DNA of 64,000 nucleotides from Polyangiaceae bacterium (lineage in GTDB: Bacteria > Myxococcota_A > Polyangia > Polyangiales > Polyangiaceae): the NCBI GenBank assembly GCA_025353725.1, contig JANXOF010000021.1, positions 20,945 to 84,944 on the forward strand, in the 5' to 3' direction. The translations under genes were made by a program, and so were the position numbers. The notes under the pieces were generated by a model. That model worked only from the letters and a program-made list of their open reading frames with translations, did no database searches and was not told the DNA's origin. The number at the start of each line of letters is the position of its first letter. The first letter of the stretch is position 1. Positions 1 through 64,000 of this stretch are shown here, piece after piece.

Positions 1-545
1 CGATTGCGCACGAAAAGGTTGTGAATGTGGCGAACGCCAATCGCGTTGACGGGGTAGTAGTCGCCGGGCATGGACCGGACGCTCACGATTGTCCCCTCGA
101 CAGGCGAATGAACCCGGTGGTAGTCGCGCGGGGACAGGTAGACCACGCAACCGTCGCCGCCTTCGTAGCGTTTAGCTTCTTCGGCGTCGCCGATGAGCTC
201 GGCCACCGCGTAGGGCCGCCCCTTAACCCGAAACGCGCGTCCGTCTACCTTGCCCAGCGAGTCGACACGGCCATCGGCAGGACTCACGGCGGTGGCCAAA
301 TCCGCGGGCATGACGCGAGCCCCCTCGCGGAGTTCGCGCGTGAAAAACTCATCGAAGCTCGCGAACCCCCCCGTTTTTATGCATTCTCCTAAGTCGACGT
401 CGTAAGCCCGGCAGTAAACGTCGACGACGGCCTTACCCAAGGTTTCAGGCCACGCGTAGTCCGCGAGACGGCCCATGACGCGAGTGATTTTCGTTCGTGG
501 CAGCACGCGGAGGACTTGAGCTGCGGCATACGTGATCGCGGTCAT
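1..545 (-). CDS. psd: Phosphatidylserine decarboxylase proenzyme (3' end outside window)
   Basis: Not in the ORF track because it has no stop in the window. Manual minus-strand translation from ATG 545 gives MTAITYAAAQVLRVLPRTKITRVMGRLAD...FDEFFTREL...AVSPADGRV...VKGRPYAVAELIG...VYLSPRDYHRVHSPVEG, with the FFTR, SPADG and YLSPxDYHRVH motifs of Psd. Confidence 0.85.
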   Translation of the reverse strand, partial: MTAITYAAAQVLRVLPRTKITRVMGRLADYAWPETLGKAVVDVYCRAYDVDLGECIKTGGFASFDEFFTRELREGARVMPADLATAVSPADGRVDSLGKVDGRAFRVKGRPYAVAELIGDAEEAKRYEGGDGCVVYLSPRDYHRVHSPVEGTIVSVRSMPGDYYPVNAIGVRHIHNLFVRN

Positions 546-616
546 GGTTTTCGAGATAGGCCTGGTCTGGTTCAGACGGGAGCGAACCAGATTATGCCGG
601 GGTCGCGACGCTCTGG

Positions 617-2164
617 TCAATCGCGTCCGAGGTCGGGCTCCGCTCGCTTTCGTGCGGCATCACACAAAGGCGCACTTTGTGTTGCGCTCAGTTCGCTCTG
701 TTCGGGAAGGCGCTGACACGCCGCCTCGAGGCTGAGAGGGTCTTGCGCAAGCGCCTCTTCAAACGACAATCCCGCGGTCGTCGCGTCCTCGCTAGCCCGC
801 GCGAGCCGACCACGGAGAGCCCAACACGGGCCGTAGCTCGCCGTCCAACTTTTCGGGTCCTCCATCAGCTTCGCCGCCTGCGTCGGGTTCTCGGCCCCCT
901 CGAGGCTCCGCCCGCGCAGGTAGCGGAGACTCGGATCGGCAAGCATGTCGGCCGGGATTTTGTCCAATTCGAGGAGCGCCTCGCGACCGTGCGCGCGACC
1001 GAGGAGAAGCTCGGCCAGGCGCGAGCGCTCGCGAGAATCGCCGAGCCCGTGAGGGACCAAACCAAGCCCAAACATCGGGGAAAGAGGCTCCTTTACGCGC
1101 TTCGCTAACTGCGCGCGCCACTTCCCATCCCACTGCGAGAGCGTCGCGCCGCTTACCGCGTTCAACGCTTCGTCAACGCCTGCCTCGTCGCGCAACGCGA
1201 CAAGGAGCTTCGCGAGCGCACCTTCGCCCGCGGCCTCCGCAAAGTACGCGACGAAACTCGTCACCTCCGCGAACGCCACCATCGCGGCGTCGGCACTCGG
1301 GAGCATCGCGATCGACGGACCGAGCTTGTCGAGGGGGATGTCGAGCTTCAGGTCCATCCCGCGTTGGACCACGCTTTCAGGCGTCGGGTGATCGTCGAAA
1401 ACCCCTGGATTCCGCCAGCGAACCTCTTCACGGCGGGCGACGCCTTCGTGCAGCCACAGGGGCGCGCGGTCCCGCGTTTGAAAGGCAATCGCAAGGTGGG
1501 TGAGCTCGTGAGCGAGCGTGTCGCGGAATGGATAGCCATGCTGGCTCGCGCGCGGCGACAGGAGTGTGACACGACCCCACTTCGCGACCGCCACGGTTCC
1601 CGTCGTCTGTGCGGCGCTGTAGGGAAGACCGGTCATCGCGCTCAGAGAAAGAAGATCGCGTACGACGGTGATGCGCGTGGGACGTTTCCACGCCACGCCG
1701 AGATCGCGCGTGAGTGAGACACGCGCTTTCAGCACGGTCTCGACGAGGATCGGTGTGAGCCCCCGGTCCGCATCGTCCTGGTAGCGAATGACGATGCCGT
1801 TTTCGTCGTCCTTGTCGACCACGGTAGCGGCGATGACGCGCGCGCAGCCGCGAGCGACGTCCGCAAGGAGACGGCCCTCGTCAGAAACGTCCGGTACCGA
1901 AGGAGGCGCAAACAGCGCTGCGGCGACGTCACACTGCTCTTCATAAAGAGCGAGGCGCGCCTTCGCCACTCTCACGGCGGGGTTCAACGGATCGCCTTTC
2001 GAGACCTCCGCGTGTGCGCGGTCGTACTCCATGCCGATCGTCAGCTCACCTGCGCGCGCCGCGTAGCCTCCCGGATCGTCGGCCTCGGCGCGTGACGGAC
2101 CGAAGGCGGCAACAAACGCCGAAGACACCGCAAGCCAACCGGCCAAAGTGCGTTTCCGGATCAT
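617..2164 (-). CDS. Secreted gluzincin metallopeptidase (peptidase MA-like domain) with TPR-like helices
   Basis: Signal peptide (SRAEA), LAHELTH zinc motif followed by PLWLHEGVA third-ligand motif, helical C-terminus; ATGA overlap with upstream gene. Confidence 0.75.
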   Translation of the reverse strand: MIRKRTLAGWLAVSSAFVAAFGPSRAEADDPGGYAARAGELTIGMEYDRAHAEVSKGDPLNPAVRVAKARLALYEEQCDVAAALFAPPSVPDVSDEGRLLADVARGCARVIAATVVDKDDENGIVIRYQDDADRGLTPILVETVLKARVSLTRDLGVAWKRPTRITVVRDLLSLSAMTGLPYSAAQTTGTVAVAKWGRVTLLSPRASQHGYPFRDTLAHELTHLAIAFQTRDRAPLWLHEGVARREEVRWRNPGVFDDHPTPESVVQRGMDLKLDIPLDKLGPSIAMLPSADAAMVAFAEVTSFVAYFAEAAGEGALAKLLVALRDEAGVDEALNAVSGATLSQWDGKWRAQLAKRVKEPLSPMFGLGLVPHGLGDSRERSRLAELLLGRAHGREALLELDKIPADMLADPSLRYLRGRSLEGAENPTQAAKLMEDPKSWTASYGPCWALRGRLARASEDATTAGLSFEEALAQDPLSLEAACQRLPEQSELSATQSAPLCDAARKRAEPDLGRD

Positions 2165-4755
2165 CGCAGCAGGCCCTCGGCGTAGCGCTTCACGGCATCC
2201 CTCAAACGACTCCCGGACGATTGGCCCAAGCCTTTGATCACGCGCTTGCGAAACTCTTCCGGTCCCTTGTGCGCGTCCGCCTTCGGGATCGAAGCGTGAT
2301 CCGGTGAAAAGTTCCGGTCGGACTCTCCCTCCCCCCGCGGCGCGGCCTCGCCCTCACCGAGCGCCTCTTTCGCCGTCTCTAGTTTTTGTTGCGCCTCGCG
2401 TTGGCGCTGCAATCCCTTCTCTACATCGCCTTGTTTGAGGGCCTCCGCGGCCTCTTTCGCGGCTTGCTCAGCCGACGCAAGCGCCTCCAGCGCGGCGGCG
2501 GGCAACGCGTCTTCGTCCCGACCTTTTTTGCCAAGCTCACGCACCCGCTCCGCCAACTTGCTTTCCAGGTCGCCGTCTTCCCGAAGCGCCGCCGACGACT
2601 TGGCTGGCGACCGCTCGCGGACCTTTTCCCCCGCCGGATTCGCGTTCTTGTCGTGCTGACTTTCGGTCGCTTCGAGCGATTGTTCGACCTTTCCGACGTG
2701 GCTTGCGTGCTCCGAGGTAAGTTTGTCGAGCTCCTCCGACGCCTGGTTGAACGCCTGCTCGACCTCGCTTCCCTCGCCTTCTTCCGCATCGGGCGCGCCG
2801 CGACCTCCGCCCGATTCCCCTCCGGCATGAGAAGGGCGACCTCCGCGCGCCCCAAACGACGGATCCGGCTGACGCAAGCGCGCGGCGAGGTCTTGCGCGG
2901 CAAGTACCGCGTGCGGAAAGTCTGAAGCCGCCTGCGCGCGATCGACGCGCCGGAGATCCGTCTCGACGATTTCCCCTAGGTCACGACCGAGAGCTCCGAG
3001 TCTTTGCATGGCGCGCCCGCCGCCTGCGAGCACCCTCACGGCGGCTTGCATGCGCTCATGGCCGCCCGCGATTGACGTAGGTTTCTCGGCAAGCACGGCG
3101 GACGCAGCGAGGTCGTCGGCGACGTCCGCTAACTCTTTGGCCACGCCTCGGGTGTGCTTGACGCCCTGACCCCGGACGACGGCGTCCACCACGAGGACCA
3201 TGCGCTCGGTCGCCTTGACCACCGACGCTCTGGCTTGCGTGCTCGGCATCCGCGCTTGGGTAGCGACCGCGTCGTCCAGCTTTCGCATCCGTCCGCGAAG
3301 CCTCACGGCCAACCGACCCGGCACGCGAACGCCCGCGTACGAAGCCGAAAGCGTAGACTCAAGGAGCGTGTTTGCGTCGCGCCCGAAACGGGTTTCGCGG
3401 TCGAAAAACTCAGGTCGCTCGGCCGCTTTCGTCGGGAGACTGTGCGAAAGACGCCACGCGAGCTGGTCCACGAGCTCACCGCGGACGCCCGCGAGCGCTT
3501 CGAGCATCCGGGCCTCGGGCTCGCCGACATCCGGCGGAGCGATCGTGATCGCCGCGCTCGTGCCCCACTTGGGCCCCGTGATGGGATCGTTGTCTTTTGC
3601 CTCGACGCAAACGTCAATCGGCGCGTGACTTTTTCTTAGGAAAGGATCGTTTGCGTGAAGCATATAGCCGCCGCGATCGGCGCGCGTCTCGCCGTCGAGG
3701 TGTGCGAGAACGCGGCGCTCTTCGCGGAGTCCCGCGCGCAGCACGAGGTGCACTTCGCGCAGCCCATGGTCGTCGGTCGCCTCGTAGCGGAGCGGAATGT
3801 CCGCGGCGCTTTCGCGGTCCGCCAACGCCACTTGCGACGGGGCGCCCTCTAGCTTCACTTCGGGCGCGCGATCCGCGACCGATTCGATGGGCGTATCCTG
3901 CGCCTCGGGGATCACGACGTCAGTAAAGCGCGCGATCACGCGAACCGTCACGCTCCCCGCCAGGGGCCACCGCGCGACGACTTGACCAGTGCCATCCTCG
4001 ACAAACGGAACTTCACTCACGCCGTCCGTGAGAAGCAGCCGCCGCCCCGCGTGCACGGGAACGCCGCGCACGGTGAGAAGCGTGCCCCGAGGCAGCGACG
4101 CCTCTTCGTAAGCCAGAACGCGCCGCTCCTCCTGGTGGAGATACTCAGGCGGACGTGCGCGAATTTGAGGGTCCACGAGCCAGGCCATACCGACAGGCGC
4201 GAGGCCCCTTCGCGCGAGGAGAATATCGGCGCCTTCAAAAACCGCCCAAGGATTCGCCGCGCACGCACCCATATTCGCGATACCGAGGACAAGCGAGGAA
4301 ACCCCCAAATAGAACGCTAGACTCGAAGCCCGCCGAGCCACGCCGTCGCGCGGGAGTGCGTTGAGTGTACGCGTGACGTGCAGATCCGCGAGGGTCGCCG
4401 AAGCGCCGTGCGTCCCGCCCGAGCGGAGGAGCGAGAGCGCGCGAATGGCGCGATCCGCTCGTTCACGGTCGACGCGCCCAACGATGCGCTCGAGGATGCG
4501 CGCGGAGTCACGGAACGCCCGAGCCTCGAGCGCACGGTAAGTCACGACCGCGACGAGCATACTCAAAAGGACGACCACCGCACCGGCACGCGCGGGCGTC
4601 GTGCCCATCCGCGCGAGGAACATCGCGGCGGTCACCACGAGACACCCTGCAGCGACGGTCGTTCGTCGCCGTGGGGCACGCAAGGCGGCAACCCATGCGT
4701 CGCGGAGCGTGCGCAACGACTCCGGCAGAGGCTCGGGCAACGGCGGGGGCGTCAT
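2161..4755 (-). CDS. DUF4175-like membrane-anchored coiled-coil protein
   Basis: N-terminal TM helices, beta-rich middle with ATDDHGLREV and EAKDNDPITGP motifs, Q/E/G-rich coiled-coil tail ending RDAVKRYAEGLL, as in DUF4175-type proteins. Confidence 0.6.
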   Translation of the reverse strand: MTPPPLPEPLPESLRTLRDAWVAALRAPRRRTTVAAGCLVVTAAMFLARMGTTPARAGAVVVLLSMLVAVVTYRALEARAFRDSARILERIVGRVDRERADRAIRALSLLRSGGTHGASATLADLHVTRTLNALPRDGVARRASSLAFYLGVSSLVLGIANMGACAANPWAVFEGADILLARRGLAPVGMAWLVDPQIRARPPEYLHQEERRVLAYEEASLPRGTLLTVRGVPVHAGRRLLLTDGVSEVPFVEDGTGQVVARWPLAGSVTVRVIARFTDVVIPEAQDTPIESVADRAPEVKLEGAPSQVALADRESAADIPLRYEATDDHGLREVHLVLRAGLREERRVLAHLDGETRADRGGYMLHANDPFLRKSHAPIDVCVEAKDNDPITGPKWGTSAAITIAPPDVGEPEARMLEALAGVRGELVDQLAWRLSHSLPTKAAERPEFFDRETRFGRDANTLLESTLSASYAGVRVPGRLAVRLRGRMRKLDDAVATQARMPSTQARASVVKATERMVLVVDAVVRGQGVKHTRGVAKELADVADDLAASAVLAEKPTSIAGGHERMQAAVRVLAGGGRAMQRLGALGRDLGEIVETDLRRVDRAQAASDFPHAVLAAQDLAARLRQPDPSFGARGGRPSHAGGESGGGRGAPDAEEGEGSEVEQAFNQASEELDKLTSEHASHVGKVEQSLEATESQHDKNANPAGEKVRERSPAKSSAALREDGDLESKLAERVRELGKKGRDEDALPAAALEALASAEQAAKEAAEALKQGDVEKGLQRQREAQQKLETAKEALGEGEAAPRGEGESDRNFSPDHASIPKADAHKGPEEFRKRVIKGLGQSSGSRLRDAVKRYAEGLLR

Positions 4756-4778
4756 GCGATCAGCAAGAGGACGCTAGC

Positions 4779-6419
4779 TCATTGATTCTGCGGAGGCGAC
4801 GGCGAGGGCACGAAGAACGTAGGAAACCCGCTAGGAATCGGAAAGGTCGGAAAACCGCTCGGGAGCGGGAACGCGCTGGGAAATCCACTCGGAAACGCGG
4901 ACGGGAACGGAGGAAACGGACGCGTTGGCTCAACGCTACTCGAGGGCTTCGGCGCCGTGCTTCCCGACGGACGCGGTCGCGGCTGCGGCTGCGGCTGCGG
5001 CTGCAACGGAGGTTGATTCACTGGCGGGGCGAGCGTCAGCGGAGGCGCCACCGTGACTCGCGGACTTACCCCGCTCGATACGCTCGACGCGACCGTCACG
5101 GTCGTCGCCAGCGGGGGCGCGAACGGGTCCTCACTTGGCGCGGGCGAAGCTGTGCCGGCCACGTAAGCGGCAACGGCTCCCGCTCCCAGAAGGAGCGCGA
5201 CCACGGCGAGACCCACGACGAGGCCCGAACCGCCTTTTCTAGGTCGGGCCCGCGAAGGTGCGTTCGGAACGGAAGACGAAGGACTCGAAATGTAGCCCGC
5301 CGCGTACCCGACCGGAGCGCCGACTGACCTCAGCGCCGCCGGATCGCGTAGCGGCGCTTGAACGGTATGGCTCGCGAGCCGCGCCTCGACAACGTGAGGG
5401 ACCACGGGGCGGTCGCTCTGTCCAGAGGCCGCAAGGACGGACGCGGCAGGAGCGCCCATCACCGTTCCCGTGCCGAGAGGCGCCACGGCCGAAATCGCAC
5501 TAGGAATAGGTGAAAATGCGGCGCCGACCTGACCGAGCTTCGCCGTGCCCAAACGCGGATCCACGAGCGAGACCTCGAGTGCCATACGCATCGCCGCGGC
5601 CGACGGAAAGCGCATCGCCGCGCGCGGCGCCATCGCGCGGTGTACGAGACCCGCGACCTCAGGCCGTATTCCTGGCGCGACGTGAACGAGAGGTACAACC
5701 TCTCCTCGCTCGACCTTGAGCACAACGACGCGCGGGTCGTCGCCCTGGACGGGCGTTTGACCCGAAAGCATTTCGTAGAGCATCACTCCCACGGAATACA
5801 GATCCGCGCGAACATCGATATCTGCGGCGGAGTAAGCTTGCTCTGGTGCCATGTATTCGGCGGTACCCATGAGCATCCCTGCGACGGTAAGATTCTTCGC
5901 CGAAGGCCCTTGAGCGCCCTCTGCGCGCTTCAACTTCGCAATGCCAAAGTCGATAAGTTTGAGAACCGGCTTGCCGCCATCAAACGTGACAAAGACGTTA
6001 TCGGGCTTCAGGTCGCGATGAATCACGCCGAGCGCATGCGCCGCCTCGAGCGCTTGGAGAATCTGTCGCGCGTACTCGCAGGCCTGAGCCACTGGAAGCG
6101 CGCCTTCACGTTTTTCAACGGCAGAAAGCGCCTCTCCCTGCAAAAGCTCCATCACGAGGTAGGCAACGCCCTCGGGCGTCGCTTCTACGTCCGTCACTTG
6201 AACCACGTGCGGGCTTCGTATTTGAGCGGAAATCGAAGCCTCCTGAAGGAAGCGCTCGACGAGCCCCGAGCGCCTTGCGAGGTCGCTGTGAAGGACCTTG
6301 ATCGCAACACGCGTTCCTAAACGAAGGTGTTCAGCCTCGTAAACAGAGCCCATCCCGCCATCACCTAAAAGGCGCAGCAGCTTGTACTTCGAGCTTAGAA
6401 CTTGGCCGATGGCGACCAC
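4779..6419 (-). CDS. Hanks-type Ser/Thr protein kinase, single TM, Pro-rich extracellular tail
   Basis: LGDGGMGSVY, VAIK, HRDLKPDN, DFG, GTAEYMAPEQ, DLYSVG motifs; TM GLVVGLAVVALLLGAG. Confidence 0.95.
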   Translation of the reverse strand: MVAIGQVLSSKYKLLRLLGDGGMGSVYEAEHLRLGTRVAIKVLHSDLARRSGLVERFLQEASISAQIRSPHVVQVTDVEATPEGVAYLVMELLQGEALSAVEKREGALPVAQACEYARQILQALEAAHALGVIHRDLKPDNVFVTFDGGKPVLKLIDFGIAKLKRAEGAQGPSAKNLTVAGMLMGTAEYMAPEQAYSAADIDVRADLYSVGVMLYEMLSGQTPVQGDDPRVVVLKVERGEVVPLVHVAPGIRPEVAGLVHRAMAPRAAMRFPSAAAMRMALEVSLVDPRLGTAKLGQVGAAFSPIPSAISAVAPLGTGTVMGAPAASVLAASGQSDRPVVPHVVEARLASHTVQAPLRDPAALRSVGAPVGYAAGYISSPSSSVPNAPSRARPRKGGSGLVVGLAVVALLLGAGAVAAYVAGTASPAPSEDPFAPPLATTVTVASSVSSGVSPRVTVAPPLTLAPPVNQPPLQPQPQPQPRPRPSGSTAPKPSSSVEPTRPFPPFPSAFPSGFPSAFPLPSGFPTFPIPSGFPTFFVPSPSPPQNQ

Positions 6420-6851
6420 GAGAAGCGTCTTACCATAAGTCGTGCCCGGCTCGCGCGTTCATGCCGTGTGTGCAGATTCTTAAAGAGGCCGCCTGTCCAC
6501 GTCGAGGAGCGCAGAGGCCGTGTCGGCGTCCTCAATCGCGGCAAACATCGGAACGAGGCGTGCTTCGTCGCCCCCTCCGCCAAACGCGCCACTTGGTGAA
6601 AATGCGCGCGCTTGCGGGCCGTCAAGGACGAGAAAAAACCTTTGGACCCCCCGTCCAGAGAATCTCTTCGCCGTAAAAGGAATCGCGCGCCACGGAGTGC
6701 AGGGTGGCACCTCGTTCCCTGGCACGCCAGCGTGCCGAAACCGCCGTGGAAACGAAAAGGTAGTCCCTAGCGTACGCCCCGAGCGCCGCCGCCTTGCCTC
6801 AAGCCCCGCCTTTCCTGAAAGCGTGGCGAGGCATTAGCGTAATCTCTACAG

Positions 6852-7799
6852 ATGGGCACTTTGAGACGCCAACGGACACGTCGTAGACGAGGCTTTGCAG
6901 TCTGCGCATCGCTCTGCGGATTGCTCGTTCTCGCAAAGCCAGAAGCGCAAGCGCAGCGCACGAAGGCGCCTGGCGGCAACACGAGTGCGAGCTCGGCGCC
7001 CATCGCATCCACAGACGTCGAAACGGCCGAACAACTCTACGGAAAGCTCGACTACGAGCAAGCCAACGCGGTCGCCGAGCGCGTGGCGAAGCGCGGAGGT
7101 TTAACGCACGAGCAATTGGCGCGTACCTACCGAATCCTTGCGGTCACGCACGCCATTCTCGACAAAGAAGAACAAGCGCGCGACGCCTTCCTCCAACTGC
7201 TCATTTGCGACGCGGACTACCAAGCCGATTCCAATCTAGGACCCAAAGTCAATATGCCTCTCATGGAGGCGCGCGGCACTCTGCGGTCCTTACCCTCGAG
7301 ACCGGGCATCGACGTAGCCACCACGTTATCGACCGCGGGTGGCAGTCTCCGTATCGCAACACGCGACCCTACGCATGTCGTGAGGCGCGTCTCCGTAGGC
7401 TTTCGGTGGGCCTCCTCAGGCGATTACGCAGTAAGCCAAATAAGCTCGTCCGAGTCCGTTGCATCCGTCGAGATACCTGCGGCGCCGCGAGGTCGCACAC
7501 GCCTCGACTTTTACGTCCAAGCACTCGACGAACGTGACAGCATCGTGCTCGAGGCCGGAAGCCCCAACGGCCCCAAAAGCGCGTTCGCCGAGGTCGTCGA
7601 CCGCGGGACATCCCGGCGAGCCAAGCTGGGCGACGAGGAAGGCGGTTCGATTTTCTCGAGCCCACTCTTCTGGATTGTCGCGGGCGTGGCCGTCGCAGGG
7701 GCTGGTACGGCGGGCTATTTCGTTTTGCGACCGAACGCCGCACCGACGAGCGCCTCGCTGTCTCCCTTGCTGCTGTGCGGTTCGGAGCGCTGCAATTGA
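6852..7799 (+). CDS. Exported TPR-like protein with C-terminal TM anchor
   Basis: Signal peptide (KPEAQA), helical TPR-like segment (AEQLYGKLDYEQA...ARDAFLQLL), beta-rich domain, C-terminal WIVAGVAVAGAGTAGYFV anchor typical of myxobacterial surface proteins. Confidence 0.6.
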   Translation: MGTLRRQRTRRRRGFAVCASLCGLLVLAKPEAQAQRTKAPGGNTSASSAPIASTDVETAEQLYGKLDYEQANAVAERVAKRGGLTHEQLARTYRILAVTHAILDKEEQARDAFLQLLICDADYQADSNLGPKVNMPLMEARGTLRSLPSRPGIDVATTLSTAGGSLRIATRDPTHVVRRVSVGFRWASSGDYAVSQISSSESVASVEIPAAPRGRTRLDFYVQALDERDSIVLEAGSPNGPKSAFAEVVDRGTSRRAKLGDEEGGSIFSSPLFWIVAGVAVAGAGTAGYFVLRPNAAPTSASLSPLLLCGSERCN

Positions 7800-7813
7800 A
7801 CGCAAAGAATCGG

Positions 7814-8311
7814 CTACCGCGTCGCGCATGCCTTCGGTGAAGTGCAGTAGTCGTGAAGGCTGTTGCAGGTCGTTTCAGGAACGGGAATCCCCACGTCAAC
7901 CAAGCTCAAGTCAATCGGGGTGAGCGCATCACCATCACCGAGCGTCTGGAGGCTGCAGCCGATCATAAAATCGACTCCGCCTCTCTGAGCGAGCGCGAGG
8001 ATGGCTGTATTGCCGTACGTGACGTTCAGCACCGGCTCCTCAAAGAGGAGTGCACACGTGGAAACCGGTTGATTTTCGCTCCGCGGCGTGAGCGGCTCTT
8101 TGCGCTTCCGCGCTTGAATGAGGTTCTGGCAAAAACCGATACTGTCGAGCGGAACATCGAACGCGAAGAGCTGCACGGTGTCTGCACCGACAGCCGCGGC
8201 CGTCGAAGGAAATTTTAGCGTATATGTCCCCTTCGACGGCCCCCGAGGCGCGGCGCAGCATGCGAGCGTGAAAGGAGCGAGCATGGCCCAGACGCATCGT
8301 GGTCGAGTCAC
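7814..8311 (-). CDS. Small Cys-rich putative lipoprotein
   Basis: GTG start overlaps upstream TGA (GTGA); lipobox-like TLAC; paired Cys incl. C-terminal TTCNSLHDYCTSPKAC. Confidence 0.6.
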   Translation of the reverse strand: MTRPRCVWAMLAPFTLACCAAPRGPSKGTYTLKFPSTAAAVGADTVQLFAFDVPLDSIGFCQNLIQARKRKEPLTPRSENQPVSTCALLFEEPVLNVTYGNTAILALAQRGGVDFMIGCSLQTLGDGDALTPIDLSLVDVGIPVPETTCNSLHDYCTSPKACATR

Positions 8312-9732
8312 TTAAACTGCTCCTGCAACTCGTCGAGCGTGAAGCGCCCCACGGTGCGGTAATCGACCTTCTTATCCGGCGTACGATACGCTTCCCAGAC
8401 GACAAACCCACTTTTGACATTGCCATTAGGCTCGAGGTCAACGGAACCCGAGGCCCCCGTGTAGTCGATGTCTTCCCCTAGCTTGACAGCGAGCAGCGCC
8501 TCGCCGAGTTGAGACGGCGTATACGGTCGACCGGGCGGCGCCGAAACCTCGAAAAGCGCCTGACGAATCTGCTTACGGTCGGCCACGCCGCCCGCCCGTT
8601 GGATAGCGAGTGCGAGCAAAATAGCCGCGTCGAAGGTATTCGCCGTGAACGAGGGAGCCTCTTTCACGCCGAGGGGGAAGTACGAGGAATAAAGCGTACG
8701 AAAAGCGCTGTATTCGCGAGTTTCAGGCTGCGTGTCGGGAGCTGTTCCAAAGACGCCCTCGGACGCGTTGGCGGAGGTAGGATCAGACTCGCTCGCGCGG
8801 CCCTTCACGAGAAAGCCTTCGGTGTAAACGCCATCCGTTCCAAGGAGGAAAAACCCGTTAGCGGCAAGTCCGACGTAGCGCGGGTCTTTTTTGAGATCTC
8901 GCACGAACGCCGCCGCCACATCGTCGTACGCAATAAGCGCTAGGCATTGCGGATTGAGGTTCAAAATATCGCCGGCAAGCTTCGCGTAAGACGGGACGAG
9001 GTCGACAGCCACGCTCCTTCGGGTGAGCAAAAGCTGACCTGCGTTGCGCCTCGGAAAGCTCGCCTCGAGAGCATCCGTCATCGATTTTCCGTAGCTATTG
9101 TCGACGTAAACGACCGCCAGACGTGTGCAGGTCGCAGGAGCTCCAGCGTCGATGCTAAGTTTTTTTTCGCCGAGTCCACTCGGGGTGCGCTTGGCAAGGA
9201 GGAGCACGGCGGCCGCCTGAAAATCATCGGCTGGCGTCGTTCGAAAGAGCCATCGATCGTCCGCTGGCTGGATGGCCGTAAGGTCGGTCGACGTTGCAGA
9301 AGGGGTAATCTGCAGAACATTCGCGTTCGCGTAGATAGCCTGCGTTTTGGCGACTTGCTGGCTGCCTAAGGGACCGATGACAGCGATGGCCCCACGCTGG
9401 ACAAAGTCGTTCGCGACGCGCTCGACGATCCCCTTCGTCTCATCGCTTTGGTCGTCTTGAACATCGAACTTGACGGTCCGCCCAAGAATTCCGCCCGCCG
9501 CGTTGATCTGTCCCTCGGCGACGCGGATGGCGTCACGAAGGGGCTTAGCGAAAGGAGCGAGACCGTTCGTCAGACCGAGCGAAACGCCAATAAGCAGTGG
9601 GGGTAACGACGAAGCGGCAGGTGCCTTCTCGACACATCCTACGCCGAATGTTTGCGCCCACGCGTACGCCAAGGCCACCACAGTAAGCGCCGCCGCCTGC
9701 CGCGAGAATCTCAAAAAAAGCGGTAATTTCAT
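8308..9732 (-). CDS. LivK-like (type 1 periplasmic binding fold) substrate-binding lipoprotein
   Basis: LIGVSLGLT, INAAGGILGR, VQDDQSD, VIGPLGS, QITPSATS, FRTTPADD, NTFDAA, YTGASGSVD motifs; lipobox GVGC. Confidence 0.85.
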   Translation of the reverse strand: MKLPLFLRFSRQAAALTVVALAYAWAQTFGVGCVEKAPAASSLPPLLIGVSLGLTNGLAPFAKPLRDAIRVAEGQINAAGGILGRTVKFDVQDDQSDETKGIVERVANDFVQRGAIAVIGPLGSQQVAKTQAIYANANVLQITPSATSTDLTAIQPADDRWLFRTTPADDFQAAAVLLLAKRTPSGLGEKKLSIDAGAPATCTRLAVVYVDNSYGKSMTDALEASFPRRNAGQLLLTRRSVAVDLVPSYAKLAGDILNLNPQCLALIAYDDVAAAFVRDLKKDPRYVGLAANGFFLLGTDGVYTEGFLVKGRASESDPTSANASEGVFGTAPDTQPETREYSAFRTLYSSYFPLGVKEAPSFTANTFDAAILLALAIQRAGGVADRKQIRQALFEVSAPPGRPYTPSQLGEALLAVKLGEDIDYTGASGSVDLEPNGNVKSGFVVWEAYRTPDKKVDYRTVGRFTLDELQEQFK

Positions 9733-9756
9733 GAAGGCATGGTTCGCTCGCGTCCG

Positions 9757-11622
9757 CTATTTCAAGCCAATCGCGCGGGCCGTCGTCTCACCACTCTTGA
9801 TGGCTACGGCAATCGTTTGCTTCGTTCCTTGCTCGGCATTCTCAAGGATAAGCGTATGAGGCCCCGGCGAGAGCGGAATTTTGCTGCACGGCGTCGCCGC
9901 GCAAAGAACGCGAGCTCCCTCGGAAACCTTCGCCCACGGATAGACGCTAATGGTTAGAAACCCAGGGTCCTTATCTTCGCTCGGCGACGGCGGAGGCGAC
10001 GGCGCTGTGTGGGCTACCACAGGCGGTCGCGGCGACGTCGGCGGATTTCGCGGCGCGGTGACCGTACCGTTCCCTGACCCTACTTTTGGCCCGACACTTC
10101 CCCCCGCGGTGGCGACGAGTGCCGGAACGGGAGCGGGGGCTTCCGAGTCGCTCGCGAGCGGCACGCTATCCGCCGCGTGAGGGCGCGTTTCGACGACGCT
10201 CGGCAGAGTGCTTGGTGGGCGCTCGGCGAGCCACGCATCCCCGCGCCGCGCATCGCGATAGGCAACGACCACGACCAACAATCCCGCGAGGAGAAAAAAA
10301 CCCACCGCGATCACGAGGAGCAGCACGTTCCTGCCTCTCTCTTTTCGCTCCGCGAGCGAGCCTTCCCTGGCAAGAACCTTGGTAGGCTCGCTGCCGAGGA
10401 TAGCAGGACTCGTCGAGCTCGCGCTCCCGGCTTTCGAGGGATGGGAGCCCATTCCAAAGTTTGGAATGATACCGCTACCCGAACCCCCGGTCGGCCCCAG
10501 GCGAAGCAGCCTGCCGGTTACGTTCGCTCCGGATTGCTCCATCCGATGAATCGATTCCGCGGTCAGGGCTTGCAACTCCTGAGTGTTCGTAGCCTGCGTA
10601 ATCAAAGACATGTGCCGCTGCACTTGGCGCTGCACCTCCTCGCGCACCCTCGCGAAGAGGTGGATCATCTTGCGACTGACCTCTTCTTGGCGTGCCGCCA
10701 GAGGAGCGTCACGAAGCCACGCTTCGAGCGCGTCCCGCATCTCCGCCGCGGACTGGAAGCGATAGTCCGGGTCCTTCTCGAGCGATTTTGCGACGATGAG
10801 ATCGAGCGTAGCGTCGACGTCCGGCCTGAGGTCCGAAACCCGCGGGATGGGCTCGTTCATCAACTTATGAAGCGTATTTGCGGCGTTTTCGCCCGTCATC
10901 AGGCGTTGACGCGCAAGAAGCTCCCACAACACGATTCCCATCGCGAAGATGTCCGCGCGCTGGTCGATACGACCGCCCATAGCTTGCTCGGGGGACATGT
11001 AAGCGACCTTCCCCTTGAGAACGCCGACTTCCGTTTCCGTGGATGAAAGCGCCGCTTTCGCAATGCCAAAGTCGACGAGCTTCGTGTGGCCGTCGTACGT
11101 CACGATGATGTTGTGCGGACTGACATCGCGATGAATGATGCCCAGCGGTCGGCCATCGTAATCGGCCAGCGTATGCGCATAATGAAGTCCACAAAGTGCG
11201 TCTGCGACGATGCGAACACTCACCTCGGGTTCGATCGGCTCGTCGCGGGTGCGCGTCTCCTTCAAGATCTTGTTGAGCGATTGGCCCTCGAGATACTCCA
11301 TCGCAATGAAGTAGACTCCGCCCTGTTCGCCGACCTCGTACGTGTGAACGATGTTCGGGTGGCTGAGGCGCGCGGCCAGCCGCGCTTCGTCGAGAAACAT
11401 CGTGCGAAAGGCGAGCTCCTCAGCGAGCGCCTGCCGCAGTCTTTTGATGACAGCGAGTTTATTGAACCCCATCTGACCGCGCGCGACGGACAGAAAAACA
11501 TCCGCCATTCCCCCGCGGCCGAGACTCGCGAACAATTGATACTTACCGAAAGCCGTTGTCGGGGCGCTTCCGATCTGCGCGTCAACACCGGGGTCCGGGT
11601 CTCGTGCGGCCCCAGCAGACAT
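9757..11622 (-). CDS. Hanks-type Ser/Thr protein kinase with TM and C-terminal PEGA-like domain
   Basis: LGRGGMADVF, HRDVSPHN, DFG, KGKVAYMSPEQ motifs; TM; C-terminal GFLTISVYPWAKV...LSPGPHTLIL PEGA-like beta domain. Confidence 0.95.
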   Translation of the reverse strand: MSAGAARDPDPGVDAQIGSAPTTAFGKYQLFASLGRGGMADVFLSVARGQMGFNKLAVIKRLRQALAEELAFRTMFLDEARLAARLSHPNIVHTYEVGEQGGVYFIAMEYLEGQSLNKILKETRTRDEPIEPEVSVRIVADALCGLHYAHTLADYDGRPLGIIHRDVSPHNIIVTYDGHTKLVDFGIAKAALSSTETEVGVLKGKVAYMSPEQAMGGRIDQRADIFAMGIVLWELLARQRLMTGENAANTLHKLMNEPIPRVSDLRPDVDATLDLIVAKSLEKDPDYRFQSAAEMRDALEAWLRDAPLAARQEEVSRKMIHLFARVREEVQRQVQRHMSLITQATNTQELQALTAESIHRMEQSGANVTGRLLRLGPTGGSGSGIIPNFGMGSHPSKAGSASSTSPAILGSEPTKVLAREGSLAERKERGRNVLLLVIAVGFFLLAGLLVVVVAYRDARRGDAWLAERPPSTLPSVVETRPHAADSVPLASDSEAPAPVPALVATAGGSVGPKVGSGNGTVTAPRNPPTSPRPPVVAHTAPSPPPSPSEDKDPGFLTISVYPWAKVSEGARVLCAATPCSKIPLSPGPHTLILENAEQGTKQTIAVAIKSGETTARAIGLK

Positions 11623-11883
11623 ATTCTTATGGACTATCTGGCCCTGCCTAACCGGTCAAGAAGCGCACATCGTAGGATGTGTATGGTCAATGCGAAGATG
11701 TGGGCTTTCGCAACGGAACCGTCGCGTACATCTCGCGTTCGGGAACCAACGTACGGCATCTCTCGTCGATGTCTGCTCCTTATGAACGCCCTGACGCCCC
11801 CTCTTGCCGGTCTGGTTCACCTCGCCTTCCCCCAACGTCGAATCGACGTTGCGGCGTACGCAAGGCGGCGGTAGGCGCTTTGC

Positions 11884-12435
11884 ATGCGAATCTCAAGAGC
11901 GGCGGTGCTCGCGGTCTTCGCGACCACAGTCCTCGGGCTTGGGGCGGCAACGGCGTCGGGCCCCGCCCGCGATTCAAACGTTGCAGCGACCGAGGCTGCG
12001 CTGCGCGAGCTTGAGTCGTCTCCAAACAAGGACTCAGCCGCCGAATTCGTAACTCGTTCGCGGACCGCGCTACGGCGAGCTGTATCGCTACGGAAACAAG
12101 GCGATGAGGCGCACGCGGGTATCGCCGATGAACTCGCGAAGACGTGGGCCGACAGCGCTCGAGCGTTGCTCCGGGCGGTGGACATCGAAGCGAAGGCCAA
12201 CGCGGCGAGGCTGGGCGCAACCGATGCTGGAAGCCTAGCCAATCGCGAGCGCGCCCTCCTCGAGGAGGGAATCGCACAGCGCGGGCGACTTCGCGCCCAA
12301 CTCGACGGACTCGAGAGTGCGGCGAAGCTTAGGCCCTTACGCACGAGTGCCGCCGCCGCAGGGGCGAGCGACGGAGGCTCAGGTGCCGCCGAGATGAGCG
12401 TTGTTCCAGCCCGAAGAGAGGCCGGTGCACCATGA
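11884..12435 (+). CDS. Exported helical protein (DUF4398-like)
   Basis: Signal peptide, Ala-rich coiled-coil, ATGA-coupled to a downstream OmpA-like gene, a common myxobacterial pairing. Confidence 0.5.
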   Translation: MRISRAAVLAVFATTVLGLGAATASGPARDSNVAATEAALRELESSPNKDSAAEFVTRSRTALRRAVSLRKQGDEAHAGIADELAKTWADSARALLRAVDIEAKANAARLGATDAGSLANRERALLEEGIAQRGRLRAQLDGLESAAKLRPLRTSAAAAGASDGGSGAAEMSVVPARREAGAP

Positions 12436-13646
12436 GATGGCCAGGGTTTTTGACCTCGCTCAAAGGCGCGGCTTGGGGCGTCGCGGTGACGACCTCCGTT
12501 GGATGCGGCGCTGGAAGCGCGGGCGTAGGTAGTGTTGGCCCCGGCAGCTTCGTCGACGAAGCGAACCTTCTGCGTACGACTCTTGCCGCGCGCGATCGCG
12601 ATCGCGATCCCGGTCCCGATATCGAGCTCCTCGCCCCAAAACTCTTCGCCGAGGCGAACGCCGAGTTAGCCTTAGCTCAAGCGGCGCGCACCACGGGCGA
12701 CGCCTTGGGCGGCGAGCTTCATGGCGAGCGCGCCTTCGCGCTCTACCAGCAATCGGTCGCCGGATCACGTTTCGAACGCGCAAGCAAGGACCTCGCGATG
12801 ACGAGCCACACGCTTGCAGACGCCTCCTCGCGAGCGCGCACGTACGCGGCGCAGCGCGTCACACTCGATCGCGAAGCCGATGATCTCGAGAAGCGCCTTC
12901 GTGTGGCGCGCGAGGCGGACTTGCCCCTCGCGAGCGGTCCCGCCGACCCTGAACGCGAACGCGCGCGTCGCGTCGCTGCAGAATCCCTCCTAACGCAGGC
13001 CCACCTCCTTTGCGGTGCGGCTCGATTGGCATCCCCGCAGGCGCCAGGGCTCGAGGATGCCGAAGCCGCCGTGACCCGTCTCGCAAAGCAGGTTGGCTTC
13101 GCGAAAGTTGGCCCGACGATCGACCTCACGGCCCGCGCTCGCGCGGCTTGCCTCATGTCGCTTGCCAAAGGGCAACGTGGACATGAGCGCGACTCTGACC
13201 CGAGCGACGGCCTCCTCAATGAGCTCGCTCAAGGAGCAGCCACCGCGAAGGGCACAGCCTCCGGACTCGAACCTGCCCGCGATGAGCGCGGCGTCGTCGT
13301 GACGCTCCGCGGCTTGTTCGCGTCGCCCACCGACGCTCAGCTTACCCCCGAAGCCGACGCTTCAATTCGAGCGCTAGGTCGCGTGGCCGCAGCGCATCGG
13401 GAGTTCGCCGTGCAAATCGTGGTGCACGACTCAAAAGCGCCCTCCCCTCAGCTCAATCAAGCCAACCAGAAACGCGGCGAAGCGGTCGCCCGCGCGTTCA
13501 CGTCTGGCGAGAGCGGAGGCATCGACGCCTCAAGGGTAAAGGTCGAGCAAGCGGGTTCCATGGCGCCCGTGGTCGACCCCAACGACTCCCAGCGTCGTGA
13601 GCGAAACGCTCGCGTCGAATTCGTTTTTGTCGCCTCAACCCGTTAG
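12432..13646 (+). CDS. Lipoprotein with coiled-coil N-terminus and OmpA-like C-terminal domain
   Basis: Lipobox SVGC; ERGVVVTLRGLF, NQKRGEAVARAF and NARVEFV match OmpA_C-like motifs in divergent form. Confidence 0.7.
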   Translation: MRWPGFLTSLKGAAWGVAVTTSVGCGAGSAGVGSVGPGSFVDEANLLRTTLAARDRDRDPGPDIELLAPKLFAEANAELALAQAARTTGDALGGELHGERAFALYQQSVAGSRFERASKDLAMTSHTLADASSRARTYAAQRVTLDREADDLEKRLRVAREADLPLASGPADPERERARRVAAESLLTQAHLLCGAARLASPQAPGLEDAEAAVTRLAKQVGFAKVGPTIDLTARARAACLMSLAKGQRGHERDSDPSDGLLNELAQGAATAKGTASGLEPARDERGVVVTLRGLFASPTDAQLTPEADASIRALGRVAAAHREFAVQIVVHDSKAPSPQLNQANQKRGEAVARAFTSGESGGIDASRVKVEQAGSMAPVVDPNDSQRRERNARVEFVFVASTR

Positions 13647-13657
13647 TTAGCCGCTAG

Positions 13658-14365
13658 TTAGACTTCCGTGTCAGGGCCCGCGAGCTTGTAGCCAAAACCG
13701 TACACGGTGAGGATATGAACGGGTTTGTCGGGTTGGACTTCGATCTTCTTCCGCAGCTTTACGATGAAGTTGTCGACCGTACGATTCGTGGATGTGGCGT
13801 CAAGACCCCATATCTTCTGGAGGATTTCGTCACGACTCACGGGTTGGCCCGAGCGCTCGACGAGAAGGCGTAGCAACTCGACCTCGTAAAACGAAAGAGC
13901 ATGTTCGACGCGGCCGACCTTGAGGGTGTGCGCTGAAAAGCTCACTTTAGCGTTTCCAATATCGACGAACTCGGGCGCTGCGCTTGGTCGAGACGCCCGC
14001 CGAAAGATCGCCCTCATACGCGCGATAAGCTCGTTCACACTGAAAGGCTTCGTCACGTAGTCGTCTGCGCCGGCGTCGAGTCCACGGATCTTGTCGGTCT
14101 CCTGGGACCGAGCCGTAAGCATGATAATCGGTACGAACGGCGAGAGTCGGCGCAACTCCTCGCACACGGCATAGCCGTTCATGTCCGGTAGCATGAGGTC
14201 GAGAATTACAGCGTCGGGGGTCTCGGTACGGGCAAGCTGAATACCCTCTTTGCCATTCGCGCCGGCCAATACCTTGAACCCCTCGAATTCGAGGGAGTCT
14301 CGTAGCCCCATCACGATGTGAGGCTCGTCTTCGATGATCAAGATGCTTTTGTTGACGGAAGCCAT
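13658..14365 (-). CDS. OmpR/PhoB-family response regulator
   Basis: Start reassigned to ATG 14365 ([14 protein letters not shown]); LDLMLP phospho-acceptor, [16 protein letters not shown], winged-helix [22 protein letters not shown]. Confidence 0.95.
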
Positions 14366-14393
14366 ACGTCTCCTCGACGCCTTTTGGGAGACG

Positions 14394-16832
14394 CTATCGA
14401 GCCGTGGTGATGTCGCCTGCGGCCTGACCCGGCGTAAATTGCTGGATGCACTGAAGACTAAACCTGGCCCCCGCGAGCGCACCCGTTGCCGATGAAAAGA
14501 TGAGCGCCTGCGGACAGCGACCCGCAGGCCGCGCAGCCGCACCGTTCTCGACGTAACACCATCCCTTGCCGAGGCCGTCTTTGCATGTCTGCCCGGGGTC
14601 GACCGTCACTTGGGGGAGCTCGCAGACAGGCAAGTTCGCGAGATCAGTCCCCGCGTCTTTGAAATCGCCAGACTCCAGCCGCTGCTGCGCGAGGAACTTC
14701 TCTAAAATCGCGGGCTCGGGCCTTTTCAAGCCTTGAGCCTCACACGAGTCCGTCACCTCACCGAGTTGAGCAAGGACGAGACACGGCACCTCTTTGGTGA
14801 CCGGCTCGCGCGTCAGCTTTTGCGGGAGACACTGCGTCGTCAGTGCATTCTTCAGGCGGTCGATAATCGCAGTTACTGCGGGGTTGTAACCATACTCAGC
14901 CCGCTGCTTCGAGGCCTCTTGTTCAGCCGGTGTGGCACCCAAAAGCGCGAGACTAATCGGACAGAGCGACGCGATAATGCCTTGCTTGTCGAGCGCGCGA
15001 ACCGCCATGAACTCCCGCACTGTCGGGTAGGACTTTGCACGTAATTGCTCTCCCAGATCCGGACCACACAAGGGCGGGTTTTTCGAGGGCTCTGCGCAGT
15101 CGCACGAGGGCCCGGAACACACCTTCCTCGGAACGCCAAACGTGCACGCGTATTGCAAATCCTGGCCTCCTGAATTCCACTCGCGTCCGTGAACGGGATC
15201 GGCGCCGTTATCACCTCGCACGTCACTCGGGAGCGCGAGTCCCGCACGAGGGATCCGAGACTCGACCATGTGCGGGTCGATGCCTTCATAGTTGTAGCGA
15301 ACAGGATCTCTGCCGAGAATTCTGACCCAGTCGTCGTCGGAAATTCGGCTCTTTTCGGCGTCTTTCGGGTCAAAATGAAGGAGCGTATTAGGAACGCCAC
15401 CCACGACCGCGAAGAACACGAGCTCCGAGGTGCGAGTGCCGCGAGGAAGACTACAGACGTCCTCACCGCGTCGAGGGAGCTTCGCTGCGAAAAGAGGATT
15501 CGTGCACTTGCCTGTCCCCTGGTAGTTCCCGATGACGCGGGTGCCATCGGCGGCAACGCGTTCGGCATGCTCCACGCTTCGATCAGGGACCTTGGGTTTC
15601 GTAAGGCCGTCCGTGTAACGCGCAATCGGATACTGCGGATCGATACCATAATTTCGCTTTACGAGCTGATGACTAAAGCGCGCATTGATAGGATCTTCAA
15701 CTCCTGCATAATAGCCATTCGTTTTTTGGCATTCAGGGTCGTTCTTTACTTTGAGACAGGCGGCATCGGTGGGCTTGCAATCGGTTGCGAACGCGCACGT
15801 CGTGCAGTCCGGCGAGCCTGGGTCGCTGAGGCAAGCGCTCGTGCTTCTCGGCCCCGTTCTCGTGGCGTCGGGCCGAAAGTTCGGCGATCCAGGGAAGTTC
15901 TTCGACATGAACCTCCATCCCTGCCCGTTGAACGTCAGGGGATCGACCGACGAATCGTCTTCATCGGTCAGAAGCACGACCGCCACGAGCGAGTCTGGAC
16001 GGAGAAAGTCTGCGCGCTGATTCAGCAAGTCAACGTCGATATCCGCGGGCCCGCCAAGGTCTGCTTGGCCGGCACCGTTGACCGCGACCTTCACCCAGGG
16101 GTCGGGCTGGACAAGAAAGCGATACCAGCTCTCCATCTGAGCTTCGAACCCGCATCCATTCTGCCCAACGCCTTTCACGACCGTCGCGAAGGAACCCGCG
16201 AGCGATTCCGTGTCGCCGAAGGCCTTGGTCGGCGGCGCCGGATGACGCGTTTTATCGGCATTTTCGGTATTTTTCGGGAACCACGACAAGAACCCAGCGG
16301 GCTGCGCATCGGCCGAGGGCGTGAGTCCGTCGTACGCGATCAGGTGACCTCGATCGTTCTCGCGCCCGCTGTCGCCGCAGATGTCACCGCCGAAGCCACC
16401 GAGCGACGACGAGATGATCGCGATATGCATGTCCGTAACGGGGCGGAACTCCGGTTCCGTTCCGACAGGGCAGCCGTAATTGTTCGCTTTGTCGCCCGTC
16501 GGATTCGCGACGGGCGCGCCAGGCGCCGCCACGCCGGTCGTCGGATCGGCGCACTTCGGTTTGAGGAGACCGACGAGGAGATTCGGCACCGCATCGGCGA
16601 GGATTTGCTGCTTGTCTCCCATCGACGCCGAGTTGTCGATCATGAAGAGCAGGTCGATCTTGTCCACGCTTTGCTGCCCAACGCTCGAGGTGAAATTCAC
16701 CTTCGTTGTGGGCGGCTCGGTCCCGACGGGCCGCGACAAACAACCCGTCGCGATGGCTCCCGTCGCGGTGAGCACCGCGGCCGCGGCGAGCCATTGTCCG
16801 GAACGCGTCGTCCACTTACGGGACTCGATCAT
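14394..16832 (-). CDS. Cys-rich vWA/MIDAS-like surface lipoprotein, paralog A
   Basis: Start reassigned to ATG 16832 (AAGAGGA SD upstream); lipobox ATGC; [14 protein letters not shown] (DxSxS) and VVLLTDEDD; many paired Cys. Confidence 0.8.
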
Positions 16833-16943
16833 CGCGTAACTCCTCTTTTTTCCACCGCATTGAGCCGACGACACCCGCCCTGGTCGTAAACGACGCAAGG
16901 CGCGGGTGTCAATGTAGCCGACTCGGCGGCAGGCGTTCCAGGC

Positions 16944-19343
16944 CTACGGCTTCGCCACGACGGTGTCGCCTGCGGCCTCGCCAGGGCTGAACTGCTGGAT
17001 GCACTGAAGACTAAACGTGGCTCCTGCGAGTGCGCCCGCTGCCGCCGAAAAGATCAGCGCTTGAGGGCAGCGACCGGCGGGCTTTGCGACGCCGTCGTTC
17101 TCGACGTAGCACCAGCCCTTATTCGCGTTTTCCTTGCACGTTTGGCCTTGTTTGACGGTGAGTTGCGGAAGTTGGCAGACGGGGCGCTTGGCGAGGTCAA
17201 TGCCAGCGTCTCCCACGTTCCCGGATTCCAGTTTTTGCTGCTCGATAAACTTGGCCAGGATAGCCGGCTCCGGCCGCTCTAGCCCCTGCGAGCTACACAC
17301 ATCGGGTGTATCGACGGCCTCACTGCCAAGTTGCGCGAGCACGAGACACGGCACCTGACTCGTCTCCGTGTCGCGCGTGAGTTGTTGCGGTAGACACTGC
17401 GTCGTAAGCGCGTTCTTCAACCGGTCGACAATGGCTTTGACTGCGGGGTTGTAGCCATACGTCGGATTCTGCTTGTCACCGTCCAGGTTTGCAGGGCAAA
17501 GCGAAGCGATAATCCCCTGCTTGTCGAGGGCTCGGACGGCCAGGAACTCCCGCACGGTCGGATACGCCTTCGCGCGAATCTGTTCGGGCGCGTCGACCAC
17601 CTTGCCGCAGAGCGGCGGATTCGTGTTCTTTGACGTCGCGCAGTCGCAGGTCTCGGAAGAGCTGCAGTCGCGTTTCGGTCCGACCGGGAGCGGGAACGTG
17701 CACGCGTACTGGAGGTCTCCGCCACGGGTATCCCACTCGCGCCCGTGAATCGGGTCAGAACCGTTGTCGCCGCGCGCGTCACTCGGAGCCGCAAGTCCAG
17801 GTCGCGCGGTCTTCGACTCCAACATGTGGGGGTCGATGCCCTCGTAGTTGTAGTGAACAGGGTCGCGGCCCAGTATTTTGACCCAATCGGCCTCGGTGAT
17901 GCGGCTCTTCTCGGGGTCGGTTGGGTCAAAGTGAAGGAGCTGGTTCGGAACGCCGCCCACGACGGCGAAGAAAATCTGCTCTGGCGACCTCGAACCGCGC
18001 GGCAGGTTGCATACGTCCTCGCCGGCGCGCGGAAGCTTGGCCGCAAACAGCGGGTTCGTACACTTCCCGGTTCCCTTGTAGGCACTTATTGTCCGTTTGC
18101 CGTCGGCGCTCGTCGTCTCCGTGTGCTCCGCGGATCGGTCAGGAACTTTCGTATTCGTAAGCCCATCCGTGTAACGACTAATCGGATATTGAGGGTCAAA
18201 TCCGTAGTTACGTTTGATGAGCTGGTGACTAAAGCGTGCGTTCGACTGATCTTCGTCCGCAGAGTAGTACCCGTTCCCTTTTTGGCACTCGGGGTCGCTC
18301 TTGACTTTCGGGTCGGGCGAGCCGCACGAGGCGCAGTCCTTGGAGCTTGCGTCCGACGCGCACGCACTTGTGGCCCTAGGGAGCGGCAGGCTGTTCATAA
18401 ACTGCCAGCCAAAACCGTTGCCAGAGAGCGGATCGACTGAAGAGTCATCCTCGTCGGTGAGCAGGATCACGGCCACGAGCGAGTCTGGACGAAGAAAGTC
18501 CGCACGTTGCTTCAGCAGGTCGACGTCCACTTCCCCAACAGGCCCGAGGCTTGCTTGCTTCGCATTGTCGATTGTCACATTAAGCCATGGGTCGGGCTGG
18601 ACGAGAAAGTGATACCAGCTCTCCATTTGCGCTTCGAGCCCGCAGCCCGCTTGGCCGACGCCCTTCACGATCGAAGCGAACGACGTCGCGAGTGCCTCCG
18701 TGTCGCCGAACGCGGTTTTCGTAGGCGGGTCGGGGTGTCGCTTCTTTTCAGTATTTTCGAGATTTTGCGGGTACCAGGACAGGAAGCCGGCAGGTTGCGC
18801 GTCGGGGTTCGGCCCGCCCTCGGCCGCCGTGAGGAGGCGCCCACGATCGTTACGCTTCGTGTCCTTGGGCTCGGCGCCGGATTCAGGACAGAGGTTGCCA
18901 CCGAAGCTGCCGAGCGAAGACGAAATGACGCCGATGTGCATATCGGTGACCGGGCGAAACTCGGGCTCGGTGCCCGCGGGACATCCGTAGTTGTTGCCCT
19001 TGTTTCCCTTCGGGTCGGCCGACGGGGCTCCGGCCGCCGGAATGCCGGTCGCGGGGTCGGCGCACTTTGGTTTGAGTAGGCCGACGAGAAGGTTCGGCAC
19101 GGCGTCCGCAAGGATGGCTTGCTTGTCACCCATCGATGCTGAGTTGTCGATCATGAACAGGAGATCGATCTTGTCGATGCTCTGCTGCGACTGCGAGGAA
19201 GTGAAGTTCACCTTCGTCGTCGGAGGCTGCGTGCCCACCGGGCGCGAAAGACAGCCCGTTCCGGCCGCGCCCGACACCGTGAGGAGCGCGGCTCCCGCGG
19301 CCCACTTCCCAGAACGCTTGGTCCATTTGCCGGACTCGGTCAT
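16944..19343 (-). CDS. Cys-rich vWA/MIDAS-like surface lipoprotein, paralog B
   Basis: Start reassigned to ATG 19343 (AAGGAG SD); lipobox GTGC; same DNSAS and LTDEDD motifs; colinear with 14394-16832 over the whole length. Confidence 0.8.
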   Translation of the reverse strand: MTESGKWTKRSGKWAAGAALLTVSGAAGTGCLSRPVGTQPPTTKVNFTSSQSQQSIDKIDLLFMIDNSASMGDKQAILADAVPNLLVGLLKPKCADPATGIPAAGAPSADPKGNKGNNYGCPAGTEPEFRPVTDMHIGVISSSLGSFGGNLCPESGAEPKDTKRNDRGRLLTAAEGGPNPDAQPAGFLSWYPQNLENTEKKRHPDPPTKTAFGDTEALATSFASIVKGVGQAGCGLEAQMESWYHFLVQPDPWLNVTIDNAKQASLGPVGEVDVDLLKQRADFLRPDSLVAVILLTDEDDSSVDPLSGNGFGWQFMNSLPLPRATSACASDASSKDCASCGSPDPKVKSDPECQKGNGYYSADEDQSNARFSHQLIKRNYGFDPQYPISRYTDGLTNTKVPDRSAEHTETTSADGKRTISAYKGTGKCTNPLFAAKLPRAGEDVCNLPRGSRSPEQIFFAVVGGVPNQLLHFDPTDPEKSRITEADWVKILGRDPVHYNYEGIDPHMLESKTARPGLAAPSDARGDNGSDPIHGREWDTRGGDLQYACTFPLPVGPKRDCSSSETCDCATSKNTNPPLCGKVVDAPEQIRAKAYPTVREFLAVRALDKQGIIASLCPANLDGDKQNPTYGYNPAVKAIVDRLKNALTTQCLPQQLTRDTETSQVPCLVLAQLGSEAVDTPDVCSSQGLERPEPAILAKFIEQQKLESGNVGDAGIDLAKRPVCQLPQLTVKQGQTCKENANKGWCYVENDGVAKPAGRCPQALIFSAAAGALAGATFSLQCIQQFSPGEAAGDTVVAKP

Positions 19344-19630
19344 CTCCGTGCTCCTTTTCGCGCCCACACTTCAAATGAATTTTTGGGCGCCGCAGTAGTT
19401 ACTAAGCAGGGTACGTGCCTGTTCGCTCGGATGGGTAAAACTCGCGAGGGCACACCCACAATGTCTGGACGATGGTGTCACAACGTGAACCGCGTTGGCT
19501 AGGGGGGCCTTCAAGCTGCGCACGCCTCCCCTTTCACCATGGCCGACGAGGACTGCCTCCATCGGAGCAAACGGAGCAAATTCGAAAATCGCCGGCTTGT
19601 ACGACTACATTAACGGTGATAGGCGACCGC

Positions 19631-19981
19631 ATGCGACTCGTGCCGAAGGCGGATTCAGTGGCTCATGGGCTTGACGTTTCACTGGACGTTTCAATGGGTC
19701 ACAAGGACGGCGCCAGCCTGAGCGTGCGGTGCGCTCGGCCCGTGTCGAACCTCGAGCGAGACGGAGACACGCTTCGCGGCACGGTGCAAACGTGGCAGCG
19801 TGTGATCGTGAAGACCAGCGGCGTCGGAGGCTCGGTACGCGTGTGGATCCTCGCGCCGGGCTCGGAGGCGAACGAAATTGCGTTCGGTAACTTTTACGTC
19901 AGAGGTAGGTTTTCGATCGTCGACCAATCGAACAACGTGCGGAAGGTCGCCGAGCTGTGGAAGCGGACCACGCCGGAATAG
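19631..19981 (+). CDS. Hypothetical protein (start uncertain)
   Basis: Only plausible ORF filling the gap between neighbouring genes; beta-rich composition; no motif recognised. Confidence 0.3.
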   Translation: MRLVPKADSVAHGLDVSLDVSMGHKDGASLSVRCARPVSNLERDGDTLRGTVQTWQRVIVKTSGVGGSVRVWILAPGSEANEIAFGNFYVRGRFSIVDQSNNVRKVAELWKRTTPE

Positions 19982-20044
19982 CTCACGCGCGTGACGTTCG
20001 ACCTTGGCATCGGTCGAGACGTTTTGGCAATCAGCCTTTTGGGA

Positions 20045-21031
20045 CTACTTCGTAAACGCAAAAAACGCAGTGAACGCCACAGCCGCGACGGCGTTCATCG
20101 CTATACCTTCGAGCGCCGGTTGGTAAGCTAACGCGAGTCCGGAACGAAACCCCACGTCAGTTTTGAGGCTCGCACTCAAGCCTACGGAGCAAGACCTCTG
20201 CGCGCTCAACGTCGAGAGACGCCCGCCGTAACTCACGTCCGTCTCCGCGGCGAGGTCGACGAAGGCGCCGAAGGTAACGTCGCCCTCGAACACGATCCCC
20301 ATCACGCGCAGCAGGCCGCGAGGCCCGAGGGCGCGACGCAGGCCTACAGAATCGTCCGGCGCGCGCCATGCGCCTTCCATCACCGCTCCGAGCTGATAGC
20401 GCTGCGCAAACGTCTTTCGAACATCGATGGCCAGCGCGACTTCGGTCGTACCGAGACCCTGACTCGTCGCGGTCGAGCCTACCGTCCCCGCACTCGGTCC
20501 GGCGCCGACATCGCCCGAACGATCGACACCTCCCGTGGGAAGACGAACCGACAACGTAACGCCGAGCGACGGCCGGCGAGAGCCATGGGGAAGGTCGATT
20601 GCAGGCTCGACAAGCGCCTCCCAACGCACCCGCAGGCCGAGATCGCCGAGCGCAGCCCGATCACTGTGAAACGACGGTCCACCCACGGCTACGTGACCAA
20701 ACGCGGACGTGGCCTCTACCTCAAGAACCTCAAACGGTCGGTAAGAAAGCGCCCCCGCGACCTCCATCACGCGGTCGTAGCTCGAAGGCCCGAAGCCGCG
20801 ATAGCGACCTCCCGTGTCGAACACACCGTGCCCAAGTCGCATCGTTTGCGCGAGGGAGGCGCCCCAGGTCTGCCCGGGCGCGGTGAGCGCCGAGCCCGCA
20901 CCTCCTGGCCCACGGCACGAGCCGCACGCGCCCGCGGGTGACGCGGAAATGATCACGAAGCTTGACGCAGAAAGAGCGAGCGCCAGTCGGAGGTGCACAA
21001 GAATCGCGTACTCTGAATGGCGCTCGCGCAT
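20045..21031 (-). CDS. Putative outer-membrane beta-barrel (MetA-pathway/transporter-like) with mature N-terminal CxxC
   Basis: Signal peptide ending PAGA followed by CGSC; amphipathic strands (GDLGLRVRWE, LGVTLSVRLPTG); terminal aromatic FAFTK. Confidence 0.6.
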   Translation of the reverse strand: MRERHSEYAILVHLRLALALSASSFVIISASPAGACGSCRGPGGAGSALTAPGQTWGASLAQTMRLGHGVFDTGGRYRGFGPSSYDRVMEVAGALSYRPFEVLEVEATSAFGHVAVGGPSFHSDRAALGDLGLRVRWEALVEPAIDLPHGSRRPSLGVTLSVRLPTGGVDRSGDVGAGPSAGTVGSTATSQGLGTTEVALAIDVRKTFAQRYQLGAVMEGAWRAPDDSVGLRRALGPRGLLRVMGIVFEGDVTFGAFVDLAAETDVSYGGRLSTLSAQRSCSVGLSASLKTDVGFRSGLALAYQPALEGIAMNAVAAVAFTAFFAFTK

Positions 21032-21037
21032 AGGCCG

Positions 21038-21430
21038 TCAGGGAACATCGACAGCGAGGAGAGCCTCGTCCTCGCGGCCGTCGAGACGGAAGCGGAGACG
21101 CAGTTCCCAGCGGCCCGACATGTAAAGCACAAGGTGACTCACTCGGTAACCGCCCACGGCGCGTTCGACCGTAGGCGGCTTCGAGCCATGTCCGTGAGCC
21201 GGCATCAGCGCAGAAACATCGAGAAGTTCTGCCCCCGCGCTCGCAGGAAACGAGACAGCAAGCTCGTTTTGACCGAGCTGAATCGGATGCATCGTGCTCA
21301 CGGCCAAGCCGTTCAAGTCGCGGGACTGAACGCGAACAGATCCGTCTCGAAGCTCGGGCAAGCGCACCTCCTCGCTCGCGCTACAAGCCGCCACTATCGT
21401 GCATAGTGCAAAGATATCGAACCGGCGCAT
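21038..21430 (-). CDS. YtkA/FixH-like Ig-fold lipoprotein
   Basis: Lipobox VAAC; SALMPAHGHG and LYMSGRWELRL motifs characteristic of YtkA-like domains. Confidence 0.75.
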   Translation of the reverse strand: MRRFDIFALCTIVAACSASEEVRLPELRDGSVRVQSRDLNGLAVSTMHPIQLGQNELAVSFPASAGAELLDVSALMPAHGHGSKPPTVERAVGGYRVSHLVLYMSGRWELRLRFRLDGREDEALLAVDVP

Positions 21431-21433
21431 GCG

Positions 21434-21799
21434 CTACTCTTTCGACGCGTCAGCGCCGGCGTCGCGAGCGGCGTCCCCGTCGCTTCCGGCGTCCTGCGGG
21501 CTCGTCATGGCCCCAGCGTCCGCACACAACGCGAGGCATCGAACTTTTTGAGCGGCGCACGGCTCATCGCTTACCGAATCGTGACCGAGCTCATGGCATT
21601 CGTGGAGCTCGCCCTCCCCGACGTCGAATTCGTGGCATGCCTCGGTAATGGCATTACATGACGGGTACGCGCTGGTGTGTCCCCCGGCTTCGTCGGAAGG
21701 AATGCGTACCGTGGCGGGCGGCGTCGTGGTTTTCGTCGAACAGGCGTAAAGTGCAGCGGCGGCTACGAACGTCGCAGCGCCAAAAAAAAGGCTTTTCAT
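21434..21799 (-). CDS. His/Cys-rich putative metal-binding lipoprotein
   Basis: GGAG SD 8 nt before ATG 21799; lipobox LYAC; core CNAITEACHEFDVGEGELHECHELGHDSVSDEPCAAQKVRCLALC. Confidence 0.7.
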   Translation of the reverse strand: MKSLFFGAATFVAAAALYACSTKTTTPPATVRIPSDEAGGHTSAYPSCNAITEACHEFDVGEGELHECHELGHDSVSDEPCAAQKVRCLALCADAGAMTSPQDAGSDGDAARDAGADASKE

Positions 21800-21893
21800 G
21801 AGATAAAACTCCAGGAGTGGCAAGTGCGCGCTTCGCGCCACACTGCCGTCACATCAAAAGCTCGAACATCGCGAGCACATCGACCGATGTCGG

Positions 21894-21920
21894 ATGCGTC
21901 GTATGCGTCGTATGCGTCGA
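21894..21920. repeat. 9-bp tandem repeat (ATGCGTCGT x2 + ATGCGTCGA)
   Basis: Read directly in the 21800-21937 intergenic spacer. Confidence 0.9.
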
Positions 21921-21937
21921 GCTGTGGAAAGGCTCCG

Positions 21938-22426
21938 TTACGCCAGCGCGCGTGGTGGAGGCAACTCGGGCCTTGGAGACCACTGGCTTCGACACGAAGC
22001 GAGTCTCGGGCGCGGTAGCCATGTCCCATCGGGTGCGACGAGCACGAAGGTCGACGGGAGAATCGCGGGAAGCGTCACACCCGCGGAGCTCGGATCGTTC
22101 GTCCCGCAACGACCGATGACGGTCGGCGCTCCGAAGGTCTCGACATCGTTCATCTCGGGAAAACAGAGCGGACACGCACAGTGGGCGTGGCCACCGCGCG
22201 TCTCACACGTGCACGAGTGCGCCGACGGGCCCGCGACCCCTACGGCCCTGGCGTACGCCGGGAACGCCGACCCGAACGCGAGCAGGAACGACAGCACGGC
22301 GACGAGGGTACTCAAAGCAAGCGCGGCAGTTCTCGACCGGGGACGCGGGGGGGTACGCCGACCTGCCTGAACCTGCGACCGGGTTGCCCGTCGCCTCTCT
22401 CGCGTATGTCGCGAACCGCTGACCAC
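21938..22426 (-). CDS. Exported Cys/His-rich leader-like protein (DUF2946/CruR/CutF-like architecture)
   Basis: Sec-type signal (…SAFPAYA), HSCTCETRGGHAHCACPLC metal motif, C-terminal SPRPELPPPR; first gene of the operon. Start uncertain. Confidence 0.6.
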   Translation of the reverse strand: MVSGSRHTRERRRATRSQVQAGRRTPPRPRSRTAALALSTLVAVLSFLLAFGSAFPAYARAVGVAGPSAHSCTCETRGGHAHCACPLCFPEMNDVETFGAPTVIGRCGTNDPSSAGVTLPAILPSTFVLVAPDGTWLPRPRLASCRSQWSPRPELPPPRALA

Positions 22427-22491
22427 GTTGGAAGACTAGCAGCTTTCTCCCTCCCTGCGCGGTCGCGTCGCGTGTTATCGAGTCGCCCGTC

Positions 22492-23166
22492 GTGGGTCGT
22501 CCGTCTCCACTGCGTTCGTACGAGAGCCTGTGTCGTGACGTCGCGAATCGCTACAGCTCTCGACCCGCGCACTTCTACGTCCGTGCGAAGCTCTGGGTCG
22601 ATCCCGTTTCACGAACCCTCCATGAACTTGGCGAGCGCGAGTCCTACGACCGCGTGCTCGACGTTGGGTGCGGCCGGGGCCAAGTAAGTCTCATGCTCAG
22701 GGTCGCCGGCCTCGCGTCGAGCGTTCGCGGCGTCGATTGGGACGACGCCAAAATACGCCACGCGAAGGCGGCCGCCGTCGGCCTCGACCAGAGTGAGTTC
22801 GAACACGGGGACGTCCGCGACCGTGCGCTTCCGGCTGCCGACACCGTCCTGCTCGTCGATATTCTGCACTACTTGGGACGCGACGAGCAACACGCGCTGC
22901 TTCGCCGTGCAGCTCGCGCAGCCCGCAGCCGCATTCTCTTGCGCGACGTCGACCCCGAGCGCGGCGCCTCGAGTGCCTTCACCACGAGCTGGGAGCGACT
23001 GACGACGAAACTTGGCTATAACCAAGGCGAATGCGTGTCGCCGCAGCCATGCGACGAACTTGAACGTATACTCGACGCGGAAGGATTCGCCGTCACTCGG
23101 CAGCCGTGCGCGGCCTTCGGGCTATCCAACGCTCTCCTCGTCGCCCGTCGCGTCTCCCGAGGGTAG
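22492..23166 (+). CDS. Class I SAM-dependent methyltransferase
   Basis: VLDVGCGRG motif I, GVDWD, HGDVRD, DTVLLVDILHYL. Confidence 0.85.
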   Translation: MGRPSPLRSYESLCRDVANRYSSRPAHFYVRAKLWVDPVSRTLHELGERESYDRVLDVGCGRGQVSLMLRVAGLASSVRGVDWDDAKIRHAKAAAVGLDQSEFEHGDVRDRALPAADTVLLVDILHYLGRDEQHALLRRAARAARSRILLRDVDPERGASSAFTTSWERLTTKLGYNQGECVSPQPCDELERILDAEGFAVTRQPCAAFGLSNALLVARRVSRG

Positions 23167-24003
23167 CGCCTCCGCGTTCGCCTCCGCACGCGCGCCGAGA
23201 AGTACGCCTCGGTCGCCTAAATCGGAGAGAAGAGTCGCGGCGCCGCGAAGGACCAAATCATCGAGCGGGCATGCGGCTCGCGCGCACGCCGGCGCCATCG
23301 CCTCCGCCAGCGAGCGACCTTCGAGAAGCAGCTCGAGAAGAATCGATGCCAACGGCGTCAAGTCGAGGAAACGCGTGCAATGTGCACTGTCGCGATAGAC
23401 GAGCAAGTCTACCGCCCGCACTTCGGGCACGGCGGTGATGTCGCCGGCCTCGAGTTCGTGCACGGCCCACGCAAGATGCACGAGCACGTGCGGGTCCGCG
23501 AAAACCAAGCTCCGATCGGAGGTAACGTCGGCCAGTGAAGGAGGCGGCGCGGGCCGTGGCGCGGCTCCCATGGTGAAGTCGACGAGCTCGAACTCTGCGT
23601 AGTCCGCAAGCCACGCCGGAATCAAAGGATCGCGCCGCCACCCCGGCGCGCACCAACGGAGGAACTCACTCGGAACGTCGCGCAGGTGTGGCGTCCGTGG
23701 CCCCTTTTCGGCAAGAAACGCGTCGACAGAACGGTCAAACGCGCCGGGGGCATGCGCCTCGAGCCGCGCGCGCGTTCGCTCGAGCATCGCCCCGACCACG
23801 CTCACGATGTTGTGGCGCACGAGCTGCCTGTAGAGGCCCAGCCGTCGGGGCGCCGCAAGGATAGCGGCGGCGTCGTCCTCGGCCACGCGATGATGCGCGA
23901 GGTACGCGCCGAGATCTCCCGCGAGAGCCGCATCCGAGTGGCCGAAACAGGCGTCGGCCAAGAGCGCGTGCAGGCAACCCACGTCCGAAGCGAGACGCGT
24001 CAT
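23122..24003 (-). CDS. DUF2063-family MNIO partner protein (HvfC/BufC-like)
   Basis: ATGA-coupled to DUF692 gene; RRLGLYRQLVRHN, FLRW, WLADYAEFE, LLVYR motifs typical of DUF2063 partners. Confidence 0.8.
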   Translation of the reverse strand: MTRLASDVGCLHALLADACFGHSDAALAGDLGAYLAHHRVAEDDAAAILAAPRRLGLYRQLVRHNIVSVVGAMLERTRARLEAHAPGAFDRSVDAFLAEKGPRTPHLRDVPSEFLRWCAPGWRRDPLIPAWLADYAEFELVDFTMGAAPRPAPPPSLADVTSDRSLVFADPHVLVHLAWAVHELEAGDITAVPEVRAVDLLVYRDSAHCTRFLDLTPLASILLELLLEGRSLAEAMAPACARAACPLDDLVLRGAATLLSDLGDRGVLLGARAEANAEALPSGDATGDEESVG

Positions 24004-24941
24004 CGCGCGTACCTTGTCGCGTGCTCCGCGTCTGCGGTCGCACGCTCCGCGTCTGCGGTCGCACGCTCCCAAAGCGCCTTAATCGTAGCGACTTCGCGAA
24101 GGAGCGCGTCGAGTGGCGGAATCGCCTGGTCACGTTCGAGCAACACCGGGACCGGGCCGGTCACGCGGAGCGCGCGCTCGAGCAGCGAGAGCACGCCCTC
24201 GCAACAGTCGGACCCGTGCGTATCGACAATAAGCACGCCATCTCTCAGCGCGTCCGCGTGGGAGTAGGGCGTCGACGAAGGCGCGGGGCAAACCTTCCAG
24301 TCCGCTTCGGTAAACCAATCGTGCCCGGCCACGTGCATCTGCACGACGCGGTCGAGCGGAGCCGTGCGCAACCACTCATCGACGTCAAATCCGAAGTTTA
24401 CCGCATTCACGTACGCATTATTGATATCGAGCATGAGTCCGCAATCGGCTGCCTCGCACACGCGCGCGAGAAACTCGGCCTCACCCATCTCGCTCTTACC
24501 GGGATGCATGTAGAAGCTCACGTTCTCGATCGCGAGCGGCTTACCAATCGCGTCTTGTGCGCGCTGAATTCGCTCGGCGATACGTGTAACCTCAGACGTT
24601 TTGAACGGAATCGGTAATAGATCGTGCAAAACGACGCCGCCGAACGTGCTGAAACAGAGATGGTCGGAATGCCACGGGCTCTTCACGCGATCGAGAAACG
24701 ATGAGAGCTCGGTCAAGTAGTCCTCGCGAAGCGGGTCGACGCCACCGAGACTCATGGTCAGTCCGTGAGTGACCACGGGCCAGAGTGCCACCGTCCGCTC
24801 GAGCGCCTCATCGTAGTAGCCACCCCGCCCCATGTAGTTTTCAGGCGACACTTCGACGAAATCGAGCGCCGGCTGCGTCGCGAGCAGCTCGTCGATAAAG
24901 TCCCACCGCACTCCGAGTCCTACGCCGGAGAGACCCGTCAT
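24000..24941 (-). CDS. DUF692-family multinuclear non-heme iron oxidative enzyme (MNIO; MbnB/TglH/HvfB/BufB family)
   Basis: GVGLGVR, FVEVSPENY, HGLTMSLGG, WHSDHLC, HDLLP, AIENVS, LDINNAYVN, QMHVAGH, VDTHG, LLERD iron-ligand motifs. Confidence 0.95.
   Translation of the reverse strand: MTGLSGVGLGVRWDFIDELLATQPALDFVEVSPENYMGRGGYYDEALERTVALWPVVTHGLTMSLGGVDPLREDYLTELSSFLDRVKSPWHSDHLCFSTFGGVVLHDLLPIPFKTSEVTRIAERIQRAQDAIGKPLAIENVSFYMHPGKSEMGEAEFLARVCEAADCGLMLDINNAYVNAVNFGFDVDEWLRTAPLDRVVQMHVAGHDWFTEADWKVCPAPSSTPYSHADALRDGVLIVDTHGSDCCEGVLSLLERALRVTGPVPVLLERDQAIPPLDALLREVATIKALWERATADAERATADAEHATRYAR
24016..24069. repeat. 21-bp tandem repeat (~2.5 copies) at the 3' end of the MNIO gene
   Basis: GTCGC(GT/AC)GCTCCGCGTCTGCG repeated; encodes ERATADA ERATADA EHAT. 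Confidence 0.85.
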
Positions 24942-25039
24942 GCGAAACCCGCCACGCGAGTGAGCGGCTGACACACCGCGACGTTCATCCTGGTTTTATT
25001 CGTCATCATCGCTATCAGGCGAACAGTATAGAACGAACA

Positions 25040-25071
25040 AAGGCCAGGCCCCGTGAAGAAGACCTGGCCTT
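25040..25071 (-). terminator. Putative intrinsic terminator/attenuator between precursor and MNIO genes
   Basis: Perfect 9-bp inverted repeat AAGGCCAGG (25040-48) / CCTGGCCTT (25063-71), 14-nt loop; on the minus strand followed by U-rich UUUGUUCGUUCU. Confidence 0.5.
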
Positions 25072-25139
25072 ATACGTTCCATGGAAGGCTGAGACTCGCT
25101 TTACGAGCTAGACCTCACGCGGCGTTCGTCGAAAACGAA

Positions 25140-25562
25140 CTACTTCTTCGCGCTGCAGGTCCCGGCTCCACAGCTACCCGAACCACCTTTTTTCGCGGGC
25201 GTCGCGGGGGTTGCAGGCGTCGCGGGCTTCTTCGCTGCGGCGGCAGCCGCGGCGGGTGTCGGGGTTGCGGCGACCGCTGACTTCACGTCCGCGGCTTTCG
25301 TGTCGACCGTCGTCGGCACTGGGGTCGAGGCCGTAGACGGCGTTGACGTCGCAGGCTCAACCGCCTTCGCGGCCTTGTCAGCGGAGCACGCAGCTTCACC
25401 CGCCTTGTGCGTGGCGTCTGAAGCCTTTTCGGTGGCGCCGGAAACCTCGTTCGCGTTGACGGGGGTTTTGGGCTCTTCACCGCCGCAGGCGGCCATGATG
25501 ACACCGGTACCGAGAACGGCGAGCGCCGCGGCGATTTTCTCAAAAGATAGATTCGGACGCAT
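25140..25562 (-). CDS. Lipoprotein precursor for MNIO modification (oxazolin/bufferin-like)
   Basis: AAGGAG SD 8 nt before ATG 25562; lipobox MAAC (Cys26); GEAACS motif, long Ala/Pro/Thr/Lys linker, C-terminal GGSGSCGAGTCSAKK; immediately upstream of DUF692-DUF2063. Confidence 0.8.
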   Translation of the reverse strand: MRPNLSFEKIAAALAVLGTGVIMAACGGEEPKTPVNANEVSGATEKASDATHKAGEAACSADKAAKAVEPATSTPSTASTPVPTTVDTKAADVKSAVAATPTPAAAAAAAKKPATPATPATPAKKGGSGSCGAGTCSAKK

Positions 25563-25823
25563 CCCTATCACTCCTTGCTAATGACGATTGGGCGCAACTT
25601 GAATCACGCCGTTTGCTCTGCGAGTCGGTTGCCCGCTCGGCGACTAGAACCGTATCACGCGTATCACGTCCACGAACGCAATCAACACTGAGCTTCGCGC
25701 GCACTGTACGGACGATTAAACGCCCCTTTCCGTACGCGCGCCTACGGCGTCGCCTTACCATTGTCCGCCGACTTCGTAGCTTCGGAGCGGTCTACGCGGC
25801 GGCGTGAGGACAAGTTTCGGCGT

Positions 25824-27095
25824 TCAACTCTTTTCTTGTTCGAGGCTCTCCCGATTTCGAAGACTCCGCGCTTTTGTGCTTCGAATACGCGCCGCGAGCG
25901 CGGGCGGCGCGAGTAAGGTCGTCGCAAAAACCGCCGCGACGAGTGCAGAGTACACTCCGGGAGAAAGCAGCGGTATGCCCCCCGGTGCGATGCGCGTTCC
26001 GACATCCGCAAAGATAAGCCCCACTTCCCCACGCGGGACCATTCCAAAACCAACAGTAAGCCTGTCCAGGTTCTTGCCTCGGGCACCGAAACCGGCGGCG
26101 ACTTTACCGCCAATGGCCGTCGCGACCAGTGCGCTCGCCAAGGCAAGTGTTCCGCCGTCGAGGCCACTCAGCTTTACGCTCATCCCCGTGCGCACGAAAA
26201 AGACGGGAGCGAAAACGGCCGCGATGGGAGCGACGAAGGCTTCCACGTGTTGGACGCCCGTAGCGTCTTTGTCGTTGAACGGGGCCACGCTTACGTCGTC
26301 GAGCAAAAGACCGGCGGCGTAGGCTCCCACGATCGCGGCAAGGCCTGACGCCGCACTCGCTCCAGCCACGAGGAGGCAGGCGGCCACGGACAACGCACCG
26401 AGCACGTAGGGCGTGCGAAGCGACGACGCGAGACGGTAGACGCGACCGAATAAAAGCGTACCGAACGCTATAGCCCCGACCACGAAGGCCAAGGCCGTTC
26501 CCGTAATGCGCGCGAGTGTCGCGGGGGCCGGCATTCCGCCGCCGGTCATGGCAATAGCGGAGACAATAGCAAGAACAAGCAGCCCGAGAATGTCATCGAT
26601 GACCGCGGCGCCGAGGATCATCTTCGCTTCCTCGCTGCCGAGCGCGCCGACGTCCTTCAACACACTCGCGGTAATGCCGACGCTCGTGGCGCACATCGTG
26701 GCACCGACGAAGAGATGAACGGCAGGCGTCGCGTGAGGAAGGAGCCACGTGCTTGCGCCGAAGCCAAGAGCACTCGGAAGGATCACGCCGAGCGAGGCCA
26801 CCCCACCCGCACGCACGGCGATCTTCGCCATCTCGCGAAGACTCGATTCGAGTCCGACCTGGAAGAGCAAGAGCATGACTCCGAGCTCGGCCGCGAACGT
26901 CAGCTCCGGCCCTTTCGCAAGTCTCGCAAGACCCTCAAAAGGAAGGTTTCCGAGGAGCACGCCCACGGCGAGCTCGCCGAGCACGGAGGGCTGCCGGAGT
27001 CGCCGTGCGGCTTCCCCGCCGAGCTTCGCGGCGAGGATAAGCAACGCAAGGGCGAACCACGTGTGCGCTGCGACCCCGTGCTCCACGCGTGGCAA
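25824..27095 (-). CDS. Cation:proton antiporter (CPA2/Na+/H+ exchanger family)
   Basis: About 12 TM helices; PSVLGEL, LLFQVGLE, ATSVGIT, AAVIDDILG, PVFFV, GMVPRGEVG motifs. Confidence 0.9.
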   Translation of the reverse strand: MPRVEHGVAAHTWFALALLILAAKLGGEAARRLRQPSVLGELAVGVLLGNLPFEGLARLAKGPELTFAAELGVMLLLFQVGLESSLREMAKIAVRAGGVASLGVILPSALGFGASTWLLPHATPAVHLFVGATMCATSVGITASVLKDVGALGSEEAKMILGAAVIDDILGLLVLAIVSAIAMTGGGMPAPATLARITGTALAFVVGAIAFGTLLFGRVYRLASSLRTPYVLGALSVAACLLVAGASAASGLAAIVGAYAAGLLLDDVSVAPFNDKDATGVQHVEAFVAPIAAVFAPVFFVRTGMSVKLSGLDGGTLALASALVATAIGGKVAAGFGARGKNLDRLTVGFGMVPRGEVGLIFADVGTRIAPGGIPLLSPGVYSALVAAVFATTLLAPPALAARIRSTKARSLRNRESLEQEKS

Positions 27096-27291
27096 ACTAC
27101 ACGAGTGGCGACTCCGGCGCGATGCGCAGTGGATGGCCGACCGAAGCCGACTGCGGACGTGCTCGGAGGCGTCGTCACCTCGAGCGAACAGCGACTACCT
27201 CCACGACGACTCCCAACGCGCTCTCGCGTGACGCGAACACACGGCGCCAATTCCCGTACGTGGCAATGGCTGTCCGTACCCGTACGGACGC

Positions 27292-27828
27292 CTATTTGCC
27301 CGATGCCGCAAGCGCTCGAAGTCGCGCCGTGTCGTACGGTACTTGGGTGAGCGGGCTGCCGCGCCACTCACTGCGCGGAGTGTCGAAGAAGGCGCCGCCG
27401 TACACGTGCAACGCGCCGAGCGGTTCGTCGCCCCCGCTCGCAATCGCGTGAATCACGTCTCGGTCGTGCACGGCAACCTGGCCGGTTCCCACCCGACGAC
27501 GCTCCGTTTCGCAGAGGCCATCGTCACATAGTGCATAGTACACATTTTCTTCGACGCCCGAATAGACGCCGACCGCCGACACCATCGCGTGGTCGTGTGG
27601 TGGGAATGTAAAGCCGCCCGGGGTCACAAACTGCACAACGGTAAGGTGCGGCCCCTCATGAAGGACGGACACGCGCAGACCACGGCCGACAGGCAGTGCA
27701 GAGAGCAGGGCGACTCGATTTTCAAGGACGTCACTCATTGCCGCGTGGAGGGCCGTGAGCGGGTTTGGGTCATCGAGTGCGGCGCGGCATTGCTCGACGA
27801 AGCGATCCGCTTCAAAGTAACCCCCCAT
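27292..27828 (-). CDS. Cysteine dioxygenase-like cupin metalloprotein
   Basis: PPHDH...GVYSGVEEN and VIHAI...ALHVYGG cupin His motifs. Confidence 0.75.
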   Translation of the reverse strand: MGGYFEADRFVEQCRAALDDPNPLTALHAAMSDVLENRVALLSALPVGRGLRVSVLHEGPHLTVVQFVTPGGFTFPPHDHAMVSAVGVYSGVEENVYYALCDDGLCETERRRVGTGQVAVHDRDVIHAIASGGDEPLGALHVYGGAFFDTPRSEWRGSPLTQVPYDTARLRALAASGK

Positions 27829-27837
27829 CGCAGCTCC

Positions 27838-28545
27838 TCAGCGCTTTTTCTTCGTGCGGCGTACGGCTGTCATCGGGGATGCTCCCGGATCTGCGGCCTC
27901 GCGGTTGTACGCCGCGCGCTTTCCGGCGTCCTGCACCGAAGGGGGCGTCGACGCGAGCGCGGCCACGAGTGAGCGCGTCGCCCACACTGCGGCCTGCTCC
28001 GCTTCTTCTTCGCTCATCCCTATAACGTCGCGAAGCCACTGCCACATCGGCGGGTAGGAGAACGCCATCACCGGCCCCAGCGCAGTGAGTAGCGTGCGGT
28101 TATCCAGGTGCGGCGCCACGCTTCGCAGGTTCTCGAGCGCCGCATCCACGTAGGCTGACCGCGTGCAGCTGCGATGACCGCTCCACGATGAGGAGGTCCA
28201 GATTGCGCGGAGGAGCCCCTGGTATAGGGCGAAGCGCGGGAAGCGGCCGCGCGGTAGCTCGTGCAGAAGCGAAGGCGGCGGGAGCGGGTCGCGCGTGCCC
28301 AAGTGCGGCAGCACCCACTCGTAGAGCGAGCGCATGAGGTCGTCGACTGTGCGGAAATTCGCGTACGCAGTGGGCGGCGTCACCCCCGCAAGCCGCGCGA
28401 GCTTCGGCAACGTGAGCTCTGATGCTGGGTGGGACTCAAAAAAGAGAGCCGCCGCCGCCAGCAATCGCTCGCGCGTTGCACGAGCATGCTCCTCGCGCGT
28501 CAGCGAACTCTTTCGGTGCGATGTCTTTTTCGGCGGCGCGCTCAT
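27838..28545 (-). CDS. TetR/AcrR-family transcriptional regulator
   Basis: TRERLLAAAALFF...LTLPKLARLAGVTPPTAYANFRT HTH; 10 bp upstream of the cupin gene. Confidence 0.85.
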   Translation of the reverse strand: MSAPPKKTSHRKSSLTREEHARATRERLLAAAALFFESHPASELTLPKLARLAGVTPPTAYANFRTVDDLMRSLYEWVLPHLGTRDPLPPPSLLHELPRGRFPRFALYQGLLRAIWTSSSWSGHRSCTRSAYVDAALENLRSVAPHLDNRTLLTALGPVMAFSYPPMWQWLRDVIGMSEEEAEQAAVWATRSLVAALASTPPSVQDAGKRAAYNREAADPGASPMTAVRRTKKKR

Positions 28546-28734
28546 CGTCCTCGTTCGATCTGTACCCCGTAAGGTGGATATCGCTCACGCCGAAGATCAC
28601 GCTCACTTTAGCATCTCAAATTAGAATGACAGTCGTAGCGCCGACGTCTAGCTTTACGATCGTAAAGTGACTGTTCGCAACCGTCGCGCATGCCGTGCGA
28701 CGGAGCGATAGTCCACCTTGCTTCGGGGGTACCC

Positions 28735-30252
28735 ATGAAGACTCGTTGTTTCCTGGCCGTGGTCGCGGCTTTATCGGTTGGCTCTTCGTTCATCGCGGCC
28801 TGCGACTGCGGCAGTACGTCGGACAGCAAGGCGAATGGCGGCTCCCCCGACGCCGCCGCTAACCCGAACGTGCCCGTCACGCCAGGGGCGGATGCATCGG
28901 ACGGCTCCGTCGTGTGCGACAAGCACCTCCTCGCCGGCTTCTCGCAGGCACTTACGTCCTCGGTTGACCCGCTCTTCGGTCAGTACGCGACGATGGTTCT
29001 CGACGAGAACGACGACCCGCTCGTTGCCTACGCCGCGGTGAAGGCGAGCGTCGACGGCAATGTTGCGCCCGGCACTTGTTCGCCGCAGGGCGGAAACGTA
29101 ACCGGCTGCCAGGGCGTGTACTTCACTCGGTGGGACCCCTGCGTAGGGGCGTTCACCCCTCCGGTGGTCATCGAGTCGAACTTGAACACGTACAACGCCA
29201 CCGGCGTCCCACAGGTCGCGCTCGCGTACGATCCGACAACCAAGGAGATCGGCGTCGGCTACCAAAAGACTTTGCCTACAGACCCAAACTGGTCCGACGC
29301 GTTCCAAGCGATTTATTTGGGTACCCGCAAGGCGGGACAGACCGCGTTCACTGTGCAACAGGTGAGCGACAACGTTCGCAGCGGTCCGACGGACGTTTCG
29401 ACCGCCACCGTCCCCGCGCTCGCGATGGGCAACGGCAAAATCTACATGGCGTTTACGACCGGTACCGGCGCGCCCTCGCCGTGCCCGGCGAATCACATGT
29501 GTCTTCGGTTCCTGTCCAGCACGAGCGCCTCCAACCCTGACGCCGGCAATCCGGACGGTGGAGCGGTGCCGCACTCGTTTTCTTACGCGTTGGTGCCGAA
29601 CTCGGCGGGCTTCGGCGGGTTCGCAATTCCTCGCGAGCTCTCGATAGCAGTCGCCATCGACGGCATGGGCAGGCCCGCGGTGGCGTACCTTGAGGCACCT
29701 GAGCTCGGCTACAACACGGTGCTGAACTACTGGCGCTCCGATATGACGGACTCCGTAAAGGTGACCGACACGAACAACGTCCAAAACGACGATGTCACCG
29801 TGAATTTGGCATTCGTCGGCACGAAGCCGCGCGTCGCAGGCCTCCTCACCAACGATGGGGCGACCCACGGGATTACCTACGCGAGCTCACCCAACGAGGG
29901 CACCACCTGGAACGCAGCCGTTCCGATACTCACAAGCGGTGGAGCCGGGTTCTACACGAGTCTGGCTGCATCCAGCACGGCCGAAGCGATTACATCGCAC
30001 CATAACAACTCGCCCTCGGCCGACTCGGTCGCCGCGGGCTGCACCACCAATCCGATCGTCGCGCGCTCGACGAACGGCGGCACATCCTTCAGCGGCTGCT
30101 CGCTTCCCCGGGATGTAGATATGAATGGCACGCTCTCGAGCGCCTACGGAACAAGTCGCCTCGCGGGCAAGCTCGTCGTCGTGGGCAACGCCAAGGACAC
30201 CGTCGCCGACGGCGGCCCAGGCCACGGCATCGTCTATTTCCAGGACCCTTAA
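28735..30252 (+). CDS. Lipoprotein with BNR/Asp-box beta-propeller-like domain
   Basis: Start reassigned to ATG 28735; lipobox IAAC; Asp-box-like SSPNEGTTW and RSTNGGTSF; PDAG/DGG linkers. Confidence 0.65.
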   Translation: MKTRCFLAVVAALSVGSSFIAACDCGSTSDSKANGGSPDAAANPNVPVTPGADASDGSVVCDKHLLAGFSQALTSSVDPLFGQYATMVLDENDDPLVAYAAVKASVDGNVAPGTCSPQGGNVTGCQGVYFTRWDPCVGAFTPPVVIESNLNTYNATGVPQVALAYDPTTKEIGVGYQKTLPTDPNWSDAFQAIYLGTRKAGQTAFTVQQVSDNVRSGPTDVSTATVPALAMGNGKIYMAFTTGTGAPSPCPANHMCLRFLSSTSASNPDAGNPDGGAVPHSFSYALVPNSAGFGGFAIPRELSIAVAIDGMGRPAVAYLEAPELGYNTVLNYWRSDMTDSVKVTDTNNVQNDDVTVNLAFVGTKPRVAGLLTNDGATHGITYASSPNEGTTWNAAVPILTSGGAGFYTSLAASSTAEAITSHHNNSPSADSVAAGCTTNPIVARSTNGGTSFSGCSLPRDVDMNGTLSSAYGTSRLAGKLVVVGNAKDTVADGGPGHGIVYFQDP

Positions 30253-30370
30253 GTCCCCGAACCACGAAGGTTCTCGATACGCCTTTCCCCGCGGGCTCGT
30301 TTGAGCACGCGGGGATTCGTTTACGTCGACTTCGACGAAGGCGGTGCGGGCCGTCTCGCGCCGAGAGTGG

Positions 30371-30512
30371 CGACGGACATCGAGGTGCGAATCCGGCAAC
30401 ACGCGTGGGCCGCGCTCTCGGGTAGGGTCCTCGCTTCGGCGGTCGATCGCGTCGACGAGTTCGCGCGCTGGGACGTGCGACCCGTGTCGGCGCGTTATGT
30501 CGTCGGCAACGG
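30371..30512 (+). repeat. 142-bp diverged direct copy of an internal piece of the gene at 38061-39200 (matches 38323-38464)
   Basis: Manual alignment at constant offset 7952 with 10 mismatches in 142 nt and no gaps; encodes TDIEVRIRQHAWAALSGRVLASAVDRVDEFARWDVRPVSARYVV. Confidence 0.9.
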
Positions 30513-30535
30513 GGGGGCCTACGCGTGGAGCGGTC

Positions 30536-30973
30536 TCACTTGAGCGCAGGCGCGGGTGGCGGCGAAGGCACGTTGCCCGGGTTGGGGTCTCGCTTGCCGT
30601 TCTTTGCCTCCCAGGCAGCGCCCTTTTCGGCGCACGCCGCGAGCTGTCGCCTGAATTCGGCAGGGTCTCGGGCCTCGAGACTCGCGTCGACGGCGCAAGC
30701 CGCGCCTTCATCGCTTCGCGGGCAGGTTCGCTTTGCCGCGCCCGTGCCAGACGCTGTGGCCGCCGTCAAGACACGGACGCTATCGCTCTCTGCAGCTCCC
30801 GAATTCGGACCGCGGGTGTCGGCCTCGCTCGAGCCCGTTTCGGCCTCGCAACCCTCGTCAGTTCCATCGACGAGCGCGCTTTCCTTGCGACTGGCGCCTT
30901 CTTGATCGGGAGCGGCGCAACCGAAAGCGGAGAGTGCACCCGCGACGATAAGCGTAACCACAAGCTTGTTCAT
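30536..30973 (-). CDS. Small lipoprotein, hypothetical
   Basis: GGAGG SD before ATG 30973; lipobox AFGC; paired Cys. Confidence 0.65.
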   Translation of the reverse strand: MNKLVVTLIVAGALSAFGCAAPDQEGASRKESALVDGTDEGCEAETGSSEADTRGPNSGAAESDSVRVLTAATASGTGAAKRTCPRSDEGAACAVDASLEARDPAEFRRQLAACAEKGAAWEAKNGKRDPNPGNVPSPPPAPALK

Positions 30974-31139
30974 GACTAACCTCCAGGGAAGTGCACCGTT
31001 CCGTGCGTGCACACCCGGTCTGAAGCAGAGGTCATGCCACTGCGGCACGAACGCGAAGCCTCGAGGAATAACGCGCTGCGGAGGATGTGCAAGCTGCGCG
31101 ATCGCTGTTTAGAAACCACACCTTGTAGGGTGCAAACAC

Positions 31140-31369
31140 GATGCCTCTTCGAATGGCGCCGGCCTCGCCGGGGCGTGGTCGCCTTGAGCTTAGAAGCCGC
31201 CCGATACGCCTGCCGCAGTGCCACCGAAGTACGGAGAGACGGTGATGCCTCGCGAATGCGAAGCATCCACTCCACGCGATCGATCTCTCGTTGGCTCATG
31301 GTGATTAGGTCCGCCCAGGTCATGGCGAACCCGATAGGCCGGACCCGACATTTTCATCTGGGGCCTACA
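31140..31369 (-). mobile_element. IS1202/IS481-like (ISNCY) left-end remnant
   Basis: Minus strand begins TGTAGGCCCCAGATGAAAATGTC (TGT-type terminus); ORF from 31323 reads MTWADLITMSQREIDRVEWMLRIRE...RQAYRAA...RRGRRHS, resembling the ITMSxRELDR...RGRPS N-terminus of these transposases but internally deleted. Confidence 0.55.
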
Positions 31370-31374
31370 GGGCG

Positions 31375-31403
31375 GGATCGCATAATCCAGGATTATGTCG
31401 CCT
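31375..31403. other. dif/xrs-like tyrosine-recombinase site with a 7-bp central region
   Basis: GGATCGCATAA-TCCAGGA-TTATGTCGCCT. Left arm is 9/11 identical to the E. coli XerC arm GGTGCGCATAA, right arm 7/11 to the XerD arm TTATGTTAAAT; inner CATAATCC-A-GGATTATG is a perfect palindrome. Confidence 0.5.
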
Positions 31404-31494
31404 TCCTCCTCGGAGCGACCCCGCTTGCACGGCCTATCCACTTAACATCGCCGACCGCGCGCGCCTGCTCAACGGGAATGCCCGAAGGTGCGGT

Positions 31495-31675
31495 GAACGG
31501 CGGGCGCCGTCCTGATGTGCAGCTTCACCACTGTGATGGGCTACGGATCGCTGGTCTTTTCGGACTTCCAGGCTCTCGAGGGCTTCGGCAAGCTCGCGGT
31601 GGTGGGCGAGGTGGGATGCGTCTTCAGCGCGGTGTTCTTGGTGCCGGCGCTCTCCGCCGCGCTGGGGTCGGTCTC
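31495..31675 (+). pseudogene. C-terminal fragment of an MMPL/RND-family transporter
   Basis: TAGAVLMCSFTTVMGYGSLVFSDFQALEGFGKLAVVGEVGCVFSAVFLVPAL matches the last TM helices of MMPL/SSD-like proteins; the rest of the gene is absent. Confidence 0.7.
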
Positions 31676-31774
31676 GCGAATCCGCGTCTTCGGGGGTGGC
31701 GGTACGGAGGAAAAAATAGCCGCCACGTCAGCAGCAGACCAGAGGTCGCCCACGCTTCAAGAAGTTGGGAACGG

Positions 31775-32758
31775 TCATGGCAGGAGCCACTCGATCGGTT
31801 GCGCGGGGTCGGCCCTGAACGCGAGCACGGTTTCCGCGATGAGGTCCATGCCGAGCATCCCGCGTGGCTCGGGCATCTCGGGACGAACTAGCAGTCTGGG
31901 CACGGCCAACACCGCCGCTGTCCCGACCCGCAAGTGCTGCCCGAGCACGTCTTCGCCATGTATCGACCCACCGCTCGCACCGCGCCCAACCCGCGTGGAG
32001 GCCGACCCTCGCAGCCCCGGAACGATCGACGCCGCTACCTCAGTTTGGGGACCTCCTGTGTTGAACATCATTGGGACCGCTGCAAAGGGGTCAATCGCAG
32101 CCCGCGTCATCACGAGCTGACCCGACTCACGTTGGAGCGACACAAGCCGAAGTCGCGGGTGCCGTGCCCGGAGGCAGGCGGCCGTGTACATGGCATCGAC
32201 CTCGACGACCGATAGACGATGGTCGACGAAATCAAGGAGGACCAGAGCTGATGCGTGCAAGTGCTGTGGGCTCACAATGCCTCCAATGCCACTTGCATCG
32301 AAGTAAGCGGGCCCACGGATGGCAACTGCGCCATGCAGCGCGACGTCGCTTCCGCCAATCTGAGCCGCTACCTTGCCGACCTCCCAACTCTCCACCGGCT
32401 GGCCAGCGTGGTCAGTGCCCGGCTCGGAGGGCGCGAGCGTCAAACCCGCACGCAAGGCCAGGTCGCGGGTAAGCACGTGAGTGGTGGCGCCCGTATCCAC
32501 GATGAGCTTCGTATCGACGCCCCGGATCCGCGCGCGCACCATTGGAGCGGGCCACGCACCTCGGGCGTCGTCGAACGACAGCGGTGTCTCAACCAGGATC
32601 CGCGCAGGACAGTTCGCCGAGGATTCTGTTGTAGCTCCGTGCGACGCACCCTGCACGGCGAGCGACGAAGCGGGGGGAGTGGCGCAGCCAGCGATGAGAA
32701 TCGCCACGACCGAGCCACCGTGGGGCGATCGTGAGCCGGAAACGCGCAGCTGCCTCAT
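31775..32758 (-). CDS. Lipoprotein with tandem retropepsin-like aspartic protease domains
   Basis: Lipobox IAGC; first domain LIVDTGAT; second domain MFNTGG; GIGGIVS / GMLGMDL flap-region motifs. Confidence 0.75.
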   Translation of the reverse strand: MRQLRVSGSRSPHGGSVVAILIAGCATPPASSLAVQGASHGATTESSANCPARILVETPLSFDDARGAWPAPMVRARIRGVDTKLIVDTGATTHVLTRDLALRAGLTLAPSEPGTDHAGQPVESWEVGKVAAQIGGSDVALHGAVAIRGPAYFDASGIGGIVSPQHLHASALVLLDFVDHRLSVVEVDAMYTAACLRARHPRLRLVSLQRESGQLVMTRAAIDPFAAVPMMFNTGGPQTEVAASIVPGLRGSASTRVGRGASGGSIHGEDVLGQHLRVGTAAVLAVPRLLVRPEMPEPRGMLGMDLIAETVLAFRADPAQPIEWLLP

Positions 32759-32869
32759 GGTGGGTACGTTTTTATCAAAGCAAACGACTCGGCGTCGAGC
32801 GCACCGCGACGGTCATCGGCATGGGCAGCCACGCGCCGATCGGCCAGCCGATCTTGCGGGCCGAGGACG

Positions 32870-33110
32870 TGACGATATGCACGCCGGCGTGCAGGTTGAA
32901 GCCTTCGTACTCGGCGGTAAAACGCCGCTTGCTAGATGCGCCATCGCCGGAACCGCCGTCGTTGTCGTCGTCGGGAAGCTTCGCGAAGGCCCCGCGCTGC
33001 ATCGCGATCGTGGCGCACGCGCCGATCGCGTCCGACTCCGCGCTGTCGTTCGAGCGCTCTTCGAGCGGGCGCGCGTCGAAGTGGCCGGCACGTCCCGTTG
33101 GAGAGCACCG
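32870..33110 (-). mobile_element. IS91-family (Y2) transposase remnant
   Basis: DAIGACATIAMQRGAFAKL...RRFTAEYEGFNLHAGVHI matches the GFxLHAGV segment of deltaproteobacterial IS91-like transposases; both flanks are lost. Confidence 0.55.
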
Positions 33111-33361
33111 CGTGTTGCCTAGGGCGCGCATGCAAGTCTCCTCAACAGAGCGACGATTCCCCGCGAGGGTTGCGGCGTTCGGCTTGGCAGAACGGCGATT
33201 ACGCGTTGGGGAAAGGGAGTTCCGCGGAACAGAATGACCTTTTCGCGCCGGGGAAGTCTCGCGCGGCGCGCGGGATCGCGAGATGCTTGTCGGAGCGCTG
33301 CAATCCCGTATGCTCGCGCTCAGGGGCAGACGTGTAATGAGGAAGCCCCCAAGGAGGCCTT

Positions 33362-34054
33362 GTGGCTCGTCAAACGAATCCCCATCAGCGTGCGTACGGG
33401 CAAGCCGTCATTAATCGCCTTGCCGCGGAGACGGTGCCCGCAGGGCTCAAAGTCCCCGTAAAAGATTTCAAGGAAGCGCAGCGCGATCTCGAGAAGGCCA
33501 CGAAGGCAACGGAGGAGTCACGCGCCGCGCGCGACGCCGCGCTCGAGGGCGTGGCGACGGCAGACGCAACACTCGACGAACTCGTCGACACGCTTGCGAA
33601 CGCGCTCGTTGGCGCCGGGCTCGGCACGCGGCGTAAACCTTTGGCGTCCTTTACGCGTCGGTCGGTGAGCGACATCGTAAGCCTCGCGTACGCCACGGAG
33701 GCCAAAGAAGTGCGGGCGATCTGCCGCGCGATTCGAAAGGCGAAGCCCGACGCAAGCGTTGCAAAAGTGATTGGGCAATGCGAAGAGCAGCTTGCGGCGG
33801 TGGACCGTGCCATCGCGGCCATCGCCAAACCGCAGGCCTCTTACGCCAAGGCGCTTGCGAAGCGTGACGCTCTTTTCCCGGAGTGGACGCGCCGCCTAAC
33901 CCGCCTCAAACGCCACGCCGCCGTCGCCTGGGAAAACGAGCCCGCCCTCGTGAAGAGCACCTTTGCGCCTCCCGATGCACTCGCGGCCCCCAAAGCGAAG
34001 CGACGGAAGGTCACCGGGACGCCAGAACCGGTGACGCCAGCGGCCACAGAGTGA
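33362..34054 (+). CDS. All-helical hypothetical protein
   Basis: Strong AAGGAGG SD before GTG; Ala/Lys/Arg-rich amphipathic helices; GC3-biased codons. Confidence 0.7.
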   Translation: MARQTNPHQRAYGQAVINRLAAETVPAGLKVPVKDFKEAQRDLEKATKATEESRAARDAALEGVATADATLDELVDTLANALVGAGLGTRRKPLASFTRRSVSDIVSLAYATEAKEVRAICRAIRKAKPDASVAKVIGQCEEQLAAVDRAIAAIAKPQASYAKALAKRDALFPEWTRRLTRLKRHAAVAWENEPALVKSTFAPPDALAAPKAKRRKVTGTPEPVTPAATE

Positions 34055-34089
34055 CCTTGCGCAACGCGAGATTCGCCAGTTGCACTCAG

Positions 34090-34929
34090 TTACCGAGTGC
34101 GAAACGAATTTCGGCTACGAGAGGTGGGTTTCGCGGCCGGTGGCTTGCGCACACGTGCAGCCTTGGGCGCTACCGGTCGCGTCGGAGCCGCGTCCATCTC
34201 GATCCCGAAGATGTCGGCGAGCGCGTCATCGGCGAGGGCTCGCGGGCGAGGGCGGGCCGCCTTGGTCGCGGCGCGGCCGACGGATTTCGCGATGAGCTGC
34301 GTCGCATCGACGCCGCGCAGCCGGAAAAGAAGCTCGGGTTTGTGGTCGAGACGCGCGCCCACTCCGTACATCGCGGCCGCAACGTGTTTGCACATCGTCG
34401 CCCAGTCTGGACACGAGCACGACAGATCAATCTCTCGCGGGCTTGGGAAGATGCCTCGCACTCTGTCCGTCACGATCTCCATGACTCCGCGCGAGAGCTT
34501 GCCTCCAAGGAGCTCGACAAGCGAAGTCACCTGTCCTGAACATTCGTCGATGACCGCATCCCAGCGAGCGCGACCGAGGGCCTTGATGACGAGCTTCACC
34601 GTGTACGTGCTGCTCCCGCGGACGATGGCCTCGATTTTCGCATCACCGATCTCGAGGTGCACGATCGCGCCGCTGCGGACGTAGCTCCGTCCACGAGGCA
34701 GGCGGTTCGCGTAGTCGCTGTACGACTCAAGGTTGTCGCACCATGCCTTTCCCCAGAACGTCGTCGTGATCTTGCGCCCCTCGATCACGACGGGCGTGAC
34801 CTTGCGCCCGTTCTTGCGTAGCGTTGCGGCCTCCTTCGAAGCCTGCTTGCGCCGCTCGGCGACGGGTACGTAAGCGGGCCACGCCGATTCGTACGAGCCC
34901 CCGGTGCTTCGGCCCCAGCCACGCGCCAT
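34090..34929 (-). CDS. SWIM zinc-finger protein
   Basis: CSCPDWATMCKHVAA (CxCx6CxH) SWIM motif; NRLPRGRSYVR and LLFRLRG conserved blocks. Confidence 0.9.
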   Translation of the reverse strand: MARGWGRSTGGSYESAWPAYVPVAERRKQASKEAATLRKNGRKVTPVVIEGRKITTTFWGKAWCDNLESYSDYANRLPRGRSYVRSGAIVHLEIGDAKIEAIVRGSSTYTVKLVIKALGRARWDAVIDECSGQVTSLVELLGGKLSRGVMEIVTDRVRGIFPSPREIDLSCSCPDWATMCKHVAAAMYGVGARLDHKPELLFRLRGVDATQLIAKSVGRAATKAARPRPRALADDALADIFGIEMDAAPTRPVAPKAARVRKPPAAKPTSRSRNSFRTR

Positions 34930-34931
34930 GG

Positions 34932-37673
34932 CTACGTCGCCTCGTCTAGCGCCGTGCTGATGTCAAGAGATACCATCCGCAAAAGTGCGTCGTTCGACAG
35001 CTCGGTGAGCAACATCTCGCCCCCGCCATTGAGGACGTCATCCGAGAGGCCCTTCTTCGACGCAATGAGGGCATCGATTCGCTCCTCGACCGTGCCTCGG
35101 CAGACGAGCTTGTGGACGAGGACGTTGCGCTTCTGGCCGATGCGGTAGGCACGATCCGTCGCCTGATCTTCGACAGCCGGATTCCACCACCGATCGAAGT
35201 GGATCACGTGCGAAGCCGCCGTGAGGTTCAAACCGGTGCCACCCGCCTTGATCGAAAGGACGAAGAACGGCGGCCCCAGGTCCGATTGGAACGCGTCGAC
35301 GAGCTTTTTCCGCTCCTTCACCGGCGTTCCCCCGTGCAGCACGATGCCGGGTCGAGCGAACACGGTTGCAAGGAACCGCGCGAGCGGCTCGGTCGTCTCG
35401 CGAAACTGCGTAAACACGAGAACCTTCTCCTGCCGCTCCGCCAGCGGCTCGCAGAGCTCGCGGACGCGCGCCAGCTTGCCGCTCGCCTCGGGATCCCACG
35501 CGCCGTCGCCGAGCCACTGCGAGGGGTGATTGCATATCTGCTTGAAGCTCGTGAGCGCGGCAAGAACAGCGCCTCGGCGCGCGATCCCCTCCGCGAGCGC
35601 TAGCTTCTGACGTAAGGCTTCAACCGCTTCCGAATAGAGCGCCGCTTGCTTCTTCGTAAGGTGACAGAACGTGCGCACCTCGGTCTTGTCTGGGAGATCG
35701 GCGATGACGCGCTTGTCGCTCTTGAGTCGCCGCAGGATGTACGGGCGTACGAGCTCGCGTAGAGGCGCGTATGCATCGTTCTCGCGCTTCGCAAGCACCT
35801 TCGTGACCGCACCGAACTGCTTCGCGCTCCCCAGCAACCCAGGCGAGAGGAAGTCGAACAGCGACCACAGATCGCCAAGATTGTTTTCGATCGGCGTACC
35901 CGTCAATGCGATGCGCGTGCGCGCACGGAGGGCTTTGACCGATCGCGTTTGCTTTGCGCCCGGGTTCTTGATCGCCTGCGCCTCATCGATCACGACGACG
36001 TTCCAGTCACGCTCCCGCATCCACGGCGTGCGCTGAAGCGTGCCGTAGGTCGTCAGCACGGCGTCGACGCGATCGAGGCACCGCGCGGCCAAGCTCGCGA
36101 GCTCGCCACCGGACATGACCGACGGATGGGCAACGACGAAGTCGAGGCTCGGCGCGAAGTGCGACGCCTCCGCCGTCCAGTTCGCGAGCAGCGAGGCGGG
36201 CACCACGAGCAGGCTCGGAAGCGCCCCGGTCGTCTTGTCGTTCTCGCGAGCTCGCTCTCGCTTGACGAGCAGAAGGAGCGCCAGCACCTGAATCGTTTTG
36301 CCGAGCCCCATGTCGTCGGCGAGGCAGCCGCCGAGGCCGATGGTGTGAAGCCAGTGGAGCCACGTCAGTCCGACGCGCTGATACGACCGGAGCTCGGCGC
36401 GGAGCTCGGCCCCCGGGTCGGCCGCGGCGAGTCCCTCGGGCGAGCGCAGGCCATCGAGCACGGAGGCGAGCCACGGGCCGGCTTCGATCCGCGACCACGC
36501 AGCACGGTCTTCCTTGGTTTGTTGAACGGCCCCGCTCGTCCCGTCGATGGCGCCTGCCAGCAGTCGCATGCTTTCGAGGAACGAAAGCCCGGCGCTTGCG
36601 TCTGCTTTAGCAACCTTCCATTGCTCGAGGACTGCGGCGAGCTTCTCGCGGTCGATCTCGACCCACTGGCCCTTGACGAGGCGTAGACCGCTCGTGCCCT
36701 TCAACAGATCGCGCAGCTCGCCGGGAGAGAAGATGTCGCCTCCAAGCGTCACGTCGACCGAGAAGTCGAGCAACGCGTCGGAACCGACCGTGGACGGCGA
36801 CTTCGCGCCGACCGTAACTCGCACCTCGGGACGCGGAGCCCTCCGCGCGGTCCACCAGTTCGGAACGCGTACGACGACGCCGCTCTCTTCGAGAATAGGC
36901 ACATCGCGGAGGAACTCGTGCGCCTCCGCCGGGCTCCACGCAAGCGGATGATAGATCTCGCCACTCTCGACCATCGCTCTTATGAGCGCGCTCCTTTCGC
37001 TCGCGCGCTGGACGGGCGTGAGGAGCGCGAGCAGCGCCCTCCTGTCCTCTGCCCCCGCCGACTCCTCGACGGCCTTGCCGAGCGGACGATGCTGCGGCTT
37101 GGCCTGCGCGGATACACGCGTGATGTACGTGGCAAGGAAGGCGAAGGGAGCTTCCGTGCTCGCCTTGTTCTCGGCGAGATGGAAGTAGACGCGACCGACG
37201 AGGTTCCAGACCTGGTTCTTGGCCTGCAGGTAGGAGGCGACAGTCCCGCGATACTTGCGAAGATCGCGCTTGAACCAACGTTGCGTGTCCTGCCAGAGAT
37301 GGCCGAGGTTCTCGGCCGTGACATACTCCGCGCCGCGCATCGGCGGCACGGCCCGCGCGAGCTCTTCGAGGCGGCCTTGCCTCGGGACGAGGTCGACTTC
37401 GTGACGCAGCTCCTCGAGCGCGGGTTCCGCACAGAGCGCTGCGACGAAGTCTCGCGCCAGCTCGCGAAAAAACGCGTGCGCCGGCGGGAGCGCAGCGGAC
37501 GTCTCGACGGCGCCGAGATGGAAGAGGCCGCCACCGGGATCGTCAGCAAAGGCACGCTCGAAGCGCTCGGCGGCGTCCGGCACGACGGGCTCGTCTCCCG
37601 CGACAACGTCTACGTAAAGAAGACCGTGCGGCGAGAAGGCGAGAGGTCTCACGGGCGGCTCATCGTCTAGCAT
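34932..37673 (-). CDS. SNF2-family ATPase/helicase (HelZ/YwqA-like)
   Basis: LRSYQ, LADDMGLGKT, DEAQ, LTGTPIEN, QICNHP, FTQF, GGTGLNL, QATDRAYRIGQ; start likely ATG 37673; 2 bp upstream of the SWIM gene. Confidence 0.95.
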   Translation of the reverse strand: MLDDEPPVRPLAFSPHGLLYVDVVAGDEPVVPDAAERFERAFADDPGGGLFHLGAVETSAALPPAHAFFRELARDFVAALCAEPALEELRHEVDLVPRQGRLEELARAVPPMRGAEYVTAENLGHLWQDTQRWFKRDLRKYRGTVASYLQAKNQVWNLVGRVYFHLAENKASTEAPFAFLATYITRVSAQAKPQHRPLGKAVEESAGAEDRRALLALLTPVQRASERSALIRAMVESGEIYHPLAWSPAEAHEFLRDVPILEESGVVVRVPNWWTARRAPRPEVRVTVGAKSPSTVGSDALLDFSVDVTLGGDIFSPGELRDLLKGTSGLRLVKGQWVEIDREKLAAVLEQWKVAKADASAGLSFLESMRLLAGAIDGTSGAVQQTKEDRAAWSRIEAGPWLASVLDGLRSPEGLAAADPGAELRAELRSYQRVGLTWLHWLHTIGLGGCLADDMGLGKTIQVLALLLLVKRERARENDKTTGALPSLLVVPASLLANWTAEASHFAPSLDFVVAHPSVMSGGELASLAARCLDRVDAVLTTYGTLQRTPWMRERDWNVVVIDEAQAIKNPGAKQTRSVKALRARTRIALTGTPIENNLGDLWSLFDFLSPGLLGSAKQFGAVTKVLAKRENDAYAPLRELVRPYILRRLKSDKRVIADLPDKTEVRTFCHLTKKQAALYSEAVEALRQKLALAEGIARRGAVLAALTSFKQICNHPSQWLGDGAWDPEASGKLARVRELCEPLAERQEKVLVFTQFRETTEPLARFLATVFARPGIVLHGGTPVKERKKLVDAFQSDLGPPFFVLSIKAGGTGLNLTAASHVIHFDRWWNPAVEDQATDRAYRIGQKRNVLVHKLVCRGTVEERIDALIASKKGLSDDVLNGGGEMLLTELSNDALLRMVSLDISTALDEAT

Positions 37674-38060
37674 GGATCGCGAGGACAATCCGCGCGGCTT
37701 GTCGTGGCGCCTGTCGACGACGATACGCACCCTAAGTGTGAATGGCGGGATTTCGCCAATCATCTAAAGTGCCAGAACGCCACCGTCGAAGCGAAGCTCG
37801 AAGTGGTCACGCGAGCCTTTGCGACGCGCTCCGAGAAGATGGGCGCGACGTCGAAAATGGCTCGCCCACGGCGGAAACCTCGACCGCTTTCGAGCGAGCG
37901 AAGCGCTGCACCGCGAAGTCGACAGACCATGCGGGCATTGACGGAAGCCGCTTTCCCATCCGTCGGTTCGCTCGTGACGCACGGGGCACGCAGCGCACGT
38001 CGACGCCAAAAAGCTCGAAGTCATATCTCTCGGGCGGGCGGTTCGGTATGACGCGTCTCC

Positions 38061-39200
38061 ATGCCTCCTAAGTCGCCACGACGAGACGCGTCCAAACGCG
38101 GTGGAACGGGGCGGAAGCCCGTTGGCATCGCGCCCACGTTGCTTCTGGAGCAGGTAAAAAGCACGGCCCACTGGGCGTTTGCGCTCGACCCGCCTCTGCC
38201 TTCCGCGGAGGTTCTCCTGAAGGCACAGGAGATCGAAAAGCGATGGTGCAAGGGCGAGGACCCTGAGAGCTACTTCGTTTGCCTTTTGGCGGCTCACTTC
38301 ACCACCGTGGCCACCTTCGTACCGACGGACGTCGACGTGCGGATCCGGCAGCACGCGTGGGCCGCGCTCTCGGGTAAGGTCCTCGCTTCGGCGGTCGATC
38401 GCGTCGAGGAGGTCGCGCGCTGGGACGTGCGGCCCGTGTCGGCGCGTTATGTCGTCGTCGACGGAGACGTACTCGCAGGTCATCAGGGCGAATGGCTAAG
38501 CGTGATGGCAGGCGCACTCGGCCGAGCGCTTTCGCTGTCCGACGCGGCGGTCGTAGAGCGCTGCACGGCGTGGATTGAGGCCGAACTCGCACGAGAGGCA
38601 AGGCTCGTGACGTTGGCCCGCAAAGAGAGTGACGACGCACAACTCCTGTCGCTCGTGACCACCGTGGCCCACAACCTTGGCGATCTCTCGCGCGTGGTCG
38701 ACACGTGGTCTCCATCGCATGCGGCGTCGGAGCTCGGCCTCCGCTACCAGCGGCTCGGCCATGAAGACGGGGCGCGCTTCGGGGGTTCTTTCGTGTTCGC
38801 TGGCGAGCTGAATAAGCTCCTCATGGCCAAAGAGAATCACAGGTTTCTCCCGCTTCGCGTTCCACGGGCGCTTCGGCGCGAACGCGCGTTCTTACTACCC
38901 TTCGGGCCATACTTTTATGAGTGGGGACGGCGGATTGGCCAAACCAAGCTCCTCGAAAACCAGGAGCGTGCAGAAGTGTTGCTCGCGCTGCTACGCGTCC
39001 ACGAGCGGCGCACTGACGAGCTGGGGTGTCTACGGGCGATAACCGGCCTCCACGCAGGCTTTGAGGGCGGCATTGACAAGCTCGCGCGGCTCTTGCCGGC
39101 CGGGCAGAACGTCGGAATGCACCTCCCCGGAGTTCGCGTCGCCCTTCGCGTTGCGGAGAAAGACTTTCTCTCCAAGTTCCACTCCGCGATAACGCGCTGA
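38061..39200 (+). CDS. Conserved-looking hypothetical protein
   Basis: Long ORF with coding bias; motif-like blocks AHFTTVATFVPTDVD, GHQGEW, AHNLGDLSR, ENHRFLPLR, LLPFGP. Confidence 0.75.
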   Translation: MPPKSPRRDASKRGGTGRKPVGIAPTLLLEQVKSTAHWAFALDPPLPSAEVLLKAQEIEKRWCKGEDPESYFVCLLAAHFTTVATFVPTDVDVRIRQHAWAALSGKVLASAVDRVEEVARWDVRPVSARYVVVDGDVLAGHQGEWLSVMAGALGRALSLSDAAVVERCTAWIEAELAREARLVTLARKESDDAQLLSLVTTVAHNLGDLSRVVDTWSPSHAASELGLRYQRLGHEDGARFGGSFVFAGELNKLLMAKENHRFLPLRVPRALRRERAFLLPFGPYFYEWGRRIGQTKLLENQERAEVLLALLRVHERRTDELGCLRAITGLHAGFEGGIDKLARLLPAGQNVGMHLPGVRVALRVAEKDFLSKFHSAITR

Positions 39201-39274
39201 CGACAAGGTGACCGACGGAGTACGCCTCTGTGGTCAAAAGCGCTTCGACGTACGACGGCACGCTAAACGTGCGT

Positions 39275-40672
39275 TTAGCGTGCCGTCGGCGGGATAAGCG
39301 CTTTCGCGAGTTCGGCATAGAGGTGCACATTCGCTTTCACGGTCTTCGTATACACGCCAATGTGCATCGACTCGTTGGGGCCGTGCGCGCCCGTTTCCGG
39401 GTCGATGACGCCATTGAGTACGAGCGGCAACCGCGCGAATCGCTTCCCGAACATCGCGACGAACGGGATAGAGCCTCCGACGCCGATGCGCAGCGGCGTT
39501 CGCCCCCACGCGGCCAAGTACGCTCTGTCGGCAGCCTCAAAGGCGGGACCTGCGGCGACGTAGTCCCATGACGAAGAGCCGCCAGGGAGCTCACTAATGG
39601 TCACGGCGAGTCCGCCCGGAACGTTGCGGTCGAGTTCGGCCTTCACGAGCTCGAACAGTTCCGCCGAGGTTTGGCCGGGGGCAACGCGCAAACTCAGCAT
39701 CGCGGAAGTCGATTGGCGGATCGCGTTTTTCTCTCGGCCGGGCGACGGAAACGTTGTCGAGAGCACGGTGACCGCCGGTTGACGCCAGGCCCACGCCGCG
39801 GGTGAGAGCCCACGATCGGGCAGCGGGGCTATGCCGTCTAAAAGCCGCGCGCCACTTCGAATCACGTCCGGAGTGAGTGGAACGTCGTGGGAGTGCGCGA
39901 GCCAAACGGGGTCTACGTCGCGGCGCCCGAGTCGCAAGCGACCGTCGACGTCGACCAAGCGCGCGAGGAGCGCTATCAGCGTCGTGGCCGAATCGGGTAC
40001 GACATTGCCCCATAATCCGGAGTGAACATCGCTTTTCGCGCTCGCGACACGTACTTCGATTTCGAGCAGACCGCGCAAACTCACCGTGAGACCAGGGATA
40101 TCCACGCTCGGGTTTTCGCAGTCCGTGAGCACCATCGCGTCGGCCGTGAAGGCGTCCGGATAGGCCTCCATAAACGCCTCGAGGTTCGGGCTCCCGATTT
40201 CCTCCTCCCCCTCCAAAAGGAGTTTCACGTTGCAGGGCAGACTCCCCGTCTCTTTGAACCACGCCTCGATGGCGACGAGGTGACTCAGCCAACCGCCCAT
40301 GTCGTCCGCCGCACCGCGACCGTAGAGACGCCCGCCCTTGCGAACGAGCGTGTGAGGCGCCGTGTCCCACGCCTCACCCGCGACTGGTTGGACGTCAAAA
40401 TGACCATAAATAAGCAACGTGGGTGCGTTTGGTCCTGCGCTCAGCCATTCGGCGGCGACACAAGGGTGTGCCCCCGGAAGCTCGAGGAGACGCGCGCGCG
40501 TCATCCCAAGCGAGGCGAGGTCCCCCGCGAGGACATGCGCGAGTTCGAGCACCTTGCCCGCCGACTCGGGATCGCTCGAGATAGGCGCGTAAGAAAGGTA
40601 GCGAGCAAGACGCGTAAACGAGTCTTCGGCGGAGTTCTCGGCAAGCGCGGCGATGCGGAAAACGTCGGTCAT
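39275..40672 (-). CDS. M20-family metallopeptidase (dipeptidase-like)
   Basis: True start ATG 40672; YGHFDVQP, GRGAADDMG, EGEEEIGS, VHSG, GAHGPNE. Confidence 0.9.
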   Translation of the reverse strand: MTDVFRIAALAENSAEDSFTRLARYLSYAPISSDPESAGKVLELAHVLAGDLASLGMTRARLLELPGAHPCVAAEWLSAGPNAPTLLIYGHFDVQPVAGEAWDTAPHTLVRKGGRLYGRGAADDMGGWLSHLVAIEAWFKETGSLPCNVKLLLEGEEEIGSPNLEAFMEAYPDAFTADAMVLTDCENPSVDIPGLTVSLRGLLEIEVRVASAKSDVHSGLWGNVVPDSATTLIALLARLVDVDGRLRLGRRDVDPVWLAHSHDVPLTPDVIRSGARLLDGIAPLPDRGLSPAAWAWRQPAVTVLSTTFPSPGREKNAIRQSTSAMLSLRVAPGQTSAELFELVKAELDRNVPGGLAVTISELPGGSSSWDYVAAGPAFEAADRAYLAAWGRTPLRIGVGGSIPFVAMFGKRFARLPLVLNGVIDPETGAHGPNESMHIGVYTKTVKANVHLYAELAKALIPPTAR

Positions 40673-40727
40673 GGAGCCTCGGTAGCATAGGATAGCTGCG
40701 GTGTTCTCACGAAGGAACGGCGCGGCT

Positions 40728-40994
40728 TTGGACGATCGACGAGAAGGGCCTTTTGCGAACCCGCGCGACGTTACGCCCGACCAGTGCCTCATCGTGCGCC
40801 TTGGGCACGGGGCCAACTGTTCGAGCGTCGGGAGCGTCGTCGACACGCTGTTCGTGGGAGCGACCGTGGGCGGGGCCATTCTCGCCGCGGTCTGCGCCGC
40901 GATGAAGCACGAACCGGTCACCGTCGTCAGGCAACGACCAGCGAAGGACTCTACGGTTGCGGATGGTGCGGACAAGAAAAGCGAGTCAACGTGA
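40728..40994 (+). CDS. Small protein with RLGHGANCSS motif and one hydrophobic helix; possible radical SAM substrate
   Basis: GC3-biased ORF whose TGA overlaps the GTG of the radical SAM gene; start could be TTG 40728 or GTG 40701. Confidence 0.6.
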   Translation: MDDRREGPFANPRDVTPDQCLIVRLGHGANCSSVGSVVDTLFVGATVGGAILAAVCAAMKHEPVTVVRQRPAKDSTVADGADKKSEST

Positions 40995-42163
40995 TCGTTC
41001 GGTTTGAGCGTTGGGGCGCGTGGGTCAAGACCGAAACGGTGCCCGCTCTCGTCGCGCTCGACCGCGACGGCGTGCGCGCGTTGGGCCTCGACGGAGGCGC
41101 GGTTTGGCGCGAAGAAAGCCACGAGGCGAGCCCTCCTATCGAGGTTCACCTCGCCGTCACGTCGCGCTGCGGGGCGGGGTGCGAAGGGTGCTACCTCGAT
41201 GCGAAAGCCGACGGGGTCGAGCCGCCGAAAGCCACGATCGAACGCGCGCTCGACGCGCTCGCCGAAGCTGGCGTGTTCACGGTTGCTTTCGGCGGAGGTG
41301 AACCCACGCTGCGGGACGACCTCGGCGCTCTCGCGGAGGCTGCGCGCGCGCGCGGGCTCGCGCCTGTCGTGACGACGAGCGGCCTCGGGCTCGGACCGCG
41401 CAAAATCGAACAACTCCGGGCCTTTGCGCAAGTCAACGTAAGCTACGATGGCGCGGCGGAAGCCTATGAAAACGTGCGCGGTTTCGACGGCTCAGCGGCG
41501 GCGGAAACGGCCATTGCAAAGCTCGCGGCGGCGGGCATCAAAGTCGGGGTCAATGTAGTCCTCACGCGGAAGACGTTCGCCATGACCAAGGCGACGATTC
41601 GCCGCGCGGCGTCGCTCGGCGCGACGGAGGTTCAGCTTCTTCGCTACAAGCCGCAAGGTCGTGCGCGAAGCCTCGACTACCTCGCGAAGCGCCTCTCGGC
41701 ACCGCAAGCCGGCAGTCTCGGCGCGCTCCTTCGGGAGCTCGCGGCAGAACACGAAGGGCGTCTCACGGTGCGCATCGACTGCGCGCTCGTACCTTTTCTG
41801 TCCGCCGATCCCGAACTCGCCGCACGACCGAAAGACCTGCAGCGTTGGGGAGTCCTCGGATGCGAGGCCGGCGAAAAACTTGGCGCCACGCGCGTCGATG
41901 GCCGGGTGGCGCCATGCAGTTTCACGGCAGTGACCGCGCTGCATGTCGAGCAACTCGCGAGCGGCTGGTCGCGCGAGCCGAGCCTCGCGCCGTTCCGTGC
42001 GTACGCCGCGGCGCCGCCGGAGCCATGTGCATCATGCACACTTAGAGACGTCTGCAAGGGAGGCTGCAAGGTCGTTTCCGACTACGCGACCGGCGGCATC
42101 GGCCCCGATCCCGAGTGCCCCCGAGTACGCGCGCACGCCACCTCGGCGCCTCACGCGCCGTGA
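40991..42163 (+). CDS. Radical SAM/SPASM-domain enzyme (PqqE/MftC-like)
   Basis: CGAGCEGCY (CxxxCxxC), FGGGEP, TTSG; SPASM cysteines GCEAG, APCSF, CASCTLRDVCKGGC, PDPEC; start reassigned to GTG 40991. Confidence 0.9.
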   Translation: MIVRFERWGAWVKTETVPALVALDRDGVRALGLDGGAVWREESHEASPPIEVHLAVTSRCGAGCEGCYLDAKADGVEPPKATIERALDALAEAGVFTVAFGGGEPTLRDDLGALAEAARARGLAPVVTTSGLGLGPRKIEQLRAFAQVNVSYDGAAEAYENVRGFDGSAAAETAIAKLAAAGIKVGVNVVLTRKTFAMTKATIRRAASLGATEVQLLRYKPQGRARSLDYLAKRLSAPQAGSLGALLRELAAEHEGRLTVRIDCALVPFLSADPELAARPKDLQRWGVLGCEAGEKLGATRVDGRVAPCSFTAVTALHVEQLASGWSREPSLAPFRAYAAAPPEPCASCTLRDVCKGGCKVVSDYATGGIGPDPECPRVRAHATSAPHAP

Positions 42164-42501
42164 CGACGGAGCTAGGCGTGGCCCCAGACAAGAGCGAGCC
42201 GACGTCCGTACGCTTGGGTCTCGCTGTCGTTGCACTGTGCACGGCCAGCACGGCCCTCTACGCCATCCTTCGCGTCGGCCAAGCGTGCCTCACGCGCGAG
42301 CCGGACCCCGCCCTCGTTCTGTGGAGCGAGCACTCAGGTTTTTTTTGGCGAGCATGGACCGCAGCCTACGTCGGCGGGATGACGGCCTTCTTCGCGTGGA
42401 TGGCCGCGGCCCGTCACGCGACGCGGGTGGCTTCGTTCCTCGCTCGCGCGCTGCCCTTTGCGGCGGGACTGCTCGTCTTACAAGCGCTGTTCCTTCCGTA
42501 A
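42160..42501 (+). CDS. Small integral membrane protein (about 3 TM)
   Basis: GTGA-coupled to the radical SAM gene; three hydrophobic segments. Confidence 0.7.
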   Translation: MTTELGVAPDKSEPTSVRLGLAVVALCTASTALYAILRVGQACLTREPDPALVLWSEHSGFFWRAWTAAYVGGMTAFFAWMAAARHATRVASFLARALPFAAGLLVLQALFLP

Positions 42502-42948
42502 CGTCTTTCGCGTTCGAGAGCCCCGTCGGCAAGCAGCGTAGCTCAAGCGACTCTCTGGCTCGCCGAGCTCGGAGGCTATACCGGAAAGTCCTTCGGCGGA
42601 CCGCCCGGCACGCTAACCATCTCGCGCGACCTCGGAAAAGTCCGTGCCGCAGCAGATGCCATCGCCGCCCTCTTCGCGACCGATTCTGCGAAGCCATGCC
42701 GGCTGCAGCGGATGCGAACGTGTGTTGGAGCGAACATGTCGCGTCCGCATCGCGTGCGGAGGCGAGGTGGCGCTCCGGAATCGCGGTTGCATCGAACGCT
42801 GAAGGCGCAGGCGGGCGGAAGGTGGGCTGCGCATCGGATGCGGACGTCAAAACCGACCGGTGTCCGACCCCCGAGCGTCAACCGGAGTGCGACGCCGCCT
42901 GCGGCGTAGGCGGCGTCACCGAGGATGCGGCGCGAGAAGCGCGCGTCG

Positions 42949-44043
42949 TTAGAGCACCACGCCGACGAACACGGGCTCGTGGTCGAGGTCGACACCGAAG
43001 GCGCTGCGCACGCCGTCTCGAATCCTGCGGGCGAGCAGGAGCAAGTCGCCGGTCGTCGCCTCGCCGTGGGTGCTGCGGTTCGTCAACGCGAGAGCGTGCT
43101 TTGACGAAATCGCGACCGGGCCGAGCGCGAAGCCTTTTGCAAACCCCGCGCGCTCAATGAGCCACGCGGCACTGAGCTTGATGCGGCCCTCGGAGTCAGG
43201 AAAGAAAGGCATCGACTCGTTCGCCGCTAGCCTCGGCGTAACGCGCTCGAGAATTCTAGGAAAGTCCGCGGCCGCAACCGTCGGGTTTGTGAAAAACGAG
43301 CCCGCGCTACGCGTGTCGAGATCACCGTCGTCGAGCACCATGCCTTTGGCGCGACGAAGCGCCAAAACGGTACTGCGAACCGCCGCGAGCGGCGCACTCG
43401 CTCCTGGCGTTACGCCCAGTGCACGAGCAAGCTCGGCATAACGAACCGGCGTGCTGCTCGGTCGTGCCGCAAGCGCGAACGTCACACTGAGGATGACATG
43501 GGCCTGAGAGCCTCGAAAAAGGCTATTCCGATACGAAAACCGACACGATGCGCGGTCGAACTCCGCGATGCGCCGCGCCGCGCGATCCCACGTCCGAACG
43601 TTGACGATCGTTTCGCTAACGTCCTGACCGTAGGCTCCGACGTTCTGAATCGGAACGGCGCCCACAAGCCCGGGTATACCCGCCAAGCACTCGATGCCCG
43701 AAAGGCCATCGGCTACGCACCGCGCGACGAGGTCGTCCCACGGCTCACCCGCGGCTGCGGTGACGAGTACGGACTCGCCCGAGCCGACCGCTCGCGAGGT
43801 CGCGACGCCGCGCGTGGCCATCCGCAGCACGGTACCGTCGAAGCCGTCGTCACTCACGACGAGGTTGCTCCCTCCACCAAGAATGAGCAACGACTCGCCT
43901 CGCCCGTCGAGCACTCGGAGCGTCTCGAGGAGCTCCTGTTCTTGGTCGAGTGTGACGGCGTCAGTCGTGACGAGCCGACGCGCGGGACCGCCCAAGCGGA
44001 GCGTCGTCATCGACGCGAGCGGAACGTTCTCAACGACGCGCAC
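42949..44043 (-). CDS. murB: UDP-N-acetylenolpyruvoylglucosamine reductase
   Basis: TTLRLGGPA, LGGGSNL, IPGLVGAVPIQNVGAYG, FSYRNS, AGSFFTNP, SAAWLIE, HALAL, EP; start likely GTG 44043. Confidence 0.95.
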   Translation of the reverse strand: MRVVENVPLASMTTLRLGGPARRLVTTDAVTLDQEQELLETLRVLDGRGESLLILGGGSNLVVSDDGFDGTVLRMATRGVATSRAVGSGESVLVTAAAGEPWDDLVARCVADGLSGIECLAGIPGLVGAVPIQNVGAYGQDVSETIVNVRTWDRAARRIAEFDRASCRFSYRNSLFRGSQAHVILSVTFALAARPSSTPVRYAELARALGVTPGASAPLAAVRSTVLALRRAKGMVLDDGDLDTRSAGSFFTNPTVAAADFPRILERVTPRLAANESMPFFPDSEGRIKLSAAWLIERAGFAKGFALGPVAISSKHALALTNRSTHGEATTGDLLLLARRIRDGVRSAFGVDLDHEPVFVGVVL

Positions 44044-44302
44044 GGAACCCCTACCCTCTCCTGCCTTCAGAGCGAATACGAACGAAAACCGTTGCCTTGG
44101 ACTACCCCAGGAACATCGCATTCCGCGGGGCCGTTGGAGCGTTTTCGCGGCGCGCGTGGACTTCTTCGTCCAGCAAATCCTTGGGCCATTTGGGCTCTGC
44201 CATTCGTTGACGTTGCGGCACAAGGTATCACCTCCAAGAGGAAGGCGCCCGAGCCATCGACGCTAGGTTAGTCATCGAGACCGCGCGCAGGTGGAGCGCC
44301 AG

Positions 44303-44407
44303 GTTCGAACGGTCTACGTTGATTCGAGCGTAATCCCGCGCATGCTCTTTGGAGAAGCCGAACCGCTCACGCGCTGGAAGGAGATCGACAAGGCTTATAC
44401 GTCGCGT
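44303..44407 (+). pseudogene. N-terminal remnant of a PIN-domain (VapC-like) toxin
   Basis: TVYVDSSVIPRMLFGEAEPLTRWKEIDKAYTS resembles the YxDSS...LFGE...W PIN N-terminus; similarity is lost afterwards. Confidence 0.5.
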
Positions 44408-44617
44408 CCCACGCAGGTTGGTAACGTGAGAGCTTCTCGCAAGGCGACTCATTGTGCGTGCGGCGCGAACGCGCGTGCACTATGCACCTCGTGCACGATG
44501 CGACGCGGAACCAATCACGGCGTCGGAGCAACGCCCTCGCCGTCGCGGCGCACGACGTACGGGAGAGGGCCGCGCCGCGCGAGCCCTCGGAATGCGCGTC
44601 TTGCTTAGTTGACTGAC

Positions 44618-47170
44618 ATGGCCCTGACTCCCCTCCCGATTGACGCGGTTCTGCCTGACGTCCTCCGTGCCCTTACGGAGTCGCGTTCTCTGGTTCTCGA
44701 GGCGCCGCCCGGCGCCGGGAAAACCACCCGCGTTCCTCGCGCGATGCTCGACGCTGGACTTTGCACGGGCGAAATCATCGTGCTTGAACCACGTCGCCTA
44801 GCCGCGAGGCTGGCGGCTCGCCGCGTGGCCGAAGAACTCGGTGAGCGCGTGGGCGAGACCATTGGCTACACGGTTCGCTTTGAAGACGTGTCGAGTGCAA
44901 AAACGCGCGTGCGGTTCGTCACCGAGGGCGTGCTCACGCGGCGCATGCTGTCCGACCCGCACCTTCGAGGCGTGTCCGCCGTTCTTCTCGACGAGTTTCA
45001 CGAGCGACACCTTCAAGGCGATGTCGCGCTCGCGCGGCTAAAGCGAATGCAGGAAACGACGCGGCCTGATCTGCGCCTCGTCGCGATGTCGGCCACGCTC
45101 GACGCCGGGCCTGTCGCGGCTTTTCTCGGCTGCGCCGTGGTGCGATCGGAAGGCAAACGGTTCGACGTCGCGATTGAGCATCTTCCTGCCCCCGACGAGC
45201 GAAAGGTCGACCTCCAGGTGGTTTCCGCCGTCCGGACGCTCCTGCGTGACGGTCTTGACGGACATGTGCTCGTGTTCCTCCCTGGCGCAGCCGAGATACG
45301 TTGGGCCATGGAAGCGTGCGCAAGACTCGCGAGCGAACACGATCTCGCACTCGTCGCCTTGCACGGGGATCTCGCGCCCGGGGATCAAGACCGCGCGGTC
45401 GGCCCGTCGACCAAGCGGAAAGTGATTCTCTCGACGAACGTGGCGGAGTCGAGCGTGACCATCGACGGCGTGGTCGCCGTGGTCGATAGCGGCCTCGTTC
45501 GCGTAGTTCACCACGCGCCGTGGTCAGGCCTTCCGACGCTCAACGTCGACAAAACGAGCCGAGCTTCCGCCACCCAACGGACTGGGCGCGCGGGCCGAAC
45601 ACGCCCCGGTCGTGCACTTCGGCTTTTTACGAAGGCCGACTTCGACGCGAGACCCGAACACGACACGCCCGAGATTCTGCGCGCGGATCTGTCGCAAATG
45701 CTGTTGGAAATTGCCGCTTCGGGCATGCGGGCGCGTGACATCGCGTGGTTGGATTCCCCGAAGGAAGGCGCACTCACCGCCGCCGAAGAGCTCCTCGGCC
45801 GACTCGGAGCGGTGAACGTCGCGGGGGTGATTACCGAAACCGGCAAGCGCATGCTCGCCTTCCCGCTTCATCCGCGGCAGGCGCGCATGCTCGTGGAGGC
45901 AGAGCGGCGCGGCGTGGGCGAGGACGGCGCGGTGCTCGCGGCGATCGTGGGCGAGCGCGATCTGCGGGCTGGCACAAAGGCACGCTTTGACGGGTCCGGC
46001 GGGCCTTCTCGATCCCTCGACGTGCCGACGGAGACCAGCGATTTGCTCGGACTCCTCGATCGCTTCCGAGAGGCCGAAGGCTCAAACTTCGAGGGCCACG
46101 CCATTCGCGCCATCGGGCTCGACGCAAGCGCGGTCCACGCCGTTGAGCGTGCTCGCAAGCAACTCGCGCGCATCGTCCGCCAAACGCACGCCAAGACGCC
46201 CAGCACGCCAGCAGGCGTCGATGAAGCGCTGCTCATCGCCGTGCTCGCCGGCTTTCCGGACCGCGTCGCGCGTCGAAAACGTCAAGGCTCACGCGAGCTT
46301 GCGCTCGCGCAAGGCGGGACTGCAGAACTCAAGGAAACGAGCGCGGTGCGTGACGCCCCGTGGATGGTCGCCGTTGACGCCGACCTCGTACGAGGTCGCA
46401 CGATGGTGCGTGTCGCGAGCGGAATCGAGCCCACATTTCTCATCGAGCTCTTCGAAGATCGCATTCGTGAGGTCTCAGAGCTCACGTTCGATGAAGCCAA
46501 AGGGGCCGTGACCGGAGCGTCGAAGATGCTCTACGACGCTCTCGCGATCGCGGAATCGCAAGGTTTCGATAAAAACGATTCAAAGGTTGCGGACCTCCTT
46601 TTCGAGCGTGCGACCAGCCCGAGCCGCGGGGCCCGCTCGCTTATCGCAGAGGAAGCGCTTTCACGATGGCGGGTTCGCGCGCGTTTTGCGGCGTCCCAAG
46701 ACGCGTCCCTGCGTGCGCCCACGGACGCGGATGTCCTTCGCGCACTGCGCCACCTTTGCGACGGGAAGACGACGCTGCGTGAGGTCGAAAAGGCAGACCT
46801 CCTCGGCGCGCTGAAAAACGAAATGGGAGGGTTTAGAAAGCTCGAAGACCTGGCGCCTGAGCGCGTCACGCTCGCGAGCGGTCGCACCGTCACGATTGCC
46901 TATGACGAGGGCAAGGCGCCGTGGGTGGAATCGTACCTCCAGGATTTTTTCGGCACAAAGACGACGCCGCACGCAGGACGCATCCCTCTCGTGCTGCATC
47001 TGCTCGCGCCGAACAAGCGCGCCGTTCAGGTCACGACGGACTTGGCGGGTTTCTGGGAGCGTCACTACCCCGCCGTTCGACGTGAGATGATGCGTAAGTA
47101 CCCGCGCCAGGCCTGGCCGGAAGAGACAGGCATCGCCATTCCGATGAAGCCACCAAGGCCGCGACGCTGA
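44618..47170 (+). CDS. hrpB: ATP-dependent RNA helicase HrpB
   Basis: APPGAGKTT, EPRRLAAR, DEFHER, MSAT, STNVAESSVTI, QRTGRAGR, and HrpB C-terminal QVTTDLAGFW...YP...WP. Confidence 0.95.
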   Translation: MALTPLPIDAVLPDVLRALTESRSLVLEAPPGAGKTTRVPRAMLDAGLCTGEIIVLEPRRLAARLAARRVAEELGERVGETIGYTVRFEDVSSAKTRVRFVTEGVLTRRMLSDPHLRGVSAVLLDEFHERHLQGDVALARLKRMQETTRPDLRLVAMSATLDAGPVAAFLGCAVVRSEGKRFDVAIEHLPAPDERKVDLQVVSAVRTLLRDGLDGHVLVFLPGAAEIRWAMEACARLASEHDLALVALHGDLAPGDQDRAVGPSTKRKVILSTNVAESSVTIDGVVAVVDSGLVRVVHHAPWSGLPTLNVDKTSRASATQRTGRAGRTRPGRALRLFTKADFDARPEHDTPEILRADLSQMLLEIAASGMRARDIAWLDSPKEGALTAAEELLGRLGAVNVAGVITETGKRMLAFPLHPRQARMLVEAERRGVGEDGAVLAAIVGERDLRAGTKARFDGSGGPSRSLDVPTETSDLLGLLDRFREAEGSNFEGHAIRAIGLDASAVHAVERARKQLARIVRQTHAKTPSTPAGVDEALLIAVLAGFPDRVARRKRQGSRELALAQGGTAELKETSAVRDAPWMVAVDADLVRGRTMVRVASGIEPTFLIELFEDRIREVSELTFDEAKGAVTGASKMLYDALAIAESQGFDKNDSKVADLLFERATSPSRGARSLIAEEALSRWRVRARFAASQDASLRAPTDADVLRALRHLCDGKTTLREVEKADLLGALKNEMGGFRKLEDLAPERVTLASGRTVTIAYDEGKAPWVESYLQDFFGTKTTPHAGRIPLVLHLLAPNKRAVQVTTDLAGFWERHYPAVRREMMRKYPRQAWPEETGIAIPMKPPRPRR

Positions 47171-47173
47171 CCG

Positions 47174-47902
47174 CTACTCCATACCGACCCACGCAGGGTG
47201 CCGCCAAACAAGCGTCGCGATCCCGCACACCGTCACAATAACGAGCATAACCATGAATACTGCAAGCTTCTGCCTGGCGGACGGCGCCGAAGAAGGTACC
47301 ACGAGCGTCGGACTCCGCGTACGGCGAGAGGACACCGGGCGCACCGGCATCCGCATCGTCATTTTAGGGTCCATGCGACGCTGCGACGCAAAGGGCGGGA
47401 CGGGAGGCTCCGCTGGCGAAGGGCCGAGGCGTGAAACGTTGCCCGCCTGAGGTCGCGCGAACGGAACCGTCATCTTGGGCGGCGCCGAGCGAACTGTGTC
47501 GTGGCTCGCGATGATGACGGGCGCGACGTTGGGGTCCTCGAGCGGAGCGCGCGTCGGTGGAATCGTGCGCGGCCGCGCCGACGCATACGTCGCGCTCGCC
47601 TGACCTGCGGACTCGCTCACCGTCGGAACCAAGCCCCCAGAATCGCCTTCGTCACCCGCCGCTCCCCCGTGGTCGGCCGAACCCGTGGGGCCGGACTCGT
47701 CGTCCACACAATCGCCTAAAGCCGCGCGCATCGCGTCAAAGTCGACGGGCCCATCCGCACGGCCCATGTCCGGCGCGTCGCTATCGCTCTCGAGGGGACG
47801 CCGCTCTTGCAATGCGGCACATTCACGAGCGAGGCGCTCTTCGCCTTTGGGCAAGCCCGGAAGCTCGACATCGGAATTGGGGGTCCCGCGTTCCTCGTCC
47901 AT
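47174..47902 (-). CDS. Low-complexity protein with C-terminal TM anchor
   Basis: Acidic/Pro-rich disordered body, terminal LAVFMVMLVIVTVCGIATLVW helix; downstream of the kinase. Confidence 0.6.
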   Translation of the reverse strand: MDEERGTPNSDVELPGLPKGEERLARECAALQERRPLESDSDAPDMGRADGPVDFDAMRAALGDCVDDESGPTGSADHGGAAGDEGDSGGLVPTVSESAGQASATYASARPRTIPPTRAPLEDPNVAPVIIASHDTVRSAPPKMTVPFARPQAGNVSRLGPSPAEPPVPPFASQRRMDPKMTMRMPVRPVSSRRTRSPTLVVPSSAPSARQKLAVFMVMLVIVTVCGIATLVWRHPAWVGME

Positions 47903-47944
47903 CGCCTCTCGGAAGAGTACCCTGAAAGAAGAGACCGAGAAGAC

Positions 47945-49588
47945 TCACTCGAACGGAATATCTTCGGGCCGGGGCGAGACGCGCGGGGTCGAAGGTACGC
48001 CCCTCCGCACTGTTGTAAGCGCGGGTACGCCTTCCGCAGGACGAGTAGATATCGCGCTTGAATCGGCAGGCGCGGGCGACAGGTCGGCACGGGTCGACGC
48101 ACGGCTCGGTAACGCTGACGGGGCGTCTAAACGCGTGGGAACTGCGACGACAGCCGCGGCCGGAACGAGCGGCGCCAGCGGCTCCGCGCTGCCCACAGAA
48201 GCCACGGAAGACAGTGCGGGCAGCTTTTGCGCGACTGGCTCGCGATGCCTCAGGGAGTACATTCCCGCTCCGGCGATCAACACCGCGACGACGACCGCCG
48301 CGAAAACGGGAAGAAGCACACTTCGCTCATCGGGCCTCGTTCGCGACTCGCCGGAGGTCGGCCCTGTCGTACTTGTGAACCGAGGCTTTTCTTCGAGACG
48401 CTCGTGCGGGCGGACCGCGGACGAAACGCCGCTATCAGGCCGAACGACGTGAGGCAACAAGGCTGCACCTCCGCCGTGGACCGCGCCGTTGAGCGGAATT
48501 CGTCGTGTAAAGCCGGCCCCGACCCGAGCGTACTCGGGAGCAGGAGCAGCAGCAGCAGCAGCAGCAGCAGCAAACGGCGCTGCCGCGGCCTCTGCGCTCG
48601 CCTCGCCGACGGAATTCGCCTCCGATGCTCGCGCGGCGAAAGGCGAACCATCGGCCGAGATGCTCGGCGGGCTCAAGGTGAGCATATTGACGATCGTGTC
48701 CGACTTCGCGGTCGCCTCCTCTTCACGGAGCATCCGTCGCAAGTCGCGCGCAAACGAGAAGCAATCGCGGGGCCTGCCCGCAGCCTCTTTTGCGAGGGCG
48801 GACATCACGAGGCGTTCAAGCTGTGGTGATACCGACGGCGTGAACGACGACACGGGCGGCGGAAGCGACTGTGCGTGCGCGACCCCAATGGCGTAGGTGT
48901 CGGTGATTTCGTCGAAGGGTCCCCTTCCGGTAATCATCTCGTAAAGCACGATGCCGAGCGAGTAGATGTCCGTCGCGGGCCCGAGCTCACCGCCGAAGAT
49001 TTGTTCGGGCGACGCATAGCGAAGCGTCCCAATGAACTGCCCGTGCGTGTGGCTCGCTTTCCGGTCAAGCAAGCGCATGATCCCGAAATCAAGCAGTTTG
49101 GTGTTTGCAATCCCGTTTATCGTGCGATGAAGAAAGATGTTGTCGGGCTTCACATCACGATGAATGATCGCGTTGTCGTGAGCGTGGCCGAGCGCATCGA
49201 GCACGTCGATCGCGATACGAAAGCAGTGAGTCATCTCGAGCGCGCCGCGTTTGTCGATGACGGCACCAAGCGTCTGACCGTTGAGCCGTTCCATCACGTA
49301 GTACGGCGTCCGCTTACTGTCGCTCGTCAGCCCTGCCGTGACGACATCGACGATGTTTGGGTGCTGAAGCTTCGCAAGCGTTCGTGCCTCGGCCGCCATG
49401 CGCTTGGCGAGGTCGCGACGGGCCACGAGCTTCGGATGAAGCGTTTTGAGCACGTAGCGTTTGCCGACGGAGACGTCTTCCACGTCGTAAACCGAGCCCA
49501 TTCCGCCGGTCGCGATGTGCCGCACGACGCGGTACACCGTCCCGGGAATTTGCTCCCCCGGGCCAAACTGAACGCCAACCTCCCCCAT
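47945..49588 (-). CDS. Hanks-type Ser/Thr protein kinase, single TM
   Basis: IATGGMGSVY, HRDVKPDN, DFG, GTLRYASPEQ, DIYSLG. Confidence 0.95.
   Translation of the reverse strand: MGEVGVQFGPGEQIPGTVYRVVRHIATGGMGSVYDVEDVSVGKRYVLKTLHPKLVARRDLAKRMAAEARTLAKLQHPNIVDVVTAGLTSDSKRTPYYVMERLNGQTLGAVIDKRGALEMTHCFRIAIDVLDALGHAHDNAIIHRDVKPDNIFLHRTINGIANTKLLDFGIMRLLDRKASHTHGQFIGTLRYASPEQIFGGELGPATDIYSLGIVLYEMITGRGPFDEITDTYAIGVAHAQSLPPPVSSFTPSVSPQLERLVMSALAKEAAGRPRDCFSFARDLRRMLREEEATAKSDTIVNMLTLSPPSISADGSPFAARASEANSVGEASAEAAAAPFAAAAAAAAAPAPEYARVGAGFTRRIPLNGAVHGGGAALLPHVVRPDSGVSSAVRPHERLEEKPRFTSTTGPTSGESRTRPDERSVLLPVFAAVVVAVLIAGAGMYSLRHREPVAQKLPALSSVASVGSAEPLAPLVPAAAVVAVPTRLDAPSALPSRASTRADLSPAPADSSAISTRPAEGVPALTTVRRGVPSTPRVSPRPEDIPFE
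48545..48571. repeat. (AGC)9 trinucleotide microsatellite encoding poly-Ala in the kinase linker
   Basis: Nine consecutive AGC units read directly; minus strand gives GCT x9. Confidence 0.9.
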
Positions 49589-49627
49589 CTACTTACCGTT
49601 GCAGGCCCCTCACGCGTCGTCCAGCGC

Positions 49628-51565
49628 TCAGCGCGCTTTGACAGTCAGGAGCTCGCGAAGCGCGTCGGGGCCGTCGCCGAGGTTGGCCTCACACCAGCCG
49701 GCCAGGGCAAACGCGTGCCAAAGCACTTGAGGGTCGCGCCGCGCCCATTCCCGGTGGCGACCGGAGGAGAGCGCGTCGCTCGACAGAATACCGAGGCGAT
49801 TGAGACGCTCGCGATCGAACAGGCGCTCGCACGCGTGGTCGAGCGGGCCGCGCAGCCACGTCTCCACGGGAACTCCAAAACCCATCTTTTTTCGGCGCGC
49901 CAGCGTCCGACCGAAGCGTCGCTCATGCAGCTCGCGAAGCACCACTTTGCCGTTCGCGCCGAGCGTGAACCGCTGCGGAAGGCCGACCCCGTACTCGACC
50001 AAGCGGTGGTCGAGAAACGGAACCCGCGCCTCGAGGTGGTGCGCCATGCTCGCGCGGTCGACCTTCACGAGCATGTCGTTGGTGATGACGTTGGCGAGGT
50101 CCGCACGAAGCGTACGTTGAAGCTCGCTGCCCGCGCCCGCGTCGAATCGTTCCCGCGCGGCGTCGATGAAGGCGCCGACGGAAGCATCGGGCCGGCGCAT
50201 CAAGGCCTCGGTTCGCGCGAGCGGTGCCACCTGCGTAAGCTGGGCGTAAACGTCCGGGTCGCTCCCAGCGAGCCCATGCGATACCCGGCGTAGCGTACGA
50301 AGCACCTCGGTCCACCCGCGCGTGCGATCGGTCCGCGTAGGAATGCGACCAAGGGCGCGGCCGAGGGCATTTCGCATCGAGGGGAGCCCCGCAAACGGCT
50401 TGCGCAGCTGGACCACGCGATACTTTTTGTAACCCGCGAAGACCTCGTCGCCTCCGTCACCACCGAGCGCGACTTTGTATTCGCGCGCGACGTGCCGCGA
50501 GAGCAAATTCACGGCAAGGCTCGAGGAGTCACCAAACGGTTCGTCGTACGCAAGCATCGCGTCCGCCAAGCCTCCCAACGCCGCAGCCTCGTCGAGCATC
50601 GCCACCTCGATGTCGACGCCAAGGCGTGCTGCGGTCTCCCGCGCGAACGGTGACTCGTCGAACCGCGGCTCGCGGAAGCCTACCGTAAAGGCCTTCACAC
50701 GCTTTCGGGACTCTTCCGCCGCAAGCGCCGTAACGAGCGACGAATCGATACCGCCGCTCAAAAACGAAGCCACGGGGACGTCGCTTTCGAGATGCTCGCG
50801 CACGGCCCGACGAAGCAACGCCTCGACACTCGAGCACGCATCATCGAGCGTCGTGATACGCCCCGCCTCGGCGGAGGGCTCAAGAGTCCAATATGTGCGC
50901 GCGGTCCGTCGGCCGGTCGCGAGGTCGATGTCCAACCGCGAAGCCGGTGCGAGTCGCTTGACGCCCTGATAGATGGTCGAAACTTCCGGAACGTAGCTCC
51001 AGGACACCATCGCGTGCGCCGCGGCGTGGTCGATCGCGAACCGACCCGCAAACGGCGCGACTTGCCGGTTAAAACACTGCAACTCGGACGCAAAGCCAAG
51101 CGCCGTGCCCGTATCGACAACGAAGAGTGGCTTGATCCCGAAGCGGTCGCGACTCAGCACCACGCGCCTCCGTTTGCGGTCGTGAATCGCGAACGCCCAC
51201 ATCCCCGCGAGGTGTTCTTCGACGCGGTCCGGATCGCGCTCGTAGAGGCGAAGAATGACCTCGGTGTCGCTCCTCGTCCGGAACCGAATGCCTTTGCCCT
51301 CGAGCTCGGCGCGGAGCGTAGGCGCGTTGTAAATCTCGCCGTTGAAGACGAGCACGACCGAGTCGTCCTCGTTGGCCATGGGCTGATGTCCATGCACAAC
51401 GTCGACAATCGCGAGGCGGGTCATCCCGAGGGTGGCGTCCGGATGGGCGACAACGCCGCCGCCATCTGGCCCGCGATGACGGATCCGCTCGGCCATTCCG
51501 GCCACCTCCGCCGTCGTTCGAGCCAGAGGTGCATCAAGCGAGACCAGACCAACAATTCCGCACAT
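49628..51565 (-). CDS. asnB: Asparagine synthase (glutamine-hydrolysing)-family amidotransferase
   Basis: MCGI Ntn start at 51565, HRGPD, RLAIVD, FNGEIYN, DTEVI, DRFGIKPL, SGGIDSS, GDGGDEVFAGY, LEARVPFLD. Confidence 0.9.
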   Translation of the reverse strand: MCGIVGLVSLDAPLARTTAEVAGMAERIRHRGPDGGGVVAHPDATLGMTRLAIVDVVHGHQPMANEDDSVVLVFNGEIYNAPTLRAELEGKGIRFRTRSDTEVILRLYERDPDRVEEHLAGMWAFAIHDRKRRRVVLSRDRFGIKPLFVVDTGTALGFASELQCFNRQVAPFAGRFAIDHAAAHAMVSWSYVPEVSTIYQGVKRLAPASRLDIDLATGRRTARTYWTLEPSAEAGRITTLDDACSSVEALLRRAVREHLESDVPVASFLSGGIDSSLVTALAAEESRKRVKAFTVGFREPRFDESPFARETAARLGVDIEVAMLDEAAALGGLADAMLAYDEPFGDSSSLAVNLLSRHVAREYKVALGGDGGDEVFAGYKKYRVVQLRKPFAGLPSMRNALGRALGRIPTRTDRTRGWTEVLRTLRRVSHGLAGSDPDVYAQLTQVAPLARTEALMRRPDASVGAFIDAARERFDAGAGSELQRTLRADLANVITNDMLVKVDRASMAHHLEARVPFLDHRLVEYGVGLPQRFTLGANGKVVLRELHERRFGRTLARRKKMGFGVPVETWLRGPLDHACERLFDRERLNRLGILSSDALSSGRHREWARRDPQVLWHAFALAGWCEANLGDGPDALRELLTVKAR

Positions 51566-51760
51566 CTCCATGGGGGCTATAGCATTTGCGTCGCGTCAGC
51601 CGCAGCAGGCGGTACCGCCCGCGAGAAAACACCTCCGTTCGAGGCAAGCGCGCCCCGCCCCTGCACAGCGAACCAGAGGTTGCATCGGTGGAAGATTGGT
51701 GAGAGCAGTAGGTCTTCGTCAGCGGCGAAGCCGCTGGGCTCTGTAAACGCTGAGAGAAAA

Positions 51761-52510
51761 ATGACTATCTACGAGCAGTTCAAGCGCGAGTGCGCGGACG
51801 AAATCAAGACTCAGGGTGCCGACCCGCTACTCGCGAGCGCCTCGCGGAGCTGGATAAACCTGGTCAACGCGAAGAAGTACTCGTACCACTTTGAGTGGCT
51901 TGGCCGGCCGGTCGTCCAGTACCCGCAAGACCTGATGGCGATGCAGGAGATCGTCTGGGCAGTTCAGCCAGACCTCATTATCGAGACCGGCATCGCTCAC
52001 GGCGGGTCGCTTATTTTCTTCGCCTCAATGCTCGAGCTCAACGCCGCGTGCGGCGGCCCGAGCGGGGCCTCCGTCCTTGGCATCGACATCGATATTCGCG
52101 CGCACAACCGAGCCGCGGTCGAAGCGCATCCTCTCTCCAAGCGTGTGGAGATGATCCAGGGGTCAAGTATCAGCGCCAACGTTGTTGAAAAGGTTAGGCA
52201 GAAGGCTCTTGGCGCGTCTCGTGTCCTTGTGTCACTCGATAGCAACCATACGCATGACCACGTTCTCGCCGAGCTCGAGGCTTACGCTCCACTCGTGACC
52301 CCAGGGAGCTACTGCGTCGTCTTCGACACGGTCATCGAAGACATGCCCGCTGAGATGTTCGGCGATCGTCCGTGGGGCCCTGGAAACAATCCAAAGACGG
52401 CGGCACGAAAATACCTCGAGACGCATCCCGAGTTTGAAGTCGATAAAAGCATCGACCACAAATTACTCGTGAGCGTCGCTCCCGACGGTTACCTTCGCCG
52501 TATCAAGTAA
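51761..52510 (+). CDS. CmcI/cephalosporin-hydroxylase-family (rhamnosyl O-)methyltransferase
   Basis: True start ATG 51761; YSYHFEWLGRPVVQYPQDL, IIETGIAHGGSL, LDSNHTHDHVLAEL. Confidence 0.9.
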   Translation: MTIYEQFKRECADEIKTQGADPLLASASRSWINLVNAKKYSYHFEWLGRPVVQYPQDLMAMQEIVWAVQPDLIIETGIAHGGSLIFFASMLELNAACGGPSGASVLGIDIDIRAHNRAAVEAHPLSKRVEMIQGSSISANVVEKVRQKALGASRVLVSLDSNHTHDHVLAELEAYAPLVTPGSYCVVFDTVIEDMPAEMFGDRPWGPGNNPKTAARKYLETHPEFEVDKSIDHKLLVSVAPDGYLRRIK

Positions 52511-52516
52511 CGCCGT

Positions 52517-53563
52517 ATGCTTACTGCAGTCCTGCACACTCGCAATCGGCCAGAATTTCTCGAACGCGCCCTGACCTACTACACGGGCAAGTTTCGACAC
52601 CCAATCCTCGTGATGGATGGGAGCGACGAGCCTCAATTCGCGCGCACAAAACAACTCCTTAGCGGACTCAAGCTCAGCTTTCCTTTCGAGCTGGTGCACC
52701 ACGCGCCGAGTACGCCGTTCTACGAGCGGCTATCTGACGCGCTCAGGCGAATGACAACGCCGTACGTGATGCTGATGGCAGACGACGACTTTTACTTCGA
52801 GTCCTGGCCGGACAAAGCTCTCGACTACCTAGAACGCAACAGTTCGTGTGGAGTTGTTTACGGCCATACAGTCAAGTTCGAGGTTGAAGGCTATCGACCC
52901 TACGGTGATGCCTCAAAGTTCGAGCTAAGCGTGCCAACGAACCCCGTGGCAAGGTGGCTGGAGCACCCGACGGCCGTGGAGAGGCTGAATGAATTGGGTA
53001 AGAGCCCATGGAACACGCATGGCTGGTACGCCGTTCAAAGAGTTGAGATCTTTCAAGAGTTTATCTCGACGGCATTGTCCGAAAATTTAGATATTGACAT
53101 GGGCGAACGACTGCTCAGCATCCTACAGCCGATTCGCGGCACAATCGCGATGCTGGACACTGTCTATCTCGCACGACAGTTCGACGCACGGCTCGATCGA
53201 AAGCCATCTGCCTTTGACGCTGAAGCGCTTGAAAAGCTGGAGCGAATTTCTATCGACGCACTCAGGTCGGTGAGCACACTTGACTACCGCACTGCCCGGC
53301 AAGTCGTGCAAGACTGCATGAGACCGGAGGTTCGCCAACTTGAAGCCAACGAAAGACGCGCTAAGTTGCGAATTGATTCTATCAAAAACCTTCCGGTCAT
53401 TCGCCAAGCGGCTCGGACCGTGAAGACGCTCCTGAATCGAGTGGGCAGCGCGGGTGAGTCTAGTGCGGAGATACGGGACCCGAGGTTTCCGCGACTTCCC
53501 TCCCTTGAAGAAGCGTCCAGCGAAATACGCACGGTGAAAAAATACTGCGTCAGTCCTAGGTAA
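52517..53563 (+). CDS. GT2 glycosyltransferase (TIGR00180-like)
   Basis: TRNRPEFLERALTYY, VMDGS, TPYVMLMADDDF (DxD). Confidence 0.75.
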   Translation: MLTAVLHTRNRPEFLERALTYYTGKFRHPILVMDGSDEPQFARTKQLLSGLKLSFPFELVHHAPSTPFYERLSDALRRMTTPYVMLMADDDFYFESWPDKALDYLERNSSCGVVYGHTVKFEVEGYRPYGDASKFELSVPTNPVARWLEHPTAVERLNELGKSPWNTHGWYAVQRVEIFQEFISTALSENLDIDMGERLLSILQPIRGTIAMLDTVYLARQFDARLDRKPSAFDAEALEKLERISIDALRSVSTLDYRTARQVVQDCMRPEVRQLEANERRAKLRIDSIKNLPVIRQAARTVKTLLNRVGSAGESSAEIRDPRFPRLPSLEEASSEIRTVKKYCVSPR

Positions 53564-53661
53564 AAGCGATACGGACTCCGATAAGATCTCCAGCGTTCCG
53601 CGGCCGATGCCGCGATGCCTCGTTTCCGCGATGCCTCATTGCCTCGACAGGAAAACCGTGC

Positions 53662-54927
53662 CTACGCGCGCATCTCGACGGACTTCGGCGCCCGCCCCCG
53701 GAAGAGCTTTTCATACGCGCCGCGTTCGTGCTCATCGAGCCTGGCAGGATCGAGGAGCTCGAACGCACGTTCGCGTAATGCACGCCCCAAAGTCTTTGCG
53801 TACTCAGGATCAGAGATGAGCCGAGCAACTGAAGTTGCCATCGCAGAGAGCGACCGACTGGGGACAAGTTCTCCCGTTACGCCGTGCACAATAAGTTCGC
53901 CCTGCCAATCTAGGTCGTAAGCGACGACGGGAGCGGCGCCAAACGCAGCTTCCGTAAGCGCCCGACCCGTCAAGGGTGAAACGACCACGGTTGCTTGCGG
54001 TATGAGGCGGGATAACCACTCCTGGTCACGATTGCCACAGAATGCGACGTGCTGCTCTACGCCGAGCTCCTGCGCGAGTCGCACGAGTGCATCTCGCTGC
54101 TGTCCGTCACCGACGAGCAGTGCTTTCACGTCATGCCCTTGACGCCGAACCTCGGCGAGCACCCGAATTACATCGTCAACTAACTTAACGGTTTCAAGCC
54201 TGCCAATATGGAGGAGAAATCGATAGGGCTCCGGCCAAAACTCATCAAGCAACGCCGTGCTAGGGGCACGGGAGTCGGGCGCTAGAATGTGCCGCTTATC
54301 GATGAGATTGCCATAGCGAAAAATAGTCGAACGCTCGAGGCGCGCACCGTTTGAAATCGCGAACTCGAGATTATCCTGATTCACCGCCGCGACCAAGTCG
54401 GCGCGAGACAACACGAAACGAAGTACCGCCTTTTCTGCCGGTATCGAGCGGAAAAACCTAGGCATTTGTGGTCGCCCGGTCGAAGCGTAGATCTTATCGT
54501 AATTCGCATTGACGCGCACGACGAGTGGTACCCCGCAAGTCCTTGCGACGGTCAAACCTAGCAGACCATTGTACAAAGGATCGCCAACCCGAATCGCGCT
54601 TACGCCTTCCCTGCGGACGAGAGCCACCAACCTGCTGACGATATCCGCCTGGCTTGCGGCGAAATTTAGGAGAGGCAGCCGGCCTAGTGCCTGGAACCTA
54701 CCGACTTTTCCATCGATGAATGTATGAGCATCCGACAACCGGTGGAACTCTGGCTCACCGAACGGCGCCGTTGCGCCTTCGCCGACCAACGACGCGAATG
54801 GATGGACCGACCACACGTGCTCGAAATACCCGCCTAAGTCCCGACAGGTGACCGACTCCTGGAGCTTCCTGGACACGACCGCCTCGAACCCGTACGACGA
54901 GTCGACCACCAAGAGCTTGCGCGCCAC
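53662..54927 (-). CDS. GT4-family glycosyltransferase
   Basis: IGRLETVK, LVGDG, EAAFGAAPVVA, GELIVHGVTGELV GT-B motifs. Confidence 0.85.
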   Translation of the reverse strand: MARKLLVVDSSYGFEAVVSRKLQESVTCRDLGGYFEHVWSVHPFASLVGEGATAPFGEPEFHRLSDAHTFIDGKVGRFQALGRLPLLNFAASQADIVSRLVALVRREGVSAIRVGDPLYNGLLGLTVARTCGVPLVVRVNANYDKIYASTGRPQMPRFFRSIPAEKAVLRFVLSRADLVAAVNQDNLEFAISNGARLERSTIFRYGNLIDKRHILAPDSRAPSTALLDEFWPEPYRFLLHIGRLETVKLVDDVIRVLAEVRRQGHDVKALLVGDGQQRDALVRLAQELGVEQHVAFCGNRDQEWLSRLIPQATVVVSPLTGRALTEAAFGAAPVVAYDLDWQGELIVHGVTGELVPSRSLSAMATSVARLISDPEYAKTLGRALRERAFELLDPARLDEHERGAYEKLFRGRAPKSVEMRA

Positions 54928-55934
54928 TAGCGCCCCAAAAACGCGTCGGTGTTCGTCAATGCGAGCCTGAGAGTTCCCCAGAAGTCCTGGTTGAAAGTAA
55001 CTCCGAGCTCTTCTCGAATTTTGCGGTTGTCGACCTCGAAGTTCATGATGTCGCCGACAAGCGGATCGCCGAACTCCACCTGCAACTGCCGGCCCTGCTC
55101 GAGTACTCGGAGCATCGAAGTCGCGAGATCGAGAATTGAAACCTGGATGCCCGACGCGGCGTTGTACGCCTGACCGCCCGACCGCGTCGACATGGCGGCA
55201 GCCAGGTTGGCTTCGACGAGATCCTTCACCCAGGTGAACGAACGTACCTGGTGCCCATCTCCGAAAACGACCGGGTTCTGGCTTTCGAGTATGCGACGGA
55301 GAAAGATGGAAACCACACCACCGAACTCGTTGGACTCCTGGCGCGGACCGTAAACATGAAAGTAGCGAAGAATGGTCGTGTTAAGACCATAGAGCTTGTG
55401 AAACACGTCAACGTAGCGCTCGCCAGCGAGCTTGGAGACCCCGTAGTACGAGACTGGCTCAAAGGCGTGTCCCTCATCTGTCGGGAACACCTTCGGTTCA
55501 CCGTAAACAGAACCCGTCGACGCCTGGACAAACTTAGCCACCTTGAACTTCAGTGCATACTGCAGGAGGTTAAGCGTGCCTCCCGCATTCACCTGGAGAT
55601 CGCGTCTTGGGTCTAAGAGACAAACATTCTTTTTCGACGCCGCGTTATGAAACACACAGTCAGCGCCGCTGAAAAGGTCGCCCATGACCGAATCGTCGTC
55701 GCAAACATCTTTCGCGACGACATGAAAATTCGCCCGCTCGGTCATGAACGCGACGTTGCTGCGCTTCCCAGCCGAGAAGTCGTCGAGGCAGAAAACGTTC
55801 GCTCCGAGGAGAACAAGTTCTTCGCAGACATGGGAGCCGATGAATCCAGCTCCCCCCGTAACGATGACTTTCTTCCCCTTAAAAAACTCTACCTTGTCCT
55901 CTAATGTGGAGGACGTGGAATTCGTGCGACTCAT
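54927..55934 (-). CDS. NAD-dependent sugar epimerase/dehydratase (extended SDR)
   Basis: VTGGAGFIGSH, ASTGSVYG, YGVSK (YxxxK), LRYFHVYGPRQ; start likely ATG 55934 overlapping upstream TGA. Confidence 0.9.
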   Translation of the reverse strand: MSRTNSTSSTLEDKVEFFKGKKVIVTGGAGFIGSHVCEELVLLGANVFCLDDFSAGKRSNVAFMTERANFHVVAKDVCDDDSVMGDLFSGADCVFHNAASKKNVCLLDPRRDLQVNAGGTLNLLQYALKFKVAKFVQASTGSVYGEPKVFPTDEGHAFEPVSYYGVSKLAGERYVDVFHKLYGLNTTILRYFHVYGPRQESNEFGGVVSIFLRRILESQNPVVFGDGHQVRSFTWVKDLVEANLAAAMSTRSGGQAYNAASGIQVSILDLATSMLRVLEQGRQLQVEFGDPLVGDIMNFEVDNRKIREELGVTFNQDFWGTLRLALTNTDAFLGR

Positions 55935-56890
55935 CACAGGTTGCTCAGCTCCTTGAGAAAGGGGTGGTAATTTCCTTTCATCCCAACTGGTTGGCACAAT
56001 CGGATGGCGGCTACGGTTTCGATAGCGGCGCGGCTGTCCGCGAGGCCAAACCCACGACCCGCCAAAATCTCCTCGTAACTGCGCGTATGCAGCTCCGTAA
56101 AACCGTCAGAGAATTCGAGCGAAGCGCCGTCCACGGTCATGGAACGATGGGTTCGCTGACCCTTCGCGCGCGCCGTGCTTGGAACGTCATCCGCGTCTAC
56201 GGAGAGAAACCATCGGACCCGAGCCTTCTCATACTCGAGATACCCAGCCGCCCGAGTCTCCGAAGCAACATGAACGATAGTCTCCTGCAGAGGGCCGAAC
56301 AAAAAGTGCAACATATCGTAGAAGTGGACCCCGATATTGCATGCTATCCCGCCCGACTTTTTCGGGTCGCCCTTCCACGACTGCAGGTACCAGCGCCCCC
56401 GAGCCGTGATGTACGTCAGCTCCACATCACGCTTGGAGCCCTGCGTTTGAGTCCGCAGCTGCTCGCGGAGAGCGATGACCGCCGGATGCAGGCGGAGCTG
56501 AAGAATCGCATGAACTTTGTGTCCCGTGTCGCGCTCGATGTCCTGAAGTGCGTCGAGATTCCAAACGTTCACGACAAGCGGCTTTTCGCAAATGACGTCT
56601 GCACCCGATCGAAGCGCGAAACGAATGTGCGAATCATGCAAGTAGTTTGGGGAGCAAATGGCGATGCAGTCGACCTGCCTCGAATCCTTCGTACGCCTCA
56701 GCTTGTCGAGATGTCGGTCAAAACGCTCGAATTCAGTAAAGAACTGCGCTTCGGGGAAGTAACTGTCCATCACGCCAACAGAGTCGCTCGGGTCGAAAGC
56801 CGCAACCAGCTCGTTCCCCGTCTCCTTGATAGCCCTCATGTGCCGCGGGGCGATGTATCCCGCGGCGCCGATCAGCGCGACATGTTTCAT
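55934..56890 (-). CDS. wbpB: UDP-N-acetyl-2-amino-2-deoxyglucuronate 3-dehydrogenase (WbpB/WlbA-like)
   Basis: ALIGAAGYIAPRHMRAIK, CSPNYLHDSH, ICEKP, QLRLHP, SWKGD, NIGVHFYDML, GFTELHTRSY, as in P. aeruginosa WbpB. Confidence 0.9.
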   Translation of the reverse strand: MKHVALIGAAGYIAPRHMRAIKETGNELVAAFDPSDSVGVMDSYFPEAQFFTEFERFDRHLDKLRRTKDSRQVDCIAICSPNYLHDSHIRFALRSGADVICEKPLVVNVWNLDALQDIERDTGHKVHAILQLRLHPAVIALREQLRTQTQGSKRDVELTYITARGRWYLQSWKGDPKKSGGIACNIGVHFYDMLHFLFGPLQETIVHVASETRAAGYLEYEKARVRWFLSVDADDVPSTARAKGQRTHRSMTVDGASLEFSDGFTELHTRSYEEILAGRGFGLADSRAAIETVAAIRLCQPVGMKGNYHPFLKELSNL

Positions 56891-57133
56891 AGTCAGAGCA
56901 GAGTCCTAACGGCGCTTTCGGACGTGAGCGTCACAGTGCACAATCCCCCGCGTTTTGCCTGCTCCCAGCCGGCGTGTCAAGCCCCTTGGGTCACGCGTCA
57001 CGGTAAGCGCGACGGCTTTCGTTCTCCTAGCCTAGGGCGGCCTCGAACGGCAGCCGCTCAAGCGGGCCAACGGCTAGGTTTGTTCGTCGCTTACGGTGCG
57101 TTTGATGGTAGCTTTCGCCGCGAGGAGCGTCGC

Positions 57134-57820
57134 GTGAAGAACCTTGCATCCCCGAGCCGCAAGAACATTACCATCATCGACGCCCAGATGGGGAATATCG
57201 GTTCACTCAAGAACATGATCTCGAAAGCGGGCGGAGTGCCGAGCATAAGCTCCGACCCGACGCGAATCCGGGAGGCCGAGAAGCTCATTTTGGCCGGGGT
57301 GGGTCACTTTGACCGAGGGATGGCTAGTCTCGAGGCTTTGGCGCTTACTTCGGTGTTGACGGAGGTAGCGCTAACGCGGCGCGTGCCGATACTCGGTATT
57401 TGCCTTGGGATGCAGTTGATGTGTCGATCAAGCGAAGAAGGAACTCGCCCTGGCCTAGGCTGGATCGACGCGGAAGTTCGGAAACTGAGGCCGGAGTCCC
57501 ATGGTGCGCGCAACGAGCCGCCAGCGACTTCCTTCAAAGTCCCTCATTCCTTCAAAGTCCCTCATATGGGCTGGAACTCCGCCACCGCAGTCAAAGGGAA
57601 TCCTATGTTCGACGCCGCCGCGGACGCCCCGCCTCGCTTCTACTTCGTACACTCCTACTACGTAGCGTGCAGCGACGCGGCTGACATTCTAACGACAACT
57701 ACCTACGACCGACCGTTTTGCTCTTCGTTTGCTCGCGAAAATCTGATCGGAGTTCAGTTTCATCCAGAGAAGAGCCACGCGTTCGGCATGGAGTTTTTTC
57801 GGCGATTCGTCGAGAGCTGA
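57134..57820 (+). CDS. hisH: HisH-like glutamine amidotransferase (O-antigen associated)
   Basis: GAGGAG SD, GTG 57134; GNIGS, LAGVGHF, LGICLGMQL, PHMGWN, FYFVHSY, QFHPEKS. Confidence 0.9.
   Translation: MKNLASPSRKNITIIDAQMGNIGSLKNMISKAGGVPSISSDPTRIREAEKLILAGVGHFDRGMASLEALALTSVLTEVALTRRVPILGICLGMQLMCRSSEEGTRPGLGWIDAEVRKLRPESHGARNEPPATSFKVPHSFKVPHMGWNSATAVKGNPMFDAAADAPPRFYFVHSYYVACSDAADILTTTTYDRPFCSSFARENLIGVQFHPEKSHAFGMEFFRRFVES
57529..57564 (+). repeat. Exact 18-bp in-frame tandem duplication inside hisH
   Basis: TTCCTTCAAAGTCCCTCA twice; encodes SFKVPH SFKVPH. Confidence 0.95.
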
Positions 57821-57825
57821 GAGCC

Positions 57826-58590
57826 ATGTTGCTCCCCCGCGTGATTCCCTGCCTGCTCCTTGACCGCGGCGGGTTGGTCAAGACAGTCAAGTTCAGATCA
57901 CCGAAGTACGTCGGTGACCCAATCAATGCGATTAGGATCTTCAATGAAAGGCGCGTTGACGAACTCATTCTCTTAGACATCAGCGTCGGTCGACATTCGC
58001 GCGGACCGGACTACGCTGCGCTTGAGGAGATAGCGAGCGAGTGTTTTATGCCTCTGTGCTACGGCGGCGGCGTAACGACGTTGGAGCAAGCGAAACGCAT
58101 CGTGAATATCGGAGTCGAGAAAATCGCGATTAACAGCGCAGCTCTTAGTCGCCTAGACTTCGTCCACGAGCTCTCGGTAGAACTAGGGTCGCAGTCTGTC
58201 GTCGCGAGTATCGACGTCAAAAAAGATTGGTTTGGCCGGTACCGGGTGTTCGACTGCACAAAGCGAGCGACAACGAACCTCGACCCGCTCCGGCACGCGG
58301 AGGCGCTTGTGGCGCTTGGCGCAGGCGAAGTGCTGCTCACTAGCGTCGACCGCGACGGCACCCAAGTCGGTTATGACGGTGCCTTGGTGCAGCAGTTCAC
58401 GGAGCGCCTCGGCGTTCCGGTCGTGGCGTGCGGCGGCGCCTCTACGCCCGAGCATCTCAAGAGCGTCATCAAAGAGTCCGGTGCGTCCGCTGCGGCTGCC
58501 GGTAGCATGTTCGTTTTTCAAGGACCACACCGAGCTGTACTCATAAGCTACCCGCCGTACTCCGAGCTCGTCTGCCTCTTAGGAAATTAA
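57826..58590 (+). CDS. hisF: HisF-like cyclase-fold protein (AglZ/HisF2 type)
   Basis: PRVIPCLL, VKTVKF, YVGDPINA, DELILLDI, FMPLCYGGG, GAGEVLLTSVDRDG, AGSMFVF. Confidence 0.9.
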   Translation: MLLPRVIPCLLLDRGGLVKTVKFRSPKYVGDPINAIRIFNERRVDELILLDISVGRHSRGPDYAALEEIASECFMPLCYGGGVTTLEQAKRIVNIGVEKIAINSAALSRLDFVHELSVELGSQSVVASIDVKKDWFGRYRVFDCTKRATTNLDPLRHAEALVALGAGEVLLTSVDRDGTQVGYDGALVQQFTERLGVPVVACGGASTPEHLKSVIKESGASAAAAGSMFVFQGPHRAVLISYPPYSELVCLLGN

Positions 58591-58591
58591 C

Positions 58592-59761
58592 ATGGTAACG
58601 CCGTCATTTCAGCCTCGTACAGGTCTCGCTTCGAGCGGGCAGGCTCAGTGCCTGCGCTGCATCATGGATACGTCCGCAGCTGACATTTCGTTTGATTCGC
58701 AGGGGTTCTGCAACTTCTGCACGGACTTCATCAAGCGCATTGAGGCTTTTCAGCCGTCCAATGAAGCAGAATTGGCACGGCGCCTCGAGACATTGGTTTC
58801 CCGGGTAAAGGCTGAGGGGAGAGGAAAGCAATACGACTGCATTGTTGGTTTGAGCGGTGGTGCAGATTCCTCTTACGCGCTCTATCTCGCGAAAGAGCAG
58901 GGACTGCGGCCGCTTGCGGTTCACATGGACAACGGCTGGGACTCTGAACTTGCGGTCCACAACATCGAAAATGTCGTACGAAAGCTCGACGTCGACCTCG
59001 CGACACACGTCATCGCTTGGGACGAGTACAAGAAGCTGATGCAAGCGTTCTTCGACGCGGACGTGCTCGACGTCGAAGTTCTTTACGACAACGCTATGTT
59101 GGCCGTGAACTACCGACTCGCCAAGAAGCACGGCGTTCGTTGGATTCTAGGAGGCACAAACCTCGCGACCGAGGGCATGCGTATGCCCGCCGACTGGAAC
59201 TGGTTCAAGTATGACAAGAAGAACATCCGAGCTCTTGCGCGCCGGTCGGGCATCGCGCTTGATTCGTTTCCTGCGATAGGGACGATCGACTTTGTTATCT
59301 TTCGTTACGCTCGGCGAATCAACTGGACATCTTTTCTCGATTACGTTTCTTACTCGAAGTCGGAAGCCACTGCCCTTCTTACGTCCAAGGTTAACTACCG
59401 CCCCTACCCTTACAAACACTACGAATCTATTTTTACCCGCTTTTATCAGGGACATATCCTGCCCGTAAAGTTCGGGATTGATAAGCGGAAGCTCCATCTG
59501 TCGACGTTGATCATGAGCGGCCAAATGGCTCGTGACGAGGCACTGAAGGTCATGGAGAGGTCACCCTATCCGTCGGACGATGCTTTACAGGAAGACATTG
59601 GTTACTTCCTTAAAAAGATGAGTTGGCGCCCCGAGCAGCTTGCGGAATACCTGGCTCGGCCTCGCATTTCGCATGCTCTGTATGGAACGGAGCAGCCGCT
59701 CTGGCTAGGTCTCGAAAAGCTCGGAAGGCGAACTGGACTTTTGAAGAAGACCGCCAGCTAG
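58592..59761 (+). CDS. wbpG: N-acetyl sugar amidotransferase (WbpG/WbuX family)
   Basis: CLRCIMDT/CNFC Zn motif, YDCIVGLSGGADSS PP-loop, HMDNGW, KHYES, IDKRKLHLS. Confidence 0.85.
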   Translation: MVTPSFQPRTGLASSGQAQCLRCIMDTSAADISFDSQGFCNFCTDFIKRIEAFQPSNEAELARRLETLVSRVKAEGRGKQYDCIVGLSGGADSSYALYLAKEQGLRPLAVHMDNGWDSELAVHNIENVVRKLDVDLATHVIAWDEYKKLMQAFFDADVLDVEVLYDNAMLAVNYRLAKKHGVRWILGGTNLATEGMRMPADWNWFKYDKKNIRALARRSGIALDSFPAIGTIDFVIFRYARRINWTSFLDYVSYSKSEATALLTSKVNYRPYPYKHYESIFTRFYQGHILPVKFGIDKRKLHLSTLIMSGQMARDEALKVMERSPYPSDDALQEDIGYFLKKMSWRPEQLAEYLARPRISHALYGTEQPLWLGLEKLGRRTGLLKKTAS

Positions 59762-59806
59762 GACACTCTTGCCACTAAGACTGCCGGTGAGTAGGAAGAG
59801 GTACCC

Positions 59807-60577
59807 ATGAAGGCGGTTATACTCGCAGGCGGACTTGGAACACGCATCTCGGAAGAGACTCAGCTTAAGCCGAAGCCGATGGCCGAGATCGGTGGCAAGC
59901 CGATCTTATGGCACATTATGAAGATCTATTCCGCCCACGGCGTGAACGACTTCATCATCTGCTGCGGCTACCGTGGCTACGTAATCAAAGAATATTTTGC
60001 GAATTATTTTTTGCACACCTCCGACGTCACATTCGACATGGCCAGCAACGAAATGAAGGTGCACCACCGTTTCGCCGAGCCTTGGAAGGTGACGTTGGTG
60101 GATACGGGTGATGCGACGATGACGGGAGGTCGCCTGAAGCGAGTCCACGGTTACATTCAGAACGAGGAAGCCGTGTGTTTCACTTACGGCGACGGTGTTG
60201 CCGACGTGGATATCACTTCGCTACTTTCGTTTCACCGCGAGCACGGCAAGCTTGCCACGATCACCGCCGTTCAACCGCCCGGGCGTTACGGTGCCCTTGA
60301 AACAGCGGGGGCACGAGTCACCGGATTTATCGAGAAGCCACGCGGTGACGGCGGGCTTATCAACGGCGGATTCTTCGTGCTTTCGCCGAAGTGCCTCGCA
60401 CTCATTGACGACGATGCATCGAGCTGGGAGGGAAAGCCTCTCACGAAACTAGCCGAGAGCGGCGAGCTGATGGCCTTCGAGCACAGGAAGTTCTGGCAGC
60501 CCATGGACACGTTGCGTGACAAGAACCACCTCGAAGAGCTTTGGCAAAGCGGTGCCGCTCCGTGGAAGGTTTGGTGA
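59807..60577 (+). CDS. rfbF: Glucose-1-phosphate cytidylyltransferase
   Basis: [47 protein letters not shown]. Confidence 0.95.
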
Positions 60578-60580
60578 TCC

Positions 60581-61657
60581 TTGACACTTGACGTCGGATC
60601 TTGGGGAGGTCGTTCCGTAGTTGTGACCGGTCACACCGGTTTTAAAGGGAGCTGGCTCGCGCTCTGGCTGCACCGCTTGGGTGCCGCCGTCCACGGCTAT
60701 TCGTTAGACCCCCTTGGAAGCCCGGCCATGTTCGAGGTCGCCGGAGTCCGACAACTTCTTGCTTCGGACTTCCGTGCCGACCTGGCAGATCTGGAGCGCG
60801 TCAAAGCAAGCTTCGCGGTCGCACAACCGGAGGTCATCTTTCACCTTGCGGCTCAGCCTCTTGTACGCGAGAGCTATCGGGATCCGATTGGCACGCTCGC
60901 GACAAACGTCATGGGCACGGCTCATGTACTCGAAGCCGCGCGTTGTACCTCCTCCGTGCGCGCCGTCGTCGTCGTCACCACGGACAAGGTTTACGAGAAT
61001 CGCGAGTCCCACGACGCCTATCGCGAGAGTGATTCACTCGGGGGCCACGACCCTTACAGCGCCAGTAAGGCCGCGGCCGAGATCGTAGCCGCGAGTTACC
61101 GTTCTAGCTTTTTTTCCAGCTCGCTTCGCCCCGCCCACATCGCCACGGTCCGAGCGGGAAACGTCATCGGCGGAGGCGACTGGGCAACCGACCGACTGGT
61201 CCCTGACTGCATGCGCGCCTTCGCTCGTCGCGAATCGGTCCATCTTCGATTTCCACGTGCAGTGCGCCCTTGGCAACATGTCACCGAGCCGCTCGCAGGT
61301 TATCTTCAGCTCGCGTCACGCTTGCTGTCAACGGACGGTGCGGCCTTTGCGAAGGCGTGGAACTTCGGACCCGATTCCAGCGCTGAGGTCACCGTTGGGG
61401 AGGTTGCAGATCACGTGGCCGCGCTCTGGGGAGACGGTGCGTGCATAGTCCACGAGCCTTCTGACGCAAACCCGCACGAAGCTGGGTTGCTGCAGCTGGA
61501 CAGCGGATTGGCGCGTACGGCGCTTTTGTGGAAGCCGCGTTGGGCACTCCTGCAGGCATTGGAGAGAACCGTCTCATGGCAAAGAGCTTGGCTACGCGGG
61601 GAGGATATGGCCGCGTTTTCGATGGGACAGATTGGCAACTACGAAGCGGCTGCTTGA
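60581..61657 (+). CDS. rfbG: CDP-glucose 4,6-dehydratase
   Basis: VTGHTGFKGSWL, HLAAQPLVR, TTDKVY, DPYSASK, RAGNVIGGGDW, RPWQHV. Confidence 0.95.
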   Translation: MTLDVGSWGGRSVVVTGHTGFKGSWLALWLHRLGAAVHGYSLDPLGSPAMFEVAGVRQLLASDFRADLADLERVKASFAVAQPEVIFHLAAQPLVRESYRDPIGTLATNVMGTAHVLEAARCTSSVRAVVVVTTDKVYENRESHDAYRESDSLGGHDPYSASKAAAEIVAASYRSSFFSSSLRPAHIATVRAGNVIGGGDWATDRLVPDCMRAFARRESVHLRFPRAVRPWQHVTEPLAGYLQLASRLLSTDGAAFAKAWNFGPDSSAEVTVGEVADHVAALWGDGACIVHEPSDANPHEAGLLQLDSGLARTALLWKPRWALLQALERTVSWQRAWLRGEDMAAFSMGQIGNYEAAA

Positions 61658-61658
61658 G

Positions 61659-62222
61659 ATGAGCGAGCGATTCGAGATCTTTGAGACGAGGCTTCTCGGG
61701 CTGAACGTCGTAGCGCGGAAGCCCTTCCGCGATGACCGCGGCTTCCTCGAGCGCATCTTCTGTTCCTCCGAGCTCGAAGAGCTCGTCGGAAATCGACAGG
61801 TTGCGCAAATCAACAGGAGTTTAACGGTGCGGCGCGGGACGGTGCGCGGGATGCATTTCCAGCGGGCGCCGCATGCCGAGACCAAGTTCGTCGCCTGTCT
61901 GCGCGGAGAAGTTTACGACGTAGCCGTCGACCTGCGTCGTCACTCGAAGACCTTTCTGAATTGGCACGGGGAAGTGCTCACGGCGGCCAACCACAAGACA
62001 CTCCAGATTCCGGAAGGCTTTGCGCACGGCTTTCAAGCCCTCTCCGACGAGTGCGAGTTGCTCTACGTTCATACGGCTGCCTATCGGGCCGACGCAGACT
62101 GCGGGCTCAATGCTAAGGACCCGCGTCTCGGGATTGCCTGGCCCGCACCCATTACAGAAACCTCACCTCGCGACGCTGCACATCCACTCCTCACGGAAGA
62201 TTTTTTGGGAATTTCAGTATGA
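61659..62222 (+). CDS. rfbC: NDP-4-keto-6-deoxyhexose 3,5-epimerase (RmlC/RfbC family)
   Basis: DDRGFLER, QINRS, RGMHFQ, DVAVDLR, IPEGFAHGFQ, DPRLGIAWP. Confidence 0.9.
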   Translation: MSERFEIFETRLLGLNVVARKPFRDDRGFLERIFCSSELEELVGNRQVAQINRSLTVRRGTVRGMHFQRAPHAETKFVACLRGEVYDVAVDLRRHSKTFLNWHGEVLTAANHKTLQIPEGFAHGFQALSDECELLYVHTAAYRADADCGLNAKDPRLGIAWPAPITETSPRDAAHPLLTEDFLGISV

Positions 62223-63442
62223 ACTGTCGGCATTGTGCCTCTGAAGTAACGCTGAGCTTTGTCGACTTGGGGAGCGCACCGCCTTCAAACGCCTATCTCA
62301 GTCCCGCAAAGCTAGGCGAGCCGGAGCGCTGGTTTCCGCTCAGCGTTCGCGTCTGCGAGCAGTGCTGGCTGGTTCAAACTGAGTTTTCTCCTGCGAGCGA
62401 GCTGTTCGACGCTGAGTATGCTTACTTCAGTAGCTTCTCGTCGAGTTGGCTCGCGCACGCTGAGCGCTACGCGCTTTCGATGATCGAGCGTTTCGGACTC
62501 GGCGAAGCGAGTCACGTGGTCGAGGTCGCGGCGAATGACGGCTACCTCCTTCAGTACTTCAAGACGCGAAACATTCCGTGCACGGGGATTGAGCCTACGG
62601 CGGGTACCGCGGCGGCCGCGCGTGCAAAAGGAATAGCGATAGTCCAAGACTTTTTCGGTGTTCGCCTGGCCACGAAGCTAGCCGCCGAGGGCGGCCAAGC
62701 CGACGTCATCGCCGCCAACAACGTCCTTGCTCACGTGCCTGATATCAACGATTTCGTCGCAGGCTTCGCGCGTCTCTTGAAGCCCGACGGGGTCGCAACT
62801 TTCGAGTTTCCGCATCTCCTGAGGCTCGTCGCAGAGTCCCAGTTCGACACTATTTACCACGAGCACTTTTCTTATTTGTCGCTCGTTGCGGTCTGCCGCA
62901 TTTTCGCTCGAAACGGGCTCTGCGTTTTCGACGTCGAAGCGCTTCCTACCCACGGCGGGAGCCTCCGGGTGTACGCGCAGCGGGCGGACACGGGCACGCG
63001 CGAACCATGTGCGAGCGTCGAGGTGTGCTTGCGCACAGAGCGAGAGGCTGGCGTGGAGACGGCGTTGTTCTACGCGACGTTTCAGGAAGCGACAGACCGC
63101 GTAAAAAACGACTTTCTCTCCTTCCTGCTCCACGCGCGGAGGGAAGGTCGGAGCGTGGGGGCCTACGGTGCTGCGGCCAAGGGCAATACCTTGATGAATT
63201 ACGCTGGCGTGCGCCCTGACCTCGTGCGCTTCGTGGTCGATCGCAATCCCGCAAAGCAGGGCAAGTTCATGCCCGGGAGTCGAATCCCCATCGTGGACGA
63301 GGCACACCTTCGGGCCACCAAGCCTGACTATGTCGTGGTGTTCCCGTGGAACATAAAACCCGAGATTGCACAACAGCTCGAGTACATGGCGTCTTGGGGC
63401 GGCAAGATCGTTACGTTAGTTCCGTCCCTGGAAATCACATGA
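62219..63442 (+). CDS. NDP-hexose C-methyltransferase (putative C3)
   Basis: N-terminal CRHC...CEQC Zn motif, YAYFSS, EVAANDGYLL, NNVLAH, YHEH, HGGSLR, YGAAAKGNTL. Confidence 0.9.
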   Translation: MNCRHCASEVTLSFVDLGSAPPSNAYLSPAKLGEPERWFPLSVRVCEQCWLVQTEFSPASELFDAEYAYFSSFSSSWLAHAERYALSMIERFGLGEASHVVEVAANDGYLLQYFKTRNIPCTGIEPTAGTAAAARAKGIAIVQDFFGVRLATKLAAEGGQADVIAANNVLAHVPDINDFVAGFARLLKPDGVATFEFPHLLRLVAESQFDTIYHEHFSYLSLVAVCRIFARNGLCVFDVEALPTHGGSLRVYAQRADTGTREPCASVEVCLRTEREAGVETALFYATFQEATDRVKNDFLSFLLHARREGRSVGAYGAAAKGNTLMNYAGVRPDLVRFVVDRNPAKQGKFMPGSRIPIVDEAHLRATKPDYVVVFPWNIKPEIAQQLEYMASWGGKIVTLVPSLEIT

Positions 63443-64000
63443 AGCCGCGCATCGCGTATACCAAGCCATCCGTAACGGAGCTCGAGGTCGGCTACGCAAC
63501 GGACGCGGCACGAAGCGGCTGGGGGGACTCGTGCTACGAGTACATTGGTCGCTTCGAAGCGGCTTTTAGCGACCACCTCGGCGTAAAACACGCCATCGCG
63601 ACGTCGAGCTGCACTGGGGCCCTTCATATGGGTCTCGCGGCGATGGCGGTCGGCGCCGGCGACGAAGTCATCCTTGCAGATACCAATTGGATCGCGTCGG
63701 CGGCGCCCATCGTCCACCTGGGTGCGACACCTGTTTTCGTCGATGTCCTTCCCGACAGCTGGTGCCTTGACCCAAGCCGGGTGGAGGCCGCTATCACCTC
63801 GCGGACGAAGGCAATCGTCGCAGTACATCTTTATGGAAACTTGTGCGCCATGGACGCCCTCCTCACGATCGGGCGACGCCACGGAATTCCCATCGTTGAG
63901 GACGCGGCTGAGGCCATCGGCTCAATTTATTTGGGGAAGCCCGCAGGCAGCATGGGTATCTTCGGCAGCTTTTCATTTCACGGCACCAAGACGCTGACAA
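63439..64000 (+). CDS. DegT/DnrJ/EryC1/StrS aminotransferase (perosamine synthase-like), truncated by window end
   Basis: Not in the ORF track. Manual translation from ATG 63439: MKPRIAYTKP...FEAAF...SSCTGALH...GDEVI...GATPVFVD...VHLYG...IVEDAAEAIG...SFSFHGTKTLT (PLP lysine motif). Confidence 0.9.
   Translation, partial: MKPRIAYTKPSVTELEVGYATDAARSGWGDSCYEYIGRFEAAFSDHLGVKHAIATSSCTGALHMGLAAMAVGAGDEVILADTNWIASAAPIVHLGATPVFVDVLPDSWCLDPSRVEAAITSRTKAIVAVHLYGNLCAMDALLTIGRRHGIPIVEDAAEAIGSIYLGKPAGSMGIFGSFSFHGTKTLT

Follow-up and report, generated by a model that had tools for sequence, protein, structure and literature searches.

A conserved Cys/His-rich leader protein with a stop-proximal PPPR motif, a candidate metal-sensing arrest peptide, precedes lipoprotein genes in Polyangiaceae

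The DNA analysed here, called the window below, is a 64,000-nt stretch from a Polyangiaceae bacterium (assembly GCA_025353725.1, contig JANXOF010000021.1, positions 20,945-84,944 of the forward strand). A small gene on its minus strand encodes a Cys/His-rich protein, referred to here as the leader, and is followed on the same strand by genes for lipoproteins and a secreted protein (Table 1). The leader ORF, its Cys/His cluster with a CxxC, the PPPR tail, the 138-nt spacer after it and the GGAG in that spacer had been listed in an initial annotation, and all of them were present when the DNA was read again.

Table 1. Features of the leader locus, in window positions.
Feature	Position	Strand	Remarks
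Leader gene	21938..22426	(-)	GTG start; 162-aa Cys/His-rich protein ending RPELPPPRALA; from ORF and translation, homologs and synteny
Putative N-terminal export signal, residues 1-59	22250..22426	(-)	from hydrophobicity, conserved site and AF2 helix
Cys/His core, residues 66-112	22091..22231	(-)	GPxxHxCxC...HxxCxCPxCxPE...GxCG; presumed metal sensor; from alignments
Linker, residues 113-150	21977..22090	(-)	sequence variable, length fixed; Ala/Pro/Val-rich
Candidate arrest motif R-P-E-L-P-P-P-R	21950..21973	(-)	three codons before the stop; from alignment
Spacer, leader stop to next start	21800..21937	(-)	138 nt
Tandem repeat	21889..21919	(-)	9-nt unit x 3.4, GACGCATAC (mRNA strand); TRF
Weak terminator-like hairpin	21850..21876	(-)	GCUCG-CGAUGUU-CGAGC, then UUUUGAUGUG; terminator scan
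GGAG Shine-Dalgarno (SD) of lipoprotein gene	21809..21812	(-)	CUCC on 5' flank
First downstream gene, 121-aa Cys/His-rich lipoprotein	21434..21799	(-)	conserved start MKS(L/I)FFGA; presumably regulated by the leader
130-aa lipoprotein, weakly YtkA-like	21038..21430	(-)	Pfam YtkA E = 0.0029, below cut-off
328-aa secreted protein, probably outer membrane	20045..21031	(-)	last gene of the conserved block; no family match

The leader ORF offers no alternative in-frame ATG, GTG or TTG 5' of its hydrophobic segment. Its n-region is unusually long and basic (31 aa with 10 Arg) and leads into a hydrophobic h-region (residues 32-55), which is followed by a conserved P-A-Y-A|R site. A hydrophobic window was found in 105 of the 109 aligned members of the leader family described below, and the A-x-A-R site is conserved among them. 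When AF2 was run with the family alignment (pLDDT 68.9, pTM 0.37), the prediction was confident for a helix at residues 32-61 only. The hydrophobic segment, the A-x-A-R site and this helix together suggest a Sec-type signal peptide, so that the signal peptide of the initial annotation is kept as a predicted one. Beyond the signal helix essentially no regular structure was predicted, and the linker had a pLDDT of 49-65.

The core of the window protein reads HSCTC...HAHCACPLC...GRCG (given as HSCTCETRGGHAHCACPLCFPE...GRCGTNDP and also as GPSAHSCTCETRGGHAHCACPLCFPE...GRCGTNDP). All 109 members share five of its cysteines (C72, C74, C85, C88 and C107) and at least 90% keep H70, while C83 and H80 are invariant among the 15 closest sequences only. 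The CxxC is C85-P-L-C88, and it forms part of a CxCxxC pattern. The protein ends in SPRPELPPPRALA-TAA, where PPP is encoded by CCT CCA CCA (21953-21961) and the stop codon occupies 21938-21940. P153, P157 and P158 do not vary in the 109 members, nor does R159 among the 15 closest sequences. A sorting signal of the PEP-CTERM/MYXO-CTERM type was rejected on inspection of this tail, as just three residues come after the motif, with neither a transmembrane segment nor a basic cluster among them.

A word-based search returned 14 close homologs, each about 120 aa long. They come from metagenomes and a Labilithrix MAG, and their alignment has the invariant elements PAYAR, HxCxC...HxxCACPxCFPE, GxCGxDDP and RPELPPPRA-stop. 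When 1.8 billion cluster representatives were searched with a profile, the family grew to 107 clusters at 50% identity, 60 of them with E < 1e-10. Most members have about 120-150 aa, and in nearly all of the 107 [T/L/E]PPPR is found a few residues from the C-terminus. The leader ORF is thus a real, conserved gene. Synteny and the more than one hundred homologs with conserved motifs exclude both a chance ORF and an antisense gene; GC3 alone did not discriminate between the strands. The family is confined almost wholly to one myxobacterial family, and its named records are from Labilithrix and Polyangiaceae MAGs. Of the sampled genomes of Myxococcota, 9 of 301 contained it; the count was 39 of 301 genomes (14 of 89 genera) within the window's own taxonomic family and 12 of 14 among those sampled from its genus, where one genome can hold as many as four paralogs. 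Neither the window protein nor any of the 109 aligned members had a meaningful sequence match in Pfam, NCBIfam or PDB.

The conservation of the family is uneven along the protein. The last ten residues form the most conserved segment (2.80 bits per column), followed by the Cys/His core (2.02) and the linker, which is the least conserved (1.23). Of the 109 aligned members, 94 have PPP, 101 have PP[RK] and 108 have PP among their last 14 residues, and the Pro motif lies 2-13 residues (median 5) from the C-terminus. The distance from C107 to P158 is 50-56 aa in 109/109 members, with an interquartile range of 51-52. One explanation for such a protein is that it is a stable, exported metal-binding protein, for example a chaperone of the periplasm, a storage protein or a partner for the downstream lipoproteins, in which the linker and the PPPR tail serve for docking or anchoring. 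The five invariant cysteines and the near-invariant histidine, which make a more elaborate site than a single CxxC, and the conserved core would suit this explanation equally well. However, conservation is higher in the tail than in the metal core, the tail motif is 2-13 aa from the stop in every case, and a spacing kept to about one residue over a variable, probably disordered linker would be unusual for a docking tether. Moreover, AF2 predicted no fold. We regard a stable metalloprotein as unlikely, though it deserves more weight than the other two alternatives taken up below.

What follows the leader is also conserved. In 41 loci the next gene always lies on the same strand and encodes a lipoprotein or another secreted product, and the intergenic region before it has a median of 95 nt (range 21-242). 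It is the Cys/His-rich lipoprotein gene in most loci, and the downstream products are of the types Cys/His-rich lipoprotein, YtkA/FixH-like lipoprotein and DUF1775/YcnI protein, the last of these being encoded behind a paralog of the leader at locus L009. This constant company of Cys/His-rich, YtkA-like or YcnI-like lipoproteins may also be counted in favor of a stable metalloprotein. In the window, the first lipoprotein starts at ATG 21799 with MKSLFFGAATF..., and it had no match in Pfam or NCBIfam. Homologs of the 130-aa lipoprotein gave significant YtkA matches at L013, L033 and L034; a FixH match was above the cut-off at L013 (24.7 vs 23 bits) and weak, below the cut-off, at L034. The gene for the 328-aa protein is co-linear in L003, L004, L028, L038, L039 and L041.

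The gene order at orthologous loci starts with a CopA-type P-type ATPase on the opposite strand, in some cases an Na/H exchanger, a 267-aa gene and a lipoprotein of about 145 aa that ends KKGGxGSCGAGTCSAKK. It goes on with an MNIO enzyme (MbnB/HvfB-like), HvfC, an opposite-strand methyltransferase and the leader, and it ends with the Cys/His-rich lipoprotein, the YtkA-like lipoprotein and a secreted protein of about 325 aa. The YcnI, FixH/YtkA, CopA and MNIO neighbors indicate that the metal served by the leader operon is probably copper. The YcnI/DUF1775 family has been reported to consist of copper chaperones (PMC12992588).

In the window the MNIO-HvfC pair occupies 23122-24974, about 700 bp upstream of the leader, and its nearness raises the possibility that the leader is a second RiPP precursor, bufferin- or HvfA-like, whose cysteines are modified by this pair. 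Precursors of the bufferin type are exported Cys proteins with Sec signals, which the leader would resemble, and one family member had a marginal HvfA match (E = 0.043). However, none of the 109 members matched an NCBIfam bufferin/HvfA model significantly, and the opposite-strand methyltransferase gene separates the leader from the MNIO-HvfC unit. A better candidate for the precursor is encoded at 25140-25571, directly upstream of the MNIO gene, and carries a conserved CGAGTCSAKK. Furthermore, the paralogs and distant members at L009, L010, L011, L013 and L014 have no MNIO or HvfC gene within 3 kb and still keep the downstream lipoprotein. Since the distant members lose the MNIO block and retain the downstream gene, we assign the leader to the lipoprotein module rather than the RiPP module, and a second RiPP precursor seems very improbable.

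A small exported Cys protein with a proline-rich end ahead of such genes recalls CutF of Rhodobacter capsulatus (cutFOG; PMC8456105, PMC9973294, bioRxiv 10.1101/2025.02.05.636593), a protein of 118 aa in which a Sec signal is followed by C69xxxC73 and the chain ends in P109-EPEGPPPRL-118. A PPP to PAP change, or deletion of the tail, abolishes Cu-dependent production of CutO; EF-P takes part in the mechanism, as does a stem-loop that covers the SD of cutO. Two points tell against arrest at the PPPR of the leader: PPP is normally rescued by EF-P, and the CutF motif alone was no strong staller (PMC8456105, PMC9973294, bioRxiv 10.1101/2025.02.05.636593). CutF itself has no Pfam match, and the class of CutF-like proteins is set by rules (Ozturk et al. 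2021/2023; PMC8456105, PMC9973294), which ask for a length below 170 aa (2021) or 150 aa (2023), a predicted Sec signal peptide, PP within the last 15 residues, a central Cys/His metal-binding motif and a same-strand downstream gene across a gap of less than 1000 nt. From its sole available start the window leader has 162 aa, which is inside the 2021 limit and above that of 2023. [quoted passage not shown] CutF, too, was at first taken for a chaperone whose polyproline tail serves for interaction (PMC8456105, PMC9973294), a precedent that lends some credit to the stable metalloprotein.

The leader and CutF are alike in being small, in the Sec-type signal (predicted for the leader), in the central Cys motif and in a stop-proximal ...PE.PPPR[L/A] (PEPEGPPPRL in CutF, RPELPPPRA in the leader). 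In both, an exported protein, copper-related in the case of CutF, is encoded downstream on the same strand, and in many members of the leader family the downstream SD pairs with upstream RNA as it does in cutFOG. In contrast, the core of the leader has five invariant cysteines (HxCxC...CxCxxC...GxCG) instead of CxxxC, and its last Cys is about 50 residues from PPP, compared with about 40 in CutF (counted from C73 to P114). The leader family precedes lipoproteins rather than a multicopper oxidase and does so across a longer spacer (median 95 nt; 138 nt in the window), the window shows no local stem-loop over the SD, and the host phylum is Myxococcota. No sequence homology between CutF and the leader family was detectable.

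CruR of Bordetella pertussis (Bp2923) is a DUF2946 (PF11162) protein which acts through Rho-dependent termination in a 162-nt spacer, independently of its signal peptide (PMC9426467). In DUF2946, 45 residues lie between CXXC and RAPP. This distance, which matters for function, varies by no more than 1-2 residues across over 2000 proteins, and the CruR protein is predicted to be poorly structured (PMC9426467). Arrest by CruR has been shown in vitro (PMC12992588). The leader is like CruR in that it heads a copper-related operon, contains a CxxC, has Pro-Pro three residues before the stop and keeps the Cys-to-motif spacing within 1-2 residues. In both, C exceeds G in the 3' coding region, the spacer is long (162 nt for CruR, 138 nt here) and little structure is predicted for the protein, in the leader no fold beyond the signal helix. 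The two differ in the motif, PPPR instead of RAPP, and in the spacing, about 50 instead of 45 intervening residues.

Membership of DUF2946, which an HMM search was to decide, was not borne out: none of the 109 members matched PF11162 at E<=1, the window protein included, and the genome of the window encodes no protein above the cut-off of this model. With hhalign, the family alignment could be joined to nine myxobacterial DUF2946 proteins over the last 17 columns only, with 1.2% probability. Compared with the DUF2946 spacing of about 45 residues (Roy et al. 2022), C88 lies about 71 and C107 lies 51-52 residues from P158, and RAPP or K(A/T)SPP is the ending of the canonical DUF2946 proteins of myxobacteria. 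The likeness to CutF and CruR rests on anatomy, since no sequence homology to DUF2946 was detected. From the matching anatomy and the negative PF11162 and profile-profile tests, it would follow that the leader works in a CutF/CruR-like way without being a DUF2946 protein. The CutF/CruR-like regulator of the initial annotation is therefore supported at the level of the protein, by anatomy, spacing and gene context, but neither membership of DUF2946 nor, in the window, a structure over the SD is supported.

A related group is formed by uORFs for RAPP/RGPP arrest peptides, found ahead of genes for copper resistance or for YcnI-like proteins (Fujiwara et al. 2025, PMC12992588). These uORFs and the leader are both small, have a localization signal and a C-terminal Pro-Pro core, and stand upstream of metal-homeostasis genes including YcnI-like ones. 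In the leader, however, Arg-Ala/Gly does not precede PP, and Arg comes after the prolines instead. Arrest at RAPP is refractory to EF-P (PMC12992588), whereas a PPP stall of the leader is expected to be EF-P-sensitive.

Taken together, the comparisons make it rather probable that the leader is a cis-acting, metal-sensing arrest uORF of the CutF/CruR type, specific to its lineage. Export, metal binding and stalling, as well as the direction and route of the regulation, are steps that we infer by analogy. The leader would be made with its Sec-type signal and threaded co-translationally out of the cell. When the ribosome reaches the PPPR codons, about 50 residues should separate the peptidyl-transferase center from the last invariant Cys, a distance which would place the Cys/His cluster just beyond the ribosome tunnel and the translocon, open to periplasmic metal. 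There it may meet the metal, most likely copper. Metal binding, or else folding or disulfide formation, could alter the dwell of the ribosome on PPP, and occupancy of the last leader codons would in turn set the expression of the downstream lipoprotein. The output may take the route of SD unmasking, given that the SD can pair with the last 20 codons of the leader in many members, or access of Rho may be blocked, as in CruR.

A structure covering the GGAG, as the initial annotation had envisaged, was not seen in the window. The fold of 21780-21975 was not significantly more stable than its shuffles (z = -0.71), and the 10-nt SD window had an unpaired fraction of 0.47 (about 47%), no lower than in shuffled spacers. 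In the window the SD pairs mainly with the downstream coding sequence, and its pairing with the leader amounts to just 0.6 of 12 nt. RNAalifold of eight orthologous spacers gave -6.7 kcal/mol with an unfavorable covariation term, that is no consensus structure, and blocking the footprint of a stalled ribosome in silico did not consistently free the SD. A spacer of 138 nt is long if the ribosome that pauses at the tail is to melt structure directly. The 9-nt tandem repeat in it is specific to the window and missing from the orthologous spacers.

The terminator-like hairpin of the spacer suggests yet another output, attenuation by an intrinsic terminator, in which the hairpin and U-tract at 21850-21876 end transcription unless a ribosome lingers at the end of the leader. 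The site (GCUCGCGAUGUUCGAGC-UUUUGAUG) lies within the spacer, and a longer hairpin appears in both the MFE and the centroid folds. However, this one site compares with 0.9 +/- 1.1 expected from shuffles, similar sites were found in just 4 of 18 family spacers, and the 5' arm begins about 60 nt past the stop codon, beyond the reach of a ribosome at PPP. We give very little weight to attenuation of this kind.

A different picture emerged when pairing of the SD with the last 60 nt of the leader was compared across the family. Pairing of at least 5.8 of 12 nt was found in 24 of 41 non-identical loci vs 30 of 150 control pairs of same-strand genes, all of the latter being from the window's genome alone. 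The difference between loci and control pairs had a Mann-Whitney p = 5e-7, a statistic that is inflated by shared ancestry. Native leaders also exceeded synonymous recodings of the same peptide in SD pairing (Wilcoxon p = 1.5e-5, again inflated by ancestry), and at p <= 0.1 pairing was above the recodings in 14 of 41 loci, where four are expected. These synonymous-site signals tie the tail codons to the downstream SD, which argues against a stable metalloprotein.

In L032, L033 and L034 the partner of the SD is the PPP codons themselves (CCU-CCN = CCUCC), with a probability of about 1, and the PPP codons supply most of the SD pairing in L056. Between L032 and L033 the helix of PPP codons and SD contains a compensatory change from A:U to G:C. 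In the closest orthologs of the window, the SD partner lies 8-11 codons further upstream than the PPP codons.

A bolder form of the arrest-leader reading can be built on these loci. The leader would then be a nascent-chain metal sensor, confined to one myxobacterial family, that evolved independently or diverged beyond recognition, with a Cys/His cluster of five invariant Cys, a ruler of 51-52 residues and proline codons (CCUCC) that act as the anti-SD of the next gene. Dwell of the ribosome on three codons would then directly gate translation of a metal-handling lipoprotein module. Such a minimal 'occupancy switch', if true, would be distinct from the stem-loop of CutF and from the Rho route of CruR; we consider it possible but doubtful. 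By analogy with CutF and CruR, the family is most likely another lineage's form of a known switch and not a new kind of system.

To our knowledge, metal-sensing arrest peptides (CruR and CutF) have been worked out in two proteobacteria only. They raise the question of how a metal beyond the membrane can alter the dwell of a ribosome. The leader family would be a natural replicate that is unrelated in sequence. Its constraints are sharp, namely a near-invariant PPPR, a ruler of 51-52 residues, a sensor with several Cys/His and, in some members, arrest codons that are also the anti-SD, and they give clear and cheap predictions for mutagenesis. The principle would be extended to Myxococcota and to new cargo, that is Cys/His-rich, YtkA/FixH-like and YcnI-like lipoproteins beside an MNIO metallophore cluster, and about a hundred 'hypothetical proteins' would gain a name.

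Some features of the nucleotide sequence at the end of the leader may be added. The Pro codons of the motif are the less used CCU and CCA in 53% of cases, vs 28% genome-wide. Minor codons are conserved among the orthologs, namely CGU for R152 (window numbering) in 8 of 9 and CCA for the third Pro in 8 of 11. Most leaders have a C>G bubble in their last 60-70 nt. Such a stretch would suit a CruR-like route, yet it is an automatic by-product of the Pro codons and therefore uninformative on Rho/rut, and it was discarded as a signature. A GC palindrome round the stop codon (GCGCG-UAG-CGCGC), missing in the window, is conserved in the orthologs.

The RiPP block (Table) pairs the MNIO gene, whose 272 bits fall below both equivalog cut-offs, and the gene for its HvfC-like partner with that of a 143-aa lipoprotein. 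The C-terminus of this lipoprotein, KKGGxGSCGAGTCSAKK, is invariant. Its relatives have a further motif as well, HCGAGKDHKAGEAAC; the HCGAGKD portion of this motif is gone from the window copy. The 143-aa protein is probably an undescribed precursor, of lipoprotein type, of an MNIO metallophore. Upstream of the block lie the Na+/H+ exchanger and TetR-family genes. Relatives have at this position a gene for the CopA ATPase and one of 267 aa, neither of which is present in the window.

Features of the window around the leader and the RiPP block
Feature	Position	Strand	Remarks
Cys/His-rich lipoprotein	21434-21799	(-)	homologs in L009-L011, L028, L046, L050, L059, L064 (leader-family loci)
9-nt tandem repeat	21889-21919		GACGCATAC x 3.4 on mRNA strand; within leader-lipoprotein spacer
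HvfC-like partner	23122-24072	(-)	
MNIO (MbnB/HvfB/BufB-like)	24000-24974	(-)	model score 272 bits
Lipoprotein, 143 aa	25140-25571	(-)	
Na+/H+ exchanger	25824-27095	(-)	upstream of RiPP block
TetR-family regulator	27838-28545	(-)	upstream of RiPP block

The gene found most frequently immediately downstream of the leader encodes a Cys/His-rich lipoprotein of ~110 aa with the pattern H-T-S-x-[YF]-P-x-C...ACH...H[ED]CHxLGHD...C...C...C, a family for which there is no Pfam or NCBIfam model. In some loci of the PPPR family (L056, L057, L061, L065) the leader is followed by a different lipoprotein of ~130 aa, which has DFTGG(T/E)R as a conserved motif close to the N-terminus. The leaders of two of these loci, L057 and L061, have the tail PPQKPPK instead of PPPR.

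In most close orthologs (leader loci L001, L037, L038, L040, L041 and L042) a conserved GC palindrome, CACGCGCG-UAG-CGCGC(U/C)CGCG, holds the leader stop codon in its loop. This palindrome is missing from the window leader because of two extra codons (Leu-Ala). The window spacer is also longer than those of the orthologs, and much of the excess is due to the 9-nt repeat, which was not found in any orthologous spacer.

Canonical DUF2946 proteins, members of the Pfam family of CruR, were found in 12 of the 301 sampled Myxococcota genomes (loci L015-L027), and none was found in the genome of the window. The C-terminal motif of these proteins is RAPP or K(A/T)SPP, unlike that of the PPPR family.

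Follow-up and report, generated by a model that had tools for sequence, protein, structure and literature searches.

Within a 64,000-nucleotide stretch of DNA (the window), from a genome that shares its GTDB genus with Labilithrix luteola, a lipoprotein gene, an MNIO (DUF692) gene and a DUF2063-type partner gene follow one another in operon order on the minus strand:

25140-25562, minus strand: precursor gene encoding a 140-residue lipoprotein, the candidate MNIO substrate (ATG at 25562, stop codon 25140-25142), recognised from its reading frame, its sequence and its homologues
25571-25576, minus strand: ribosome-binding site AAGGAG, spaced 8 nt from the ATG at 25562, read from the sequence
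24000-24974, minus strand: MNIO (DUF692) gene, 324 residues from a GTG, with an alternative ATG at 24941 (PF05114)
24000-24003, minus strand: ATGA overlap of the MNIO stop codon (TGA) with the partner start codon (ATG), read from the sequence
23122-24003, minus strand: DUF2063-type partner gene (PME type 1, HvfC/BufC-like), 293 residues (PF09836 and PF22106)

The 4-nt overlap translationally couples the MNIO and partner genes, and L. luteola has an identical one. The first-pass annotation had described a 140-residue reading frame directly upstream of coupled DUF692 and DUF2063 genes; all of these elements are present, although the precursor gene does not abut the MNIO gene but is separated from it by 165 nt. 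Translation from the ATG at 25562 gives MRPNLS, the conserved N-terminus of the precursor family.

The MNIO protein belongs to PF05114: its match covers positions 1-261 of the 263 in the model and scores 302.2 bits (3.8e-90), where the cut-off is 25. It scored below the equivalog cut-offs of both NCBIfam BufB (NF050167; 272.5 bits against 310) and HvfB (NF003818; 272 bits against 360), and by these scores is a relative of HvfB and BufB but an equivalog of neither. Its score against the ChrH model was only 57 bits (cut-off 600), placing it outside the ChrH/DybH type, and that against the MbnB model was 53 bits. The closest structure is 3BWW (9.5e-52), to whose aligned residues the motifs HG, DH, EN, DxNN, HxxGHD, DxH and ERD (residues 70-281) are identical. 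The metal-site motifs of the TIM barrel are all present (H70, H105, E150, D183/N186, H214/H218/D219, D251/H253 and E280); their assignment as iron ligands rests on published work on MbnB and HvfB.

The partner combines an N-terminal DUF2063 domain (PF09836, 35.9 bits against a cut-off of 27.2, 9.1e-9) with an NGO1945-type C-terminal domain (PF22106 NGO1945_C, 45.1 bits against 27, 1.3e-11), which, together with the position of its gene next to that of the MNIO, makes it a PME of type 1, the kind that joins DUF2063 to an RRE-like domain. It is not an HvfC equivalog (NF050145; 98.8 bits, cut-off 142), and its closest structure is PDB 3DEE (2.2e-4). Work on the captophorin class cites 3BWW as its MNIO structure and 3DEE as its PME1 structure. 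Neither enzyme carries a signal sequence. Because both proteins fall below the BufB, HvfB and HvfC equivalog cut-offs, their chemistry could differ from that of these systems. At the MNIO positions that map to Arg16 and Phe250 of FonB, this clade has Trp and Gln/Asn.

The precursor matched no Pfam or NCBIfam model. Its features are as follows:

25488-25562, minus strand: signal peptide, residues 1-25 (MRPNLSFEKIAAALAVLGTGVIMAA), from conservation and an AlphaFold2 helix at residues 6-24
25485-25496, minus strand: lipobox M-A-A-C with Cys26 as the predicted lipidation site, then a conserved Gly-Gly (PROSITE PS51257 by inspection; the Cys is invariant in the family)
25443-25463, minus strand: PVNANEV motif, residues 34-40, at the mature N-terminus (family consensus P(94%)-V-x-A(73%)-x-E-V), of putative role
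25383-25400, minus strand: single internal GEAAC59S motif, read as a remnant of variable GExxCG repeats
25188-25382, minus strand: Ala/Pro/Thr/Lys-rich stalk, residues 61-125, from composition and AlphaFold2
25143-25187, minus strand: C-terminal core GGSGSC131GAGTC136SAKK, with CGAGTC at 25155-25172, from family conservation

The MAAC lipobox at Cys26, the internal GEAACS, the Ala/Pro/Thr/Lys linker and the C-terminal Cys motif had all been noted before and were confirmed in the sequence, as was the count of three Cys after the lipobox: the translated frame contains Cys at residues 26, 59, 131 and 136 only. The n-region of the signal peptide holds R2 and K9, and residues 16-26 (VLGTGVIMAAC) obey the PS51257 lipobox rule by inspection. 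Residues 27-125 are 79% Ala, Pro, Thr, Ser, Gly and Lys. AlphaFold2, run with a 45-sequence alignment, gave no secondary structure beyond residue 24 (pLDDT block means 42-69; pTM 0.19), and the mature chain is predicted to be disordered. Lys-Lys pairs stand on both sides of the core (KKGGSGSCGAGTCSAKK). The precursor contains neither CPxCG nor any EGKCG 5-mer repeat, its only such motifs being GEAAC and GSCGAGTC, and it is thus not an oxazolin of the Buf_EGKCG type. The earlier claim of a different core therefore holds, and the presumed specificity residues of the enzyme differ as well.

In 63 of the 71 related Polyangia loci with enough upstream sequence, the gene before the MNIO gene encodes a lipobox precursor of the same build, which consists of a signal peptide (MRPNLS..IA..LAvLGT), an ACGG lipobox, PVxAxEV, an Ala/Pro/Thr/Lys stalk predicted to be disordered, 0-7 optional GExxCG repeats and a nearly invariant CGAGTC tail. 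Such recurrence of gene order and motifs is well beyond chance. In a large protein collection, at least 176 protein clusters show the same order and motifs, the family is present in 25 of 28 sampled genomes of the Labilithrix genus, and the lipobox precursor keeps its place upstream of the MNIO gene down to 46% enzyme identity.

Of the three refuting outcomes named in the first-pass annotation, the two that concern the sequence were tested, and the claim passed both. The lipobox Cys is found in all 64 aligned members, preceded by Ala in 88% and by Ala, Gly or Ser in every one, and C-G-G occurs at this Cys in 57. The tail reads C-x-x-G-x-C in 62 of 64 and exactly CGAGTC in 57; C131, G132, G134 and C136 are invariant, and A133 and T135 are at least 90% conserved. 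Among 102 database homologues, 98 have the tail motif, which in 94 lies at the same distance of 10 residues from the C-terminus. Unusually for a signal peptide, residues L5, S6, L14, A15, L17 and G18 are conserved at 89-100% among family members. The number of internal Cys varies from 0 to 7 (none in 16 of 64), in contexts such as EGGCGA, AGSCGA and EGSCGG. Relatives carry GEGGCG, GEGSCG or DGEAGSCG repeats, of which the GEGxCG type resembles EGKCG; no curated model matched. The residue after every non-lipobox Cys in the family is Gly, Ser or Ala (163, 63 and 18 cases, respectively), fitting the small-residue preference measured for FonBC.

Clusters that pair an MNIO with a DUF2063 protein are among the commonest bacterial peptide-modifying systems and are tied to copper stress; such pairs are now named captophorin makers and convert Cys to 5-thiooxazole. 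As in captophorin- and bufferin-type loci, a Cys-containing precursor with an N-terminal export signal is encoded immediately upstream of the MNIO in the window, and its lipobox Cys (PS51257 by inspection; 64-member alignment) makes it a candidate precursor of the 'DAG-RiPP' kind, a hybrid of RiPP and lipoprotein. The first-pass annotation knew of no lipoprotein precursor for this class, a claim refuted by work published in 2025-2026. Lipidated MNIO peptides have been shown experimentally, for example NedABC of Neisseria dentiae, and lipidated oxazolin-type and chryseobasin-type peptides have been isolated (PMC13056109), while about 16% of Buf2 bufferins were predicted in 2025 to be lipoproteins (PMC12452194). 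The lipidated-precursor design at this locus is real and strongly conserved, but its principle has already been published for other bacteria and the family itself has been listed by computer.

That listing is a preprint supplement (PMC12636315), which gives the L. luteola orthologue of the window precursor verbatim in an 'Other' bin and records a sister group, 'Cluster X', whose lipoproteins share a CxxxxC tail, CG(A/Q)GTC, and are listed as uncharacterised RiPP precursors. Cluster X and the L. luteola entry (PMC12636315; PMC13056109 Fig. 5) share with the window precursor the ACGG lipobox, PVNAxEV, a long Ala/Pro/Thr stalk with a Lys-rich end, the C-terminal CG(A/Q)GTC and a gene position beside an MNIO; PVxAxEV also appears in the published Cluster X sequences. 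BLASTP aligned the window precursor with one Cluster X member across both ends (E = 6e-7). With its lipoprotein signal and its C131-GAGT-C136 tail beside an MNIO, the window precursor has the attributes of Cluster X, and in the survey network it may fall either there or in 'Other' like its L. luteola orthologue. Cluster X members differ in having an MLSKKSIYETL... signal peptide and no internal Cys, whereas the window precursor has GEAAC and ends in SAKK. They are known from sequence, flagged only as 'likely uncharacterized RiPP precursors' (PMC13056109).

Among characterised systems, NedA/NedB/NedC (PMC13056109) likewise combines an SPII-type precursor, an MNIO and a DUF2063 partner. NedA loses 12 Da through NedBC and is triacylated in E. 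coli (PMC13056109), modification preceding export and lipidation on the lipobox Cys, and the same order is proposed for the window operon. However, NedA is a short chain with three EGKCG repeats, whereas the window precursor lacks EGKCG and combines a terminal CGAGTC with a predicted disordered stalk of some 100 residues. The oxazolin system HvfABC of Haemophilus influenzae and the fontiphorin system FonABC, both 'Lys-Cys' captophorins (10.1101/2025.11.18.689057, 10.64898/2026.07.17.739211), share the type of enzyme pair, the closest structures 3BWW and 3DEE and a small residue after Cys, and the GEGxCG repeats of the precursor's relatives are comparable to theirs. HvfA and FonA are, in contrast, soluble, Sec-exported peptides with 6-7 EGKCG sites, and the specificity positions of HvfB and FonB are Arg-Arg and Asp-Phe as in 3BWW (GYRRD, ERDF), not Arg-Trp and Asp-Gln/Asn as in the window clade.

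The bufferin systems BufABC(D) of Caulobacter (PMC11626156; PMC12452194) also unite an MNIO, a PME type 1 partner and a signal-peptide precursor (about 16% of those of Buf2 being predicted lipoproteins), with a few thiooxazoles forming the copper site. Bufferins, however, have folded DUF2282 or 6/12-Cys domains and often DoxX and sigma/anti-sigma genes, whereas the window chain is predicted to be disordered and no DoxX or ECF sigma/anti-sigma gene was found among the adjacent genes scanned with Pfam and NCBIfam. In methanobactin (MbnA/MbnBC), two MNIO-made pairs of Cys-derived heterocycle and sulfur a few residues apart bind one copper ion, but the leader is cleaved off, the groups are oxazolone-thioamides, the resulting small molecule is secreted to take up copper, and the partner MbnC is not a DUF2063 protein. 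Chryseobasin-type ChrH/DybH systems differ in their fused C-terminal helical domain and CPxCGxG core.

The best explanation of the locus, and one that we consider likely, predicted chemistry included, is that the three genes form an operon in which an MNIO works with a DUF2063 partner (the bufferin, oxazolin or 'captophorin' type). Its lipoprotein substrate makes the system a candidate 'DAG-RiPP' with a predicted tethered copper-binding head. The MNIO and its partner would recognise, in the cytoplasm, the signal peptide, whose conservation is unusual, together with the PVxAxEV stretch that comes after it; judging from this conservation, the signal peptide probably doubles as a leader. The MNIO would turn Cys131, Cys136 and perhaps also Cys59 into 5-thiooxazoles, each lowering the mass by about 4 Da, after which Sec would export the modified precursor, Lgt would acylate its Cys26 and LspA would cut it. 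The product would be a lipid-anchored stalk of about 114 residues whose far end bears a small metal site of two rings; this site most likely would bind copper and buffer it in the cell envelope.

The earlier proposal that modification in the cytoplasm comes before Sec export and Lgt lipidation is supported by the lack of a signal sequence on either enzyme, by the lipoprotein pathway of the host genome, which encodes Lgt (three matches, best 164 bits) and LspA (122 bits), and by the same order having been shown experimentally for NedA/NedBC and DybA/DybH (PMC13056109). Given these analogues and the precursor build conserved across Polyangia, this sequence of events appears well supported. The interpretation offered in the first-pass annotation was, overall, partly supported: the lipobox, the conserved tail and the different core stood, but the absence of described lipoprotein precursors did not.

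Alternatively, the MNIO might act on the C-terminal CxxxxC by another chemistry, such as a ChrH/DybH-like macrocycle or heterocycle joining both Cys, beta-carbon excision or another cross-link, so that the head would not be a thiooxazole copper site. The core is unlike every characterised substrate, in that its two Cys lie four residues apart at the very C-terminus with neither Glu nor Lys nearby, and a two-Cys motif at the C-terminus is a target of ChrH-type enzymes as well; the sub-threshold BufB and HvfB scores and the Trp and Gln/Asn at the mapped FonB positions point the same way. ChrH-type enzymes, however, carry their fused helical domain and lack a DUF2063 partner, and the window enzyme is far below the ChrH cut-off. 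It is instead paired with a PME type 1, and all MNIO-PME1 pairs tested so far install 5-thiooxazoles. EGKCG-like repeats beside the same tail in relatives also argue for thiooxazoles, and we regard a different chemistry as unlikely.

The lipid-anchored form might also be a mere intermediate whose head is cut off the stalk and released, or the system might acquire copper and hand it to neighbouring proteins. Positions 20045-22426 of the window hold a metal-related gene set (His/Cys-rich lipoproteins, a YtkA-like lipoprotein and a putative outer-membrane barrel), kept apart from the operon by a single convergent methyltransferase gene, and in L. luteola and two MAGs the Cys/His-rich set lies 3' of the partner gene on the same strand, after a gap of 77 nt in L. 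luteola. The Lys-Lys pairs around the core could fit release. Of about 18 close relatives, however, only about 4 have metal-related neighbours adjoining the operon; among 15 such relatives, the Cys/His-rich set lies 7-9 kb away in 4 and is not found within 10 kb in 7 others, suggesting a loose tie. Since the conserved unit also contains no protease gene, and characterised relatives guard against copper excess, release or acquisition seems very unlikely. That the lipoprotein is a mere neighbour of the enzyme pair, as BON-domain, LptM and TssQ lipoproteins are beside other MNIO clusters, is extremely improbable: several MNIO-adjacent families in the DAG-RiPP survey are probably not substrates, and the survey left the L. 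luteola orthologue in its unclassified bin, but this lipoprotein is always encoded directly before the MNIO on the same strand, in the bufA/hvfA position, lacks a predicted fold, is invariant beyond its signal peptide only in Cys/Gly motifs like those that MNIO enzymes modify, and shares these loci with no second conserved small Cys-containing reading frame.

We can also envisage that the CGAGTC-tail lipoproteins of Polyangia make up a separate subclass of captophorins with an enzyme-substrate code of their own (MNIO Arg-Trp and Asp-Gln/Asn versus Arg-Arg and Asp-Phe/Asp), the signal peptide as leader and two terminal rings that together form one methanobactin-like copper site held on a long tether, with copper passed to or from the neighbouring His/Cys-rich, YtkA-like and barrel proteins. 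Such a product would be a tethered chalkophore for metal trafficking rather than simple buffering, but we regard this extension as unlikely.

The locus opens no new category. It adds to the MNIO plus DUF2063 class a well-defined, conserved myxobacterial family with a core reduced to a single C-terminal CGAGTC on a lipid-anchored stalk, a minimal model for how MNIO enzymes pick Cys and for whether a lipoprotein signal peptide doubles as a leader. The orthologous operon is available in culture, in the relative L. luteola DSM 27648.

The 165-nt spacer between the precursor and MNIO genes, which folds with z = -3.86 against shuffles, holds a strong hairpin:

25040-25071, minus strand: GC-rich 13-bp hairpin followed by TGTTCGTTCT, a terminator-like scan match and putative attenuator or transcript-end stabiliser

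Rfam gave no match. Hairpins of equal strength (-28 to -43 kcal/mol) but unrelated sequence occur in the 19 related loci examined with spacers of at least 80 nt, so that position is conserved and sequence is not. Lying between precursor and enzyme genes, the hairpin probably yields more precursor than enzyme transcript.

The operon was described in the first-pass annotation as a lipoprotein ORF directly upstream of coupled MNIO (DUF692) and DUF2063 genes. This description is accurate by sequence and coordinates, except that a structured spacer of 165 nt separates the precursor ORF from the MNIO gene. The features of the operon and of the genes downstream are as follows.

25562 (ATG) to 25140-25142 (stop), minus strand: precursor ORF of 140 aa, read from the sequence
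8 nt before the ATG at 25562, minus strand: ribosome-binding site AAGGAG, read from the sequence
Between the precursor ORF and the MNIO gene, minus strand: spacer of 165 nt, read from the sequence
24000-24974, minus strand: MNIO gene, 324 aa, PF05114 over the full length (302 bits, cut-off 25)
Junction of MNIO TGA and partner ATG, minus strand: ATGA overlap, read from the sequence
23122-24003, minus strand: partner gene, 293 aa, DUF2063 (PF09836) and NGO1945 C-terminal domain (PF22106)
Past the partner gene, opposite strand: methyltransferase gene closing the operon
20045-22426, minus strand: co-oriented set of four same-strand genes downstream
Same set: Cys/His-rich exported protein (HSCTC...HAHCACPLC)
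Same set: His/Cys-rich lipoprotein
Same set: weak YtkA-like lipoprotein (MPAHGHG)
Same set: 328-aa signal-bearing protein, possible barrel

Just upstream of the precursor gene lies a CPA2-type cation/proton antiporter gene (25824-27095, minus strand), the position of which is kept in many Labilithrix-clade loci (11/80, and 6/16 sampled); this adjacency is probably plain synteny.

The window precursor starts with MRPNLSFEKIAAALAVLGTGVIMAAC26GGEEPKTPVNANEV and has four Cys in total, located in the lipobox (MAAC26GGEE), in an internal GEAAC59S and in the C-terminal stretch KKGGSGSC131GAGTC136SAKK (C-terminal fragment with the terminal core, ...GGSGSCGAGTCSAK). Residues 16-26 satisfy the PROSITE lipobox rule, Arg2 and Lys9 provide the n-region charges, PVNANEV follows the lipobox, and Ala, Pro, Thr, Ser, Gly and Lys make up 79% of residues 27-125. 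Given 45 family sequences, AlphaFold2 predicted for the single chain only a signal-peptide helix at residues 6-24 (with a low pTM of 0.19), no structure past residue 24 and no model of the head, a result that supports a disordered chain after the signal peptide.

We scanned one genome per species with the window MNIO protein and took the best 80 of 203 relatives as loci, all of which are labelled Myxococcota, Polyangiaceae, Labilithrix or older names of these. Alignment of 64 precursor family members bore out the expectation that the lipobox and C-terminal Cys motif are conserved: the lipobox Cys is invariant (64/64), Gly-Gly follows it in 57/64, and the C-x-x-G-x-C tail is present in 62/64 (exactly CGAGTC in 57/64). 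The family signal peptide is conserved to an unusual degree (consensus MRPNLSxExIAxxLAvLGT), with L5, S6, L14, A15, L17 and G18 at 89-100% across the 64 members, and it is followed after the lipobox by a P-V-x-A-x-E-V motif in which Pro is 94% conserved. Internal Cys number from 0 to 7 per member (none in 16/64) and, where present, lie in repeats such as GEGGCGA, GEGSCGG and DGEAGSCGA. Because the tail is near-constant while the internal Cys vary, the terminal CGAGTC is the constant core of the family, and the lone GEAAC of the window precursor is what is left there of repeats that are optional in the family.

When whole genomes were searched for the precursor, 25 of the 28 that belong to the same GTDB genus as the window gave a strong, essentially full-length match, as did 4 of 9 further genera within the family; 24 genomes from other families of the order gave no full-length match. 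The genus includes Labilithrix luteola DSM 27648, and the match in genome G019 has the coordinates of the L. luteola locus L006. In a large protein collection, 102 homologues were found by single sequence and at least 176 by profile, none with a Pfam domain or meaningful name; searches of Pfam and NCBIfam with the window precursor and four repeat-rich relatives likewise gave nothing meaningful, even at E up to 10. The orthologous L. luteola precursor (L006 3393-3845) is labelled 'transcriptional regulator' in public records, which is evidently a mis-annotation.

The 165-nt spacer folds 3.9 SD better than shuffled sequences, and in all 19 examined related loci with a spacer of at least 80 nt a hairpin unrelated in sequence is present (−28 to −43 kcal/mol). 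A search of 22900-25900 against Rfam gave no match up to E = 0.1. We read the hairpin as a putative attenuator or stabiliser of the transcript 3' end, which would probably give more precursor relative to enzyme in the manner of many peptide-modification operons. In one clade (L021-L045 and other loci, e.g. L021 4001-5692), the partner gene is convergent to the MNIO gene, the precursor abuts MNIO with no hairpin, and the precursor tail is longer (CGAGTCS.D.KKKIL).

The best solved relatives of the window MNIO and partner are 3BWW (9.5e-52) and 3DEE, respectively, which have been cited as the MNIO and type 1 partner (PME1) structures of the captophorin class. The metal-site motifs of the window MNIO are all intact. 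NCBIfam equivalogs were matched below their cut-offs (BufB 272.5 vs 310, HvfB 272 vs 360, HvfC 98.8 vs 142), and the pair is a relative, not an orthologue, of the studied systems. Work on FonB assigned the reading of residues around the target Cys to the pairs Arg15/Arg16 and Asp249/Phe250, and 'Cys-Lys' enzymes have Asp in place of Phe at the Phe250 position. With 3BWW as a bridge (GYRRD ... ERDF), the equivalent pairs of the window MNIO would be Arg23-Trp24 and Asp281-Gln282. Among the best 80 of the 203 MNIO relatives, the Arg-Trp pair occurs in 73 and Asp-Gln or Asp-Asn in 66, a pattern that fits a clade adapted to a core without Glu and Lys. The residue after every non-lipobox Cys among the 64 family members is Gly, Ser or Ala, in agreement with the preference for a small residue after Cys measured for FonBC. 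The MNIO gene carries a perfect direct repeat of 21 nt at its 3' end (24021-24062), through which ERATADA occurs twice in the enzyme's C-terminal tail, beyond the Pfam domain.

Neither MNIO nor partner has an N-terminal hydrophobic signal, so modification of the precursor must precede export. We propose that the MNIO-partner complex would bind the nascent precursor via its signal peptide and PVxAxEV stretch and form 5-thiooxazoles by oxidation of Cys131 and Cys136, with Cys59 as a possible third site. The modified precursor would then be exported by Sec and lipidated and trimmed at Cys26 by Lgt and LspA, both of which are encoded in the window's genome, to yield a flexible lipid-anchored stalk with a two-ring metal site at its tip. 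Judging from the analogous bufferins, oxazolin, fontiphorin and NedA, the metal is likely to be copper. This mechanism, the core of which was anticipated by the first-pass annotation, is well supported by comparative evidence and precedent. Less probably, a different chemistry might act on the CxxxxC of the precursor. The head might also be released from the stalk, or the lipoprotein might have a role in trafficking; when the neighbouring ORFs of the 80 loci were clustered without bias, spurious GC-rich antisense frames dominated, and neither a protease, DoxX nor any other additional conserved partner emerged. Against the weakest rival, under which the lipoprotein is a neighbour of the MNIO pair and not its substrate, stands the gene order: of 71 loci with sufficient sequence upstream, 63 have a precursor gene of the same type directly before MNIO.

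The claim that such a lipoprotein precursor is of an undescribed kind is not supported. A 2025 landscape study reported Sec signals on most MNIO substrates and lipoprotein signals on about 16% of Buf2 bufferins (PMC12452194). The study of RiPP-lipoprotein hybrids (DAG-RiPPs; 2025 preprint, 2026 PNAS) demonstrated triacylation of MNIO-modified DybA and of NedA, an EGKCG peptide of an MNIO and DUF2063 pair, and mined lipoproteins across all MNIO neighbourhoods (PMC13056109). Its supplementary table holds the L. luteola orthologue of the window precursor in an unclassified bin, together with a 'Cluster X' of likely uncharacterised RiPP precursors that share with the window family the ACGG lipobox, PVNAxEV, an Ala/Pro/Thr stalk and a CG(A/Q)GTC end. 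Published work therefore already covers the principle and shows that this family exists; the details added here are the minimal core, the conservation of a signal peptide with a possible leader role, the distinct enzyme residue pair and the conserved hairpin. The groups in oxazolin were later reassigned as 5-thiooxazoles, and captophorins was put forward as a class name for what MNIO-PME1 pairs make. A 'CxxxxC' family of 76 proteins in PMC12452194, which has DoxX and Lactamase_B_2 among its neighbours, was considered and set aside, as its accession list and gene context indicate a different group.

We had expected conserved synteny of the operon with the Cys/His-rich set at 20045-22426, but this was not borne out. 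In L. luteola and two MAGs the partner gene is immediately followed by this set, and most close relatives are arranged otherwise. Apart from the window, L003/L087, L006 (L. luteola) and L012/L097 are the sole loci where the set comes straight after the operon; four others have it at a distance of 7-9 kb, and seven lack it within 10 kb. Given this patchiness, we used the set as weak context only, and it lends weak support to a metal role of the operon. In L. luteola, a multi-heme cytochrome c gene (L006 7778-8920, minus strand; four CxxCH motifs, Cytochrome_C7-like) converges on the metal-related lipoprotein genes that lie downstream of the operon.

The window's genome has a second MNIO and DUF2063 pair (locus L083, G000:C98:46500-56500, at 3327-6545). 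There, a 215-aa lipoprotein (lipobox LVGC, heme-type CASCH close to the C-terminus) precedes MNIO (303 bits), after which come a DUF2063 protein and an unknown of 338 aa. A gap of 2 nt separates the end of the lipoprotein ORF from the MNIO-matching stretch (3977-4795), and each of the last two junctions is a 4-nt overlap.

Follow-up and report, generated by a model that had tools for sequence, protein, structure and literature searches.

Does an insertion sequence (IS) end lying five bases from a dif-like palindrome record a transposition event aimed at a Xer recombination site, and did that site go on to seed an accessory island or to serve in a system of exchangeable gene modules? This question is raised by a locus in a stretch of 64,000 nucleotides from a Polyangiaceae bacterium, referred to here as the window. 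The window corresponds to C74:20945-84944 of the genome under study (G000), C numbers denoting the contigs of that genome.

Layout of the junction

A previous reading of the window, made without database searches (the sequence-only reading), had described a TGT-type IS terminus ending at 31369, the five bases GGGCG, and then a dif-like repeat with a 7-bp centre, and we found the sequence to be exactly so (Table 1). The terminus reads ...GGGGCCTACA (...ggggcctaca) with its last base at 31369, and GGGCG occupies positions 31370-31374, between the IS tip and the dif-like repeat. The core of the repeat is a perfect 8-1-8 palindrome, CATAATCC-A-GGATTATG (31381-31397). Of the span 31140-31403 given in that reading, only 31249-31369 is IS-derived.

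The centre of the repeat, in the 6-8 bp class, separates arms of 11 bp each, which have ATAA and TTATG on their inner sides. Centres of Xer sites are quoted as 6-8 bp (Siguier et al., bioRxiv 10.1101/2022.12.17.520857), a range that includes the 7 bp observed here, and each of the 25 targets that Table 8 of PMC10132070 lists has a 6-bp centre. By shuffling, the pattern CATAA-N7-TTATG was expected 0.01 times per window. The genome-wide search for CATAA-N6/7-TTATG that had been proposed did return matches, with two of the N7 form and four of the N6 form in the whole 6.6-Mb assembly.

Table 1. Features at the locus and transposase fragments located upstream of related ends on other contigs.
Feature	Position	Strand	Evidence or remark
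Templated patch, 77 bp	31180..31256	-	96% identity to gene 3' end, C74:123637-123713
Predicted left-end stub of an IS1202-family (ISAba32/ISAjo2-type) IS	31249..31369	-	IRL tip and N-terminal peptide matches
Solo right-end (oriIS-type) module, family A, 72 bp	31370..31441	+	nhmmer, BLAST; ends ...GGCCTATCCAC
dif-like inverted repeat	31375..31403	+	GGATCGCATAA + 7-bp centre + TTATGTCGCCT
XerC-type arm GGATCGCATAA	31375-31385		
Repeat centre TCCAGGA, 7 bp	31386-31392		
XerD-type arm TTATGTCGCCT	31393-31403		
Orphan MMPL-family C-terminal fragment, ~60 aa	31497..31682	+	right of oriIS module
Transposase C-terminus, C35	3031-3255		family A at 3334, same orientation
Transposase C-terminus, C87	1043-1267		family A at 1346, same orientation
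Transposase C-terminus, C67	143-334		family B at 422, same orientation

The IS1202-family stub, its scar and its insertion geometry

The stub is 121 bp long and consists of the IRL and 25 codons. The IRL tip, TGTAGGCCCCAGATGAAAATGTCGGG, begins at 31369, and an ATG at 31323 is followed by the 25 codons (MTWADLITMSQREIDRVEWMLRIRE). A second copy of the stub end was observed by BLAST at C13:494275, the sole other one in the genome. Homology between the window and C13 copies ends at the same base, beside the TGT/TGC tip and within 1 bp, and 31369/31370 is therefore taken as a true element boundary. The IRL starts with TGTAGG in the window and with TGCAGG in the C13 copy, and the IRR is deleted. 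Eleven of the first 12 bases of the window IRL (TGTAGGCCCCAGATG...) were identical to those of an IS in the relative G030 (TGCAGGCCCCAGTTAG..., tip TGCAGGCCCCAG), and the stub tip also matched an IS in the relative G026 (TGTAGGACC...GAAATGTCCGG). The inner IR motif occurs twice in the C13 copy, first as GAAAATGTCGGG and then as GAAATGTCGGG, giving an internal repeat GAAA(A)TGTCGGG; GAAATGTCCGG likewise occurs twice in the G026 element, and one inner repeat is left in the window copy. An internal repeat of the inner IR has been described for the IS1202 family (Harmer et al., PMC10132070).

The 25-residue peptide aligned N-terminus to N-terminus with residues 4-22 of an ISNCY_2 transposase from S. 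fredii, with 63% identity (pairwise E=5e-6), and that transposase scored 496 bits to NF033594 (ISNCY_2). A tblastn search of the 25 residues against plasmids gave a best E of only 4, and six of the eight matches were the N-terminus of Sinorhizobium 'ISNCY family' transposases; no match to the peptide was found in the Pfam or NCBIfam HMM libraries. The transposase expected for the family has ~440-480 aa (HTH-HTH-DDE; NCBIfam ISNCY_2), of which the window keeps 25 codons only. The IS1202-like end of the sequence-only reading was thus borne out, the IRL tip and the peptide both matching IS1202-family (ISNCY_2) elements, and the segment 31249-31369 is, judged from these matches, the IRL stub of such an IS. 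An intact copy of the element was absent from this genome and from 40 relatives at both the DNA and the protein level, and neither a second GGGCG nor an IRR was found in these same genomes. We considered a TGTAGG at 31124 as the IRR and rejected it, as it is unlike the IRL and has no adjacent GGGCG. Additional stub matches at C83:10284 and C76:7404 were dismissed as chance occurrences within coding sequence.

Stub and patch are joined via an 8-bp microhomology, TTCGCGAG, at 31249-31256. The homology of the patch stops at both of its ends, and the donor is an unrelated gene located 71 kb away on the same contig. The patch apparently marks the deletion by which the remainder of the IS was lost. 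In its form, a 77-bp patch of this kind resembles a microhomology-mediated repair scar. A minus-strand open reading frame, 31323..30976, was considered as a long transposase remnant and discarded, the residues after the first 25 coming from the templated patch; the frame is a chimera because the IS stub is joined to the patch.

The orphan MMPL fragment shared 50-60% identity with the C-terminal ~52 aa of its full-length paralogs on C64 (17247-20168), C36 and C90, and the C64 paralog, 973 aa between stops, has a Pfam MMPL match. The remaining neighbours of the locus encode a Na+/H+ exchanger, a TetR regulator, an aspartyl protease and SNF2/SWIM proteins, and GC content was flat around the locus. 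The site had been suggested to have nucleated an accessory island. We saw no sign of this, since the site is flanked by the scar of a deletion, a truncated MMPL gene and otherwise ordinary genes of the chromosome, and GC content does not shift.

The assignment was independently supported by an HMM search of the 40 relatives with NF033594, which found IS1202-family elements in G030 and G026, both of them other myxobacteria of the same order. In G030 (C117, ~7890-7930) the 5 bp GGCAG separate the tip of a decayed IS from the XerC arm of ACTTCGCAGAA-GATAGA-TTATGTAAACT, the single canonical dif of that genome. G026 (C313) carries a full element with IRL TGTAGGACCAAAGTAGAAATGTCCGG... as two tandem copies with the 5-bp GTTAT between them. 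These observations place dif-hunting IS1202-type elements in the Myxococcota, at dif in G030 and in tandem in G026. The IS on the S. fredii plasmid has its tip 5 bp (TGATA) from AGATCGCATAA-TCTATC-TTATGGAACAG, an ISRel26-type target of the kind listed in Table 8 of PMC10132070.

A distance rule of 5-6 bp has been published for the IRL (PMC10132070; bioRxiv 2022.12.17.520857), with the IRL always on the XerC side at 5-6 bp and with partial copies retaining the IRL (Siguier et al., bioRxiv 10.1101/2022.12.17.520857). The window displays this fixed geometry, its IRL being directed toward the XerC-type arm and 5 bp off, as in G030 and S. fredii. The proposed fossil of Xer-site-targeted transposition is therefore supported, the same 5-bp spacing from a XerC arm recurring in the G030 and S. 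fredii elements. GGGCG presumably represents one copy of the 5-bp target duplication, and the IRL-side copy alone is present; the IRR-side repeat is gone because the deletion removed that side. The stub probably reached the palindrome by a targeted IS1202-type insertion, to judge from its exact IRL tip, from the way it is oriented and from the 5-bp rule. Just one such junction of IS and palindrome was observed, and the C13 stub lies beside no dif-like sequence.

The palindrome within an IS91/ISCR-type right end

The first 50 bp from 31370 matched several other places in the genome by BLAST. Extension of these matches with nhmmer and BLAST defined a family of repeats, family A, of ~115 bp and 12 copies with a sharp common right edge, ...CCTATCC(G/A)C; the left ~45 bp are missing from the window copy and from the copy on C98. 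A second family, family B, is 111 bp long and collinearly homologous to family A, with 68 BLAST matches at 85-100% identity, 62 of them full-length and five 5'-truncated with the 3' end kept. Family B was observed on ~20 small contigs and at the termini of large contigs; its copies are spaced by a median of 3.3 kb, and in 40 of 48 cases neighbours share one orientation, forming direct repeats. The arrays were located on C11, C16, C17, C21, C38, C44, C45, C50 (1-31.5 kb), C53 and C58, and also on C67, C71, C77, C80, C82, C84, C89, C95 and the ends of C15 and C87. The DNA that flanks copies of the two families, including the segments within the family-B arrays, is unrelated from place to place and often consists of truncated genes, such as a zinc-dehydrogenase without its N-terminal domain, an IS3-type transposase cut inside its rve domain and the MMPL tail in the window.

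Ends of families A and B lie 65-190 bp downstream of the C-termini of ISCR-like transposases on C35, C87 and C67 (Table 1), and the mutual homology of C35 and C87 stops at the family-A right boundary. Of the 509 positions of NCBIfam NF052416 (ISCR clade Ia), the transposase fragments match the corresponding N- and C-terminal ones, 16-81 and 444-487. With this position downstream of transposase C-termini that match NF052416, we therefore regard both families as right (oriIS-type) ends. Fragments with Y2_Tnp and Zn_Tnp_IS91 matches were concentrated on the array contigs, none of the A or B ends in the assembly was found with an intact IS91/ISCR-type transposase, and the window copy is a solo end with no transposase. 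For IS91, the final ~82 bp with subterminal palindromes suffices for function (PMC13181058; PMC13393415). The dif-like repeat in the window is, by its alignment, the subterminal palindrome of a family-A right end of the IS91/ISCR type. The free-standing, ectopic xrs of the sequence-only reading had to be abandoned, because the site is not autonomous and belongs to a right end with ~80 copies in the genome.

The bases after ...CCTAT(C/T)CGC were variable, mostly with C or T first, and the target could be the final four bases of the end itself, CCGC/TCGC. A strict A/B pattern was found in this genome and in one same-genus MAG (JAYTBL01) only, among 185,579 species representatives, and family A was confined to this genome in a comparison with the 40 relatives.

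Several other identities were considered for the two families. In 60 aligned copies we observed neither terminal inverted repeats nor target duplications, which excluded a MITE, and the folding of A and B sequences was not better than that of shuffled sequence (z = -0.4 to +1.1). An integron attC array was rejected, with no TIGR02249 (IntI) match above the cut-off and no hairpin energy beyond shuffled sequence, as was an array-linked tyrosine recombinase, just five being present in the genome and none on the array contigs. A conserved 5' coding leader in family B was set aside since ACG stands in place of ATG in most copies and the reading frames are closed by a stop after a few codons. The paired change between the family-A (CATAA/TTATG) and family-B (CGT(G)AA/TTACG) hairpins was not counted as covariation, as it is a single event and needs a bulge. 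A search for structured RNA gave no Rfam match in 29000-34000 at E<=1.

Membership in this repeat also bears on a reading in which the palindrome has no link to mobile elements and either serves as an operator for a transcription factor or arose by chance. A perfect 8-1-8 palindrome between divergent reading frames is what an operator would look like, yet this explanation is very hard to sustain, as the palindrome aligns over 72 bp with 11 other repeat copies having variable half-sites, the extended TCC-A-GGA symmetry is found in the window copy alone, and CATAA-N7-TTATG has the low chance expectation given above.

The arrays of family B most likely derive from repeated one-ended rolling-circle capture that targeted the element's own end. 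The last ~16 nt of A and B ends were observed as tandem duplications in four places, e.g. TTGCGCTACCTATTCGC twice, and in one place a full family-B copy is directly followed by a copy starting at position 37; the coordinates of these tip duplications and re-starts are C87:1440-1475, C44:2950-2980, C82:4320-4335, C84:8849-8890 and C50:31354-31542. Such tip duplications may be a sign of re-initiation or of self-targeted insertion at the oriIS tip. As a by-product, the analysis brings to light a genome in which 68 nearly identical solo ends of ISCR-like type are arrayed with fragments of captured genes between them.

The behaviour of these ends offers a route by which stub and palindrome could have been juxtaposed without IS1202 targeting, the 72-bp module having a left boundary of its own, and an insertion, a one-ended capture or a deletion having brought it against the IS tip. 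That boundary could reflect ter-like cleavage by the rolling-circle transposase, or a break during recombination. An IS-free start within ~3 bp of this position is also seen in four other partial A/B copies (among them C98, C50:31464 and G013:C707), and the left edge of the 72-bp module may therefore be a natural IS91-type boundary; 3'-tip tandem duplications and 5' truncations in both families are, in addition, typical of sloppy rolling-circle events. The C13 stub and family A, ~810 bp apart and in the same relative orientation, could represent co-mobilised DNA. We nevertheless judge this route unlikely, as chance alone would have to bring the module edge to precisely the outermost base of the IRL, whereas an IRL in this orientation at 5 bp from an ATAA...TTATG repeat is the prediction of the IS1202 rule, which the G030 element obeys at a true dif.

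At C13:493346-494420 the stub and a full family-A end have the same relative orientation as in the window, and a low-GC glyoxalase (VOC)/PhnB-type gene lies between them. The two rare elements, stub and family A, were thus observed in association repeatedly, in the window and on C13.

Xer-site likeness and comparison with known systems

A site AATTCGTATAA-TAAGCA-TTATGTAAACT with a 6-bp centre was observed at C76:90519-90546 and is the probable chromosomal dif by its match to the genus pattern. The genus dif consensus is ATAA-GATGCA-TTATGT(C/A)AACT, with one site per genome, and the conserved ATAA-N6-TTATGT[CA]AACT occurs in this genome at C76:90526. With one mismatch allowed, ATAA-N6-TTATGTAAACT was found exactly once in 31 of the 40 relatives and twice here, and a control pattern was found zero times. 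A comparison of the locus with the replication terminus and the predicted dif had been proposed, and it succeeded in part: the real dif lies elsewhere, at the C76 site, and the GC-skew signal for a terminus on C76 was too weak to be of use. The window palindrome is a member of a 12-copy repeat and so lacks the single-copy state of a dif.

The second site of dif type in this genome, GCCTCGCATAA-CATGGG-TTATGTAAACT at C84:8608-8635 (-), is located on one of the contigs with family-B arrays; its XerD arm is that of the host without a mismatch, and a partial family-B copy is ~215 bp away. This genome was the only one of the 41 searched to have two dif-type sites.

Compared with the host and genus dif (AATTCGTATAA / TTATGTCAACT), the window arms matched at 7 of 11 positions on the XerC side and 9 of 11 on the XerD side. 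Given TTATG, four of the six remaining XerD-arm bases match by chance with p ~0.04 by our own calculation. The genome encodes a XerD with 341 bits to TIGR02225 (C76:138144-139094, on the dif contig) and a XerC-like protein with 298 bits to TIGR02224 (on C32). XerC and XerD may bind the palindrome.

A further step would be to regard the palindrome and the A and B cores as genuine XerC/XerD substrates, the ~80 copies forming a system of xrs cassettes in which Xer recombination shuffles segments. This would fit the arms described above, a 7-bp centre within 6-8 bp, the presence of both xer genes, an xrs-hunting IS at the canonical distance from the palindrome, the second canonical dif-like site on array contig C84, and the way in which family-B copies separate unrelated DNA segments, like recombination sites. 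Several observations speak against it. The conserved unit measures 72-115 bp, not 28 bp, and forms the 3' terminus of ISCR-like elements. CATCA replaces CATAA in half of the family-A copies (six), the family-B core, ATCGTCGTGAA-TTGCGCG-TTACGTCTTCT, is without the ATAA/TTATG signature and a poor Xer match, and the centre is 7 bp in every A and B copy. Neighbouring copies are direct repeats in 40 of 48 cases, whereas pdif modules have inverted sites. Xer strand exchange occurs in the centre of the site, but the partial A/B copies break ~5 bp outside the left arm. We consider a Xer cassette system of this kind improbable.

Such sites do recur, in ~80 copies, but their proposed nature as pdif-like modules is not supported, given the direct orientation of most neighbours and the poor family-B core. 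The transposase fragments, 5'-truncated copies and 3'-tip duplications instead indicate rolling-circle transposition. A mixed account, in which IS91/ISCR-type ends have evolved or captured a functional XerC/XerD site and Xer recombination would move segments of 0.3-19 kb among the ~80 copies, seems more doubtful still. If true, it would describe a hybrid rolling-circle/Xer cassette system of which the IS1202 stub is the first footprint.

The account towards which we lean, with some reserve, is that of a two-element pile-up, with an IS1202-family stub facing the palindrome of an IS91/ISCR-type end across 5 bp as a result of targeted insertion and later deletion. The IS1202-type element would have inserted since the palindrome resembles, or is bound like, a XerC/XerD site, and a later deletion, repaired with the 77-bp templated patch, would have removed the rest of the IS together with the left part of its target. 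On this account, what is left is a decayed pile-up of a stub and a right end, which neither serves as an active recombination site nor seeded an island. It is a dead relic without likely present function.

Elements of the ISAba32/ISAjo2 type may find Xer sites by reading DNA or by docking on bound XerC. The locus provides a natural target, with dif-like arms, a 7-bp centre and an unrelated transposon end. Binding of XerC and XerD to the palindrome would mean that ends of rolling-circle elements are able to recruit the machinery with which the host resolves dimers, and a lack of binding would mean that the DNA is read directly by the IS.

Among known systems, the stub is most directly compared with the ISAba32/ISAjo2 subgroup (e.g. 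ISRel26, ISBcen27, ISKpn21), with which it shares the 5'-TGT terminus, the internal repeat of the IR core, the N-terminal ITMSQxExxRxE, the retention of the IRL in decayed copies and the placement of the IRL 5 bp from a XerC-type arm. It differs in its myxobacterial (Polyangia) host and in the 121 bp that are left, and its target differs from those of the subgroup in having a 7-bp centre and in lying within the end of another transposable element, not in a dif or plasmid xrs. Plasmid Xer sites with long centres (cer-type, 8 bp) also have 11-bp arms and a centre longer than 6 bp, but accessory-sequence architecture and plasmid context set them apart from the palindrome, whose dependence on Xer is hypothetical.

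The A and B ends resemble the oriIS of IS91/ISCR elements (IS91, IS801, IS1294, ISCR1-type) in their location downstream of a HUH Y2-type transposase gene, in a terminal module of ~75-110 bp with a subterminal palindrome, in having no terminal inverted repeats or target duplication, in a fixed 3' end with variable 5' extent, and in their association with captured or truncated foreign DNA. They are unlike these elements in that no conserved flanking tetranucleotide was seen and no intact linked transposase is present in the assembly, and also in the 68 solo ends in arrays and the likeness of the family-A palindrome to the host dif. With the pdif modules or xrs cassettes of Acinetobacter plasmids they have in common dif-like sequences repeated between unrelated segments, with IS1202-type elements beside them, whereas the A and B repeats are 72-115 bp transposon ends, mostly direct, with a poor Xer consensus in family B. 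Xer-site targeting itself is a known behaviour, and the locus is an unusual variant of it and not a new gene-module system.
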